64,000 nt of DNA, taken from the NCBI GenBank assembly GCA_951406725.2, contig OX597824.1, positions 77,748,001-77,812,000 on the forward strand. The letters run 5' to 3'. This stretch comes from Octopus vulgaris. Lineage: Eukaryota. The translations under genes were made by a program, and so were the position numbers. The notes below the pieces were generated by a model. It was not told the DNA's origin and did not search any database. It saw only the letters and a list, made by a program, of their open reading frames with translations. This document shows positions 1 through 64,000 of this stretch, piece by piece (position 1 is the first letter of the stretch; every line of letters starts with the position of its first letter).

Positions 1-613
1 AACGGCAGACGAAATACCTATTTCTTTATTACCCACAAGGAGCTAAACATAGAGGGAACAAACAAGGACAGACATAGGTATTAAGTCGATTACATCGACC
101 CCAGTTCGTAACTGGTACTTAATTTATCGACCCCGAAAGGATGAAAGGCAAAGTCGACCTCGGCGGAATTTGAACTCACAACGTAACGCAGACGAAATAC
201 CTATTTCTTTATTACCCACAAGGAGCTAAACATAGAGGGGACGAACAAGGACAGACATAGGTATTAAGTCGATTACATCGACCCCAGTTCGTAACTGGTA
301 CTTAATTTATCGACCCCGAAAGGATGAAAGGCAAAGTCGACCTCGGCGGAATTTGAACTCACAACGTAACGCAGACGAAATACCTATTTCTTTATTACCC
401 ACAAGGAGCTAAACATAGAGGGGACGAACAAGGACAGACATAGGTATTAAGTCGATTACATCGACCCCAGTTCGTAACTGGTACTTAATTTATCGACCCC
501 GAAAGGATGAAAGGCAAAGTCGACCTCGGCGGAATTTGCACTCACAACGTAACGCAGACGAAATACCGCTAAGCATTTCGCCCGGTGTGCTAACGCTTCT
601 GCCAGATCACCGC
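1..613 (-). mobile_element. tRNA-derived SINE family B, tandem multimer (one head plus at least 3 body units of 183 bp), runs off the window start
   Basis: The 183-bp unit restarts at 19, 202 and 385. The minus-strand head GGCGGTGATCTGGCAGAAGCGTTAGCAC...GAGTGCAAATTCC is box A/B-like and matches dispersed copies at 31172 and 39854. Confidence 0.9.
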
Positions 614-708
614 CTGTTTACCGTTATCACTTCACCGTAAATGATGTTCACCGCGAGAAAAGTTTACCGAGAAAATATACCCATAGAATCTCACAATTAA
701 TATTCTTT

Positions 709-887
709 ATTTGTTTCAGTCCTGTGACTGCGGCCATGCTGGAGCACCGCCTTTAGTCGAACAAATTGAGACCCCAGGACTTATTCTTTGTAAGCCTAGT
801 ACTTATTCTATCGGTTTCTAATGCCGAACTGCTAAGTGACGGGGACGTAAACACACGGTTGTCAAGCGATGTTTGGGGACAAACACA

Positions 888-973
<86 letters not shown>

Positions 974-1135
974 GACGGGCATCTTTCAGTTTCCGTTAAC
1001 CAGATCCACTCACAAGGCTTTGGTCGGCCCGAGGCTACAGTAGAAAACACTTGTCCAAGGTGCCACGCAGTGGGACGGAACCCGGAACCATGTGGTTGGT
1101 AAGCAAGCTACTTATCACACAGCCACTCCTGCGCC
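709..1135 (-). mobile_element. tRNA/CORE-like SINE family A with internal (TA)n(TG)n
   Basis: Head GGCGCAGGAGTGGCTGTGT..., CORE-like ACCTTGG(G/A)CAAGTGT segment and tail ...GACTGAAACAA are shared with more than 10 copies in the window. Confidence 0.9.
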
Positions 1136-1568
1136 TGTTAAAAACTATTTTATTTAATAGTTAAAAACTATTTTATTAATAGTTAAAAGCTGTTTTATTA
1201 AAAAAGAAACGTGAATCGATGATGGTGAACTTCCCCTGCGGTGAACTGATGACGGCGAACTTAACAGAAATAATGGTCGAAGCTGAATTGAATCTGATGA
1301 TAAAACTGTTCGATCGAGATCGACTGACTGTAAAATATGATCGTTAAGTACAGTTACAAAACTAACAACAAAGCTGTAGTGATAAAAATATTGTCTATTA
1401 AGATATGCAAGGTGACAAAGAACCTCTTATGAGGTTATATAATTTGCAAGAAATGGCAGTAAAATTATAGTCACACTCAAATGCATTTAAAACGAAAAGA
1501 GAAATGCTTTGGATAATATAGTTAAGACAAACTTTGTTTGTCTGAAAAATAGTATATAGTAGTTTATA

Positions 1569-1972
1569 GGCGTATGAGTGGCTGTGTGGTAAGTAGCTTG
1601 CTTACGAACCACATAGTTCCGGGTTCAGTCCCACTGCGTGGTACCGTGGGCAAGTGTCGTCTGCTATAGCCTCGGGCCGACCAAAGTCTTGTGAGTGGAT
1701 TTGGTAGACAGAAACTGAAAGAAGCCCGTCGTATATATGTATATATATATATATACATGTGTGTGTGTGTGTTTATGTGTTTGTGTTTGTCCCCCCAACA
1801 TCGCTTGGCAAACGATGCTGGTGTGTTTAAATCCCCGTCAACTAGCGGTTCGGCAAAAGAGACCGATAGAATAAGTACTTGTCTTACAAAGAATAAGTCC
1901 TGGGATCGATTTGCTCGACTAAAGGCGGTGCTACAGCATGACCAAAGTCAAATGATTGAAACAAGTAAAATA
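1569..1972 (+). mobile_element. SINE family A, full length
   Basis: Colinear with the copies at 20619, 53947 and 59068. Confidence 0.9.
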
Positions 1973-2264
1973 GTAAAAAAGTAGTAGTGTCTAAAATGAT
2001 TATAGGTCTGATGGATTAGAGATGAGCCAGAATTAAACATTAATAGGGACGGATGGGAAAACGAAACAGTTTTACATCACATAAGACAATGTACAGAGCT
2101 TCTCGTCATATTGCATAAGTAACCAACAGATTGACATGTACAAAGTAGAGACAACACATATACGTTAGATTATAAAATTTAATCCATCAGGTATTTAAAA
2201 GCTTATCAGGCAATAATTACGTCGTGGAGAAAAGACAAAATTAATGACATAACTAAATGACAAT

Positions 2265-2470
2265 CCAGCTAGCAGAATCCTTAGTACTCCGGGTAGAATG
2301 CTTAGTAGCTTTTCGTCTGTCTTTATGTTCTGAGTTCAAATTCTGCAGAGATCAACATTGCATTTCCATTTTTTCGGGATCGATGAAATAAGTACCAGTT
2401 AAACATTGGGGTGGATATAGTCGACTTGCCCCCTTCCATCATTAATTCCATTCTTTGTGTCTATAGTAGA
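2265..2470 (+). mobile_element. degraded SINE family B-related copy
   Basis: GTTCTGAGTTCAAATTCTG...TTTCGGGATCGATGAAATAAGTACCAG resembles the family B body. Confidence 0.6.
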
Positions 2471-3238
2471 AAGTATTATAATGATTCTTCCAGCAAAGTA
2501 AGGGAGAGAAGACCCGATTGAGTTTTCTACGTATTTTCTTGATGTGCTAGGAATAACAACTAAATATTATTCATATCCCACTCTGCGATCTTAAAAATGA
2601 CACTAGCGTGTGATATACAGAAAATAATAATGTATAGATAAATGGAAATACGTTAATTCTATCAATGAATTCGACATTAGATTTGCTCGATCAGCACTCA
2701 CATGGGATTAGAAAACAATGAAGAGCGCAATAACATCAACAGCTGCAACAACGATAAAAACAGCCATCTATTGTCTAATATTCTAATGCTAGAGATCTAT
2801 CTTACTATGACTGCTCTGCCAATTTCACTGAGTAAAGTCGATATCGAATGATTATCAGGGCAGAAGTTATTATCTTTATTAATTCTCTTATAACTCTTCG
2901 GTAACTGAGAGGTTGAGAAGAGCACATTGCAACAAAGCGGTTTCAGACCATCTACTATAGTCCCGGCTGGACCAGTTCCCCATGAGGGAATTTGTTTAAC
3001 AGAAACCGTGAGGAAGCCCGTTGTATGAATATACATACAGACGTACACACACACACACACACACACGCACACATACACACGTACACACACACACACATAT
3101 GTATATATATTTATATATCACCGTGATCACCGTGACCGACCAGCCTATCAGATGTTGCTACACATCACTGGGCACAATGCGCTTCGCATTGTTTTAGCTT
3201 TCAAATGAAGCCACTCCACTGGCTAAGCGAACAGACCA

Positions 3239-3320
<82 letters not shown>

Positions 3321-3596
3321 GGGCTACGTCTGGGTGGGTTTGTGTGTGCGGCTATGTGGTTAGAAGGAACCGATAGAATAAGTCCTGGGGTCGATTTGGT
3401 CGACTAAATCCTTCCAGAGCAGTGCCCTAGCATAGCCACAGTCAAATTACTGAAACAAGTAAAAGATAAACGATATAGATAGGTAGACAGATAGATATAT
3501 ATACATATATATTTTCTTTTTTTTATTTATTTCCTCCGCCTCACTCTATTTTATATCTTATCTAAATTAACTGTTTCTTAACCATCCTCTCAATCC

Positions 3597-3648
3597 GTCT
3601 CCGATGAAGGGATATAATTAATAAATATCCTGGAAACAGCTGTAAGAC
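3597..3648 (+). ncRNA. minimal type-I hammerhead-ribozyme-like motif in a ~190-bp repeat (about 3525-3715)
   Basis: gtct-CCGATGA-a-gggatat..atatcct-g-GAAA-C-AGCT-G-TA-agac. Stem I is gtct/agac, stem II is present, stem III is palindromic and the triplet is GUA. The core is CCGAUGA rather than CUGAUGA. Confidence 0.65.
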
Positions 3649-4147
3649 CTTCTATCTATAAATGTTCTCAAGTTTACACAGCCTTGTTTTTTTTTATCTC
3701 ATTACGAAATAAAATTTATATATATATATACTCAAGGATAAAATCGTTTATCAAGTAGCCAGCATGTATTAAAACGATACAGGTATCAGATAATATAAAA
3801 TATATAATTATGTAAATATAATTATAATGAGGGTACTAATGAGTAGCTCCACATGCTAGAAATAGATGCCAAACGGCTCGAAGTAATACATTATTTACCT
3901 CTTTAGCACGGGCTGACAGTGAAGGAAGTGAACAAAAAAGATGTTTTAAAAGAAGGGTTTCGCCATAGATCGATTTCTAGTTAACGATGTAAATCTCTTT
4001 ACTATCATTAGTATAGTACAACTCATTGTTCATAATTATAAACATCAATACATACCCATACGAATAATATGTATCCACAAGCGCATAAAAAAATGTTCAC
4101 ATTCATATACCACGTGGGTATACGACCAAAAATAATACTGGAGTGGA

Positions 4148-4483
4148 TATACTGGTCGGAGTAATTTATATTTATGTAAGACTAAATAAAAAGTAAGCAA
4201 CGTTTTGTACCGTGAAATTCATCACAATATATTTCAACAATGCGCAAATTTTATTCATTAAAGTACGTACCTTTACAATTAATACATATTTGCCAACGAG
4301 TTACAAGCTTGTTTATTCCGGTAACATAAAAATCTGGAGTTCTGGAAGCGATGAACTCTTTGAACGCACTTTTACTTTCGGTTTGATTTTTGAACTCTTT
4401 CTCTCGTAGGAAGCCATCAAGGGGATTGAAAAAGTGGTGGTCGGTAGGAGAAAGATCTAGAGAATAAGCTCGGCGAGGAAGTG
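4148..4483 (-). mobile_element. mariner transposase 3' remnant with probable TIR
   Basis: Minus-strand translation LPRRAYSLDLSPTDHHFFNPLDGFLREKEF...FYVTGINKLVTRWQICINCKGTYFNE* matches the mariner YSPDLAPSD motif and C-terminus. Confidence 0.85.
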
Positions 4484-4484
4484 C

Positions 4485-4865
4485 TGCACCTCAAGGAAGT
4501 GTTTCTACTATGGCCTCAGGCCACCAAAGGCTTGTGAGTGTATTTGGCAAATGGAAACTGAAGAAGTCCATCGTATAAATGTGTGTGTGGATGTGTGTGT
4601 GTCTTTGTATCTGTGTTTATCTTCTTCCGTACCACCACCGCTTGACAACCATTAGTGTGTTTGCTTCTCCCGGTGTGTTGCTATGTTGGTGTGTTTTCGT
4701 CTCCTTGTAACCTAGCGGTTCGGCAAAAAAGAGAGCGATAGAATAAGTACCAGTCTAAGAAGCATAAATACTGGGTAGATTTACACGGCTAAAATAAATT
4801 CAAAGCGGTTGCCAAAGCATGGGCGCAGTCTAATGAAACAAGCAAAAGGTGAAAGATAAAAGATA
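4485..4865 (+). mobile_element. SINE family A, 5'-truncated and diverged
   Basis: Similar to the family A body and tail. Confidence 0.7.
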
Positions 4866-5503
4866 GTATTAAAATTGTTTTGAAAATACATATAAATATA
4901 TTCAATAGGTAAGATATAGGAGGGGATATAGAGATTAAATTAGGAGATAATATTAAACAATAGTAATTTTTAAATAGGGTTAAAAGCTCAAATACCACAC
5001 AAAAATGCATGGACCTTCATTTTAATCGAATTCTGTATATATATAGGATCCCATCGCACTGTCTTATGCAGTCAGAAAGTTGCTTCAACAATTGGCTTTA
5101 AAATATTAAGATATGGCTCGCAAAATTAATAACCTGTTTGAGCTTCCATAGACTGCTTGTATATACATAAGATCATGTTTTCAAAAATTGATTTGAGACT
5201 CCATAGTTCTCTTATACAATTTGTATTCTGTCATAAAAATTTGTTTCCAAAATTAATAACCTGTTTGAACTACAATAGTCCTATCATATTGTCAGTTACC
5301 AGTTTTTAAAAACCAGCTTGTAGAATTTATTGATTAGTTGAGCTTCCGTAGTTCTCTTAAAAAGATAATTGTTCGTTATATGAATTGGCTCCCAAAAATA
5401 ATAACCTATTTGAACTCCTTTTTATACCACCAGAAGCTTGTTTTAAAAATTGGCTCCACACAATGAAAACCATGTCCAACATTATCAATATATACATATA
5501 CAT

Positions 5504-5577
<74 letters not shown>

Positions 5578-5976
5578 GATGAAGCAATTAAACGTGCTGC
5601 CTATGTTACGGTACTTGTCTAATGACCGCTTCTCATCGACACAATTAATTACACTGATTAATTAAAGTCTAAAGGTACCATTGTAGAATAGATTTCAGAT
5701 ATGAAGGGATGAATACCTCGGGGATTCTATTGTAAAATTCGTTCTCTGAAATTAGTTCGTTTCACATTTATTGTTTAGCATCTGCTTGTAACGACACCCT
5801 GTGTTTGTATTCTATTCAAAATTTTAAACAGTTGCATGAGTATCCTACACCCATACACCCACACATATATATAGTTGTGTGTGTGTGCGTGTATGTGTGT
5901 GTGTGTGAGTATGAATTAACAAAATGAAATAAAAATCCAAGGCTGTGAAAGATTTCTCAGCATTTATAAATAGAAG

Positions 5977-6024
5977 GTCTTACAGTTGTTTCCGGGATAT
6001 TTTATATGTCCCATCATCGGAGAC
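5977..6024 (-). ncRNA. hammerhead-like motif, second copy of the 3597 repeat (about 5920-6105, opposite strand)
   Basis: Reverse complement reads gtct-CCGATGA-t-gggacat..atatcccg-GAAA-C-AACT-G-TA-agac. Flanks are homologous to 3525-3715. Confidence 0.6.
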
Positions 6025-6374
6025 GGCGTGAGAAGATAGTTAAGCCATAGTTATTCTAGAGAAGATAAGAAACAGAGAGTGAAGTGGAGGAATGAAAATA
6101 GACGTGATATTTACAAGGACATTGAATCTGCAGTTCCATTATTTAGGCAGAATGGTATACATATTAAGATTCCTATACCTTGTAAGTTCCGATAGTATTC
6201 AAAATTGGTCACTCCAAGCATAGAATTTGAAAACGGTGTTATTGAATCGAGGTTTTTTTTTTTAAGTGACTTTACAAACACATTCCCAACTTTGAAGTCA
6301 TATATGCATATATACACATTCACGCATAAGCATACGTACATATACATACAAACACAGCTACACATATACATATA

Positions 6375-6758
6375 TATTTCTTTATTGCCCACAAGGGCTA
6401 AACATAGAGGGGACAAACAAGGATAGACAAAGTGCGAAACAGGTACTTTATTTATCGACCCCGAAAGAATGAAAGGCAAAGTCGACCTCGGCGGAATTTG
6501 AACTCAGAACGTAACGACAGACGAAATACCTATTTCTTTATTACCCACAAGGGGCTAAACACAGAGGGGACTACCAAGGATAGACAAAGAGATTAAGTCG
6601 ATTACATCGACCCCCAGTGCGAAACAGGTACTTTATTTATCGACCCCGAAAGGATGAAAGGCAAAGTCGACCACGGCGGAATTTGAACTCAGAACTAACG
6701 ACAGACGAAATACCGCTAAGCATTTCGCCCGGTGCACTGACGAGTCTGCCAACACGCC
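6375..6758 (-). mobile_element. SINE family B dimer
   Basis: Two body units joined at 6530/6531 by the same junction as in 1-613; single head at the 6758 end. Confidence 0.9.
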
Positions 6759-7259
6759 TATACATATACTCACAACACATACATATATACATTTATGCTA
6801 ACGTTAATGGACGTATACGACTACGTACTTACACACATAAGCACACTTACACATACACGTACAGGAGTATACACAACTCAGAAAAACCCTCGATACACCT
6901 AAACACATACATACACTGACACATGCTTAGATAAGTATATATATACACACATATGTACACTAACGTAATATACATACAGCGACAAAAGCAGATATACATG
7001 TATATATATATATGTCGAAAGTTAAGTATTGAAAGGAACGCTAAAACTTGAAAATGCCGTTACGGAAATATAATTCATAAGGAGAGAAGCTATAGATAAA
7101 TAGAGAGGGGGAAAGATAAAGCAAAGTTAAAAGCGAGAGAGGAGCGGGCAAGATTGAATGCATAAAGGATGGGAAGAAAGGATGAATGGAGGAATAAAAG
7201 TTATGGGAATTTAGGATAAATAATGAAGAAAAAATAGAGGATAATTTACAGAAATTATT

Positions 7260-7955
7260 GTTAGGTGTAAGGTAGACACTATTTGGAAAAAGCGAAAGAA
7301 TGCTTCTTCCAATGTTTACACCTGTAGACTCGCCCCGTAAACGTGTTCACCATATTATGTTTGGAAAAAGTATTGAAAACTGTTTCTCCGCGCAAAGCAG
7401 ACAGAAAGATTTTCCTTTATCATAGGGAAATGATATAGATAAAATTTTCCTGTCTAAAGAAAAAAGTTTGTTAGAGTCTTTAAGGGTACCAGATTAGTTT
7501 CGTAAGCCCTGTGGAATTACGCTTACTATTCTATTTAAAGGTAGAGAAATGCTTAGCCAGTCTAAACCTATATGAAAATATTCCTGGTTAGCAGAGGTAA
7601 TCATGCATTGGTACACAACATTTTTAATTCGGCAGTCTTCATTTGGGACACAAGTTTTATTAGGGTCACAATTGCAAGGCTTAGTTTTATTGATATGATT
7701 TAAGGAGAGATTATCGTTAATATTATTGTTAATGTGATTAAAGTTGCTAGGGTTATTAGGAGAGACACTATAACCTTTTAGAACACGGCAGTTATGGGAT
7801 GCTATAATGTGTGATGCTGTATGTTGAAAATTGAGTGGTAGTTTGATTTAATAAGGAAGTTCCTTTCTATAGCTTGAGGAAATAAGAGAAGGTTACATTT
7901 TACTTGTTTACCGTAGGGAATAATCAACCAAATATTCAACGTTGCTTTATCTTGT
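7260..7955 (-). pseudogene. Penelope-like element (PLE) linker and GIY-YIG endonuclease remnant
   Basis: Translation across frameshifts gives NIWLIIPYGKQVKCN..NF..YHSIFN; KPCNCDPNKTCVPNEDCRIKNVVYQCMITSANQEYFHIG; RLAKHFSTF..KRNSTGLTKLIW..LKDSN..PYDKGKSFCLLCAEK..RCKH. This is colinear with the PLE IWFNPPY / CNC / VVY-YIG / CxLC motifs. Confidence 0.85.
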
Positions 7956-8052
7956 ATGTTTGTATGGGTATATGTATATATGTGTATATGTATGTATACA
8001 TGTACGCATATGTATATATATATATATATATATATATTTAGACACACACGCT

Positions 8053-8088
<36 letters not shown>

Positions 8089-8290
8089 TATATATATATA
8101 TGGTCGTGACTCCTGGAACTTGATTGAAGAAAGAAAGCCACGAATGACCCGCCTTTTTGGGGCTGTCTTTCTAAATCTTCTTTCTCTTGTCCGCTTTTGT
8201 ATCGTCTATCTCTCCAGATGTTTTAATGTCCTCTATTGTGTTTTTGTTCCATTTATATATATATATACACACATATATATATATATATAT

Positions 8291-8354
<64 letters not shown>

Positions 8355-8478
8355 TTATCGCAACACATGTTGCGTGTATGTGTGTATGTGGGCGTGTTTG
8401 CATATGCATATATACGCGTCACAGTTTCTGGGGCATCATATATCTGTTAAAACGTCTATTTGATTACTACTATTATGT

Positions 8479-8572
8479 ATATCTTCACTGAAGAGATTGA
8501 TGCAAGACTGACCATTATTTATCCTGCCGGACATATTTTGGTTGCATCCATCGAAACATCTGTAGGACATAT
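8479..8572 (+). ncRNA. hammerhead-like motif with degenerate stem I
   Basis: CTGAAGA (8488-8494), stem II gattgatgcaa/ttgcatccatc, then GAAAC-ATCT-GTA (8553-8564). Confidence 0.55.
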
Positions 8573-8633
8573 CTTTAATAATATCTTGGACGTTTGTCTC
8601 CATTTTTCTTTTATTTTTACTATACGTATATTC

Positions 8634-8673
<40 letters not shown>

Positions 8674-8892
8674 TGCACGCGTGTGAGTAGTACAAAGAAA
8701 GCGTGGATATATCTTTGAAACTTCTACAACAATTGCTATCGTCAGATAGTCTGTTGAAGCCCATCGATCAAAGAAACTTTTGATATCTATGTGATATGTA
8801 TGCAAATAAAAGCATATGCATATATAAACATATATGTATATATATATATATGTATGTATATATATATAAATATATATATGTATATATATATG

Positions 8893-8923
<31 letters not shown>

Positions 8924-9049
8924 GTATCTATATATATATGATTGATTGATTGATTCTAGTTTCAGCTTATGAGCTGTGGCCATGCTGGGGCACCGCCATT
9001 ATATATATAAATATATATATAAATCTCTCTCTCTCTGTATATATATATG

Positions 9050-9084
<35 letters not shown>

Positions 9085-9107
9085 GTATGTATATATATAT
9101 GCATATA

Positions 9108-9165
<58 letters not shown>

Positions 9166-9599
9166 TGATTAAACGGAAAGACACATAAGCTTTCATGTGT
9201 GATCTTTTGCGCTTTTAACTTTATTTGAAAATTACTGTTATTTAATACTATCCCTTAATTTAATCCCTATACACTATTTCCACCTATTTTTATTCCCAAC
9301 TAAGTTCTATTATATTTTATTTTATATGTATTTTTTATATACTTTACAAGACTATTTATTTTATTAATATTGCTTCCTTTACAGTAATTACGTTAGTGAT
9401 GTTTACTTATCCTTTTATGTTTTGTGTTAACATTAGGATAATCAGCTTCCTGATCTAAGAGCCACCACCTGTATTGATATGAAACAACATATCTTTATCA
9501 GTACTGACCACGCGAAGTTAATTTTACCTAGTTTCACTCTTCTGTATATTGTATATATATATAAAGAGAACATTTGGTATGTATAGCTAGGTTTGAATC

Positions 9600-9840
9600 A
9601 TTAGTGTAACTATGATGTTCTGGTGACCGGATGAACTACGTTTCTGATATGCATTGATTTGTGAATACACAATTTTCTCGTATAATGTGTGGCATTCATA
9701 TTTATGTAGACATGTAAACATGACTTATTATGCACTGAAAATATTATTACCTGAAGAAGGTTGCGAAACGGTCATAATCCTATGGATAACAAGTGATTAA
9801 ATAGATATATTCATCTCTCATACATCCAGCCTGTTTATGG
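9600..9840 (+). repeat. interspersed repeat homologous to 17380-17625, carrying a degenerate hammerhead core
   Basis: Colinear similarity: ttattacCTGAAGAaggttgcGAAACGGTCataatcc versus ttattccATGATGAaggctgcGAACGGCCataatcc. Confidence 0.55.
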
Positions 9841-10034
9841 TTTACGTAAGCCTCATAAAATGAATTCGGATCTCCTGGATTTCATTTGAATGGAATTCCG
9901 CGTTATACTACTCTCTAGTGGATTAATATGTCGTCTGTTAGCCGAGTCCGCTAAAGGAGATCTGTGATATTGCCACACGATTCTATGAATCCATATATTA
10001 AACTACAGATTTCTATCTATCAATCAGTCAATGA

Positions 10035-10111
<77 letters not shown>

Positions 10112-10126
10112 CCTATCTATCTATCT

Positions 10127-10212
10127 CCCCCTTATTTTTTACCCCCAAAAGAAAAGCTCTACCTTGTAATTTGTTCTGTCTGTGTGCAGCCCTGTGTGGC
10201 TAATAAAGAAAC
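10127..10212 (+). mobile_element. extreme 3' fragment of the Tx1-like LINE, inserted in (TATC)n
   Basis: CCCCCAAAAGAAAAGCTCTACCTTGTAA..TGTGTGCAGCCCTGTGTGGCTAATAAAGAAAC matches the reverse complement of 31866-31940, with (TATC)n on both sides. Confidence 0.9.
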
Positions 10213-10235
10213 ATATCTATCTATCTATCTGTCAG

Positions 10236-10324
<89 letters not shown>

Positions 10325-10504
10325 ACATTTGTCTAGATCTCTCCATATGTGTGTGTGTGTGTGCAGGTGTTTGTGTGTGTGTGACAAAAATAACAATAAT
10401 CATCCTTGGATGGGATTTATAAATTTTTATAAATATTTAAATGCACCGCTACGTAAGAGAATATACGCTTTTATTTGCATATTCAAAACGTAAAAACGTT
10501 AATG

Positions 10505-10576
<72 letters not shown>

Positions 10577-10611
10577 CATTTATACACATATGCATATATA
10601 TATATATATGA

Positions 10612-10647
<36 letters not shown>

Positions 10648-10738
10648 ATACATATGTATATATATACATTCATATATATGTATACATATACATATATATA
10701 CATATAGACAAACATATATATATGAATATATATATATT

Positions 10739-10772
<34 letters not shown>

Positions 10773-11541
10773 CATACATACGCATACACATATACATATA
10801 TATATGAATATATATAATTGTATGCATTTGTGTGTCTAAATGCAGTATGATGCCATTTCTATATCAATTCAAATGTTATTTATTAAATGGAACTACAAAT
10901 GTACTTTTGTGGTAGCAACAGATCAAGACATTACGAAAATCTATATATGTTCGTACAGAGAATTCACTTTAAAAAATATCACCAAAAATATCTCACATTC
11001 TTGAAAAGCAAAAGTAAAAATTACACGTCATTGTAAAATACAGAAAACAGCTCAAATACTATGCGCATTAATTTTCTTGGTTTAATGCTTCAAAATTTGA
11101 CACAGAATGATTAATTATAGATGTCAGGGAAACGAAACGAATACTATTGCTCACGCATTTGAAAGAAACACGTCGTTCTAATATAGCGCCGTTATACATT
11201 CGTTCGACCTGCTTTTGTGTATTAGCTGCATCTCTCGAGTTATAACATAATATCTAAAGAGATTAAGACAGTGTTAATATATGGCACTGAACAACAATAA
11301 TTTAATTTGAAGAATATTATAAGGAATGAAGACCGATCCTTGTGGTAAGTTGATTTCGGAAATCGTAAATGGTCTATGTGGTGCTTTAGCATACGACATC
11401 AGAACGTCGACTTGGGATTCAATTGATAAACTAGCAGATTAAGAGTGTAGCAGAGTGTTAATTACTGTGTGTCGTGTATCAGCAAAGATTTTTGACTCCA
11501 TTCCCCACTACAAAGTTATAATTTATGCGCATATATATATG

Positions 11542-11627
<86 letters not shown>

Positions 11628-11758
11628 CATATATATGTATGTATATATATATGCATATATATGTAAATATATATGCATATACATACAAATATACATATAC
11701 ATACACACACACGCACACACATCCACATATATATACATATATATATAATATATATATG

Positions 11759-11832
<74 letters not shown>

Positions 11833-11841
11833 CAAAAATGT

Positions 11842-12387
11842 TCTTTGCCAATATACTGAAAAATAGACGCTAAATCGTCTAACCACATAATATGTTTTCA
11901 CATTTGATATTACACCACGTGCCAAAACAAGGAAAGAAAGCTAACAGAAATTCATATAAATATAGCTATACACGAATCGGATTTTTCCTTCTTCACCGAG
12001 GAACACAAAATAAAAATACCTTGTATTAGGAGTAAATTAATTCTCATTCACTTCGGAAAAGTTTAACCACTGCGTGCATTTTCTGACCGACTACACTTGG
12101 GCCGAGGCTTGCTACGGAATTGGGATTTGGATATATTTGGGTTACTTAAATGTATTTATGGTTTTGCATCAGCTTTTCTGTAGGTATGTCAAAGTATTTC
12201 ATTTATTTTCATTTTGTGTTCCTCGCTGATGTATCCAGAAATCGGAGCCGATTCGGGGATAACTATATTTTAATGAATTTCTGTTACCTTGATTTCTGTG
12301 TTTCAGTATGAGGTGTAATAATGAAAGGGAAAATATTTTATATGGTTAGACGATTTAGTGTCTACTTTTCAGCATATTGGGAAAGAA
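11842..12387. repeat. diverged fold-back element (~185-bp inverted arms) between (TA)n tracts
   Basis: 11842-12025 is the imperfect reverse complement of about 12200-12387 (e.g. CTAAATCGTCTAACCA / TGGTTAGACGATTTAG). Confidence 0.75.
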
Positions 12388-12508
12388 TTCTTATCTTTTT
12401 GCCCTTATTTATAATTGTATTTATAATTTTCACCTTAAAAGTTATTTTTCATATGTTGGTCACTGATACAACTTTTTAATAAAATTTTATCCTAATATCA
12501 GCAGTAGG

Positions 12509-12563
<55 letters not shown>

Positions 12564-12608
12564 ATGAAAGAGAGAATGTAAATAAGTAACAAGGATGTCC
12601 GGGTATCA

Positions 12609-12697
12609 ATGCATTACGGCCGTTTCGAGCGGCTTCATTTAATTGGTCAATGAAAACATTATATCAATTTGAATAAAACCGCTCTCCTCAAATTTAT
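12609..12697 (-). ncRNA. hammerhead-like motif
   Basis: Reverse complement reads TTGAGGA-gagcggttttatt...aatgaagccgctc-GAAAC-GGCC-GTA. Stem II is strong, stem III is palindromic and stem I is weak. Confidence 0.6.
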
Positions 12698-12746
12698 ATG
12701 ACCATATAGATTTCTGACACAAAGGACAAACCATTTTTAACTTATA

Positions 12747-14374
12747 CAGTTGCGGCCAAAATGTTCAGAACGGCATTGTTTTCGTCATAAAAGTAGATAT
12801 AAGTTTTTATCAAAGTTGTTTTATATTCTATAATTTTCACAGACAATAAATACAATATTATATGTTATTGTCTGAGATTTTAGTGTAAGTTGAGAGGTTA
12901 ATAAAAAAGTTATGGATGATTTAGTGATTTACTGCAAAACCCATGGCGGCCAAAATGATCAGAACGGTTGCTTTTACTCCATGTTTTAGTGTATTTAACT
13001 GTCGAACTCTAAAGTTTTGAATTTGTTTACGTGACAGTTCGTTTACTAAACATTAGTAAGAATATCTGCATTGTACTTTGTTAATATAATGCCACTTACT
13101 ACGTTACCAATTCGTCAGCAGATTATTACGCTCGAAAGAAGGATAATTTCAGTATTAGGTCTATTGCAAAGATTGTTAACAAGTCAAAAAGTGTTGCTCA
13201 CGGTATTCTTAAGGTCTACGATGATTGTGGTTCGTGTGAAGCAAGAAATTCTACAGGTAGGCCAAGAAAAACGACCAAGAGAGAAGATCGTGCTATGGTA
13301 AAGTTGGTTAAAAAGGACAGATTTAAAACTGCTGCTGCTGTTTTCGGGAAATGAGCATTGTACTGAAGAAAACTTTATCTCGAAAAACTGTGTCTCGTCC
13401 TTTAGTTGAACATGACCTAGAAGCAAGATCACCTGCAGTGAAGCCACTGATCAGCTCCAAGAATAAAAGGTGTCGTCTTACCTTTGCAACCGAACATGTG
13501 TTGTGGTCTCAAGAAAAATGGCAAACGGTGCATTTCAGTGATGAATCTAAGTCTATGTTATTTGGCTTAGATGGGAAAAGGTACGTTCGTCGAAAAGCAG
13601 GTGAAAAAGTGTCACCTAAATGCCTTAAGACTAGTGTTAAATTCGGTGGAGTGAGTGTCATGGTTTGGGGGATGATATCTGGAGATGTTGTGGGCCCTTT
13701 GCTGCGATTACATGGAAAGGTAAATGCAGGAGTTTATAAACAACTTGTAAAAGATCATGTCTTGCCTATGCTGAGAAATTCAACTAAGCGACCACCCATA
13801 TTCATGCAGGACAATGCCCCATGTCACAAGGCTAATATGGTCATGAACTTCCTCAAGTTTGAAAAGGTTATTGTTATGGATTGGCCTGCTGAAAGCCCAG
13901 ACCTCAATCCTATTGAAAATGTGTCGAATATTCTAGGAGAACGTTCGAAAGCCTGAGATCCTAAAACAACCGAGCAATTATGGAATGTCCTTCAGGAAGA
14001 ATGGAATAAGATCACCCAGCAAGAAATTGAAAATTTAATTTCCCCATGCAGTCGAAAATGTCAAACTTTGATTGAAGCTAAAGGGCTTCACGCTAAATAT
14101 GAAATAATTCCAGCATTCTCTGTCACTTTTTGATTATTTTGTTATTTTTTCAACCGTTCAGATCATTTTGGCCACCATGGGTTTTGCAGTAAATCACTAT
14201 ATCATCCATAACTTTTGTATTGTCCACTCAAATTACACCAAAATCTCAGACAATACCAATTAATATCGTATGTAATCTCTGTGAAAATTATAGAATATAA
14301 AACAACTTTAATAAAAACTTATACTTACTTTTCTGACAAAAACAATGCCGTTCTGAACATTTTGGCCGCAACTG
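12747..14374 (+). mobile_element. Tc1-family DNA transposon, full length, IR/DR type
   Basis: TIRs of ~224 bp (12747-12970 / 14151-14374) begin CAGTTGCGGCCAAAATGTTCAGAACGG and contain the inner direct repeat GCGGCCAAAATGATCAGAACGG. TA flanks both ends. Confidence 0.97.
13089..14102 (+). pseudogene. Tc1 DD34E transposase, disrupted
   Basis: Motifs FSDESK, FMQDNAPCH and WPAESPDLNPIE with 34 aa between D and E. The N-terminus is frameshifted and there is a stop at 13954-13956, after which the frame continues to ...AKGLHAKY*. Confidence 0.93.
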
Positions 14375-15201
14375 TATGAATACCAGAAACCAAAATAGTT
14401 ACATTATTTCCCTATGTTATATTTGTGGCAGAATGGGTTTAGAAAAAATGCATATCTTATAATCCTACTATAATTTAGTGTGTAGCAAAGGGAAATATTG
14501 GGGGGTCAAGGTATAGGAGTGGTGAGATATTTATTTATATTAAGAAGGTTTTATACAGTATGTATATTTCTGTATTGCCCACAAGGCGCCAAACACAGAG
14601 GGGACAAACAAGGGATGATTAAGTCGATTACATCGACGCCAATGAGTAACTGGTACATATTTAATCGAACCCGTTTGTGCACGCATGTATGCACACATAT
14701 ATGGACATATATGTGTATGTGCATACGCACAAGCCTAAATATACATGAAACATATAACTTATACAAAGTATTTATTATAAGTATTATAATACGGTAATAT
14801 GCTGCCTAAGCACTTGGTGCTGGATACAGGCCCACTGCATGGCAGCTTGGATATCTTCTACTACAACCCCGGGCCGACCAAAGCCTTGTAAGTGGATTCG
14901 GCAGACAGAAACCGAAAGAAGCCTGTCGTCTGTTGTAGTGATGATGATGATAAATATAATATTTATGATATATATATCTAGTTATTTATTTATTTATTTA
15001 TTTATAGAAACTCACACTCACTCACACGCACACATATACCTGCATAATTATAACATACATAACTATCTACATATATATACACATATATATATCTATGTAT
15101 ATATGTGTGTGCATATTTATGTATTTATATATGTACCTATGTATGTGTAATCAAACTGACTTATTTACGTATACACATATACACGGATATATACATACAT
15201 T

Positions 15202-15232
<31 letters not shown>

Positions 15233-15272
15233 GTATATACACATATACACGGATATATACATACATTCATAC

Positions 15273-15303
<31 letters not shown>

Positions 15304-15361
15304 CACACTAACATATAAACACATACACACGCATACGCACATACATATATATATTTATATG

Positions 15362-15527
<166 letters not shown>

Positions 15528-16888
15528 TGCGCGTTTTTAATTGATTTTATCTAAAACTTTGTTCCTGAGTGGTGTTTGCTTGTCCGTTTATTTCCATTTC
15601 GCACTGTAGTGGCTTTCGAAAACACTTGTATCCCTCTTTCACTATCCTTTATATGAATCATACTACTCTAATCAGGCTAAATCTGTTATTGCAACGAATT
15701 TACTCCATCGAGAAAGCGGATGGAGGCCGGTCACATGATCAATTTCCTGACATTGCTTGGAATGTAGTATCATTATTCACACAATCACCTACCTAAGTGT
15801 TTTTTTTACCTTTGATTAACTGTGGAAACTCTCTAATTTCCAAAGACAATTTCCTTGTTCAGAAGCTTCTGTGAGATCTTCTACAACACTTCGTCTTCAC
15901 GCCCGAGAGATTTGAGATTTGAAATTAAACTCGACCTACTTTCAAACGCTTCACTACTAAAATCACTTGATGCTTCCACAATCGAATTTCCTGCAATGAA
16001 GAAGTGCATTTTACACACATCATTTTGGATTTGTCACTCTGATTTCTCTGAACGCAATCATTTTGACAACCTGCCACAAAACCACCCCTACTCAACCACA
16101 AACTTCGCAGATACACTGTCCACCGTTGATATTCAATTATTTGATAAAAACCTGAAAAAGACCCTTTTACTCGTACAACAAGTATTAAACCATGGCTAAA
16201 ATCTTAACACAACACTCTGACTGTATTTCCTTTATGAGCTGATTAGCTGAGGGAATGCCCTCAAGGGCTAAGTCCCTTTAAAGTTCTGAGTATTAAAACA
16301 ACATTGAATAGTTCAAACTAGGCGACAAATCTTGCCCCGTAGGTGAACTACTACAATGGATAACAACATTTGCTGTTATTTCAGTTCTTCAGCGATATAT
16401 ACACGAGTCACCTGGAAAATGAGAGTAATTGCAGGTCTCAGGTAAGGATGTAGAGGCGATCCTCTAATGTGCAGCAGCGCGTAACGAACAGAACAAAATT
16501 AAAATTTACTTTCTTCTACGTCAGTTACAATGGATATCGTCTCTGATTTCCCCCTGTTTCTAAATTGGGCACCTGTTTCTAGTTGGATACTTAAAACATT
16601 CCACGCACACTTCCTGTAGCCAACTTATTAATATTTCTGTCTTCTCTCTTTTAAAATATTTTGCATAAACTAAACACACACACATACACATACAAAAACA
16701 CACAAATACACCCACAAACACAAACACACACATTTATATGTAAGATTCAATGATCGAGGAGTAGGAAGACCTAGATATTATTGGCCTGAAGAGTAAGCTC
16801 GGTATTTACTACTTCCGAAGTTCCGCTCACTACATACATATACATACATACATACATACATACATACATACATACATACATGCATACA

Positions 16889-16963
<75 letters not shown>

Positions 16964-17047
16964 ACATACATACATATACATACATACATACATACATACA
17001 TACATACATACATACATACATACAAGTATGTATATATATATATGTAT

Positions 17048-17296
17048 AAGGAAAAAAAGTTAACGTAGAAAATGGTAAAATAATTTCATCATAAAAAGCA
17101 TTTTAGTACCGGTTTCAGTTATTGAGACTTCTTCAACTCTAAGTAAGGAAAAATTGTGGAAAAATTAAATTTTGGACAAATTTAATTTTTCCAAAATTTA
17201 ATTGTTTTCCATACTTAGAGTTGAAAAAATCTCAATGGTTGAAATGTTTTCTATAATAAAATTATTTTAGCATTTTCTACCTTGACTTTTTTCCTT
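17048..17296. repeat. fold-back palindrome with hammerhead-like remnant (17101-17143, minus strand)
   Basis: The arms are imperfect reverse complements. The reverse complement of the left arm reads ttagag-TTGAAGA-agt..act-GAAAC-CG-GTA-ctaaaa. Confidence 0.7.
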
Positions 17297-17747
17297 TTCA
17301 ACCCTTTACATATACACCCACACACCCACACAGATATATATATGCGTCTATTTATATGTATTCATCTATATCTATATCATTAGTATAACCATGAGCTTCT
17401 GGTAATCTGATGAGCTATCTTCATTTATTAACCTTAGTTCGATTTCTAAATATACAATTGTACTGTATAATGCATAGCATGCATATTAATAAAGGCATAT
17501 AAAATAATTCATTGTATACTGAAACTCTTATTCCATGATGAAGGCTGCGAACGGCCATAATCCCAAGGCAAACAAAGGGCTGAATGAATATTTTCACCCC
17601 TCTTACCGTCTGACATTTTATAGTTTATGTGTGTCTGTCTGTCTGTGTGTGCGTGCTTGCGTATGTTTCTGTATATATACGTGTATGCGAGCGTGTGTGT
17701 GTGTGTCTGTGCATGTATATATATATATATATTTTAAAAATATAAAA

Positions 17748-17943
17748 ATATGAAAGAATGGAGTTGAACGACGAATTAACATTTGTGCATCTTGATGTTG
17801 ACATAAGTTCCTTGCTTTTTCTGATGAGAAAGCGGCATAATATACTCCTTATTCCTTCGCAATTAGGAATATGCAGCCTTCGAAACATATGTAGAAAATA
17901 AAGGAATTTTGTTAATTCGTCGTTCAACTCCATTCTTTCATAT
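17748..17943. repeat. element bounded by a 34-bp perfect inverted repeat
   Basis: ATATGAAAGAATGGAGTTGAACGACGAATTAACA (17748-17781) has its exact reverse complement at 17910-17943. Confidence 0.95.
17808..17906 (+). ncRNA. type-I hammerhead ribozyme with canonical core
   Basis: Stem I ttcctt-gc-ttttt / gaaaa-ta-aaggaa; CTGATGA 17821-17827; stem II gaaagcggcata/tatgcagccttc; GAAA 17882-17885; palindromic stem III ACATATGT; GUA triplet with predicted cut after 17893. Confidence 0.8.
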
Positions 17944-18078
17944 ATTTATATTTAAAAAAAAACATACAAATTTCCACACGAAAGCACGTAACTTCAAACG
18001 TGTCTTCTCTGATGTGAATTTGCTACCCAGGTATCGGTTAACCGAATTATCCATAACAAGATAATTCATTCAACTACT

Positions 18079-18154
<76 letters not shown>

Positions 18155-18157
18155 GTA

Positions 18158-18400
18158 TATCTGTAATATAATATGTGGCAATTATTCGGTTGCCATAATA
18201 AAACTCCGTGTTTCGTATCTCGGGGCGGAAACCTGCACTGGCAAGTCTTCAGTTATCGAGGCAATCGAGGGAATCAAAATATGCATACTTTGGTTGCCTC
18301 GCTAACTGAAGAGATGCCGGTGCAGGTTTCCGCCCCGACATTCGAAACTCGGAGTTATATTATGGCAACCGAATAATTGTCACATATTATATTACAGATA
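18158..18400. repeat. near-perfect ~240-bp fold-back palindrome next to (TA)n
   Basis: Arms are about 18158-18268 and 18288-18400. Each carries CTGAAGA...cGAAAC on its outward-reading strand. Confidence 0.9.
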
Positions 18401-18641
18401 AATTCCTCTATTTACATGATATCGGGACTATTTCATTCTTTTGTTGTGTTACCATAATCATTAATAAATATTAATCCTTCCCCTAAAATTTGAGGCCTTG
18501 TGCTTCCAGGAGATAGCATTTATTACAGTTGCAAAAGCGTGATACACTGACATTCACATTTATTATATTAGATATGTTTAATTTTGGAGTGATTTTATTT
18601 CAATTAAAGTGTATTTCATACATGTGTATATATATATATAT

Positions 18642-19013
18642 GGAAGCACTCCGTCGGTTACGACGATGAGGGTTCCGGTTGATCCGAATCAACGAAACAG
18701 CCTACTCGTGAAATTAATGTGTAAGTGGCTGAGTACTCCACAGACACGTGTACCCTTAACGTAGTTCTCGGGGATATTCAGAGAGTGACAAGGCCGGCTC
18801 TTTGAAGTACAGGTACAACAGAAATAGGAAGTAAGAGTGAGAGAAAGTTGTGGTGAAAGAGTACAGCAGGGATCACCACCACCCCCTGCCGGAGCCTCGT
18901 GGAGCTTTAAGGTGTTTTCGCTCAATAAACACTCATAACGCCCGGTCTGGGAATCGAAACCGCGATCCTACGACTGCGAGTCCGTTGCCCTAACCACTGG
19001 GCCTTTGCGCCTC

Positions 19014-19016
<3 letters not shown>
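18642..19016 (-). mobile_element. tRNA-derived SINE family C, full length
   Basis: Reverse complement head GTGGAGGCGCAAAGGCCCAGTGGTTAGGGC...GGTTTCGATTCC; highly similar to the copies at 45028 and 60634. Confidence 0.92.
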
Positions 19017-19110
<94 letters not shown>

Positions 19111-19771
19111 CTATGTGTGTGCGTGCGTGCGTGTGTGTATTAAGGAAAGTAAAAATAAAGCAAAAATGATAGTGTTCAATATGTTGACCACAGGAATTTC
19201 TGTTAAAGTTGTACATCATCTCCCTCTTTCTTTCACATACCCCTCTCTCTCCCTCTCTCTAACTATCTATCAGTGTTCGCCACTGCCCTCACTGCCTACT
19301 ATTACTCTGACCCCATCATGAGGAATAGTAGGAATTTCATTGGATAGTCAGAGAGGGGGTCTAAGTGTGACACACTGACACACAGAAATTATTTTTCGCA
19401 TTTATTATATTAGACGTGTGTGTGTGTGTATTTAAGTATATTTGTCACTTATAGAACATCTCTTCTGCTAATTCTCCACCATCATTGCTGACCTTCATCA
19501 CGATTACCCGGGAATAATTTAAAATTCGAGCAGTTATAGATTTGGAGGTTAGAAACTCAGAAATTAATAATGATGTTCAATAATTCAAAGAAATAAGCAG
19601 TGAAATAATGCAATGTAATATTTATTTGAATCTGAGAATAAGCCAAGTGAACTTTCACCCTTTAACGCATTTACAGGTAAAAATATACGCGTGCACATAC
19701 ACCCTCACACACAGGTGTTTTAAATTACAAGTATCGTATATGCCAGTGGATATGACACGCATTTTTAAAAA

Positions 19772-19935
19772 GGCATATACATACATTGTACTCTTCGTTC
19801 GAATATTACAATTTACTCGCAGAAACGTCTCGCTCACAAACGCAACCTAACTCTTCTGTACTGTCGCAGACCTTTCTCTAATTGGTCCCGATATAACAGA
19901 CAGCAGGACCAATGCTGAGACCCAGCTGGGTGCGT
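19772..19935. repeat. local duplication of ~165 bp (partner at 21408-21570)
   Basis: Both copies share CTAACTCTTCTGTACTGTCGCAGACC.TTCTCTAATTGGTCCCGATATAACAGACAGCAGGACCA in direct orientation. Confidence 0.85.
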
Positions 19936-20618
19936 TAAAAAACTTACCATTCATCTAATGCGATTGACTGCATTATGGATTGGATACTGAATGTATGAGT
20001 GAAAGATGAAATATATTTATTTGGTTTTTCCCCACAAAATACATTTATTTCCCACCAAAAACTGGGGTTTCTTTTATGCGTAAGTACGTCTTGTACACCG
20101 TGAAATACAGTTAATTTATGTGTAGGTTCTATGTGATGGGTCCCTGCTGTTTATGGAGGACCGTGCTTCTGTATTTGTATTTGCAGACCTGGGCTGTATA
20201 TTTTGAGGCAGACACGAGTTTTTAATTCACGTAAGCTTCTCCGCTGTACATCCTTAATATTCATCCAAAATGTACCTCACGACTTCGGGTGATATTGCTT
20301 GGCACGAGACTAGTCTCGTTGCTGGCGTGGCAATTAGAACACAAAAAAAATACGGAACACATACTTGGTGTCTTGCTCAGCACTCCAACACTTCCGTCTA
20401 TGCACCACCCTGGGTTAGTGAAAAGCAAAGTAGACCTCGGTAGGACTTCATCTCAGATCGTAGATAGTTGGGGTAAATAACAAAACGATTTCTATCCAAC
20501 GCTCTAGCGAACCGGCCGAGCGTTGTATATATTTGGTCACGCTATAAAGACCGAGAACTGGAAAAAACGAATCTTTATAAATTCGTTTTGAAGAAAGAAT
20601 GATTCATTTTAACGTGTT

Positions 20619-20788
20619 GGCGCAGGAGTGGCTGTGTGGTAAGCAGCTTGGTTACCAACCACATGGTTCTGGGTTCAGTCCCACTGCGTGGCATCTTGGC
20701 AAGTGTCTTCTGCTATAGCCTCGGCCCAACCAAAGCCTTGTGAGTGGATTTGGTAGACGGAAACTGAAAGAAGCCTGTCGTATATATG

Positions 20789-20873
<85 letters not shown>

Positions 20874-21072
20874 TTGCGTGTCTGTATTTGTCCCCCTAGC
20901 ATTACTTGACAACTGATGCTGGTGTGTTTACGTCCCCGTCACGTAGCGGTTCGGCAAAAGAGACCGATAGAATAAGTACTGGGCTTACAAAGAATAAGTC
21001 CCGGTGTCGATTTGCTCGACTAAAGGCGGTGCTCCAGCATGGCCGCAGTCAAATGACTGAAACAAGTAAAAG
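20619..21072 (+). mobile_element. SINE family A, full length
   Basis: Head, internal microsatellite and tail match the family consensus. Confidence 0.92.
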
Positions 21073-21223
21073 AGAGAGTAAAGAGTATATGTATGTGCGT
21101 GTATAAAATTAAATAAGTATATATTATAAATGTATATATAACAAAATTGTAAAAAGTAGCTGTTTGCAACGTTATACCGGAAAGGTAAATTATAGACAAG
21201 TTTAGTTGAAGACTATGTGTGTG

Positions 21224-21256
<33 letters not shown>

Positions 21257-22669
21257 GCGTGTGCTTAAAATAAATATATATATATTTATTTATTTTTATA
21301 CACACACATATACATATATACATATATGCATACATACGTACGTGTGTGTGTGTATGTGTGTGTGCGTGTCCGTTTTTCTGTGTTAAAACGTATGAATGAG
21401 TAAAGATATATATACATACATTGTACTCTTATTTCGAATATTACACTTTAGTTGCAGAAACGTCTCGCTCTCAAACGCAATCTAACTCTTCTGTACTGTC
21501 GCAGACCGTTCTCTAATTGGTCCCGATATAACAGACAGCAGGACCAGTGCTGAGATGCAGCTGGGTGCATTAATTTTCTTTCAATTCCGGATAGTGTATT
21601 TTTGGAAGCGGATCAAGTCGAAGCGGAGAAAGAAAAAATAAGTAATAATAATAAGGAAATAGATAAGATAAAACATTTTAAGTAGAAAATTGAACTGATT
21701 CCCTTTTCATTTGATTCAATGCAGTCTTTGGATTAAATGGAAGACAGGAAGATACAAGAGGCTAATTGGAACAAGGAAACAGAAACTTCAATCATGGAAA
21801 TCTTTGAGAAATAAATGTAATAGAATCTGGAAGAGAATGAGGAAAATATAGAAAAGAAAAACGAAAAGGAGAAACCAAATAAATAAATAAACGAAGGAAA
21901 TGAATTTGTAGTGTCAGGGAAAGAAATAAATTAGGTCAGCTGCCGAACCAATTTTTGCCAATGACCTCATTTGTGAAATCCCATTACAAAGGTGATAAAA
22001 TATTACAGGTGATAAAATATTTCTAAATCACGGTGTCGTTCAGCTAACGTTTCTTGTAACTAACATGAATGGCTGACTATGTAATGGTTCTTTTGTTCTT
22101 TTCCTGATTTAATATCTAAGTGAAAATAACACTGCTACTGTTAATTACGTTGTTATTGATGCTATTCTTGCTTAGCTCCGAACAATCCCTTGTTTATTAC
22201 GTTACATATATAATTAAAGTCTTCTCCGTTGAGCTAATTACAACTGAGAAAGATCACGAAGAAAAGCATCGTTCAATATACCATTCTTTATTTTAGACGG
22301 CAGATCAGAGCCATCTTTATACATTAACTGCGTCATTAAATCTTTGGTCGTTCCTGTAATGATGTTTATCATACAGCAAGAAATGGAATTGGTATTTTCT
22401 ACTTCGGCGATACTTTTTCAGCATTTACTCTAGATATTATTTGCATATAGGGTTAAGGTTAAATGTCATGGAGCTCGCAAAGCCGTGCAAGCACCGTCGT
22501 CCGAGCGCCATGTGAACGGGCCAGCGCCGGCAGGTGGTTGCGCGGTCGGCAGCAGAAGCAGGAAAAATTGCGGTAAGTTGGCGGGCCGCCGCACCGTTGC
22601 TGCTACTGCAGCGCTGTTAGAGGACCTAAACAAGAGCATTTAGAGCATTTAGACGGAGGGTTAAGGTTA

Positions 22670-22979
22670 TGAATGACCACGGGATGGCACCTAGAAAGTT
22701 ACCCTCCTAGGCACAAATCCAGGCAAGGTTGTTTTTAAGGAAAACCAGCAGTTGCCCATGCATACCAGCACACCCTTTCCACGCCACCGGTGTTATCCAA
22801 GGAAACGGCACAGGCCGATACAGCTTGGCACCAGTGACGTCGCAACACATTTGTACATCTGAATGAACTGGAGCAAAGTGAAGTAAAGTCGGTTGCTCAA
22901 GAGCACACACAGCCCGGTCCGGGAATCGAACTTACTACCTCATGATTTTGAGCCCGGTGCTCTAACCACTGAGCCATCC
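22670..22979 (-). mobile_element. tRNA-derived SINE family D
   Basis: Reverse complement head TGGCTCAGTGGTTAGAGCACCGGGCTC...AGTTCGATTCCCGG contains box A and box B; the body differs from families A-C. Confidence 0.75.
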
Positions 22980-23263
22980 ATCACTAAACGTTTTTACTTT
23001 CTCTGTAAAAAGATACTTAATGAAATATGTGAAAAACTCATGAATATCTCAAAAGTCGTCTTTTGTTAAATGTGTCACTACAGGTGTCTCCACTTCTTGC
23101 AGTATAAGGAGAGGATTTTTTTAAACCGTGAATAATAAAACCGCTTTCCACAGTTAACAATTATAAAATTATATCCGATTTCTGCGTCCAGAATGTTAAA
23201 ATATGGGCGCACGAGGCAGTTACCCAAGGTCCCACGAGTCTAGGTTCCCAAAGTTAATTCATG

Positions 23264-23332
23264 TAGACTTTGAAAGAGGTCGTATTGTTGGACAATCTGG
23301 GGCTGGTCTTAGCCAGCAAAAAATTGTCGCCA
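23264..23332 (+). mobile_element. Tc1 N-terminal fragment related to the 25918 element
   Basis: GACTTTGAAAGAGGTCGTATTGTTGGACAATCTGGGGCTGGTCTTAGCCAGC matches 26101-26155. Confidence 0.7.
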
Positions 23333-23345
23333 GTATATAAATATA

Positions 23346-23565
23346 TATTTCTTTACTACCCACAAGGGGCTGAACATAGAGGGGACAAACAAGGACATAC
23401 AAAGGGATTAAGTCGATTACATCGACCCAGGGCGAAACTGGTACTTTATTTATTGACCCTGAGAGGATGAAAAGCAAAGTCGACATCGGCGGAATTTGAA
23501 CTCAGAACGTAACGACAGAAGAAATACCGCTAAGCATTTCGCTCGGCGCGCTAACGTTTCTGCCA
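23346..23565 (-). mobile_element. SINE family B monomer
   Basis: Colinear with the family B consensus. Confidence 0.9.
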
Positions 23566-23907
23566 ATATAGGGGTCTGATGGCGCTCACATATTGTAAGA
23601 GTGTTTTTCAGTGGGATATACTTTAAGGGTACTTTACTGATATTTCCAGCAAATCGTGTATGGGCTCCCCATTGCCTTATTATTGTTGTTGCTCTTCAGT
23701 TCCAGACCAACCCTTATCGAAAAACGTAGAGTCAAAGGCATTCCAGCTGTATCTTTCACGTCTGTTCGTAATTACTAAAACTACATTTTCTAATGTATTC
23801 CCCACTTACGTAAGACTATAGTTCGTGATTTAAGGAATATTTTGCAGCTAATTCTAGTATATCGAAAAACTAAACAGGTAGCTCCACATTATTGTTGTTA
23901 TTGTTAA

Positions 23908-24080
23908 GGTGGCGAGCTGGCAGAAACGTTAGCACGTCGGGCAAAATGCTTAGCGGTATTTCGCCCGGCGCTATGTTCTGAGTTCGAATTCCACTGAAGT
24001 CGACTTTGACTTCCTTTCGGGATCGATATATTAAGTACCAGTGAAGCAATGGGGTTGATTTAATCGACACATCCCCGCTC
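23908..24080 (+). mobile_element. SINE family B-related copy lacking the Tx1-like tail
   Basis: Head GGTGGCGAGCTGGCAGAAACGTTAGCAC and matching body. Confidence 0.8.
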
Positions 24081-24121
24081 CCAAAATGGCTGCCCATAGC
24101 CTCTCTATCTCTCTCGTTTAC

Positions 24122-24322
24122 TCTTTTACTTGTATAGGTCAGTTGACTGTGGCCATGCTGGAGCAACGCCTTTAGTCGAGCAAATCGACCCCAGGACTTA
24201 TTCTTTGTAAGCCTAGTACTTATTCTATCGGTCTCTCTAGCCGAACCGCTAATTGACGGGGACGTAAACACACCCGCATCCGTTGTTGGGGGGGGGGCAA
24301 ACACAGACACACAAACACACAA

Positions 24323-24365
<43 letters not shown>

Positions 24366-24671
24366 CACGCACACACACACATATAAATATATATAGTAGG
24401 TACTGTAAATTTAGAGTGAATACTTGATAAATGTAAGCACCTGTATATGCCAGATAGTGGAAGAGGTGAGAGAGCATGTGCCCTGTTTTTAATTTATATA
24501 CATATATACGACGAGCTTCTTTCAGTTTCCGTCTACCAAATCCTCCAGCAAGGCTTTGGTAGGCCCGAGGCTATAGTAGAAAACACTTGTCCAAGGTGCC
24601 ACGCAGTGGGACTGAACCGGGAACCATGTGGTTGGTAAGCAACCTACTTACCACACAGCCACTCCTGCGCC
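24122..24671 (-). mobile_element. SINE family A with expanded or inserted middle
   Basis: Head and tail both match family A; extra sequence lies at about 24395-24495. Confidence 0.85.
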
Positions 24672-24946
24672 CTTGTGGTAAAATTTTCCACCATTATTAT
24701 TTTTTATTGTTGTTGCCTGCTTCAGATTCCCCAAAATCGAGAAAACACGAATCAATGGTATAACAACTACGAACATTTCGTCTTCTCGGTAAGCGAGGAA
24801 TATATTGTCCAATTTTTTTCCTCCTAAAATTAAAACATTATGGCCTGATTTGAGGCAGATTTGACTACTATTTCTAACCGATTCTCTCTCGTTATGAATT
24901 AATATCAAAGGATTATACTTTCAACAAATCCAACCCTTTTATTAAA

Positions 24947-25344
24947 TCTTTATATATAAAAGTCAAGTTGTGTGTCTGTCTTCTACGATTTAGATTCCTA
25001 ACTACTCCCACGTTTTGCAGTGCAGTTTAACCAAAACCGAGTATCTTATAGTCGTGATTCATATCGAGCCCTTCTGGGTATTAGCGCGCGTCTACGATGA
25101 GTCTACGATTTTAAAAATAATTTACCATAATTTTTTTTCCATTTTAATGCATTTTTTCGCTATTATATAAGGGAAGTAACTCTCTATAAATGTCTACGAT
25201 GCGTCAACGATTTAAAAAAAAATTACCATCATGTTTTTTTCCATTTTTAATGCATTTTTTGCTACTTTTTGGCTATAACACTCTAAAAATGCTTATATAG
25301 TTATTTCCCTTACAAACCCGAGCAACGCCGGGCGATACTGCTAG
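24947..25344 (+). mobile_element. non-autonomous Helitron
   Basis: 5' TC(TTTATATATAAAAG), subterminal hairpin CCCGAGCAACGCCGGG and 3' CTAG; inserted between A and T with no TSD. Three more copies are in the window. Confidence 0.9.
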
Positions 25345-25917
25345 TTATAAATACAAAGAAAGTAGCGAGGATTTCGATAAAACCATTTCTTTAACACTTT
25401 TTGTATTTTTCGGAGATTCATGATAAACCATCAAAGTGACGACAGCGCTAAATAAATAGTTTTTATCAAAATGGTGAATACCTTACTCCAAACAATCTAC
25501 ACACGCACACACAGACACACATGTACGCACACACAAACAAGCGCGTGTTCACACAAACACGCACTCATATAAAAACACGCGGACGTACACACACAAATAT
25601 ACACATATGTACACATATACACACACTCATACATACATACATACATACATACACACAAAAACGCATGCACACACGCACATACATTAACATGTAATAAAAC
25701 AGACTCTATCGAGACTGGTTGAGGTCCGTGTCGGTAAGACCTGTACTATTTTAGCAAAATCGATGAGTGCAAAATCGATAAGATGAGTACAGTAGAATCG
25801 CCGTGGGGGTGGAAGAATAATTTCTTTATCAACTGTCAAATTTTTTCCGAATGGTTAGATATTCAACTCCTCACGACAAGTTCACTGTACACAATTTAGC
25901 CATTTTAGTAATATATA

Positions 25918-26481
25918 CACAGACATGCAGGAAGTAAATAGACACCTTTAATTTTCTAAATTTCTGATCTAAGCGTCTTAATATGTTTTCAGCAGTGTAG
26001 AATTTACAATGTAATTATTCTTTTTCATTCCAGGTGCCATTATATTAAACATTTGCGAAGAGTAACCGTGCCACGCACAAGAAATTCAGCGGAACTGTCA
26101 GATTTTCAAAGAGGTCGTATTTTGGGGCAATCTGAGGCTGGTCTTAGCCAGCGAAAAATTGCCGAAAATTTTCAAATTCCTCTTGCTACTGTCAATAGAA
26201 TTATAGTGCAATTCAAATGCCAAGGAAAAGAATCAACAGATTCTCGTCCCGGCCGTCAAAAAGAAGCTTCGCTGTTTGAAGAGAATTGTGGAAAATGAAT
26301 CTCGTCCGAAGTCTTCGGACATTGCAATACAGCTAGAAATTAGTCCAAGAACGTGTGTTATATATCTACATAAGCTTGGGTATTATGGACGAACAGCTAG
26401 AAGAAAACATCTTCAATCAATTAATATCAAATAAAATATTTTAAAAATTAAATGTGTCTATTTACTTCCAGCATGTCATTG
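25918..26481 (+). mobile_element. internally deleted Tc1 element
   Basis: TIRs CACAGACATGCAGGAAGTAAATAGACAC / GTGTCTATTTACTTCCAGCATGTCATTG with TA flanks. It encodes a Tc1 HTH region, [12 protein letters not shown]...SQRKIA...SRPGR. Confidence 0.88.
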
Positions 26482-26496
26482 TATATACATATATGT

Positions 26497-26537
<41 letters not shown>

Positions 26538-26623
26538 CGTGTGTGTGTCTGTGTGTGTATGTCTGTGTGTGTGTGTACGTGTGTGTGTGTACGCGTGTGT
26601 GTGTGCACGCGTGTGTGTGTGTA

Positions 26624-27906
26624 CAGGGTGTGGTGAATAAATCGTCGTCTAAATTATGCAAAAATGAAAATAACACTGACATCTCATTTTAACAGATATA
26701 TTTACCAAAATTACATTAAAATATCTTGAAATTCTAACGCGTAACTTTATTCAATAAAATCGCCATTGGCTTTAACTACGGCCTCCAGACGACTGCGGAA
26801 TCTCTTCCAACTCTTCTGGACGGTCTCCTTGTTTAAGTTGGTGAATGCTGCATAATCCTTGCCTGTAGTTCATCATTGGTGTTACAAGGCGTTCTGTAGG
26901 ACTCTCGCTCAACTGCGCCCCTCACATAATAATCATGGGGGATGCAGTCTGGAGAAGTAGGTAGCCAGATGTTAGGGGTGATGTGGTCGCAGAAATTATC
27001 TGACAGCCATGACTGGCTTCTTCTACGTGTGTGGCATGGTGCAGAGTTCTGTTGCTAGACATTAGGTCTTCGAACAATCATCCTCTTCACCCAGGGCAGC
27101 ACTATCTGCACCAAGCATTTGATGTAGGCCTCTCCGTTGAATGTGAGGCTGTGTGTGAAGATGAATGGAGACATAACGTCACCATCACTACTGATCACCC
27201 TAAACACTATGATGTTGACTGGATGTTTGATTTTTATCACTCTTGGTACATGTTTTGGGGATAAGGCAACCCAACGGTCAGTCTGAGTGTTCACCATCAG
27301 ACCCTGGCAGAAATTTTTCTCGTCTGAGAAAAACCAAATCATCTTCGGTTGGAGGAGATGCTTCGTAGCTGTCTTTCCGTTTGTCCTTTATGGCTTGGGC
27401 TAAAAATTGGCTCTCTCCCATCTTGTATAAGGAATACGAAATGTCTCCATGCACTACCTACCTGAGAACAAACATAGACACTCCCATATCCCTGGCGATG
27501 GACGAGATTGACTTGGAGGGATCGCTGACAATCATGGCCTGAATCTCACCAACAAATCCGGGAGTTCTTTTCTCATCAGAACGATCAGATTAAGTTTTCC
27601 GAGCTGCCGTACCTTCGTAATCACCATGGCACTCAGCTAAGTGTTTCTGAATCCTCTGCACTGTGCTCAGGTTGATACCCAAACATTCCGAAATGTTTTT
27701 GTTGGAGCTTCCGGTGCGAATGCTAAGCAGTACAGCATATCCTTTCCAAATTTCTAGCAGAGTGACTTGCGTCATGGGGCTGTTTTTCTCACAGACGGTG
27801 CTCAACTGACCCTACTATACTTTGTAATCGATAAAATCAAAAACAAGCAATGCGCATGAGCGGAATTAAAAATATAAAATGGCAACAATTTACCCATCCA
27901 ATCTGT
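26624..27906 (-). mobile_element. decayed maT (DD37D) Tc1/mariner transposon
   Basis: FFSDEKNF; QQNSAPCH (D replaced by N) followed 37 aa later by D in WLPTSPDCIPHDYYV; N-terminal HTH fragment at 27590-27805. It has stops, frameshifts and degenerate ends. Confidence 0.88.
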
Positions 27907-27964
27907 GTATTTGTGTGTGTGTATATATATATATATATGTATGTATGTATTTTTTTTTCTTTCA

Positions 27965-28290
27965 CGTGTTTTAGTCATTTTACTTCGGCCATGCTGGAGC
28001 ACCGCCTTTAGTCGAACAAATAGACCCCGGGACTTATTCTTTGTAAGCATAGTACTTATTGTATCGGTCTCTTTCGCCGAACCGCTGGGAACGTAAACAC
28101 AACAGCATCGGTTGTCAAGCGATATTAGGGGAACAAATACAGCACACACAAACACATACACGCACAGATATAGAAATATAGATATACATATACGACCGGC
28201 TTCTTCCAGTTTCCGTCTACGAAATCCACTCACAAAGATTTGGTCGGTTCGAGGCTACACTTGCGGAAGATGAACCCAGAACCATGTTTT
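27965..28290 (-). mobile_element. SINE family A, diverged
   Basis: Similar to the family A tail and body. Confidence 0.8.
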
Positions 28291-29143
28291 CGCGAAGAAA
28301 CCACATGAGCGACACACTCATGCGAAGTCGAGGGTAGCCGAACGTCATCGCTTCCGTATTTAGCTACATGTCTCACTATGATCGGCTTTGTCTTTCATCT
28401 CGGTATCCATTAGCATGAATACCAGCCAATCCCTAGTATCATCATCATCGACTTTAATCATCACCAAAAATGAACGGTTTTGCGTCATTCAGTTGTGTCT
28501 CAAACAATCTGCGTTCAATCTCTGCCGGAGTTGATTTTGTTTTTTGATTCTTTTTGTTATTTCATGTAGTTCAATAAAAAATAAGTACCAATCAAATTCG
28601 ATCGACAATATACTGGGCGTGCCAATGTAATTGACTGTAAGCCCGTCAATAGAATTTCGTGTGTTTGTGACAATTATCGTTTTATAAAAAGAAAGACTAG
28701 TTGTAGTCGATTACGTCAATCACAGATTTTCCCTCTCTGAATAACTGCCGGCCGCCATTTTGTTGCTAGTAACTATCTTTGAAGGTATTACCGTTGTTGC
28801 TGTTGTTTATAAAGTGTTGATGGCGATGATGATGGTGAGGATTATGATGACTGTTATAGTAATGTTTATTGCTGAGATTGCAGTTATTCATGCTATTGTG
28901 ATGTTTCCGCTTTTTCAATGATTCTTACATTTATCTTTCGCTCTCCTTCTCTTTATTCTTCTTCTCTCTTTTTTTTTTTTGTTCTCACTCTCTTCTTTCG
29001 TCTTACGCCTACTTCTTTTATCTATTCCGCTAACATGGTTCTTCTATTCACAATTCCTTGCCCACTTTATTTAAAAGACTCCTTTCTACTTACAAATCCT
29101 ACAATTGTGTGGGACAACCTACAAAAACACGGAAATTTACATT

Positions 29144-29255
<112 letters not shown>

Positions 29256-30058
29256 CGAAAAAAAAGAGGGAGAGGGAAAAAGAAGGCTAGAAAGAAAGAA
29301 GAAAATGGCGACTGAGAACCAAAAGTGTTTTCCATGTCACAATAATTCAGAAACGCTATAATCTGAATAGTACAATGAGGGGGCTTTTCTTTCTAGATTC
29401 GTCTAATATTTGTTCCTTCATAATAAACGACAAAAAGCGTTCGTGTTTAGTGGTGTAATAATAACAGATAAACACAAAGGCGTTTCTTTGAAGAAGAAAA
29501 AACACCCACACACATATACTTAGACACACACGGACATTTTTGTTTTTGCTTTCCGCCATTTTTATTATGTTTTTTTTCGTTTTGCTTTACTTTATTGACT
29601 GTTTATCCTTTTATAATTCTTCTTAAATATTGTATTTCGTATGATTCCATTTTCGACCATCATCATCATCATTATCATCATCATACTCATCAGCATCATC
29701 ATCATTATCATCATCATCATTATCATCATCATCATCATCGTCGTCGTCGTTGTTATTCTTGTTATAATTTTCATTTATTTATTTATTTATTTATTCATTT
29801 ATTTATTTTCTTTTGTGCTTATCAAATAGTCACTTTTTACAAGTTTATTCATTTACGCAACTTTGTTCAGTAACTAGTCTAAGTCAATGAATTGCGGCCA
29901 TGCAGTTGCTATCGCCGCCTTTAAGAATATAAATTTGGTTATACAAACCATTTTCCTCTATACTAAGCACTTATTTTTTCTTGGCTTAGGTCGAAATAAC
30001 ACAATTGACCAGAACAGAAATTGAACAGAAAACATAAAGTGAAAGACTTTATGCTTTA

Positions 30059-30452
30059 CTAGCAGTATTGCCCGGCGTTGCTCGGGTTTGTAAGGGAAAT
30101 AACTATAAAGCATTTTTAGAGAGTTATAGCCAAAAAATAGCAAAAAATGCATTAAAAATGGAAAAAATATGATGGTAAATTTTTTTTAAAATCGTTGACT
30201 CATCGTAGAGATTTTCAGAGAGTTACTTCCCTTATATTTAAAAAGATATGCATTAAAATGGAAAAGAATGATGGTAAATTATTTTTAAAATAGTAGACTC
30301 ATCGTAGACGCGCGCTATTACCCAGAAGGGCTCGATATGAATCACGACTATAAGATACCCGGTTTTGGTTAAACTGCACCGCAAAATGTGGGAGTAGTTA
30401 GGAATCTAAATCGGAGTAGACAGACACACAACCTTACTTTTATATATAAAGA
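30059..30452 (-). mobile_element. non-autonomous Helitron (copy 2)
   Basis: Reverse complement of the 24947 element, with TC...hairpin-CTAG termini. Confidence 0.9.
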
Positions 30453-30962
30453 CTAGCAGTATCGCCCGGCGTTGCTCGGGTTTGTAAGGGAAATAACTAT
30501 ATAAGCATTTTTAGAGAGTTACTTCCCTTATATTTGCCAATTCGGGCTTTCTTAGCCATTTCTGTTTTGGTGTCTTCAAGCCATGAAGTCGTTCTAAAAG
30601 AACGCTGGTCTCCTTGACAACGCTTTACGACGTTGATTTCCTTACACTCCCTTCCCCACAGCTTCACGAGGGAGGGAAGAAGGGGAAGAAGCAAACAGGT
30701 GCAGGTGTGACCATGGACGCCAACTCCGCCGCCATCGACACACGAAAAATTATGCTTTAAAATGGAATAAAAAATGATGTTAAATTATTTTTAAAATCGT
30801 AGACTCATCGTTGACGCGCGCTAATACTCAGGCGGGCTCGATATGAATCACGACTATAAGATACCCGAATTTGGTTAAACTGCACCGCAAAATGTGGGAG
30901 TAGTTAGGAATCTAAATCGAAGGGGACTGACACTCACACAACTACAGTTTTATATATATAGA
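30453..30962 (-). mobile_element. non-autonomous Helitron (copy 3) with different internal segment, fused head-to-tail to copy 2
   Basis: Same termini; unique internal sequence at about 30533-30750; the junction reads CTAG|TCTTTATATA on the minus strand. Confidence 0.9.
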
Positions 30963-31171
30963 TATCACTGCTTATTTTTTCCGACATTCAAACGAATCTG
31001 GAATGCGACGCGCTATTTCTAGTGTGTCGCCTTCGTTGAATTGTCGACATCGCATTCGTCGTTATCGTCCTTGCGTCGTCTTCATCGTCGTTGCTGACGT
31101 CATTGGCGTCGTCGACGTAGTTGTAATCGTGGACGTCTTTGTATTCGTCGACGTCGGTATAGTGGTCATTA

Positions 31172-31476
31172 AGGCGGCGAGCTGGCAGAAACGTTAGCAC
31201 GCCGTGCGAAATGCTTAGCGGTATTTCGCCTGCCGCTACGTTCTGAGTTCAAATTCTGCCGAGGTCGACTTTGCCTTTCATCCTTTCGGGGTCGATTAAA
31301 TAAATACCAGTCACGCACTGGGGTCGATATAATCGACTTAATCCGTTTGTCTGTCCTTGTTTGTCCTCTCTGTGTTTAGCCCCTTGTGGGTAGTAAAGAA
31401 ATAGGTATTTCGCCTGCCGCTACGTTCTGAGTTCAAATTCCGCCGAGGTCGACTTTGCCTTTCATCCTTTCGGGGA
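31172..31476 (+). mobile_element. SINE family B, one unit plus a partial second unit
   Basis: Junction TAAAGAAATA|GGTATTTCG at 31403/31404. Confidence 0.9.
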
Positions 31477-31512
31477 TGGTGGTGGTGGTAGCAGTAATAA
31501 TAATAATAATAA

Positions 31513-31586
<74 letters not shown>

Positions 31587-31748
31587 TTTGTTGTTTTAAC
31601 TGTTCCGCTCCAATAGTTCCTTCGCTATAAAAGTCATGATGAAAGACATTCCAGCCGTGACCATCAAGTATTTTGCTTTTCAACTTAGTTTACTATCTAT
31701 ATCTATAGTATAAACAGTATGTATGTGTGTGTGTATGTGCACATAGAG

Positions 31749-31805
<57 letters not shown>

Positions 31806-31865
31806 TATAGATAAATAGATAGATAGATAAATAGATAGATGTATGGATAGATGTATGGATAGATA

Positions 31866-34755
31866 AGTTTCTTTATTGGCCACACAGGGCTGCACACAGA
31901 TGGGACAAGTTACAAGGTAGAGCTTTTCTTTTGGGGGATGAAAAAAACAAAAAACAAAAGAAAAAAATAATAATAATAAATAAATAAAATAAAAAATAAA
32001 AAGAATGAAAAAAAAAGAAAAGGAAAAGGAACAAAAGAAAAGAGAAATGAAAAAAGAAGAAAAAAGGGGAAAAAAGGGGAAGAGGAAAAAAAAGAACGAT
32101 CAATAGGGATCGTGTATCACAGTGTTATGATACATGGTGTAAAGGGGAAAGCAAGTAAGGTTTATCCGTGGCAAGAAAAGCCTACGAAAAAGACCACGGT
32201 AACCTTGGTCAATATTGTTATATGTTACCACATTTGTTTGCAAGTGGGTAACCCTCTGTTTTCAATTCCTGGGTTCATAGGATTATGCTCAAGGTGACTT
32301 CGTCATTCATACGTGCCATCCTTGCTACATTCACCCATCTTTTTTTAAAACATTCGCTAGACAAAACTTGCCTCTCTACTCTCACTTTCCTTTTCAAGTG
32401 GTACTTGAAGAAGTTGATGAGAGATTGACCAGAGAGGAAAGTGTTTGTCTCCAATCCTTTCAGACGCGTCCACCAGATACATTCTTTCGCCATAGCCACA
32501 AGGATGATGAAAATAGCTCTTCCGTCCCGTTTGAAGGAAGGAGGCGTGACAATATTGACAATAGACTCAGCTGATAAACCGACTCGTCCCACACGTGACA
32601 GCAGTTGTTCGACACAAGCCCAGAAGTCGTAAATTGTTGGACACTGCACGAGTGCGTGCAGAACGGTTTCGTCGCTCAGACCGCATCTCGGGCAGGTCGG
32701 CTCCGTGTTTCTCGAGCCGTGTCTGTAGAGCTTATCCCGAACGGGTAGCGCTTCTCGGTAACACTGCCAGGCCAGGGATCTCTGGAAGTTGTCCATGGGC
32801 CTTGGCCCGAAAGTCGTCCTGAACAGGGGGGTCAGGTATTCCTCGTCGACGTCCAGGTTCGCCTCGAGCTCGTCGTCGTACCTCCCCTCCACTAATCCCC
32901 TATAGAATGCTTTGGTTGTGTTGAAGTCACTCAAGGTCGACCCAGGACGGCAGGGTTGCTTGAGAGCAACGCGACACTCGCGGTGCCATTCGCCCTTCCT
33001 CGGCCTCTTTTTGATCCACGACTGCAGTTCGGTCATGGAGACGAGCTGCGAGAAAGCGTGCCTCACAGACGGCGACCACACCTGTTCACCGTCGTCTACA
33101 TAGAGCCGGAGATGTCGCAGTCTCAGCGCGTGTCTGCGCATCATCAACCACGACATGCCCAGCCCTCCTTTTAACGGGTGTTGACAGCAAATGGATCGCC
33201 TGACCATCGGGACGCATCCTTTCCACAAGAAGCGAAAGAGAATGCGTTGTAGTTTGGTGAGGGTTGGGTCGGGACAAGGTACGACGGTCAGGCGGTAGTA
33301 GATGACGGACGCGATGTACGTGTTCGCCACCTCCGCCCGACCTTTTAGGGACAGTTTCCTCTCGGCCCATTGCCGGGGGAGAGTGACCACCCTACTCGTT
33401 ATCTCGTTCCAGTTCTTCTACACTTGGAGGTCCGGACCAAACCAGACCCCGAGCAACTCAACCGGGCCGTCGGTCCAGCGTCCCACGACGGAGGCGCTGG
33501 TGGACGGCATGGGCTTGCTTCTCCAGGTGCCTAGTCGCAAGCCCACTGACTTTTCCCGGTTGATTTTCGCTCCTGTCACCGCTTCGTAGTTTTTCAGTGT
33601 CTCGCCGAACTGCTCGATGTGCTCGTGGCTAGACACTATGACGATGACTCGTCCGCGTATGCAGACACGCTCGTCCCGCATCCCAGTTCTCGCGGGATGC
33701 CCCTCAAAGTTGCCAGCTTCCGCAATAATGGCTCGAGAGACAATACGTATAGAAGCGACGAGAGGGGGCATCCCTGACGGGCCGAACGTGCGATGCCGAA
33801 GGGTCTCGATAGATGTCCATTCACGCGAATTACCGAACGGATGCCTCTGTACAAAGCGGCTATCCAGCCGCGGAAGACGGGACCGAAGCCAGCCGCTCTG
33901 AGGACCGCCTCCAAGTATCGATGGTCTACCCCATCGAAAGCTTTCGATTGATCCAAATTGATCAGCGCTCCACCCATGCCAGGTTCGTTAACTACCCTGT
34001 CTATGATGTAGCGCATCAGGTGGAGGTTGTCATCGATGGTCCGGCCTGGCACGGCGCATGTTTGCGCCTTGTCGACCAGTTTCTCGATGACAAGCGCCAA
34101 CCTCTTGGCTAGCACCTAGGCCAAAATTTTCAAGTTTGCATTAAGCAGAGTGATGGGCCTAAAGTTATCTATTACACTTCCCTTGTTTAGATCTTTCTTC
34201 AGCAGTGTTACGGCTCCTCGGCTCACAAAACCAGGAATGCTCCCGTTTTGCTGCCAGTTGCAGTACACCGCCGCCAAAAGATCTCCAAACAAGTCTGGCA
34301 TACAATTGTAAAGCTCGTAGGGTAGACCATCCAAACCCGGTGATTTGTCCCTCGAGCATTCTGCCATCGCGTCCTGCACTTCCGCCGCCGTGATGGCACC
34401 TTCACAGCACCCTGCCTTTCTTGTCGAGAGTCGTGGTAGGCTATGTAGGTAGGCACTGAAGTCTACCCTACGTTCTTGCCCTCCACTCGTCCCGAACAGA
34501 CTGAAAGGCCTCACACATTTTACTTAGCTCGAGCAATTCGCGCCCCTGTTCATCTACCAGGGACCGAATGGTGGCTTTGTTGCCCTGTTGCGCCTCTGCC
34601 ACCCGGGCCTCTCTCGCGGCTCCAACACTTTCGTTCCTCAGAGCACGCATCCTAGCTCTGACAGCACATCCTTCGTGTTTGGCGTTGAAGTGTTGGTCGA
34701 GGGCCAACCTCGCCGCCAAAACGTCGGATGTGATGCCGCTTCTAATTGCCTCTTC

Positions 34756-34756
<1 letters not shown>
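31866..34756 (-). mobile_element. 5'-truncated Tx1-like (L1 clade) LINE; ORF2 reverse transcriptase broken by frameshifts
   Basis: Motifs KSPGLDGLPYE, NFRPITLLNANLKILA, LDQSKAFD, RQGCPLS, SAYAD, LSLKGRAEV and C-terminal CPRC..ETVLHALVQC. A T-rich 3' UTR ends AATAAAGAAAC, and (GATA)n lies on both flanks. Confidence 0.93.
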
Positions 34757-34826
<70 letters not shown>

Positions 34827-34837
34827 CTAGATGGATG

Positions 34838-34900
<63 letters not shown>

Positions 34901-34974
34901 GGATAGATAGATAGATGGATAGATAGATAAATAGATAGATAAATAGATGTATGGATAGATAGATAAATAGATGT

Positions 34975-35028
<54 letters not shown>

Positions 35029-35879
35029 GACGGGCTTTCATACAGTTTCCGCCCTCTAAATTCGGATTTATAGCAGAAGACACTTGCCCAAGATGCTCCA
35101 CTGTGGGAGAGAACATGAGACTACATGGTTACATCGGAGCTTTTATTTTTATTCACTTATATATTTGGTCTTGTTTTAAGACTGTTGGAACTGTTATGAG
35201 CGAGTGATTTGGTTGTTATTTCTAGCCTGTCGAGTGTCTACATAAAAGCTTATGCATTATGTTCTATAATAAGTAGTGTAGTAAATGCAGCGTCTTCTAC
35301 AGAAGAAAATGTGTGTGTGTGTGTTTGTGTGTGTGTCTGTGTGTGTGCATGTGTTTGTGTGTTTCTTTGAAGCAGAAATCGATATTTATTTTAAAAATCA
35401 TCAAAAGAAATCAATACTTGTGAAAGTTGTACTAAACGACATTGTCCCATTTATCCAGAAACTCTGAACAGGTAGAGACGGAGTTACAGGCGGAATAGGC
35501 ATTGTACTCGAGCAGTTTAAAACTCCAGCTACGCCTTTTCTAATACTATTCACCTATCCATGAACATCACACAAGCTCCTTTTTTACACAACAGAAGTAA
35601 TTATAACGAACGAGGTGGATCCTCTACATGGTCGCTCATCCTATTAGAAACAACAGCCACATTACCCTTAAATCCTGCCGTTTGCTTGAATGCAAGCCGT
35701 CCTATAATATATGGGTTCTCAACTGGTTTTTATCCAGCTAACTGGTTTCTTCTGCAGTCCAACAGTGGAAGACATTGAGCAAATGCCTTCATCTATAGTC
35801 CAGGACTAACAAATGCCTTGTGAATGAATTTCGTAGCCGGAAACTGTGTGGCAGCCCGTTGCATGCGTGTGTGTGTGTA

Positions 35880-35921
<42 letters not shown>

Positions 35922-36132
35922 GTCTGTCTTTGTAGTAGTCCCTACCACCGCTTGACAACCGGTGTTGGATTATTTATATTTCCATAGTCTAGAAGTCCGG
36001 CCAAAAAATACCAATAGAATAAGATGAGACATGAAAAAAAAGAAAGAACTGGTGTCACCTTATTCTACTAAATACTTCAAGGCTGTGCCCAAGCAAGACC
36101 ACAGAGGGAAAGGTAAAAAATGTAAAAAGTAA

Positions 36133-36262
36133 TTTATTTCTTTATTGCCCACAGGGGGCTAAACATAGAGCAGACAAACAAGGACAGACAAAGGGATTAA
36201 GTCGATTACATCTACCCAGTCCGTAACTGGTACTTATTTAATCGACCCCGAAAGGATGAAAG
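36133..36262 (-). mobile_element. SINE family B 3' fragment
   Basis: Matches the family B tail. Confidence 0.8.
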
Positions 36263-36858
36263 ACAGTAATTGAAAAGGCACTCATAATGAGTAGAAACAA
36301 TCATTAACGTAATTAGGAAATTTTAGGGGAAGTGAAGGAATTTCAATTAAAGAAAATGAATTTTCAAAAATACAATATAAGGAGGGAACACGTCCGATTT
36401 TTGGTCGTCGTCATGTCGAAGAAATAAATGCGATATGATCTGTGAAGGCCAAGAGTTTGAAGTGGTAGACGGAAAAATCCTATTTGAAATTTATTCGTTT
36501 CAAGGAATTTGAAAAGGAGAAATGAAACAGATAAAGTGTTCTGAAGTGAAGTAAACTGAAATAGTGACTGAATCGGCGGCCTAAAAACTCAGTTTGGAAA
36601 GAAATTAATTCTTGTGGTTGTGTTCTATACAATATGTCAATATCCAAATCTATATCTACGTATATTCTTTCTTCTCTCGATACGTATGTGTGTGACACAC
36701 ACATACACGTACGCGCACACAGACACATATATATAGATATATATACATGTATATATGTAGATATATGAATACATACATCCATATAAACATACATACGTAT
36801 GCACATATATACAAAATCGCGCGCATACATACATTCATGCATACTTAAGTATGTGTGT

Positions 36859-36892
<34 letters not shown>

Positions 36893-36931
36893 AATAGATA
36901 GATAGATAGATAGATAATAAATAGATGGATG

Positions 36932-37010
<79 letters not shown>

Positions 37011-37180
37011 TGATAGACAGAGAGATAGATGGATGTTAATTTTAAGGATGATGTTTTAAAAGACTCTTAAGAATAACCGCAGAATATTAGCTGATGAAAG
37101 GAATCGATACAAGTTGTAGAACCAATTTTATTAAGGAACTCGTTTGGGCTGTGAATTCCAATGATGCCTAAGAGATTTGA

Positions 37181-37250
<70 letters not shown>

Positions 37251-37271
37251 ACCACCACCACCACCACCACC

Positions 37272-37335
<64 letters not shown>

Positions 37336-37351
<16 letters not shown>

Positions 37352-37845
37352 TAATATGTGGCTCTCATGGCTTCGTATCTTTAGTAATTGGAAGTGTTAT
37401 CGTGTACATTGTTTTGTCTTGGTATTAAAGATGTGCTACAGCAAATATTCTGCTCAGTACTACAAATGTGATGGTCAGTTGATTCACCTTAACCAGTTGT
37501 GGCTCAAAATATATGCATCTCTGAACATCGTAATCATGTGTTGAGAGGAATTCTTTGGGGTTTGGTTAATTCCCTTCTGGAAACATCGGTGTTTTGTTCA
37601 TCATCCTTAAAACAAACTTTATTCAGGGACATTTTCAGCGGGATGGGCTACTCGATCTGACAAAAATTTTAACTGGACTCCACCCGCAAGATCATGCGCT
37701 GTTTCTCTTCATATGTGATCACTATGTCGCGCACATATGGTTGTGATGCATGTGCCTGGTGTACCCTTATCAGACGGGTAATCATGATGGGTATACTTGG
37801 CTTCGTATATTTTAACCCAGTGTCACTTTGATGACATGCACTCAG
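37336..37845 (+). repeat. non-coding interspersed element X between (TAA)n tracts
   Basis: The 3' ~320 bp are homologous to 39368-39703, and both copies end in AAT/AAC repeats. Confidence 0.75.
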
Positions 37846-37873
37846 TAACAACAGCAACAACAACAATAATAAC

Positions 37874-37920
<47 letters not shown>

Positions 37921-37922
<2 letters not shown>

Positions 37923-39060
37923 GGAAACTGTTGACAATGCATAGAATGCACCACCCTAAGGCAGATACAGAACGACTATATCTGCCAAGAAAGAGGGAGG
38001 CCGTGGTCTTTTGCAACTGGCAATAACAATGAAGATTGCTACAATTGGCCTAGACACCTACCTGAAAAACTCTGAGGACTGGATGCTAAAACTTGTCTCA
38101 AAACATGAAAACAAGAAAGCATCATACTCAGTCACAAAACAGGCAAAGGAATATCTAAGTGAACTCCGAATACAACCAATTTCGGAATTAGAGATAGATA
38201 TACAAGAAACAAGCACAGAAAAAGCTAGGCGCATGAAAACCCGTGCCAAAACTGCGGCCTTAGATATTCTGAATAATAAATGGCAAGAAAAACCTCTCTA
38301 TGGCAAATACCCAAAGAGAGCGAATAATGCAGATATCGACAAAGCCCTGACCCATCAATGGCTAATGGCCTCTGGCTTAAAATCTGAAACAGAGGGGTTT
38401 ATCATAGCAGCTCAAGATCAATGCCTACCAACAAGAAACTACCAGGCCAACATATTAAAGATCAGAAGCAGTCCAACGTGTCGTGTATGCAAGCAACAAA
38501 ATGAAACCATTGACCATGTGGTCTCCAAGTGCAGTCTTCTAGCGCCTACAGAGTATCTCAACAGGCACGATAGAGCTGCACAATATATTCACTGGGTAAT
38601 CTGTAAAAACCTGGATTTGCCCCATGAAAAAAACTGGTGGGAACACAAACCACCCCAGTGCTTGAAAATGACCACATCTCACTCCTCTGGAACTTCACCA
38701 TTCAAACTGACAGGAAGATAGATGCAAATAGGCCAGACATCATATTGAAAAACTTCAAACAAAGAACATGCCTCCTCATTGATATGACTGTCCCAATCGA
38801 TATAAACGTATCTGTCAAGACCTATCAAAAACTGAGCAAATATAAAGATCTTGAAATAGAAATCAGCAAAATGTGGAAGCTGAAGACTAAAACAATACCT
38901 GTTGTCATAGGTGCCCTGGGAATGATAGCAAAAGGGGCTGATAGCTACCTAACTCAGATACATGGCAGAAGTTCAAAAGATAGTGCTCATGGGAACTGCT
39001 CATATCCTACGCAAAATACTCTCTATGTAATCTCAAGGTTTAAAACAAACATAATTTTCG

Positions 39061-39091
<31 letters not shown>

Positions 39092-39252
39092 CTTTTTTTT
39101 TTTTAATTCATTAATACAACATCCCCACCCCCCAAATATATGGCACACTAGGCATAACAACAACATGAACTTCCAACCCTGTTGTCTCTTGAGGTCTCTG
39201 GGTGAGACTTGGAGCCAACTTGTACAAATATAAAGCAAAAGTCAAACATAGA
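37921..39252 (+). mobile_element. 5'-truncated R4/Dong-like non-LTR retrotransposon with restriction-like endonuclease
   Basis: RLYLPR..GGRGL, ETEGFIIAAQDQ, CRVC..ETIDHVVSKC, RHD, NRPDII..LIDMTVP, K..KY.DL and PVVIGALG; (TAA)n on both sides. Confidence 0.92.
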
Positions 39253-39302
39253 ATAATAATAATAATAATAATAACAATAATAATAATAATAATAACAATA
39301 AC

Positions 39303-39367
<65 letters not shown>

Positions 39368-39369
<2 letters not shown>

Positions 39370-39703
39370 GGGGAGCATCATAGCCATGTGTTGAGAGGGA
39401 TTCTTTGGGGTTTGAATAATTCACCTCTGGAAACATGGGTGGTTCGTTCAACATCCTTAAACAACCCTTATTCAGGGACCGTTTGTGCGGGATGGGCTAC
39501 TCAACCTGAAGAAAATTCTAATTGGGCCCCACCTGCAAGGTCATATGCTGTTTATCTTGATATGAGATCACCATGTCGCGCACATATGGTTGTGATGCAT
39601 TTGCCTGGTGTACCCTTATCAGACGGGTAGTCATGATGGGTATATTGGGCTTAGTATATTTTACCCCAGTGTCACTTTGATGGCATGAACTGCTCTCTCA
39701 CTC
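39368..39703 (+). repeat. element X, second (5'-shorter) copy between (TAA)n tracts
   Basis: Homologous to 37530-37845. Confidence 0.78.
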
Positions 39704-39766
<63 letters not shown>

Positions 39767-39853
39767 CACATCAACATCGTCGTCGTCGTCATGATCAATA
39801 TCACAGGCAAATGCATGCTTACGCACCCCCCACATATATATATAAAGATAGAA

Positions 39854-40084
39854 AGGCGGCGAGCTGGTAGAAACGTTAGCACGCCGGGCGAAATTCGTAG
39901 CCGTATTTCGTCTGTCGTTACGTTCCGAGTTCAAATTCCGCCGAGGTCGACTTTGCCTTTCATCCTTTCGGGGTCGATAAATTAAGTACCAGTTACGCAC
40001 TGGGGTCGATGTAGTCGACTTAATCCCTTTGTCTGTTCTTGTTTGTCCCCTCTGTGTTTAGCCCCTTGTGGGTAGTAAAGAAAT
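39854..40084 (+). mobile_element. SINE family B monomer with ~20-bp target-site duplication
   Basis: ATATATATAAAGATAGAAAG occurs immediately before the head and again after the tail. Confidence 0.92.
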
Positions 40085-40982
40085 ATATATAAAGATAGAA
40101 AGTGAGAGAGAGAAGAGAAGAGAAAAAGAGAGAGGGAGAGACAAAGAGACAGAGAGAAACGTTTATGTGTGTACATATGAAGAAAATGTATGTCTTTTGG
40201 ATAAAGTGTGTTATTTAGTTCCGGATCTTTGGCTACAAAATTGAACATCCAATCATAAAACACACACAAACACACACACACGCAAACATGAACACATCCC
40301 ACACACAACAGATATACACACATACACTTATATTGCGTTAGCATGAATTGACTGAAATCTATAATGTTACAAACGAAATACCAAAGAGAACGGCATCGAC
40401 TGCATTTATCAAAGGGTGAATATATTACCAATATTCCATTGCTTTAGTATAGTCGTCTCTAACATATTCTATCCGGAATCTCAATTCGGCCTGTTATTTC
40501 TTCTCCGTTTTGCTACTAACGAGTGATACCAAAGGTCAGTGGATACCACATATGCGTATAAATATATCAGCCTTCTAATGTTTTTAAAGTTCTAACGTAC
40601 ATCGATGGTTATTTGATTTTCGAAAAAAAAGAGGCTTTAATCGGAATCGTCTGGTTAGAATAAATTCTCACGCACTATTTATCGTTGCCTTTCCTGTTGT
40701 CTTCAGTTGAATTTCCAGAGAAGGGAAGACAGAGGAAAAAAATCGCCAACGGTACACACGCGGTCACATTTTGAAAGACCAGAAGGAAATGTTGTTTTCA
40801 GTTGAATTTGGATGATTGAAACTGAGTGAAGTTTATTATGTGTCTCTGTGTATTTATAGTCAAGATGTTTACACCTCGCCATTGACTAAATTTCTATCCA
40901 CGTATAACTTTACAACACAGTATCACATTGAAGCGAAGGCTCTCCATACCCTAGCTGCGGAAATATGTTACCTGTGCAATTC

Positions 40983-41258
<276 letters not shown>

Positions 41259-41351
41259 ATCCAAACAAGAAAGCACAAAAAACTCAACAACGCGAGGACG
41301 TGGAACAAATATAGTATTATTGGACGCTCAGGAAAGAAGGAAAGAAGGAGG

Positions 41352-41386
41352 GTTTAACGCTTCGAGCGGAGCTCTTCGTCGGAAAC
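41352..41386 (-). ncRNA. minimal hammerhead-like motif in a PLE-terminus-like repeat (about 41250-41530; partial copy 40714-40791)
   Basis: Reverse complement reads gttt-CCGACGA-a-gagc-tcc-gctc-GAAG-CG-TT-aaac. Stems I and II are intact; GAAA appears as GAAG. Confidence 0.55.
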
Positions 41387-42727
41387 AGAGGAGAAGGAAA
41401 GATCCAGAGAAGGGAAGACAGAGGAAAAAAATTGCCAACGGTACACACGCGGTCACATTTTGAAAGACCGGAAGGAAATGGGTGAAGAAAGTTATTTTCA
41501 AAGACAGGAGAGTGGTGGAGGAGGAATGTGTGTGTAAGTGTGGATATGTGCGTGTGCGGAGGTCTGCGTGTGCGTGTGTGTGTATGTGTGTAAACAATCA
41601 CACACACATACACACACACTCACACACGCGCACACACACACATATAGTGTGTTTGTGCCTGCGAACCCACCTGGAAAGTCGTAGGATAAAAATCGAAATA
41701 CAAGATAATCATTCAGTTCAATATACTACACTCCTTGCATCGCAAGTTCGACAACGTTTGGCAGTTGACCTCCTGGCATCTATATTATTCTTGGGTTGTA
41801 CCCTCTCCTAAGAGAATTTTACCTATCTCAGGGTTCTTTCAATGAATTTATTTGACATTGTATCAATCTATCGATTATTTTCATTTCGTCTTTGAATTCA
41901 ACCTCCACAAATTTTTCTCTCTTTCTCAAATGAGTCACAGCTGCAAACCTGCAGTAAATCTGTTTTCATCCCTATATGCTTTTGTTTGTAAACTAAAACA
42001 TAAATAACTCCTTCAACCTTACTATCGCCACCCAACGTTCTTTGCCATCCTTATTCCCTTAAAACCTCCACTCTCTCACTTCTTCTAGTACACACTTTCA
42101 CAATAACCATCTAATTATTAAACCTGTACCAACCTTTCCTACGACTAACCGATATTTGAGATAATTAGACATTTCCCAAGGCGGTAAATGGGTGTGGCTT
42201 TCTTATGGGTGACTATAGTACTACTTGCTTGAAATTGCTCTCATTAAGACTCGAAACAGAATTTCTATTTTAAATAGATAGAATTTTGTTTTGCCACCAT
42301 CGGCAAGAAATATTGATTTCTAGTATAGGCAAGCAGATGTTAGCACAATTTAGTACAGTTGAGAGAATCTATTCAAAATATTTGATTTTGTACTTTATTT
42401 CATCGACCCCCACCAGCATGAAAGGCAATGATAACTTTGACAAGATTTAGAGTGAAAGGAGAATGGAATTAAAAGGGATACAACTGAATACTGCGGCATA
42501 TTTTCAATGAAGCTCTACTCAATCTGCAATCCGATAAATTAATTTTCAAAATGGCCGATGTGAAATATCTGTCGGCTTATATTGATGCGTTTGTTAGTGT
42601 TCATTCGAGTTCAGAAAGGAGGATATATTGATGCCGAAATATTTAGCTTTTGAATTTATGCTTCAATAATTTATTGTACATAAATATACATATATAAATT
42701 TTTATTAAATATGCTGTAAGGCTTTCT

Positions 42728-42779
<52 letters not shown>

Positions 42780-42844
42780 TATATACATATATAATATGCA
42801 TATATATATGTATATATATATATATATTTATATGCATATATGAG

Positions 42845-42892
<48 letters not shown>

Positions 42893-42900
42893 TAATATGC

Positions 42901-42933
<33 letters not shown>

Positions 42934-43229
42934 TATTTATATGCATATATGAGTATTTATATATATATATATATATATGTGCGCGCGTGAGTGTGTGTAG
43001 TCATATAGTTTATATGCAATATTTTATGGATCCAAAACAGATGAAATTAAATGAGGACGTCGGTGGGATTTCGAAATATATTCGCAAATATTAGATAGAG
43101 AACACGTTTTAATAGCCTCTTCTTTTTCAATAATAGATGAACGAATGATACAAAATGCAATAATATAAGTTAAATTTTAAAATACTGAATTTGAGATAAA
43201 ATCTCTCTCGAACACATTCTCTATGAAAT

Positions 43230-43267
<38 letters not shown>

Positions 43268-43445
43268 ATACACATACATACATACATACATACATACACA
43301 CGCTCGCACGCACACAAGTACGCACGCACATCAACAAGCGTGCAAACACGAGTGAGTGAGGAAAGAGAACACTTGCTCTCACACCTTCTGTATTTTTGAT
43401 GTTAAAATATTGGCCCAGTAATTTGCCCCACTAAATATTTTCAGT

Positions 43446-43562
43446 GTGGAGGCACATGGCCTAGTGGCTAGAGCAGAGGACTTGCGATCGAGTGATCGCG
43501 GTTTCGAATCTCAGACCGGGCGATGTGTGTGTTTATGAGCGAAAAAACCTAAGCCCCACGCA
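43446..43562 (+). mobile_element. SINE family C 5' fragment
   Basis: tRNA-like head similar to 45028. Confidence 0.75.
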
Positions 43563-43866
43563 ACAGAAGCTGTATGAGGTTGAAATATTCATTTATGCAT
43601 TACGCTTAACGTAATTATATCGCAAATGCAAATTTACTACGGTGTTCTACAAGGGATATCGCTTATGCCCCTAATTTGTTTAAAAGCACAATGTGTGCGC
43701 GCGCGCGTGTGTTGTTTGTAATTGTAAGAGGTAGGTCAAAATTTATCCCAGTAGCTACTAATTCTTGAGACGCATTTCTGTATTGTAAGTCGTTGTTAGG
43801 AACAAGTACTCACAGTCAACCGCATGCTCAGAGGAAATTTGTTGCCACTGATATATAGCAAAATGA

Positions 43867-44190
43867 TCGATTCCCAGACCGGGCATTGTGAGTGTTTATT
43901 GAGCGAAAACACTTAAAGCTCCACGAGGCTCCGACAGGGGGTGGTGGTGAACCCTGCTGTACTCTTTCACCACAACTTTCTCTCGCTCTTTCTTCCTGTT
44001 TCTCTTGTACCTGTATTTCAAAGGGCCAGCCTTGTCACATTCTGTGTGTCACGCTGAATCTCCTCGAGAACTACGTTAAGGGTACACGTGCCTGTGGAGT
44101 GCTCAGCCACTTGCACGTTAATATCACGAGCAAGCTGTTCCGTTGATCGTATCAGCTGGGACCCTCATCGTCGCAACCGACGGAGTGCTC
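43867..44190 (+). mobile_element. SINE family C, 5'-truncated
   Basis: Colinear with the 45028 copy from box B onward. Confidence 0.88.
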
Positions 44191-45027
44191 CTACTACTAC
44201 TATAGCAAAATGATGAATGGACAATCATTGGTTGTTTAAATAGCTGTCCGTCTAATTAGTAATCCGTTTTATGTATCAGACTCATTATTAGGGTAAAATA
44301 GTCACTAGAGTATCATATTTAATGTAAATTCATCGCGGAAAACAAATTTCCTCAGGTGTTCTTCCGGGGTTTGTGTTTCTTATGAATGTGCTACCTTTAA
44401 CAAACACAATATATAGCGAAAGCAGGCTAAAATCGTCCTAGCAGTGTGACTGTTGTGAGATTTTTACTCAGAAGAATCAGACACCACAAGACGACTACTC
44501 CCAATTTGTAATAGTCCTGCCAGGAATTTCTACTTTTTATCGACTCCTACTATATAGAAAACAAATTTAACCTCGGTGAGATTTTATCTCCGAGTGTCGA
44601 AATAAATATCACCGAGGATTCTATCTGACACTGTAATTATTCAGCTAATTCGTCACCAGTAACACATGCAGTGTCCACACTAGTTAGTTAAAACAATCTC
44701 AAAACCAGCTACAAATCCTTGGATAATATTGCATCAGGAAAGACAAAGCAATGTTAAAAAACAAAAAAAGCATAACCAGCTACGTGCCACTCTGCTAGTT
44801 ATCACTTCAACAACTATTATGCAACGGCATATCCATAGAGAGTTGCTCACTAAATGGATGATGCCTACTTTATACGATTATATATTATACCAACTATAAC
44901 ACTAAATGACACCAAATAAATTATATTAATCTAACCTTTAAGAACAAGCGCAACCAATCCACATGAACTTTTAGTTTAAGGGACATAATAAACACTACCT
45001 GTCTCTCAAGTTATAATTGCAAGCTGA

Positions 45028-45411
45028 GTGGAGGCGCAATGGCCCAGTGGTTAGGGCAGCGGACTCGCGGTCATAGGATCGCGGTTTCGATTCCCAGACC
45101 GGGCTTTGTGAGTGTTTATTGAGCGAAAACACCTAAAGCTCCACGAGGCTCCGGCAGGGGATGGCGGTGATCCCTGCTATACTCCTTCACCACAACTTTC
45201 TCTCACTCTTACTTCCTGTTTCTGTTGTTCCTGTATTTCAAAGGGCCGGCCTTGTCACTCTCTGTGTCACGCTGAATATCCCCGAGAACTACGTTAAGGG
45301 TACACGTGTCTGTGGAGTGCTCAGCCACTTACACGTTAATTTCACGAGCAGGCTGTTCCGTTGATTCGGATCAACCGGAACCCTCGTCGTCGTAACCGAC
45401 GGAGTGCTTCC
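45028..45411 (+). mobile_element. SINE family C, full length with TSD
   Basis: TSD AATTGCAAGCTGA at 45015-45027 and 45416-45428. Confidence 0.95.
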
Positions 45412-46530
45412 TTAAAATTGCAAGCTGAAAGACAACGGAATTGAAAAGGCCTTGTAGTTTCGAGTTTGATAGACACTGCACATCTGTATACAAATAGCAC
45501 TAAAAGTTTTACGTTTTGCTTATTGGAACGAAATCTCATATAAAACAAGAAAAAATTTTATTGAATGGTGGAAAATATGAGTTATTAACCATTCCAGACG
45601 ATATTTTTAAACTAAAATCAAAAACACCGATAAGCTCGAATCCATTTGGTTTCTAAAAAGCAATCACTTCCTGACCGACAGAAAATTGTTCCACAGCAAA
45701 TATTCACATCGGATTTTCAACTCCATTCTCCTTCACTTTCGAGATTCAATGCCATATGTCTATTATATCTCTTAAACTAAATATACACTGCTGTTTGAAT
45801 TTATTCGTAAAGGTAAGCTCGACGCTATTGTTTGGAATAATTGTAGTTCTGTATAAACGCATTTAGAAGCCATAATCTATTTATGCGTGCCTTTGTGTAT
45901 ATGGCTTCTCCCAATTCAAAGAGAACTGATATTTATCGCAAACCACCCACAATTTTATCTATCGTCTCTATGATCTTCATTTACTCCGACAAATTATGAC
46001 TGACGAATCGCCTTGCTTGAAATTATCGGTTTGAATTATCGGTTTTATGTACACATATATATAGGCGCGTACACAAACACAGAAATACGTGGAGTAAGAT
46101 ACACGAAGAGGGAACAGGAAACTGTTATTCAAGTTAAATGGACCTATTATTGTCACACTGGTTCCGCCTGGTTTTGATAACAGAACATATATCTACAGAA
46201 TAATCAGGTACTGACATTATTACCCATGATGGATTGTATCTGTAATTGAGTAACCTAGCCGATTCCATTTTCTCTGATTCGGCGTAAGTATTACATTGTA
46301 GTAGAGGTTTAGCCCCTGGCCAGCCTTAATCAAACAAACTTATGCCCAAAAAGGTATTTCAGAAATGACCTTCACATCTTTATAATTTATCAGGAACTAT
46401 ATTTTCCAATATATTCCAGTTTATTTTTATAGTTTTTAAAGAATATCTGATAAACTTTGAGGGAGACTTTGCCATTGTTCTTAGCAGAACGAGAGACCAT
46501 GCTCAGTGTGTTATTCATTGTTAAAATATA

Positions 46531-46700
46531 GGCGCAGGAGTGGCTGTGTGGTAAGTAGCTTGTTTACCAACCACATGGTTCTGGATTCAGTCCCACTGCG
46601 TGGCACCTTCGGCAAGTGTCTTCTGCTATAGCCTCGGGCCAACCAAAGCTTTGTGAGTGGATTTGGTAAACGGAAACTGAAAGCCCGTCGTATATATGCG

Positions 46701-46744
<44 letters not shown>

Positions 46745-46893
46745 TGTGTCTGCATTTGCCCCCCCCCCCCCCCACATCACTTGACAACCGGTCTCTTTTG
46801 CCGAACCGCTAAGTAACGGGAACGTAAACACACCAGCATCGGTTGTCAAGCAATGTTAAGGGGACAAACACAGACACACAAACACACACACGC

Positions 46894-46926
<33 letters not shown>

Positions 46927-47038
46927 TACGACGGGCTTCTTTCAGTTTCCGTCTACCAAATCCTCTCACAAGGCATTGGTCGGCCCGGGGCTATAGCAGA
47001 AGACACTTGCCCAAGGTGCCACGCATCCACTCCTGCGC
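46531..47038. mobile_element. two SINE family A copies fused in inverted orientation
   Basis: The plus copy 46531-46790 is joined directly to the minus copy 46790-47038. Confidence 0.88.
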
Positions 47039-47804
47039 GTATAACCTGCAGATAATATGGCAAAATTTAAGGAAGGCTTAGCCGCTGTTTCCAGCAGGTC
47101 GAGAAACCATGCAAAGTTTCATTCATTGGTAAAAGTACATGTGGGTGTGTGGAATACTCGTATAATTACACTATCATTCAGTAAGGAAGGAAGTGGTTTT
47201 GTTGATTGAACTACATGAATATTCATTTGTCAAAATCGAAGCGAAATGAGTGTGTATGAATGTACAGCATTTTATGGACGTCTGTGTATGCATGTATGTG
47301 TTGGTGTGTAAGCTTATGTGTATGTATGTGTGTGTTTGTATATTTAAGTATTTGTATGTATGTGAGTGTGTCATTTTCCTAACATGTGAATGATAGCTGT
47401 TCTCTTATGAAGTCATTGATAATTCTTAAATAAATAACATCGTTATAAAGGGAAAAAAAAGTGTAAGAAAGAAAGTGGGAAGGAACGAACGGAAATACAA
47501 AGGAAGAGAGGAGGACAGTGGGAAAAATAACGAAAGAAATGGAGAAATGTATTAAGATAAAAAGGAAGAAAGATGTCAAGAACGTAAGGAGGTAAGGAAA
47601 AAAAAATAAAAGAAAAAGAGCATGAAAGTAAAAGCAAAATAGGAATAAAGAAAGAGGGCCAAAAAAAAGGGAAAAGAGACAGAGGCGAAGGAAAAGAGAA
47701 AGAAGGGAAAAGAAGTTAACGATGTACATGGAAAAACAACAACTGAACACTTTGAAAGAAATAATAAAATTATAACCCAAAAGCTTCCTAAAACTTGAAA
47801 GTAA

Positions 47805-47970
<166 letters not shown>

Positions 47971-48314
47971 ATATGTATGTAGGTATGTATGTATACGGAC
48001 ACGTGCGCACATACACACGCACCCATACATATATGTGTCAAACACGGAAACTGTTGTTGTGGATGAAAAAAAAATTATGTTTGAGAAGCTGGAATTGAGT
48101 TGTATATTGTGAATAAATGACACGACTAAAATGAACTGTTTAGTGGTTATTAGGACAATAGATGCAATCAGAAACAGAGATAAAGAAGTAGAGGGTGAGG
48201 TAGCGGCGAGGGAAGGAGAGAGAGGGTCGAGAGGGAGAGAGAAGGAGAGAGAGCGAGAAAGAAAGAGAGAGCCCGAGAGAGACAGAGATAGTAAAAATAT
48301 ACACAGACCCGAAA

Positions 48315-48374
<60 letters not shown>

Positions 48375-48395
48375 CTGTGTATGTATATATATATA

Positions 48396-48437
<42 letters not shown>

Positions 48438-48449
48438 TATATATATATA

Positions 48450-48490
<41 letters not shown>

Positions 48491-48523
48491 GTATATATAA
48501 GTATGTATATATATATATATGTA

Positions 48524-48572
<49 letters not shown>

Positions 48573-49879
48573 GAGAAATGTGAGTCAAGATAAAATTCTC
48601 AATTAATTGAATCTGGAAAAGTACAGGCCGAGAAGAAGTGGAATTTTTAAAAATATAGCAGCTGAAGTTTGTGTGGAATTTGAATTTAAATAAAATGCCT
48701 TTTCGATGGCTTCGTATGAGTAAAGGAAGGAAAAGATTGATGAGAAAGAAAATGTGTGCCTCTAGGCAGCATGATAGTAATGTGTTTAGATTTGAAGTTC
48801 TGGTTTCGTTTCCCCGGGGCTTTCTGTTTGTTGTGTATGTCAAACTGAGATCGTACCGAAGAATTTGTGCTGAATCATCTGAGAAAGATATTATTATATG
48901 TTGTGTAATTTGGAAACGGAGATTTAATTGGACAAGTTTTATGGGACGTATGAGTGTCTGAGTGTGTGGCTGAAAGTCTCTGGGTTTCAAGAGGCTACGG
49001 GTTTGATTTCCAGAGCTTCCGGGCAATAGATTATGAATTTCTTGTCTGTTTGTCTCTAGCGGGGGTAAATAGTTAGTCTATCATTCTTTTATACATTTCA
49101 GCCCAGCAGCTGTGTCCATACTGGGGCACCGCCCGTGTTATCACCTTTTCAATGTCATTTTTTGTAACTGGCTTTTAGTTACTGGGGTATGACGTTCAAG
49201 GGCTGAGTTAAATAAATCCAACCCCTATACCTATTCTTTGAAGCCTGATACGTGCGTAATGTTCCTTTATTGAATCGCTAGTTACGGAAGCGTAAACGAA
49301 CCAACACCGGTTGTCAAATATACACACAGGAACACACATACACACACCCAAACACACACTCACAAACACTCTCACACACGAACTCACCAACACATACTCA
49401 CAAGCGCGTGCCTGCATGCACGCAACCCCCAGCCTCACACACATACATACACACACCCTCACACATATACACAGGATGGTTTTCTTTTAGTTACGATGTA
49501 CCAAATTCACTGACAAAGCTCAGGTTATAGTAGTAGTCAGTTACTCAAGCTGCCACGCAGTAGGACTGACCCAATCATGAAGCAGGAAAGCAAAATTCTT
49601 ACCGCACAGCTGCACATATATATATGTATGTGTATATCTGTGTGTTTATGTGTCTTTGTGTTCGTGGCACCATCACTACCACTACACGTGACAACCTTTG
49701 GCTCCTTAATGAATGGCATAGTTGAGTAAACGAAATTTGCAATTTCCCCAGGCAGCAACACAGTAAGAGAATTTTGAGTATATTAAAGAATGATAAAGAG
49801 TAATTCTAACATTTTCGGGAAGAAGGTAAGAAATTCTATTTAACATACGAAGAGTACAAAAAATTTATTTCAATACATT

Positions 49880-50345
49880 GCTTACGTGTGTTTTGAAACT
49901 GAGGCACTTATCACTATGAACAACGAGAACTTTTGTTGGTGCTTCATGTGAAATTGCTTTACCAGCGATGAGGACATTAGGAAGAAACTGCTTGGGCTTT
50001 GTGGAGAAAAGCATGTTGCAGGGATTTTTTGAATTTTATTGATGATAAGCCGATTAGAAATAAGCCATTGATAAACTTTATCCAGTTCTGAATTAACTGT
50101 ATTGAAGAGGGAGGGAAAGTCCTGGTGACTAATAAAAATAGTAGTCATCAGAAAAATGTAGACATTTTAATAAATTAGTAGAATTGCATATATCATTTAT
50201 TTAGGTAAGGAACAGTAACGGGCCCAGTATTGACCCCCTAAGGGACGTCTAGATTTGTAGTGGGTAATGGAGATTTTTATGCTTCAACTGTAACATACTG
50301 TGTACGCTGTCAGAGGTATGTTCCAAACCAATTGTTAGGAATATG
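49880..50345 (-). pseudogene. L2/Crack-group LINE reverse transcriptase remnant
   Basis: Reverse complement encodes GSILGPLLFL..INDICNSTNLLKCLHFSDD/TTIF...VNSELDKVYQWLISNRLIIN. Confidence 0.8.
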
Positions 50346-50899
50346 AATGGAATTATAATTGATGACTAAGAAATGAGCCAAGGGCTTGGGAATGTTTTAT
50401 TCAGGAGCAGGAATCAATTATAAGATTATAAGAATCTGTGAAGTCACATCTTTTGAGAAAATAATGAATATTTCATCTTACAAATTAACATGAAATTGCT
50501 GTTTTGTGCTAAAGGCTTAAACCGTGTTATTGTGTTTATTATTTTTTGAAATGATTTAAAACATTTTAAAACTTCTTCAACTCTTTGCGGAAGAAAGCGG
50601 CATTTGCATTTCCCTTCATTCATAAAAAAAAGTGAAGTGACGTGTGGTGGTGGTGGAATGTATACATAATATTTCGGTGGAGGTACATTGGTTGGGGTAC
50701 CCGGAACAACTGTGTTGACGGATTCCATATTTCTGTGGAACATGCAACATTATTTCATAAAAATGAAATAATAATGATGAAATAATAATGAAATAAAAAT
50801 AGAGACGAAAATAAAACGAATGTTAACTTATCTTTTCTTTCCTCGGCGAAAATTACACAAAACTACATCTTCCAAATAAGATGAAATCCGCGTTTGATA

Positions 50900-51390
50900 A
50901 TACCTATGTATAGGAGGTAACCTGAAACTCCTATACTGCCCTTCTTCAGTGGCAACTTTCATGGAATCCAACAACATTAGAGATTTGGGAGTAATTGAGA
51001 ACAACAGCATAAGCTGGGCCACTCGTATAAACAGCAGAGTTGACATGGCTCGCAGAATATGATCCTGGATTCTCAGAACTTTCCAGCCGAGAGATATCCA
51101 CATCATTATCCTGCACTTCACTTTTGTCCGACCCCAAATTGAATACTGTTGTCCACTGTGGTCTTCCCACGCGAAACAAAGTATCATGAGAGATGAAGCA
51201 ACTCAAAGGTCAATTGCAAAAAAGATAGATGGTATGACAATCCTTGACTATTGGGGTCGACTAGAAAAGCTCAAGCTTTATTCTCTCCAACGCTGTTGTG
51301 AGTACTACAGCATCTGCATGATGTGGAAAATATTCCATCAGCACTGCCCAAATGATTTTGGTATCATCTTTAAGATACATCCAAGATATA
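50900..51390 (+). pseudogene. CR1-group LINE RT C-terminal remnant
   Basis: RDLGVI..SW..I..A...ILRTF..RD...FVRPQIEYCCPLWS...EATQR..K.IDGM..LDYWGRLEKLKLYSLQR. Confidence 0.85.
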
Positions 51391-52141
51391 TATAAAATAT
51401 ATCATAGATAACGGTACAAATAAGAGTTCTTGCTAATTGGATGAATAAATAATTCGCTACATAAAAAAAACTGTAGAATATTCACCAAATCTTGCATTGA
51501 TCTACGAAAACGCACATTTGTTATCGAAAGATGCAGAACACAATTACAGATGTTGATTTGAAATTTTATGGAACAGAAATATATTCTATTTGAGGTTTCA
51601 TGTACGACCACAGAATATCTAAATAAATGTTATGAGGAGATCTTAATTAGAAACTATACATTATTCATAAATATAAAGAAAAAATACATGAATGTACTCT
51701 TAAATGTATATCGTTTTTTGCGGTCGAAATTATTAAGTTTTACGCTTAAGGCAATATACACATATAGATACATACATCAATATACGTATATACACACACA
51801 TGGATATATACATACATACATACATACATACATACATACATACATACATACATACATACATACATACATACATGCATTATTATGGCTGGCCCCTCGTTAT
51901 TGAGTATGGCTATTGCCCGAAGCTTAACTGTTACTGGTGCTGTGATCGAATGTGACTTTTTAGCTCACCCAAATATCTACAATGTCTTGTACAAAATTAG
52001 CAACTAAAACATTTACTGGTACTAGCCGGCTGTAGTTGTAACTGCAATTGTAGTTGTAACATACATGCATACATACATACATACATACATACATACATAC
52101 ATACATACATACATACATACATACAGATATATATATATATT

Positions 52142-52175
<34 letters not shown>

Positions 52176-52176
<1 letters not shown>

Positions 52177-52379
52177 ATAAAGATAATTTAAATATAGAGA
52201 TATTCTATTGACAATCCAATAATTTATTTATATTACAATATTAAATTAGATACTATGAATATAATATATATCATCACATAATATTACATATCATACTCGT
52301 AATATCTAATGTAATATTGTAATAGAAATAAATTATTGGATTGCCAATAGAATACCTCTATATTTAATTTATCTTTATA
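52176..52379. repeat. AT-rich fold-back palindrome next to (TA)n
   Basis: TATTCTATTGACAATCCAATAATTTATTT pairs with AAATAAATTATTGGATTGCCAATAGAATA; arms are ~85 bp. Confidence 0.85.
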
Positions 52380-52476
52380 ACTGAATCAAACCAATATATA
52401 TATGTTATCCAACTGAAGTACCAGTGAATTAAGTGTTTAAAACACCCCTTTGAAGGATTTCTTTCCCTTAGTTTGT

Positions 52477-52505
<29 letters not shown>

Positions 52506-52510
<5 letters not shown>

Positions 52511-52790
52511 TGTTGTGTCTGGGGAGAGTCATTCTCTTTTAGTGCCTTATTATTTAACACACGCACCGGTAAAATTTCCACTTATTTCTTATTTATATTT
52601 TCTAAAATTTTATTTGCGTCTTGCAACCTTTTCAATAGTCTTGACTCTTGAAAAGACTATTGAAAAGGTTGCAAGACGCAACGAAAATGTTTAGAAAATA
52701 AAAATAAGAAATAAGTGGAAATTTTACCGGTGCGTGTGTTAAATAATGAGGCACTAAAAGAGAATGACTCTCTCCAGACACAACAGTATA
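52506..52790. repeat. near-perfect 285-bp palindrome next to (TA)n
   Basis: Arms 52506-52642 and 52653-52790 with a 10-nt loop. Confidence 0.95.
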
Positions 52791-53159
52791 TGCTTCAACA
52801 CACGAACTCATATAAAGAATCTTGCAAACCAAATCCCAAAACCATATATACATACATACATACATACATACATACATACATACATACATACATACATACA
52901 TACATACCTACATACATGCATACATATAGGTTTGGCCGAAAGTCACTTGACACTAAATCAAAACCATTTAATTCCAAGATGTACTTGTGTTTAACAACTG
53001 AATGAATTTAATAATAGCATCTAAATATGAAACATATTGAAAATAGTTCTAAATGAAGTTCTTCTTGAGCGACACATTTTTCCATTGCGAGTGAATACAG
53101 AACTACAGATAGTATTCATGAAAGTTTGATTTACTATCAGGTGACTTTTGGCCAACTTT

Positions 53160-53334
53160 CTCCCTATATAGAGTACCTAGTAGAACTGTTACAAAAAGTT
53201 TGCCTCCTTGGCACGGCCAGAATAATCAGGAAAGTATTAGATAGCTGAAAAGAACGAATACTACCGTAGGCTGCAAGTAGTAAGCCCGCTACGCATGTGT
53301 ATGTGTGCTCCAACAAAACCTGTGATAAAGAGAA

Positions 53335-53335
<1 letters not shown>
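53160..53335 (+). mobile_element. 3' end of a second R4/Dong-like element followed by long (TAA)n
   Basis: Encodes VELLQKVCLLGTARIIRKVLDS*, the typical C-terminus of RLE non-LTR ORFs, then a short UTR and (TAA)n. Confidence 0.75.
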
Positions 53336-53426
<91 letters not shown>

Positions 53427-53436
53427 TAATAATAGC

Positions 53437-53491
<55 letters not shown>

Positions 53492-53502
53492 TTAATAATA
53501 AT

Positions 53503-53559
<57 letters not shown>

Positions 53560-53689
53560 CCTTTCTTATAAAGGCACAAGGCCTGAAAATTTGGTAGAGA
53601 GGAAAGACGATTACGTAGAACCCCCATGTTTACTGATACTCAAATTCATCGAATCCGAAAGGTTGAACGGCAAAGTCGACCTCGGTGGA

Positions 53690-53900
53690 ATTGGTACAAT
53701 TGGCACAACAACCAAAAGGCTAAAAGCGAATGGAATCGAAACGCACATTGTAGACCTGCATAAAAGTACCATAGCATATAATGCAAGAATGCTAAGTAAG
53801 GTTCTTGAGGTTTGAGGAGACTTGTTGTAAACCAGCTTCAAGATAAAAATCCCTGCTAATGAAATTAGCATGGGCTACATTAATAAGAACACTAACAACA
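53690..53900 (+). mobile_element. degraded 3' end of a third RLE-type non-LTR element
   Basis: Encodes GTI...IVDLHKSTIAYNARMLSKVLEV*. Confidence 0.5.
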
Positions 53901-53917
53901 ACATTATAATGATAATA

Positions 53918-54345
53918 GGCGCAGGAGTGGCTTTGTGGTAAGTATAGGCGCAGGAGTGGCTGTGTGGTAAGTAGCTTGCTAACCAACTACATGGTTCCGA
54001 GTTCAGTCCCACTGCGTGGCATCTTGGGCAAGTGTCTTCTGCTATAGCCCCGGGCCGACCAATGCCTTGTGAGTGGATTTGGTAGACGGAAACTGAAAGA
54101 AGCCTGTCGTATATATGTATGTATATATATATATGTGTGTGTGTTTGTGTGTCTGTGTTTCTCCCCCTAGCATTGCTTCACAACCGATGCTGGTGTGTTT
54201 CCGTCCCCGTCACTTAGCGGTTCGGCAATAGAGACCGATAGAATAAGTACTGGGCTTACAAAGAACAAGTCCTGGGGTCGATTTGCTCGACTAAAGGCGG
54301 TGCTCCAGCATGGCCGCAGTCAAATGACTGAAACAAGTAAAAGAG
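53918..54345 (+). mobile_element. SINE family A, full length with duplicated first ~27 bp
   Basis: GGCGCAGGAGTGGCT(T/G)TGTGGTAAGTA occurs at 53918 and 53947. Confidence 0.92.
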
Positions 54346-56468
54346 TAAAGAGTATAATATTTTCTATTGTAGACACAAGACCTGAAATTTTGGGAGGAGA
54401 TAGTAAGTCGATTATATTGACCAGACTGCTTCCACTGGCACCAATTTGATCAACCTGAAAATGAATGAAATACAAAGTCGAACTCGGCAACTTTTGAACG
54501 GAGAATGTAAAAATGGACGAAAATGCCGCTAGACGTTGTTTTGTCTAGCATGGTAAAGTTTCTGCCAGTTCAGCGCCTTAACAAGGGTAATAACCACAGC
54601 AATATCTGCAACAACAACAACGACAACAACAATAGTAATAATATGAAGAAAAGGAAGAAAAGAAGATGAACAAAAACAAGAACAAAGACCGGAATGATGA
54701 TGATGATGATCATGATCATGATTATAAAGAGAAGAAAGAACGAACGAAAGAAAGACAGAAAGAGGTGGTAAAAAAGTATGAAATGTCCAGGAACCCTTCT
54801 TAACGCTGTGTTAGTTAAAATGTGTGGAAACAGATAATTCTTGTGATTAAGTTGATTATTTCGTTCATTCAAATAGGGTGAAAGGAAAAAAGAATGAAGA
54901 AAGCAGGAAAGCAAAATTCAGTGAAAGAGAATTATTAGAGTTATATGCTGATGTACATTCGGTTCTTAACCCTATTGCCTTTGTCACACACGTACATATA
55001 CACATAGCGTATCACACCTTTACAGATATATACTTGTGCACACACATACACATAACACTGCTCGATGTTTCTTTACTGACACCTTGCTTTTTTTTCGTCC
55101 TCTAAGATCTGCAGGAACAGTTCAAAGAAATACAACCGAATTATACATCAAAAATAGCCAAACCTGATAAAAGACAGTGACAACTTCAAACACAATACAC
55201 CCACAAAACATTGCAACAAATATACAACAGGTTCAATAAAGTAAACAAATAAATAATAAAAATGAAATAAAGGAACAAGAGAAAGAAAAAAATGTCAAAC
55301 TTGTGTTGCACATAAACCAGAAAATAAACAATCAGATACGATGCATTGTAATTTGGTTAACTGAAGCCTGTCAAATCAAAAACCGCCATACACTGATAAA
55401 AAACGCAGAGTATGAAAAAAGTAATCTCGAATCGCCTACACAGTGTAATAGTTTTTACAATCTATTTTTCATCGGTTAGCATGTGATCTTGTCTAATGTT
55501 TCTTCAACGACAAGATAGCATTAAATATAGACAGTAGCATAAAACCAAGATGCAGAAACACCTACACGCAATATATATATACTCTAACTATACATCGTTA
55601 TGAGACCTGTTCGGTTTTACATTTATCAAAAATGACCGGTTTTTTTTTACCTGGCAAACCGTAATTTTGGATATTTTCATCGGTGAATACGATGCATTTT
55701 TTCCTCAGGCATGCAAAATTTCTGAGGTTTTATAAAACTAAAGAATTTCCCATGGTGTATCAAGGTTAAATTTTCTGAATTTGAAAATGATCAAATATTT
55801 TTTAAAAATTTGTATCCAATTTTGTGGCTGGTATTTTATGGGCATATATATGATGGTGATACCTGAATTTGAATTAGATCACTGTTAAACCTATTTAAAC
55901 TTAGATATTTGAATTATTATTATTTTTATCATGCTTGCTCGATGCACCATGGGTCTCGCAAACAATTTCAATGTACATGTTAATGTACTAATGATCGTAG
56001 GAATTCAAGTGAGCTTTGTTTATCTAATATCTTCAGTTATAAAACAGAACTATCCGTTTTGTTGGCATAAGCCCTGGTCGCGAATTTTTTTCCCCACGAG
56101 AGTTTCGCACTCCAGTTATGAACTCTTTTGGATACAGCCAATCAGAGCTTAACTATCAAACTAGTGTCCATCGTGTCACGAATATACTGTGGTTGAGTTG
56201 AGTGGAAAATGTGAGTTATAGCAAAATCTAACTGTTCTAAACGGTTTAATAGGGGTGACAAATGTGAAATTTAATGCTTAAAATGAATGGAGAACTGCTC
56301 ACCGATGATGCCATAAGTTTTGCCAATTTGTGTAATTTACTAGAAACTGTAAATGAGTGTTGTTTCTTAATTTTTTGACTGATTTTGTACATTCCTAATT
56401 TAAAATGTTGGTGTTGATCTGGAAACATCGTAATCAATATGGCTTTGTGTCGTATTGTGCTTTCCTCA

Positions 56469-56515
<47 letters not shown>

Positions 56516-57002
56516 ATGAGTACACACGGTATCACTAATCTCAGTCTTAGCATAGGTACCTAATGTTAGCTCCATATATGAGGTTGGTGGGGGGTATGTG
56601 GTGCTTATGTGAGACCAGCTATGCTGTACTCACAAGGTGGCATACACCATTCTATGCCCGACTAGCTGTATTTTAGTAGTACAGGGTATGTGGATTTTCA
56701 AGGTGAACTCTGATGGCTGTATGCAAATGAGTTCATTACTTGGGTCCAGAATTCTCGTGGGAAACATTTCGCCCCTGGTACATTTGAAGAAATTTGAAAC
56801 CGAAAAATTTGCATAATACTTTTTTTAAAACAAAAGAAAAGAGCAATATCATTTTCCTTTCTTTTATATCATGGGCCTAATATAAATTAGCGTTAACGAA
56901 TTCGATTAGTGTGCCTAGGTTTCGCTTAAAAACATTAGCCAGTTATTTGGTTTCATGGATGTTTTTCTCTTCAAATCTCAACTGTCTTCAGTTTATATAT
57001 CA

Positions 57003-57395
57003 CTAGCAGTATCGCCCGGCTTTGCTCGGGTTTGTAAGGGAAATAACTATATAAGCATTTTTAGAGATGTAAAGTATAATAGCCATCTCAATATGGCTAA
57101 CCACAAAGGGGAGTGTTACTGTAGCTTTTTACGTTCTGAGATTTAATAATACATTTTTAGAGAGTTACTTCCCTTATATATGCCAAAAATGCATTAAAAA
57201 TGGGAAAAATTGATGGTAAATTTTTTTTAAATCGTAGACTCATCGTAGACGCGCGCTAATACCCAGAAGGGCTCGATGTGAATCACGACTATAAGATACC
57301 TGGTTTTGGTTAAACTGCACCGCAAAATGTGGGAGTAGTTAGGAATCTAAATCGCAGGAGACAGACAGCACACAACCTCTCTTTTATATATAAAT
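57003..57395 (-). mobile_element. non-autonomous Helitron (copy 4) with a third internal variant
   Basis: CTAG-hairpin end at 57003; unique segment at about 57066-57150. Confidence 0.88.
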
Positions 57396-57788
57396 ATTTC
57401 ATCATTACGACATACAAATATTCTTATATCAGCCTTTGTTTTTAAAGAAATGCCTTCTTAAGGTTTACCAAGTAAAGAAACATAAACAAGTTACCTACCT
57501 TGTTTAGTATGCCCAAGGCCACGAGTAGGAAAAATTGGTAGAGCATCAAAACGAAAACAAAAAATGCTTTGTGGTGCTATTTGTGTCGACTCTTTACAAA
57601 CTGACTTCTAATCCTACTGTGGTTAACTCGGTCTTTTATCCATTTAGTGTCGATAAAATAAAATAATAGTCAAGTACCGAGGTCGGTACTTGACTATTAT
57701 TTAGGTTTTGTGACTAAATTAAACAACAATATATATTCATTCTTACCGTTATTGTATGAATGGGATATAGATATATTCCAAATATTTA

Positions 57789-58209
57789 TTGGGTTGGTGC
57801 ATAATTATTGCGGCTTTTTTTTTTCAACAAATGTCATTCAACAAAAACAATAACAGACCGTTTGCCAAGCAAATAGGAAGCAGTAATTGAAGTAGATGGT
57901 GAATATGCTCCGGAATAATCATTAACCAGTCGCCAACACTTTTTTCTGCAAAATAGGGGTAGCTTATCCTCTTCAGGCTATATTATTAGCATTATCCTGT
58001 TCAGGCTATATTATCAGCATTATCCTGCGTTTGAGAATTTAAAATCACTTCTTTAAAAGTCTAAGACATATCAACGCTTCTAAAGCAAACTTCGTTTGTT
58101 TGTTTACGTTCATCGTAATTTGAATTTATAGATGTTTTTGTTACATGTTACTGATTTTGTTGAATATAATTTGTTAAAAAAAAGCCGCAATAATTATGCA
58201 CCAACCCAA
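57789..58209. mobile_element. mariner-derived MITE / deletion derivative
   Basis: Perfect TIR TTGGGTTGGTGCATAATTATTGCGGCTTTTTTT with TA flanks; the internal remnant EAVIEVDGEYAPE* resembles a mariner C-terminus. Confidence 0.93.
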
Positions 58210-58691
58210 TACATAAAAGGATTTTTTAAACGTATTTCCTTTCATAGGAGACATCCGTTCTTTTCCAGACTTAGTATCCAACCGATTCTTCTCCATCATT
58301 CTACTTTTCTTTTATGATTATTTCTGTTTCTCTTTTCTTCTAAGTCAACCATTATTTATCTCCCAGCATTGCAACGCACTCATAAAACATTTCTCAGTTC
58401 TCCGACACAGTCTACAATTATTTGCATTTGAAGATGATTGCTTAGAAGAATGAACTACAATGGATTTTTGTCTAACATTCTAGGCAACGTAGAACACGCA
58501 AGTCTGGCTGTAAAACGGGCGTTTGCTAAAGAGGCGCCAAAAGCGTAGTTTCTTGGTCTCTAACACACGTTCATTCCCTACTCGCAAATCTTAAACACGC
58601 AAAAAACAAATATATATATTCAGTAAATATATGTATGGATTCATATATATGTGCGTGTGCGGATTTGTATGTGTATGTACGTGTACGTATG

Positions 58692-58742
<51 letters not shown>

Positions 58743-59067
58743 ATATATATATATATACATACATATATATATATATATGTATATATATACATACATACAT
58801 ATATACGCAATGTTAATGTGCTGTATATATATGCATACATACGCATTATATTGTGTGTATGTTGATAGGTATACACTTGTGGTTTGCGTCTGAGAGAAAA
58901 CCTCATTATACACATGTTCTGCTAAAAGCATGATATATAACGCAACGTCTTGATCATCCTCGCTGCAGCGACACACGGGAACGCCAATCGTGTTTCGTTA
59001 TTCTTGGGGATTGTCAATAACGTGTCTCGGCAAAATCTGGAACCCTCCGATATTTAACAAACATATA

Positions 59068-59229
59068 GGCGCAGGAGTGGCTGTGTGGTAAGTAGCTTGC
59101 TAACCAACCACATGGTTCCGGGTTCAGTCCCACTGCGTGGCATCTTGGGCAAGTGTCTTCTGCTATAGCCTCGGGCCGACCAATGCCTTGTGAGTGGATT
59201 TGGTAGACAGAAACTGAAAGAAGCCTGTC

Positions 59230-59279
<50 letters not shown>

Positions 59280-59470
59280 ATGTGTTTGTCCCCCTAGCAT
59301 TGCTTGACAACCGATGCTGGTGTGTTTACGTCCCCGTCACTTAGCGGTTCGGCAAAAGAGACCGATAGAATAAGTACTGGGCTTACAAAGAATAAGTCCC
59401 GGGGTCGATTTGCTCGACTAAAGGCGGTGCTCCAGCATGGCCGCAGTCAAATGACTGAAACAAGTAAAAA
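59068..59470 (+). mobile_element. SINE family A, young full-length copy
   Basis: Close to the family consensus. Confidence 0.93.
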
Positions 59471-59803
59471 AAAAAAAAAAAAGAATATACAAATACATAT
59501 GTACGCACGCGCATATATATATGTGTGTGTGTGTAGGACTCAATCAGAACGATGTATGAGTGTGTAGCTGTTCTCGTCCTAGATTTTTAAACAAGGCCAT
59601 TATAATTGACATTTGCGCAATAGCATAACGCCACATGCAGCGGGATCGATCTTGGGACATCAGGATCTTAAAGCTTTAGTCATGAACATTTGGCAGTCCT
59701 ACAGACGCACACGTACGCACATGCGAACTCACATATATATGTTTGTTTTTTGGGGTTTTTTTTCGTAAACTCTCCCTATATATATATATATATTTTTTTT
59801 TTT

Positions 59804-60002
59804 TTACTTGTTTCAGTCATTTGACTGCGGCCATGCTGGAGCACCGCCTTTTTTTAGTCGAGCAAATCGACCCCGTGACTTATTCTTTGTAAGCCCAGTA
59901 CTTATTCTATCGGTCTCTTTTGCCGAACCGCTAAGTGACGGGGACGTAAACACACCAGCATCGGTTGTCAAGCAATGCTAGGGGGACAAACACAGACACA
60001 CA

Positions 60003-60043
<41 letters not shown>

Positions 60044-60214
60044 CATATATACGACAGGCTTCTTTCAGTTTCCGTCTACCAAATCCACTCACAAGGCATT
60101 GGTCGGCCCGGGGCTATAGCAGAAGACACTTGCCCAAGATGCCACGCAGTGGGACTGAACCCGGAACCATGTGGTTGGTTAGCAAGCTACTTACCACACA
60201 GCCACTCCTGCGCC
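59804..60214 (-). mobile_element. SINE family A, young full-length copy inverted relative to 59068
   Basis: Near-identical reverse complement of 59068-59470. Confidence 0.93.
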
Positions 60215-60633
60215 TATGTATGTATTATGTATGTATGCATAAGTATGTGTATCCTTACATTAACTCATTAACGTACGCAATAATCAATGAAATTCGTTTG
60301 ATCCAAAGAGGTTCTGTTGCTTTACTAGTGTCTGACATGAATTCTCAGAAGAATTTAAGCAAATCTAAGCAAAATATCACAGAAGATCAACAAAATTTTC
60401 TATGATTTCAAGGGAAAATATAGTAAAAGATGATGAACAGAACAACACTGCGTTTGAGTTGTCTGTGCGCGCGCGCCTGTGCTTTTGTGTGTGTGTGTGT
60501 GTGACTGTGTGCATACGTGTGTGTGTGTGTTTGTGTATCTTTTTTCTTTAAATCTTTTCTGCTTAGCATTGTGAATGACCAGTATTGTAAGGGCGGATGC
60601 TTGTCGATCAAAATAGTTATTAATTCAACATAA

Positions 60634-61018
60634 GTGGAGGCGCAATGGCCCAGTAGTTAGGGCAGCAGACTCGACGTCATAGGATCGTGGTTTCGATTCC
60701 CAGACCGGGTGTTGTGAGTGTTTATTGAGCAAAAACACCTAAAGCTCCACGAGGCTCCGGCAGGGGATCGTGGTGATCCCTGCTGTACTCTTTCACCACA
60801 ACTTTATCTCACTCTTACTTCCTGTTTCTGTTGTACCTGTATTTCAAAGGGCCGGCCTTGTCACTCTCTGTGTCACGCTGAATATCCCCGAGAACTACGT
60901 TAAGGGTACACGTGTCTGTGAAGTGCTCAGCCACTAACACGTTAATTTCACGAGCAGGCTGTTCCGTTGATTCGGATCAACCAGAACCCTCGTCGTCGTA
61001 ACCGACGGAGTGCTTCCA
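60634..61018 (+). mobile_element. SINE family C, full length with TSD
   Basis: TSD AATTCAACATAA at 60622-60633 and 61022-61033. Confidence 0.95.
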
Positions 61019-61685
61019 TCCAATTCAACATAACACTAGCGATGCTATATTTGAACGCATCATCAATTTTGCATCCTGAAGTTTTTGGCTGTTTCGTATC
61101 TTACAACATGTCCCATCAATCAGTAGACCCATTCTAGGTTGATTAATCCTAGCTCAGTGTCCTAGCAGCATTCAATTGATTAACCAATGATCTCTCCATT
61201 TTTTCAGCCAGAGTTATCAAGATGCTTCCTAAACAACCTCTATATTGTTCTTAATGGCTCTTTTTCTGTTCATACTTACAAAGCCCATAGCCAGGGATAT
61301 AAAAACCTCCTTACTCAGAGTAGAACATTCATTAGCAAATGCCCCATTCTCCACTCAAATTTGCAGCAGTCTTTCACTGTTTTCTGGTAATTAGATTTCA
61401 TCTCTTGCGCCTCCACTATCCTTTCCTACCAGGACACAATTAATCCTATATGAAGACAAAGACAAGGAAGTCCAGTTACAATTACATTATTAATCCTGTA
61501 CATTATTGCGGTGACCTCATAAAAATATATAGCAGTCAAATTTTCTTCATATATAGTATAGCCATTTTAAAGAAGCGACACTAGATCAAGTAATGATCTA
61601 TAAAATTGGTTTAAATAGGAACACGATTAAGAAAACTAAGACAGCTGCGATCATTACTCTTTCTGATTAGGCATAATTTGGGGAC

Positions 61686-62030
61686 AAACAACAGCAAGAA
61701 TGGGAGAAAGGCATCGCAAGGGAGATGCATAACTTGCGCACATACAAGGATAAAATAAAATTCAATTTAATAATCTCAGACGAATTCAACAAAATGAAAT
61801 CAAGAGTTAATTTGTCTGCTTATCGTTTTTGCATATGTAACAAAGAAATAACACACTTTCGGTCATCCATCCGCCAAAATTTAATGTGTTCCAGCGACTC
61901 ACCCGACGAGTATTTCTGCCAAATTTGGTGAAAATCTGTTTAGGCGTTTTCCAGTAATTTTGCAAACACACAGATAAACAGATTAAGACAGGCGACTACA
62001 ATATTCTGCTTTCGCTTATGCCAAACTAAA
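61686..62030 (+). mobile_element. possible degraded Helentron/DINE-like non-autonomous element
   Basis: CCAAATTTGGTGAAAATC followed by ACAGA-like microrepeats and a short terminal segment. This rests on pattern resemblance only. Confidence 0.3.
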
Positions 62031-62921
62031 TAAAACACAAGAACACAAACAAGTACGTATGTCTGTATATAGTTAACTTATCACAAGTTCTAGCACTTGC
62101 TCTGGCGTGGTAGTTTGTGTTCCTTAATGAACCTCAGACCAATGCCAGCGGAGCGCAAGCTTCTTGTAGGCCCTCTTATTATGAACAAGTCAAAGGATAG
62201 CAGCCAGATTGATATGGACTATTTACTTTCAGTTGTAAAAAAGGGTTTGAATAGCGACAAGGACCTGCACGAAAAATGCATCGATGACTATTCGAAACCA
62301 AGACCTTGTAGAGCATGCAGAAAGGACCACCCAGAGTCGAGTCGACAGCAATAGAAAATTATTCGTCAATTATCTATGGTCCGTAAAGAGAGAAGTCTTC
62401 AGTATATTTATTTAAACACATAAAGACCTTGACCTTCAGAGGCATTACAGCTATTACAGCAATGGAAGCCGTGCTTACATACATGAAGTGTTGTGCATAT
62501 GCAAAAATAACCATCAGAATGTAGACATATAATGAGAAGTTATAATATTGGTTATGATTTGTATGTTCATTTAGAGATATTTAACTAAATAGTCAATACT
62601 TAGTTTAAGATGTTTCAATTTACTATAAAAATAAAATGGAATAAAAACAGAAAAAGGCTTCCATTGAAGATTACAGAATGGGTTTTTACTCTCTTGGGAA
62701 TCATTGAAGATTGACAACACGAGGCTACGCATTAACTGAAACATAACTTCATCCCCACATGTACACACACGTCACACACACATACACATACGCAGAGAAA
62801 CACACACACGCACAATATATGTGTACATAAATACGCATATATACATATAGATACATAAATACGTACGTATACACACATATATCTATACATGCATGTATGT
62901 ATATACATACATACACACACA

Positions 62922-62964
<43 letters not shown>

Positions 62965-63075
62965 GTACAAAGATGTAGATATATTTCATGCAGATATATG
63001 TGTCTAAATGTGTGTGTCTGTTGGGGGTGGGAGGGATGCTATATTACATAAGTGAGTGTTTATACATTATGGGAG

Positions 63076-63109
<34 letters not shown>

Positions 63110-63728
63110 TATATATATATATGTATATATATATACACAGAGAGAGATAAATGAATATATATAAATATGTATATTTATATGTGTATGTATACACACATAT
63201 CTATGTATATATATTAATATATGTATGTATATATGATGTATGTATGCATATATAAGATATAGACACGCACAATAACATATGCTATTAACTTCTCTTGAAA
63301 AACAGATCCTTGGAGAACTGCTGGCTATAGGCTTTCATCATGTAACTTCGGAAGAAGTGAGCGTTTACTTGTATAAGGAATACACAAATATAAGCACCCA
63401 CCCCACACATACACACAGACACACATTTACATAGTTTACGTTCATCTGATATCTGCACTGTATAAGTATATATGCATATACAATACATATATTTAAATCA
63501 TATAGACATACACACAGACATATACACACATACAGACATAAATTCTCTCACAAACAAATTAATCATCGTGTATAGGATTCTGTATGTATATATTTCAGAG
63601 TGTGTGTGCGTATGTATGTGTGTGTGTGTGTGTGTGTGCACGGGCGCGTTTGTTATATTGACATACATACACATACGCATATATTTATATATATCTATAT
63701 ATAATGTGTGTGTGTATTTATATTATAG

Positions 63729-63768
<40 letters not shown>

Positions 63769-63888
63769 AATATAATACATTAATATGTGATGTATATATA
63801 TATGTATACAACTTCCTTACCAATCATTTATAATAAATATACATATATACATATGTATATATATATATAATATACATATATATATATG

Positions 63889-63965
<77 letters not shown>

Positions 63966-64000
63966 TGTATGTATATATATGTATAGATATGTATGTGCAT

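Follow-up and report, generated by a model that had tools for sequence, protein, structure and literature searches.

A family of repeats in Octopus vulgaris carries a canonical hammerhead motif, and the copy studied here is probably a dead, 5′-truncated insertion of a Penelope-like retroelement (PLE) in a (TA)n tract, its inverted repeat likely arising from priming on two strands. The window, that is, the whole stretch of 64,000 nucleotides (64 kb) that was analysed, holds this copy at 17732-18082, with the following parts:

17717-17731, no strand: left edge of the (TA)n tract with (TG)n before it, likely target DNA
17732-17781, minus strand: inverted 5′-truncated partner, reverse complement of 17910-17959, ending at the short 3′ end of the family; insertion-specific
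17782-17959, plus strand: forward 5′-truncated copy up to the short 3′ end (pLTR-like part); other copies continue 5′ of 17782
17944-17968, plus strand: internal AT-rich polymorphic tract and short 3′ end, putative second priming site; six variable places in 17948-17959 and four joints at 17955-17957
17960-18082, plus strand: one-sided tail, family sequence (pieces 17930-18016, 17937-18019 and 17881-17974; loose ends 17984-18008)
18082-18149, no strand: (TA)n tract at the long 3′ end, common to a neighbouring inverted element

PLE insertions are described as 5′-truncated, with an adjacent inverted 5′-truncated copy, a 30-40-bp tail at one end and a preference for (TA)n (PMC8557442; PMC3846280; PMC8969392), and head-to-head inverted pLTRs may carry an optional 31-bp tail (PMC3846280). 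As in EN+ PLEs, an inverted 5′-truncated copy adjoins the 5′ end at the present locus, a tail stands at one end only between two 3′ ends, and the target is (TA)n or AT-rich. A previous sequence-only reading had proposed a Penelope-related, hammerhead-bearing retro-insertion in (TA)n rather than a MITE, and the inverted copy, the one-sided tail and the (TA)n target support it. It had further taken the inverted repeat to extend stem I of the ribozyme into a long rod. Because the locus matches the published PLE anatomy in these three respects, we read the rod as most probably a scar left by insertion.

The motif itself was claimed to be a complete type-I hammerhead at 17808-17906, which is confirmed. 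It comprises:

17808-17906, plus strand: hammerhead, canonical type-I motif
17808-17820 / 17894-17906, plus strand: stem I, 5 bp, a 2x2 internal loop and 6 bp (11-bp helix I)
17821-17827, plus strand: CUGAUGA core
17828-17839 / 17870-17881, plus strand: stem II, 12 bp with 2 mismatches
17882-17885, plus strand: GAAA core
17885-17892, plus strand: helix III, 2 bp and a palindromic tetraloop; the 8-nt palindrome is ACAUAUGU
17893, plus strand: GUA site, predicted cut after this position

The core conforms to CUGANGA, GAAA and NUH, and helices I (open), II and III follow in type-I order. Loop II is 30 nt long and contains an additional 7-bp hairpin (17850-17856 / 17865-17871). A strict type-I descriptor applied to both strands of the 64-kb window gave this single site, with a score of 20. 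Any descriptor match occurred in 3 of 150 dinucleotide-shuffled windows, the best scoring 16, and a score of 20 was reached in 0 of 150. Rfam made no hammerhead call on the motif at the gathering score, and none of its 17 matches at E<=10 was to a hammerhead model; below the gathering score only microRNA-type hairpins matched. The label "minimal" given to the motif does not hold, as a 2-bp helix III with a palindromic tetraloop is the canonical metazoan type (PMC4209133). The minimal hammerhead of metazoan PLEs is defined by the lack of helix III and loop 3, an unpaired base at the 5′ end of stem II and a short helix I (PMC4209133). This class was rejected for the present motif, in which stem II directly follows the core, helix I has 11 bp, and both helix III and its tetraloop are present. 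Canonical metazoan type-I hammerheads with a short palindromic helix III cut as dimers (PMC4209133).

To place the locus among its relatives, contigs from one run per organism (X1, X4, X5 and X8, one of which may be the source of the window itself) were aligned to 17732-18085 at 80% likeness, and 3499, 1248, 1305 and 533 contigs matched, respectively. Family sequence was present in 20 of 24 indexed runs (9 studies, 4 organism codes), some of them as small as 43-150 million letters; no RNA run is among the listed holders, which carries no weight for or against expression. Given these thousands of matching contigs in the runs of four organisms, 17732-18085 is a copy of a high-copy repeat family; contig depth gives no copy number, and summed depth was left unused. 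Members of the family finish in (AT)n at either of two 3′ ends, a short one at ~17951-17959 and a long one at 18082. Behind 17951, 41 X1 contigs turn into (AT)n and others run through the tail to 18085; some of this (AT)n may represent growth of a microsatellite inside the element rather than an end.

A tail of about 130 nt followed by (TA)n had been seen in the sequence. The two are indeed there, the tail being about 125 nt long and the (TA)n spanning 18082-18149; the tail lies on one side only and outside the repeat. It reaches ~145 nt in other copies (about 125-150 nt overall), which carry ~19 nt more near 17990, in the first tail loop, with a palindrome absent here. The predicted fold of 17960-18083 outperforms all 200 of its shuffled versions (z -3.5) and comprises a long hairpin (17967-18022) and, 15 nt from the long end, an 8-bp hairpin (18044-18067) with the A/C-rich loop CAUAACAA. 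In a group of 14 contigs this second stem seems to be retained, with a longer loop. A literature search on PLE tails, covering mainly the open-access part, found no tail longer than 30-40 bp, and tail length is the single feature that departs from the known kind. PLEs often keep an intron in the 5′-UTR. Inside the tail, 18008-18031 (plus strand) gives the impression of a 3′ splice site, with a branch-point-like CTGAT, a pyrimidine-rich run and CAG/G.

In this copy the active fold of 17808-17906 is not the minimum-energy fold; a hairpin in which the core is sequestered is predicted to be more stable by ~6 kcal/mol, and this off-pathway hairpin (17814-17821 / 17826-17833) has a predicted probability of 0.9. 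The ribozyme of this copy is probably damaged, because U17820 favours the inactive hairpin. Position 17820 is C in 99-100% of the depth in all four runs, giving a G-C pair that closes stem I where this copy has U.G, and position 17893 is C in 76-99% of the depth in all four runs, giving a GUC cut site where this copy has GUA. With the family letters substituted, stems I and II form with a probability of 0.74-0.98 in 4 of 7 combinations, 0.36-0.46 in one and 0.02-0.03 in two. Helix III is weak as a monomer in every combination folded; its 8-nt palindrome is predicted to form a homodimer at -7 kcal/mol. None of the 28 listed variant rows falls in CUGAUGA, GAAA, C17886, G17891 or U17892, an absence that is not significant alone (p ~0.14, for 12 core letters and 14 variable places in 99 letters). 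Among one-sided family variants, C17820, G17896, G17831, T17834 and T17877 keep or restore pairs; C17816 and T17832 break a pair or sit in loops. A check of copies, ends and covariation, which had been suggested for the element, yields a high-copy repeat with a short and a long (AT)n end and no two-sided change, the variant listing being one that does not link positions and in which only one-sided changes are visible. Taken together, the GUC site, the G-C closure of stem I, the pair-keeping variants, the folds with family letters and the canonical dimer-cutting form make it likely, as judged from sequence, that the family carries a selected ribozyme. Such a GUC-type ribozyme would cut its RNA as a dimer via the palindromic helix III.

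The absence of an associated ORF, noted earlier, stands in so far as no PLE domain was recognised in the four frames over the element that were scanned. It says nothing on the source element, because the family runs on 5′ of 17782 and this copy is 5′-truncated. These four frames, part of a scan of 150 out of 375 filtered ORFs in the window, matched no protein family; in the same ORF set Pfam gave no PLE domain, with LINE reverse transcriptase, zf-RVT and Tc1 pieces instead. The frame through the motif had 0 hits among 1.84 billion representative proteins and 0 among longer proteins, and family variants show no third-position bias in it; for these reasons it is not taken as coding. The 30 nt before 17782, which are all of the 5′ extension seen, are open in one frame and read GLRVSSHLKV. 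This peptide may resemble the C-terminus of a PLE endonuclease. Against the PLE alignment in the PMC8557442 supplement it has just a three-residue likeness to PoseidonFr, which does not amount to a test. The 5′ extension motif is absent from the 64-kb window at up to 3 mismatches. A metagenome scan with a 19-mer bearing this copy's minority cut-site letter gave at least 11 loci, all of them chance 19-21-mers without an upstream core; viral contigs and prokaryote genomes gave 0 matches each, and ARAGORN found nothing.

These data bear on the nature of the source. It might be a dedicated non-autonomous element of a few hundred bases, either a non-LTR retrozyme or a solo pLTR unit, that borrows a PLE protein, in which case the locus would still be a truncated head-to-head insertion; we regard such a source as possible and rather doubtful. 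It would retain the non-autonomous element of the previous reading, less the inverted repeat as a component of the unit. It would suit the high copy number, the long structured tail and the failure to recover an ORF. The canonical type-I motif is of a kind found mostly in retrozymes (PMC7229834), yet autonomous PLEs of the Hydra clade can carry canonical hammerheads too (PMC8557442 File S2). Retrozymes are commonly found as monomeric copies, and they have been argued to be pLTR derivatives (both 10.64898/2026.07.22.740005). Against a retrozyme, the locus is not a tandem repeat, and no joint leads from the tail end back into the unit, whose start may lie outside the aligned stretch. The open frame before 17782, with its possible likeness to an endonuclease C-terminus, would likewise speak against one. 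A PLE is the more probable source, judged from the anatomy of the insertion.

The two arms and their junctions inform on how the insertion arose. A perfect inverted repeat of exactly 34 bp (17748-17781 / 17910-17943) is confirmed, with a rough chance expectation near 1e-12 for such a perfect 34-mer complement in the window, and it extends to 50 bp at 94% (17732-17781 / 17910-17959). It does not directly prolong stem I as had been thought, since its left arm is separated from the stem by 26 nt (17782-17807) and its right arm by 3 nt. Nor do the data support the view that it belongs to the element and surrounds the ribozyme, as in other copies the left arm is missing there and the inversions have different breakpoints. 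Before 17782, 15 X1 contigs continue in a 30-nt consensus unlike the left arm; among the pieces listed (32 of 6624), none starts left of 17782, and four of the five that start at 17782 carry 22-70 further letters there. Six opposite-strand joints were found in other copies (17782/17955, 17788/17956, 17830/17901, 17832/17955, 17846/17957 and 17849/18008), each in one contig per run, with 17830/17901 in two runs; the value 17782 may merely mark where the aligned stretch leaves family sequence. One 17777/17906 skip in family contigs also reads as a head-to-head pair. The joint table carries no orientation, so the four joints at 17955-17957 can be read either as inverted tail-only partners or as short-ended copies inside older ones, both being PLE behaviours. 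Among the breakpoints of this copy and of the family contigs, four lie within 17901-17914, where stem I ends on its 3′ side (8-21 nt downstream of the predicted cut), and four within 17830-17849; the numbers are too small for a test. Loose ends were taken from the 24 listed of 286.

We propose a putative model for this insertion, in which the order of priming is inferred. Initially, a PLE endonuclease would nick both strands of the TA tract. One 3′-OH would then prime at the long end (18082) and copy the tail, the arm and the hammerhead up to 17782, and the other would prime at the short end (~17951-17959) and copy only 50 nt, up to 17910. Finally, the two cDNA ends would be joined head to head without visible microhomology. 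In the anole, purified PLE protein can cleave AT-rich DNA on both strands and extend each of them; reverse transcription begins within the RNA, at two sites of an AC-rich stem loop, the tail being the sequence between them, and the hammerhead is dispensable for insertion in vitro (PMC11167929). Alternatively, the inverted arm may have been made from a single nascent strand, through fold-back self-priming or a template switch, an account that differs from two-strand priming in mechanism only and that we hold to be unlikely. Self-priming has been proposed for PLE head-to-head repeats (PMC3846280), and the identity of the arms over 34 bp, including the family-polymorphic position 17916, suits a single template. 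However, the 17781/17782 junction shows no palindrome and no microhomology, the arm ends at the short end of the family, and the purified anole protein PAc extends both strands (PMC11167929). A MITE-like DNA element, or a fixed fold-back RNA unit with both arms conserved and the hammerhead in a rod, would explain the perfect 34-bp arms and the TA flanks but is largely refuted and very improbable, as the family continues past 17782 in sequence other than the left arm, breakpoints vary, and the tail, external to the repeat, is present at a single side.

Beyond two-strand priming, the source could be a PLE lineage, or a non-coding ribozyme element mobilised by a PLE, in which the two reverse transcription start sites are 125-150 nt apart. 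The structured tail between them, with its A/C-loop hairpin and self-complementary motifs, might then bring two RNAs together, so that one dimer would both activate the hammerhead and feed two-strand cDNA synthesis. We give this extension little credence. If it were true, thousands of junctions would form a natural map of PLE priming and of reverse transcriptase stops against the ribozyme.

Two other head-to-head pairs lie next to the locus:

18158-18264 / 18294-18400, both strands: second head-to-head pair, 107-nt inverted repeat at 92%, in the same TA tract
17029-17316: third, older head-to-head pair at ~77%, with a decayed minimal-type hammerhead at 17136 (minus strand), helix III ACCGGU

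The second pair is another head-to-head truncated insertion in the same TA tract. It bears a hammerhead-like core on each strand (CUGAAGA at 18306, plus, and 18252, minus), with helix III ACUC-G-GAGU and U at the cut site, and in these cores helix III takes the form that File S2 of PMC8557442 gives for PLEs of the Hydra clade. Elsewhere in the window, a hammerhead-like motif at 8489-8565 (plus strand) has CUGAAGA, an 11-bp stem II, GAAAC-AUCU-GUA and a decayed stem I, and lies between microsatellites. Another at 12691-12610 (minus strand) has one core change, a very long stem II and a palindromic helix III, ACGGCCGU; it stands ~50 nt from (TA)n, and its 5′ side adjoins an apparent Tc1-type transposon end. 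Two weaker hammerhead-like matches, at 6020 and 4011 (both minus), come from a relaxed scan without a chance control. The window also contains Tc1/mariner transposase fragments (13327-13953, 25960-26295 and 27593-27811), two broken LINE ORFs with RVT_1 and zf-RVT (32278-34523 and 37960-39230) and a SINE-like repeat (18643-18960), which may resemble octopus tRNA-derived SINEs.

In summary, the locus is ordinary genomic debris of a known kind, and it warns that fold-back stubs of this sort end up annotated as MITEs. How PLEs integrate is still not well understood, and the family is of modest value in this respect: being high-copy, with two far-apart 3′ ends, a structured tail and a canonical hammerhead, it makes the anole model of two start sites testable on many natural junctions. 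PLEs make up 6.83% of the Octopus vulgaris genome (PMC13282606 supplement); the available main text of that report makes no mention of hammerheads, and the family motifs were not found in the supplement, where motifs split by line ends escape. A hammerhead is known in a cephalopod genome from Hydra-1_Obim (PMC8557442), and the giant squid genome has 235 Rfam hammerhead hits (PMC6962438). The motif of Hydra-1_Obim differs from the present one, and five family motifs were absent from the available PMC8557442 supplement or matched unrelated sequence there, again with motifs split by line ends escaping.

Compared with canonical metazoan type-I hammerheads (PMC4209133; HHR_Amex2 and the invertebrate motifs in PMC7229834), the octopus motif shares the intact core, the G10.1-C11.1 pair, the 2-bp helix III with palindromic tetraloop, the helix I internal loop and, in the family, the GUC site. 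It differs in a helix II of 12 bp with a 30-nt hairpin-bearing loop, far longer than the canonical 4 bp. Animal non-LTR retrozymes (PMC7229834; 10.64898/2026.07.22.740005) are likewise small, AT-rich and high-copy and carry a canonical type-I hammerhead, as does this locus with no ORF; in contrast, the octopus locus is not tandem and is 5′-truncated with an inverted partner. With EN+ PLEs (Penelope/Poseidon, Neptune and Hydra; PMC8557442, PMC3846280, PMC11167929) it shares a sense-strand hammerhead 140-270 nt from the 3′ end, a head-to-head inverted truncated partner, two 3′ ends, a one-sided tail and a (TA)n target, whereas no ORF was found at the locus and the tail of the octopus family, about 125-145 nt and structured, is 3-4x the published 30-40 bp.
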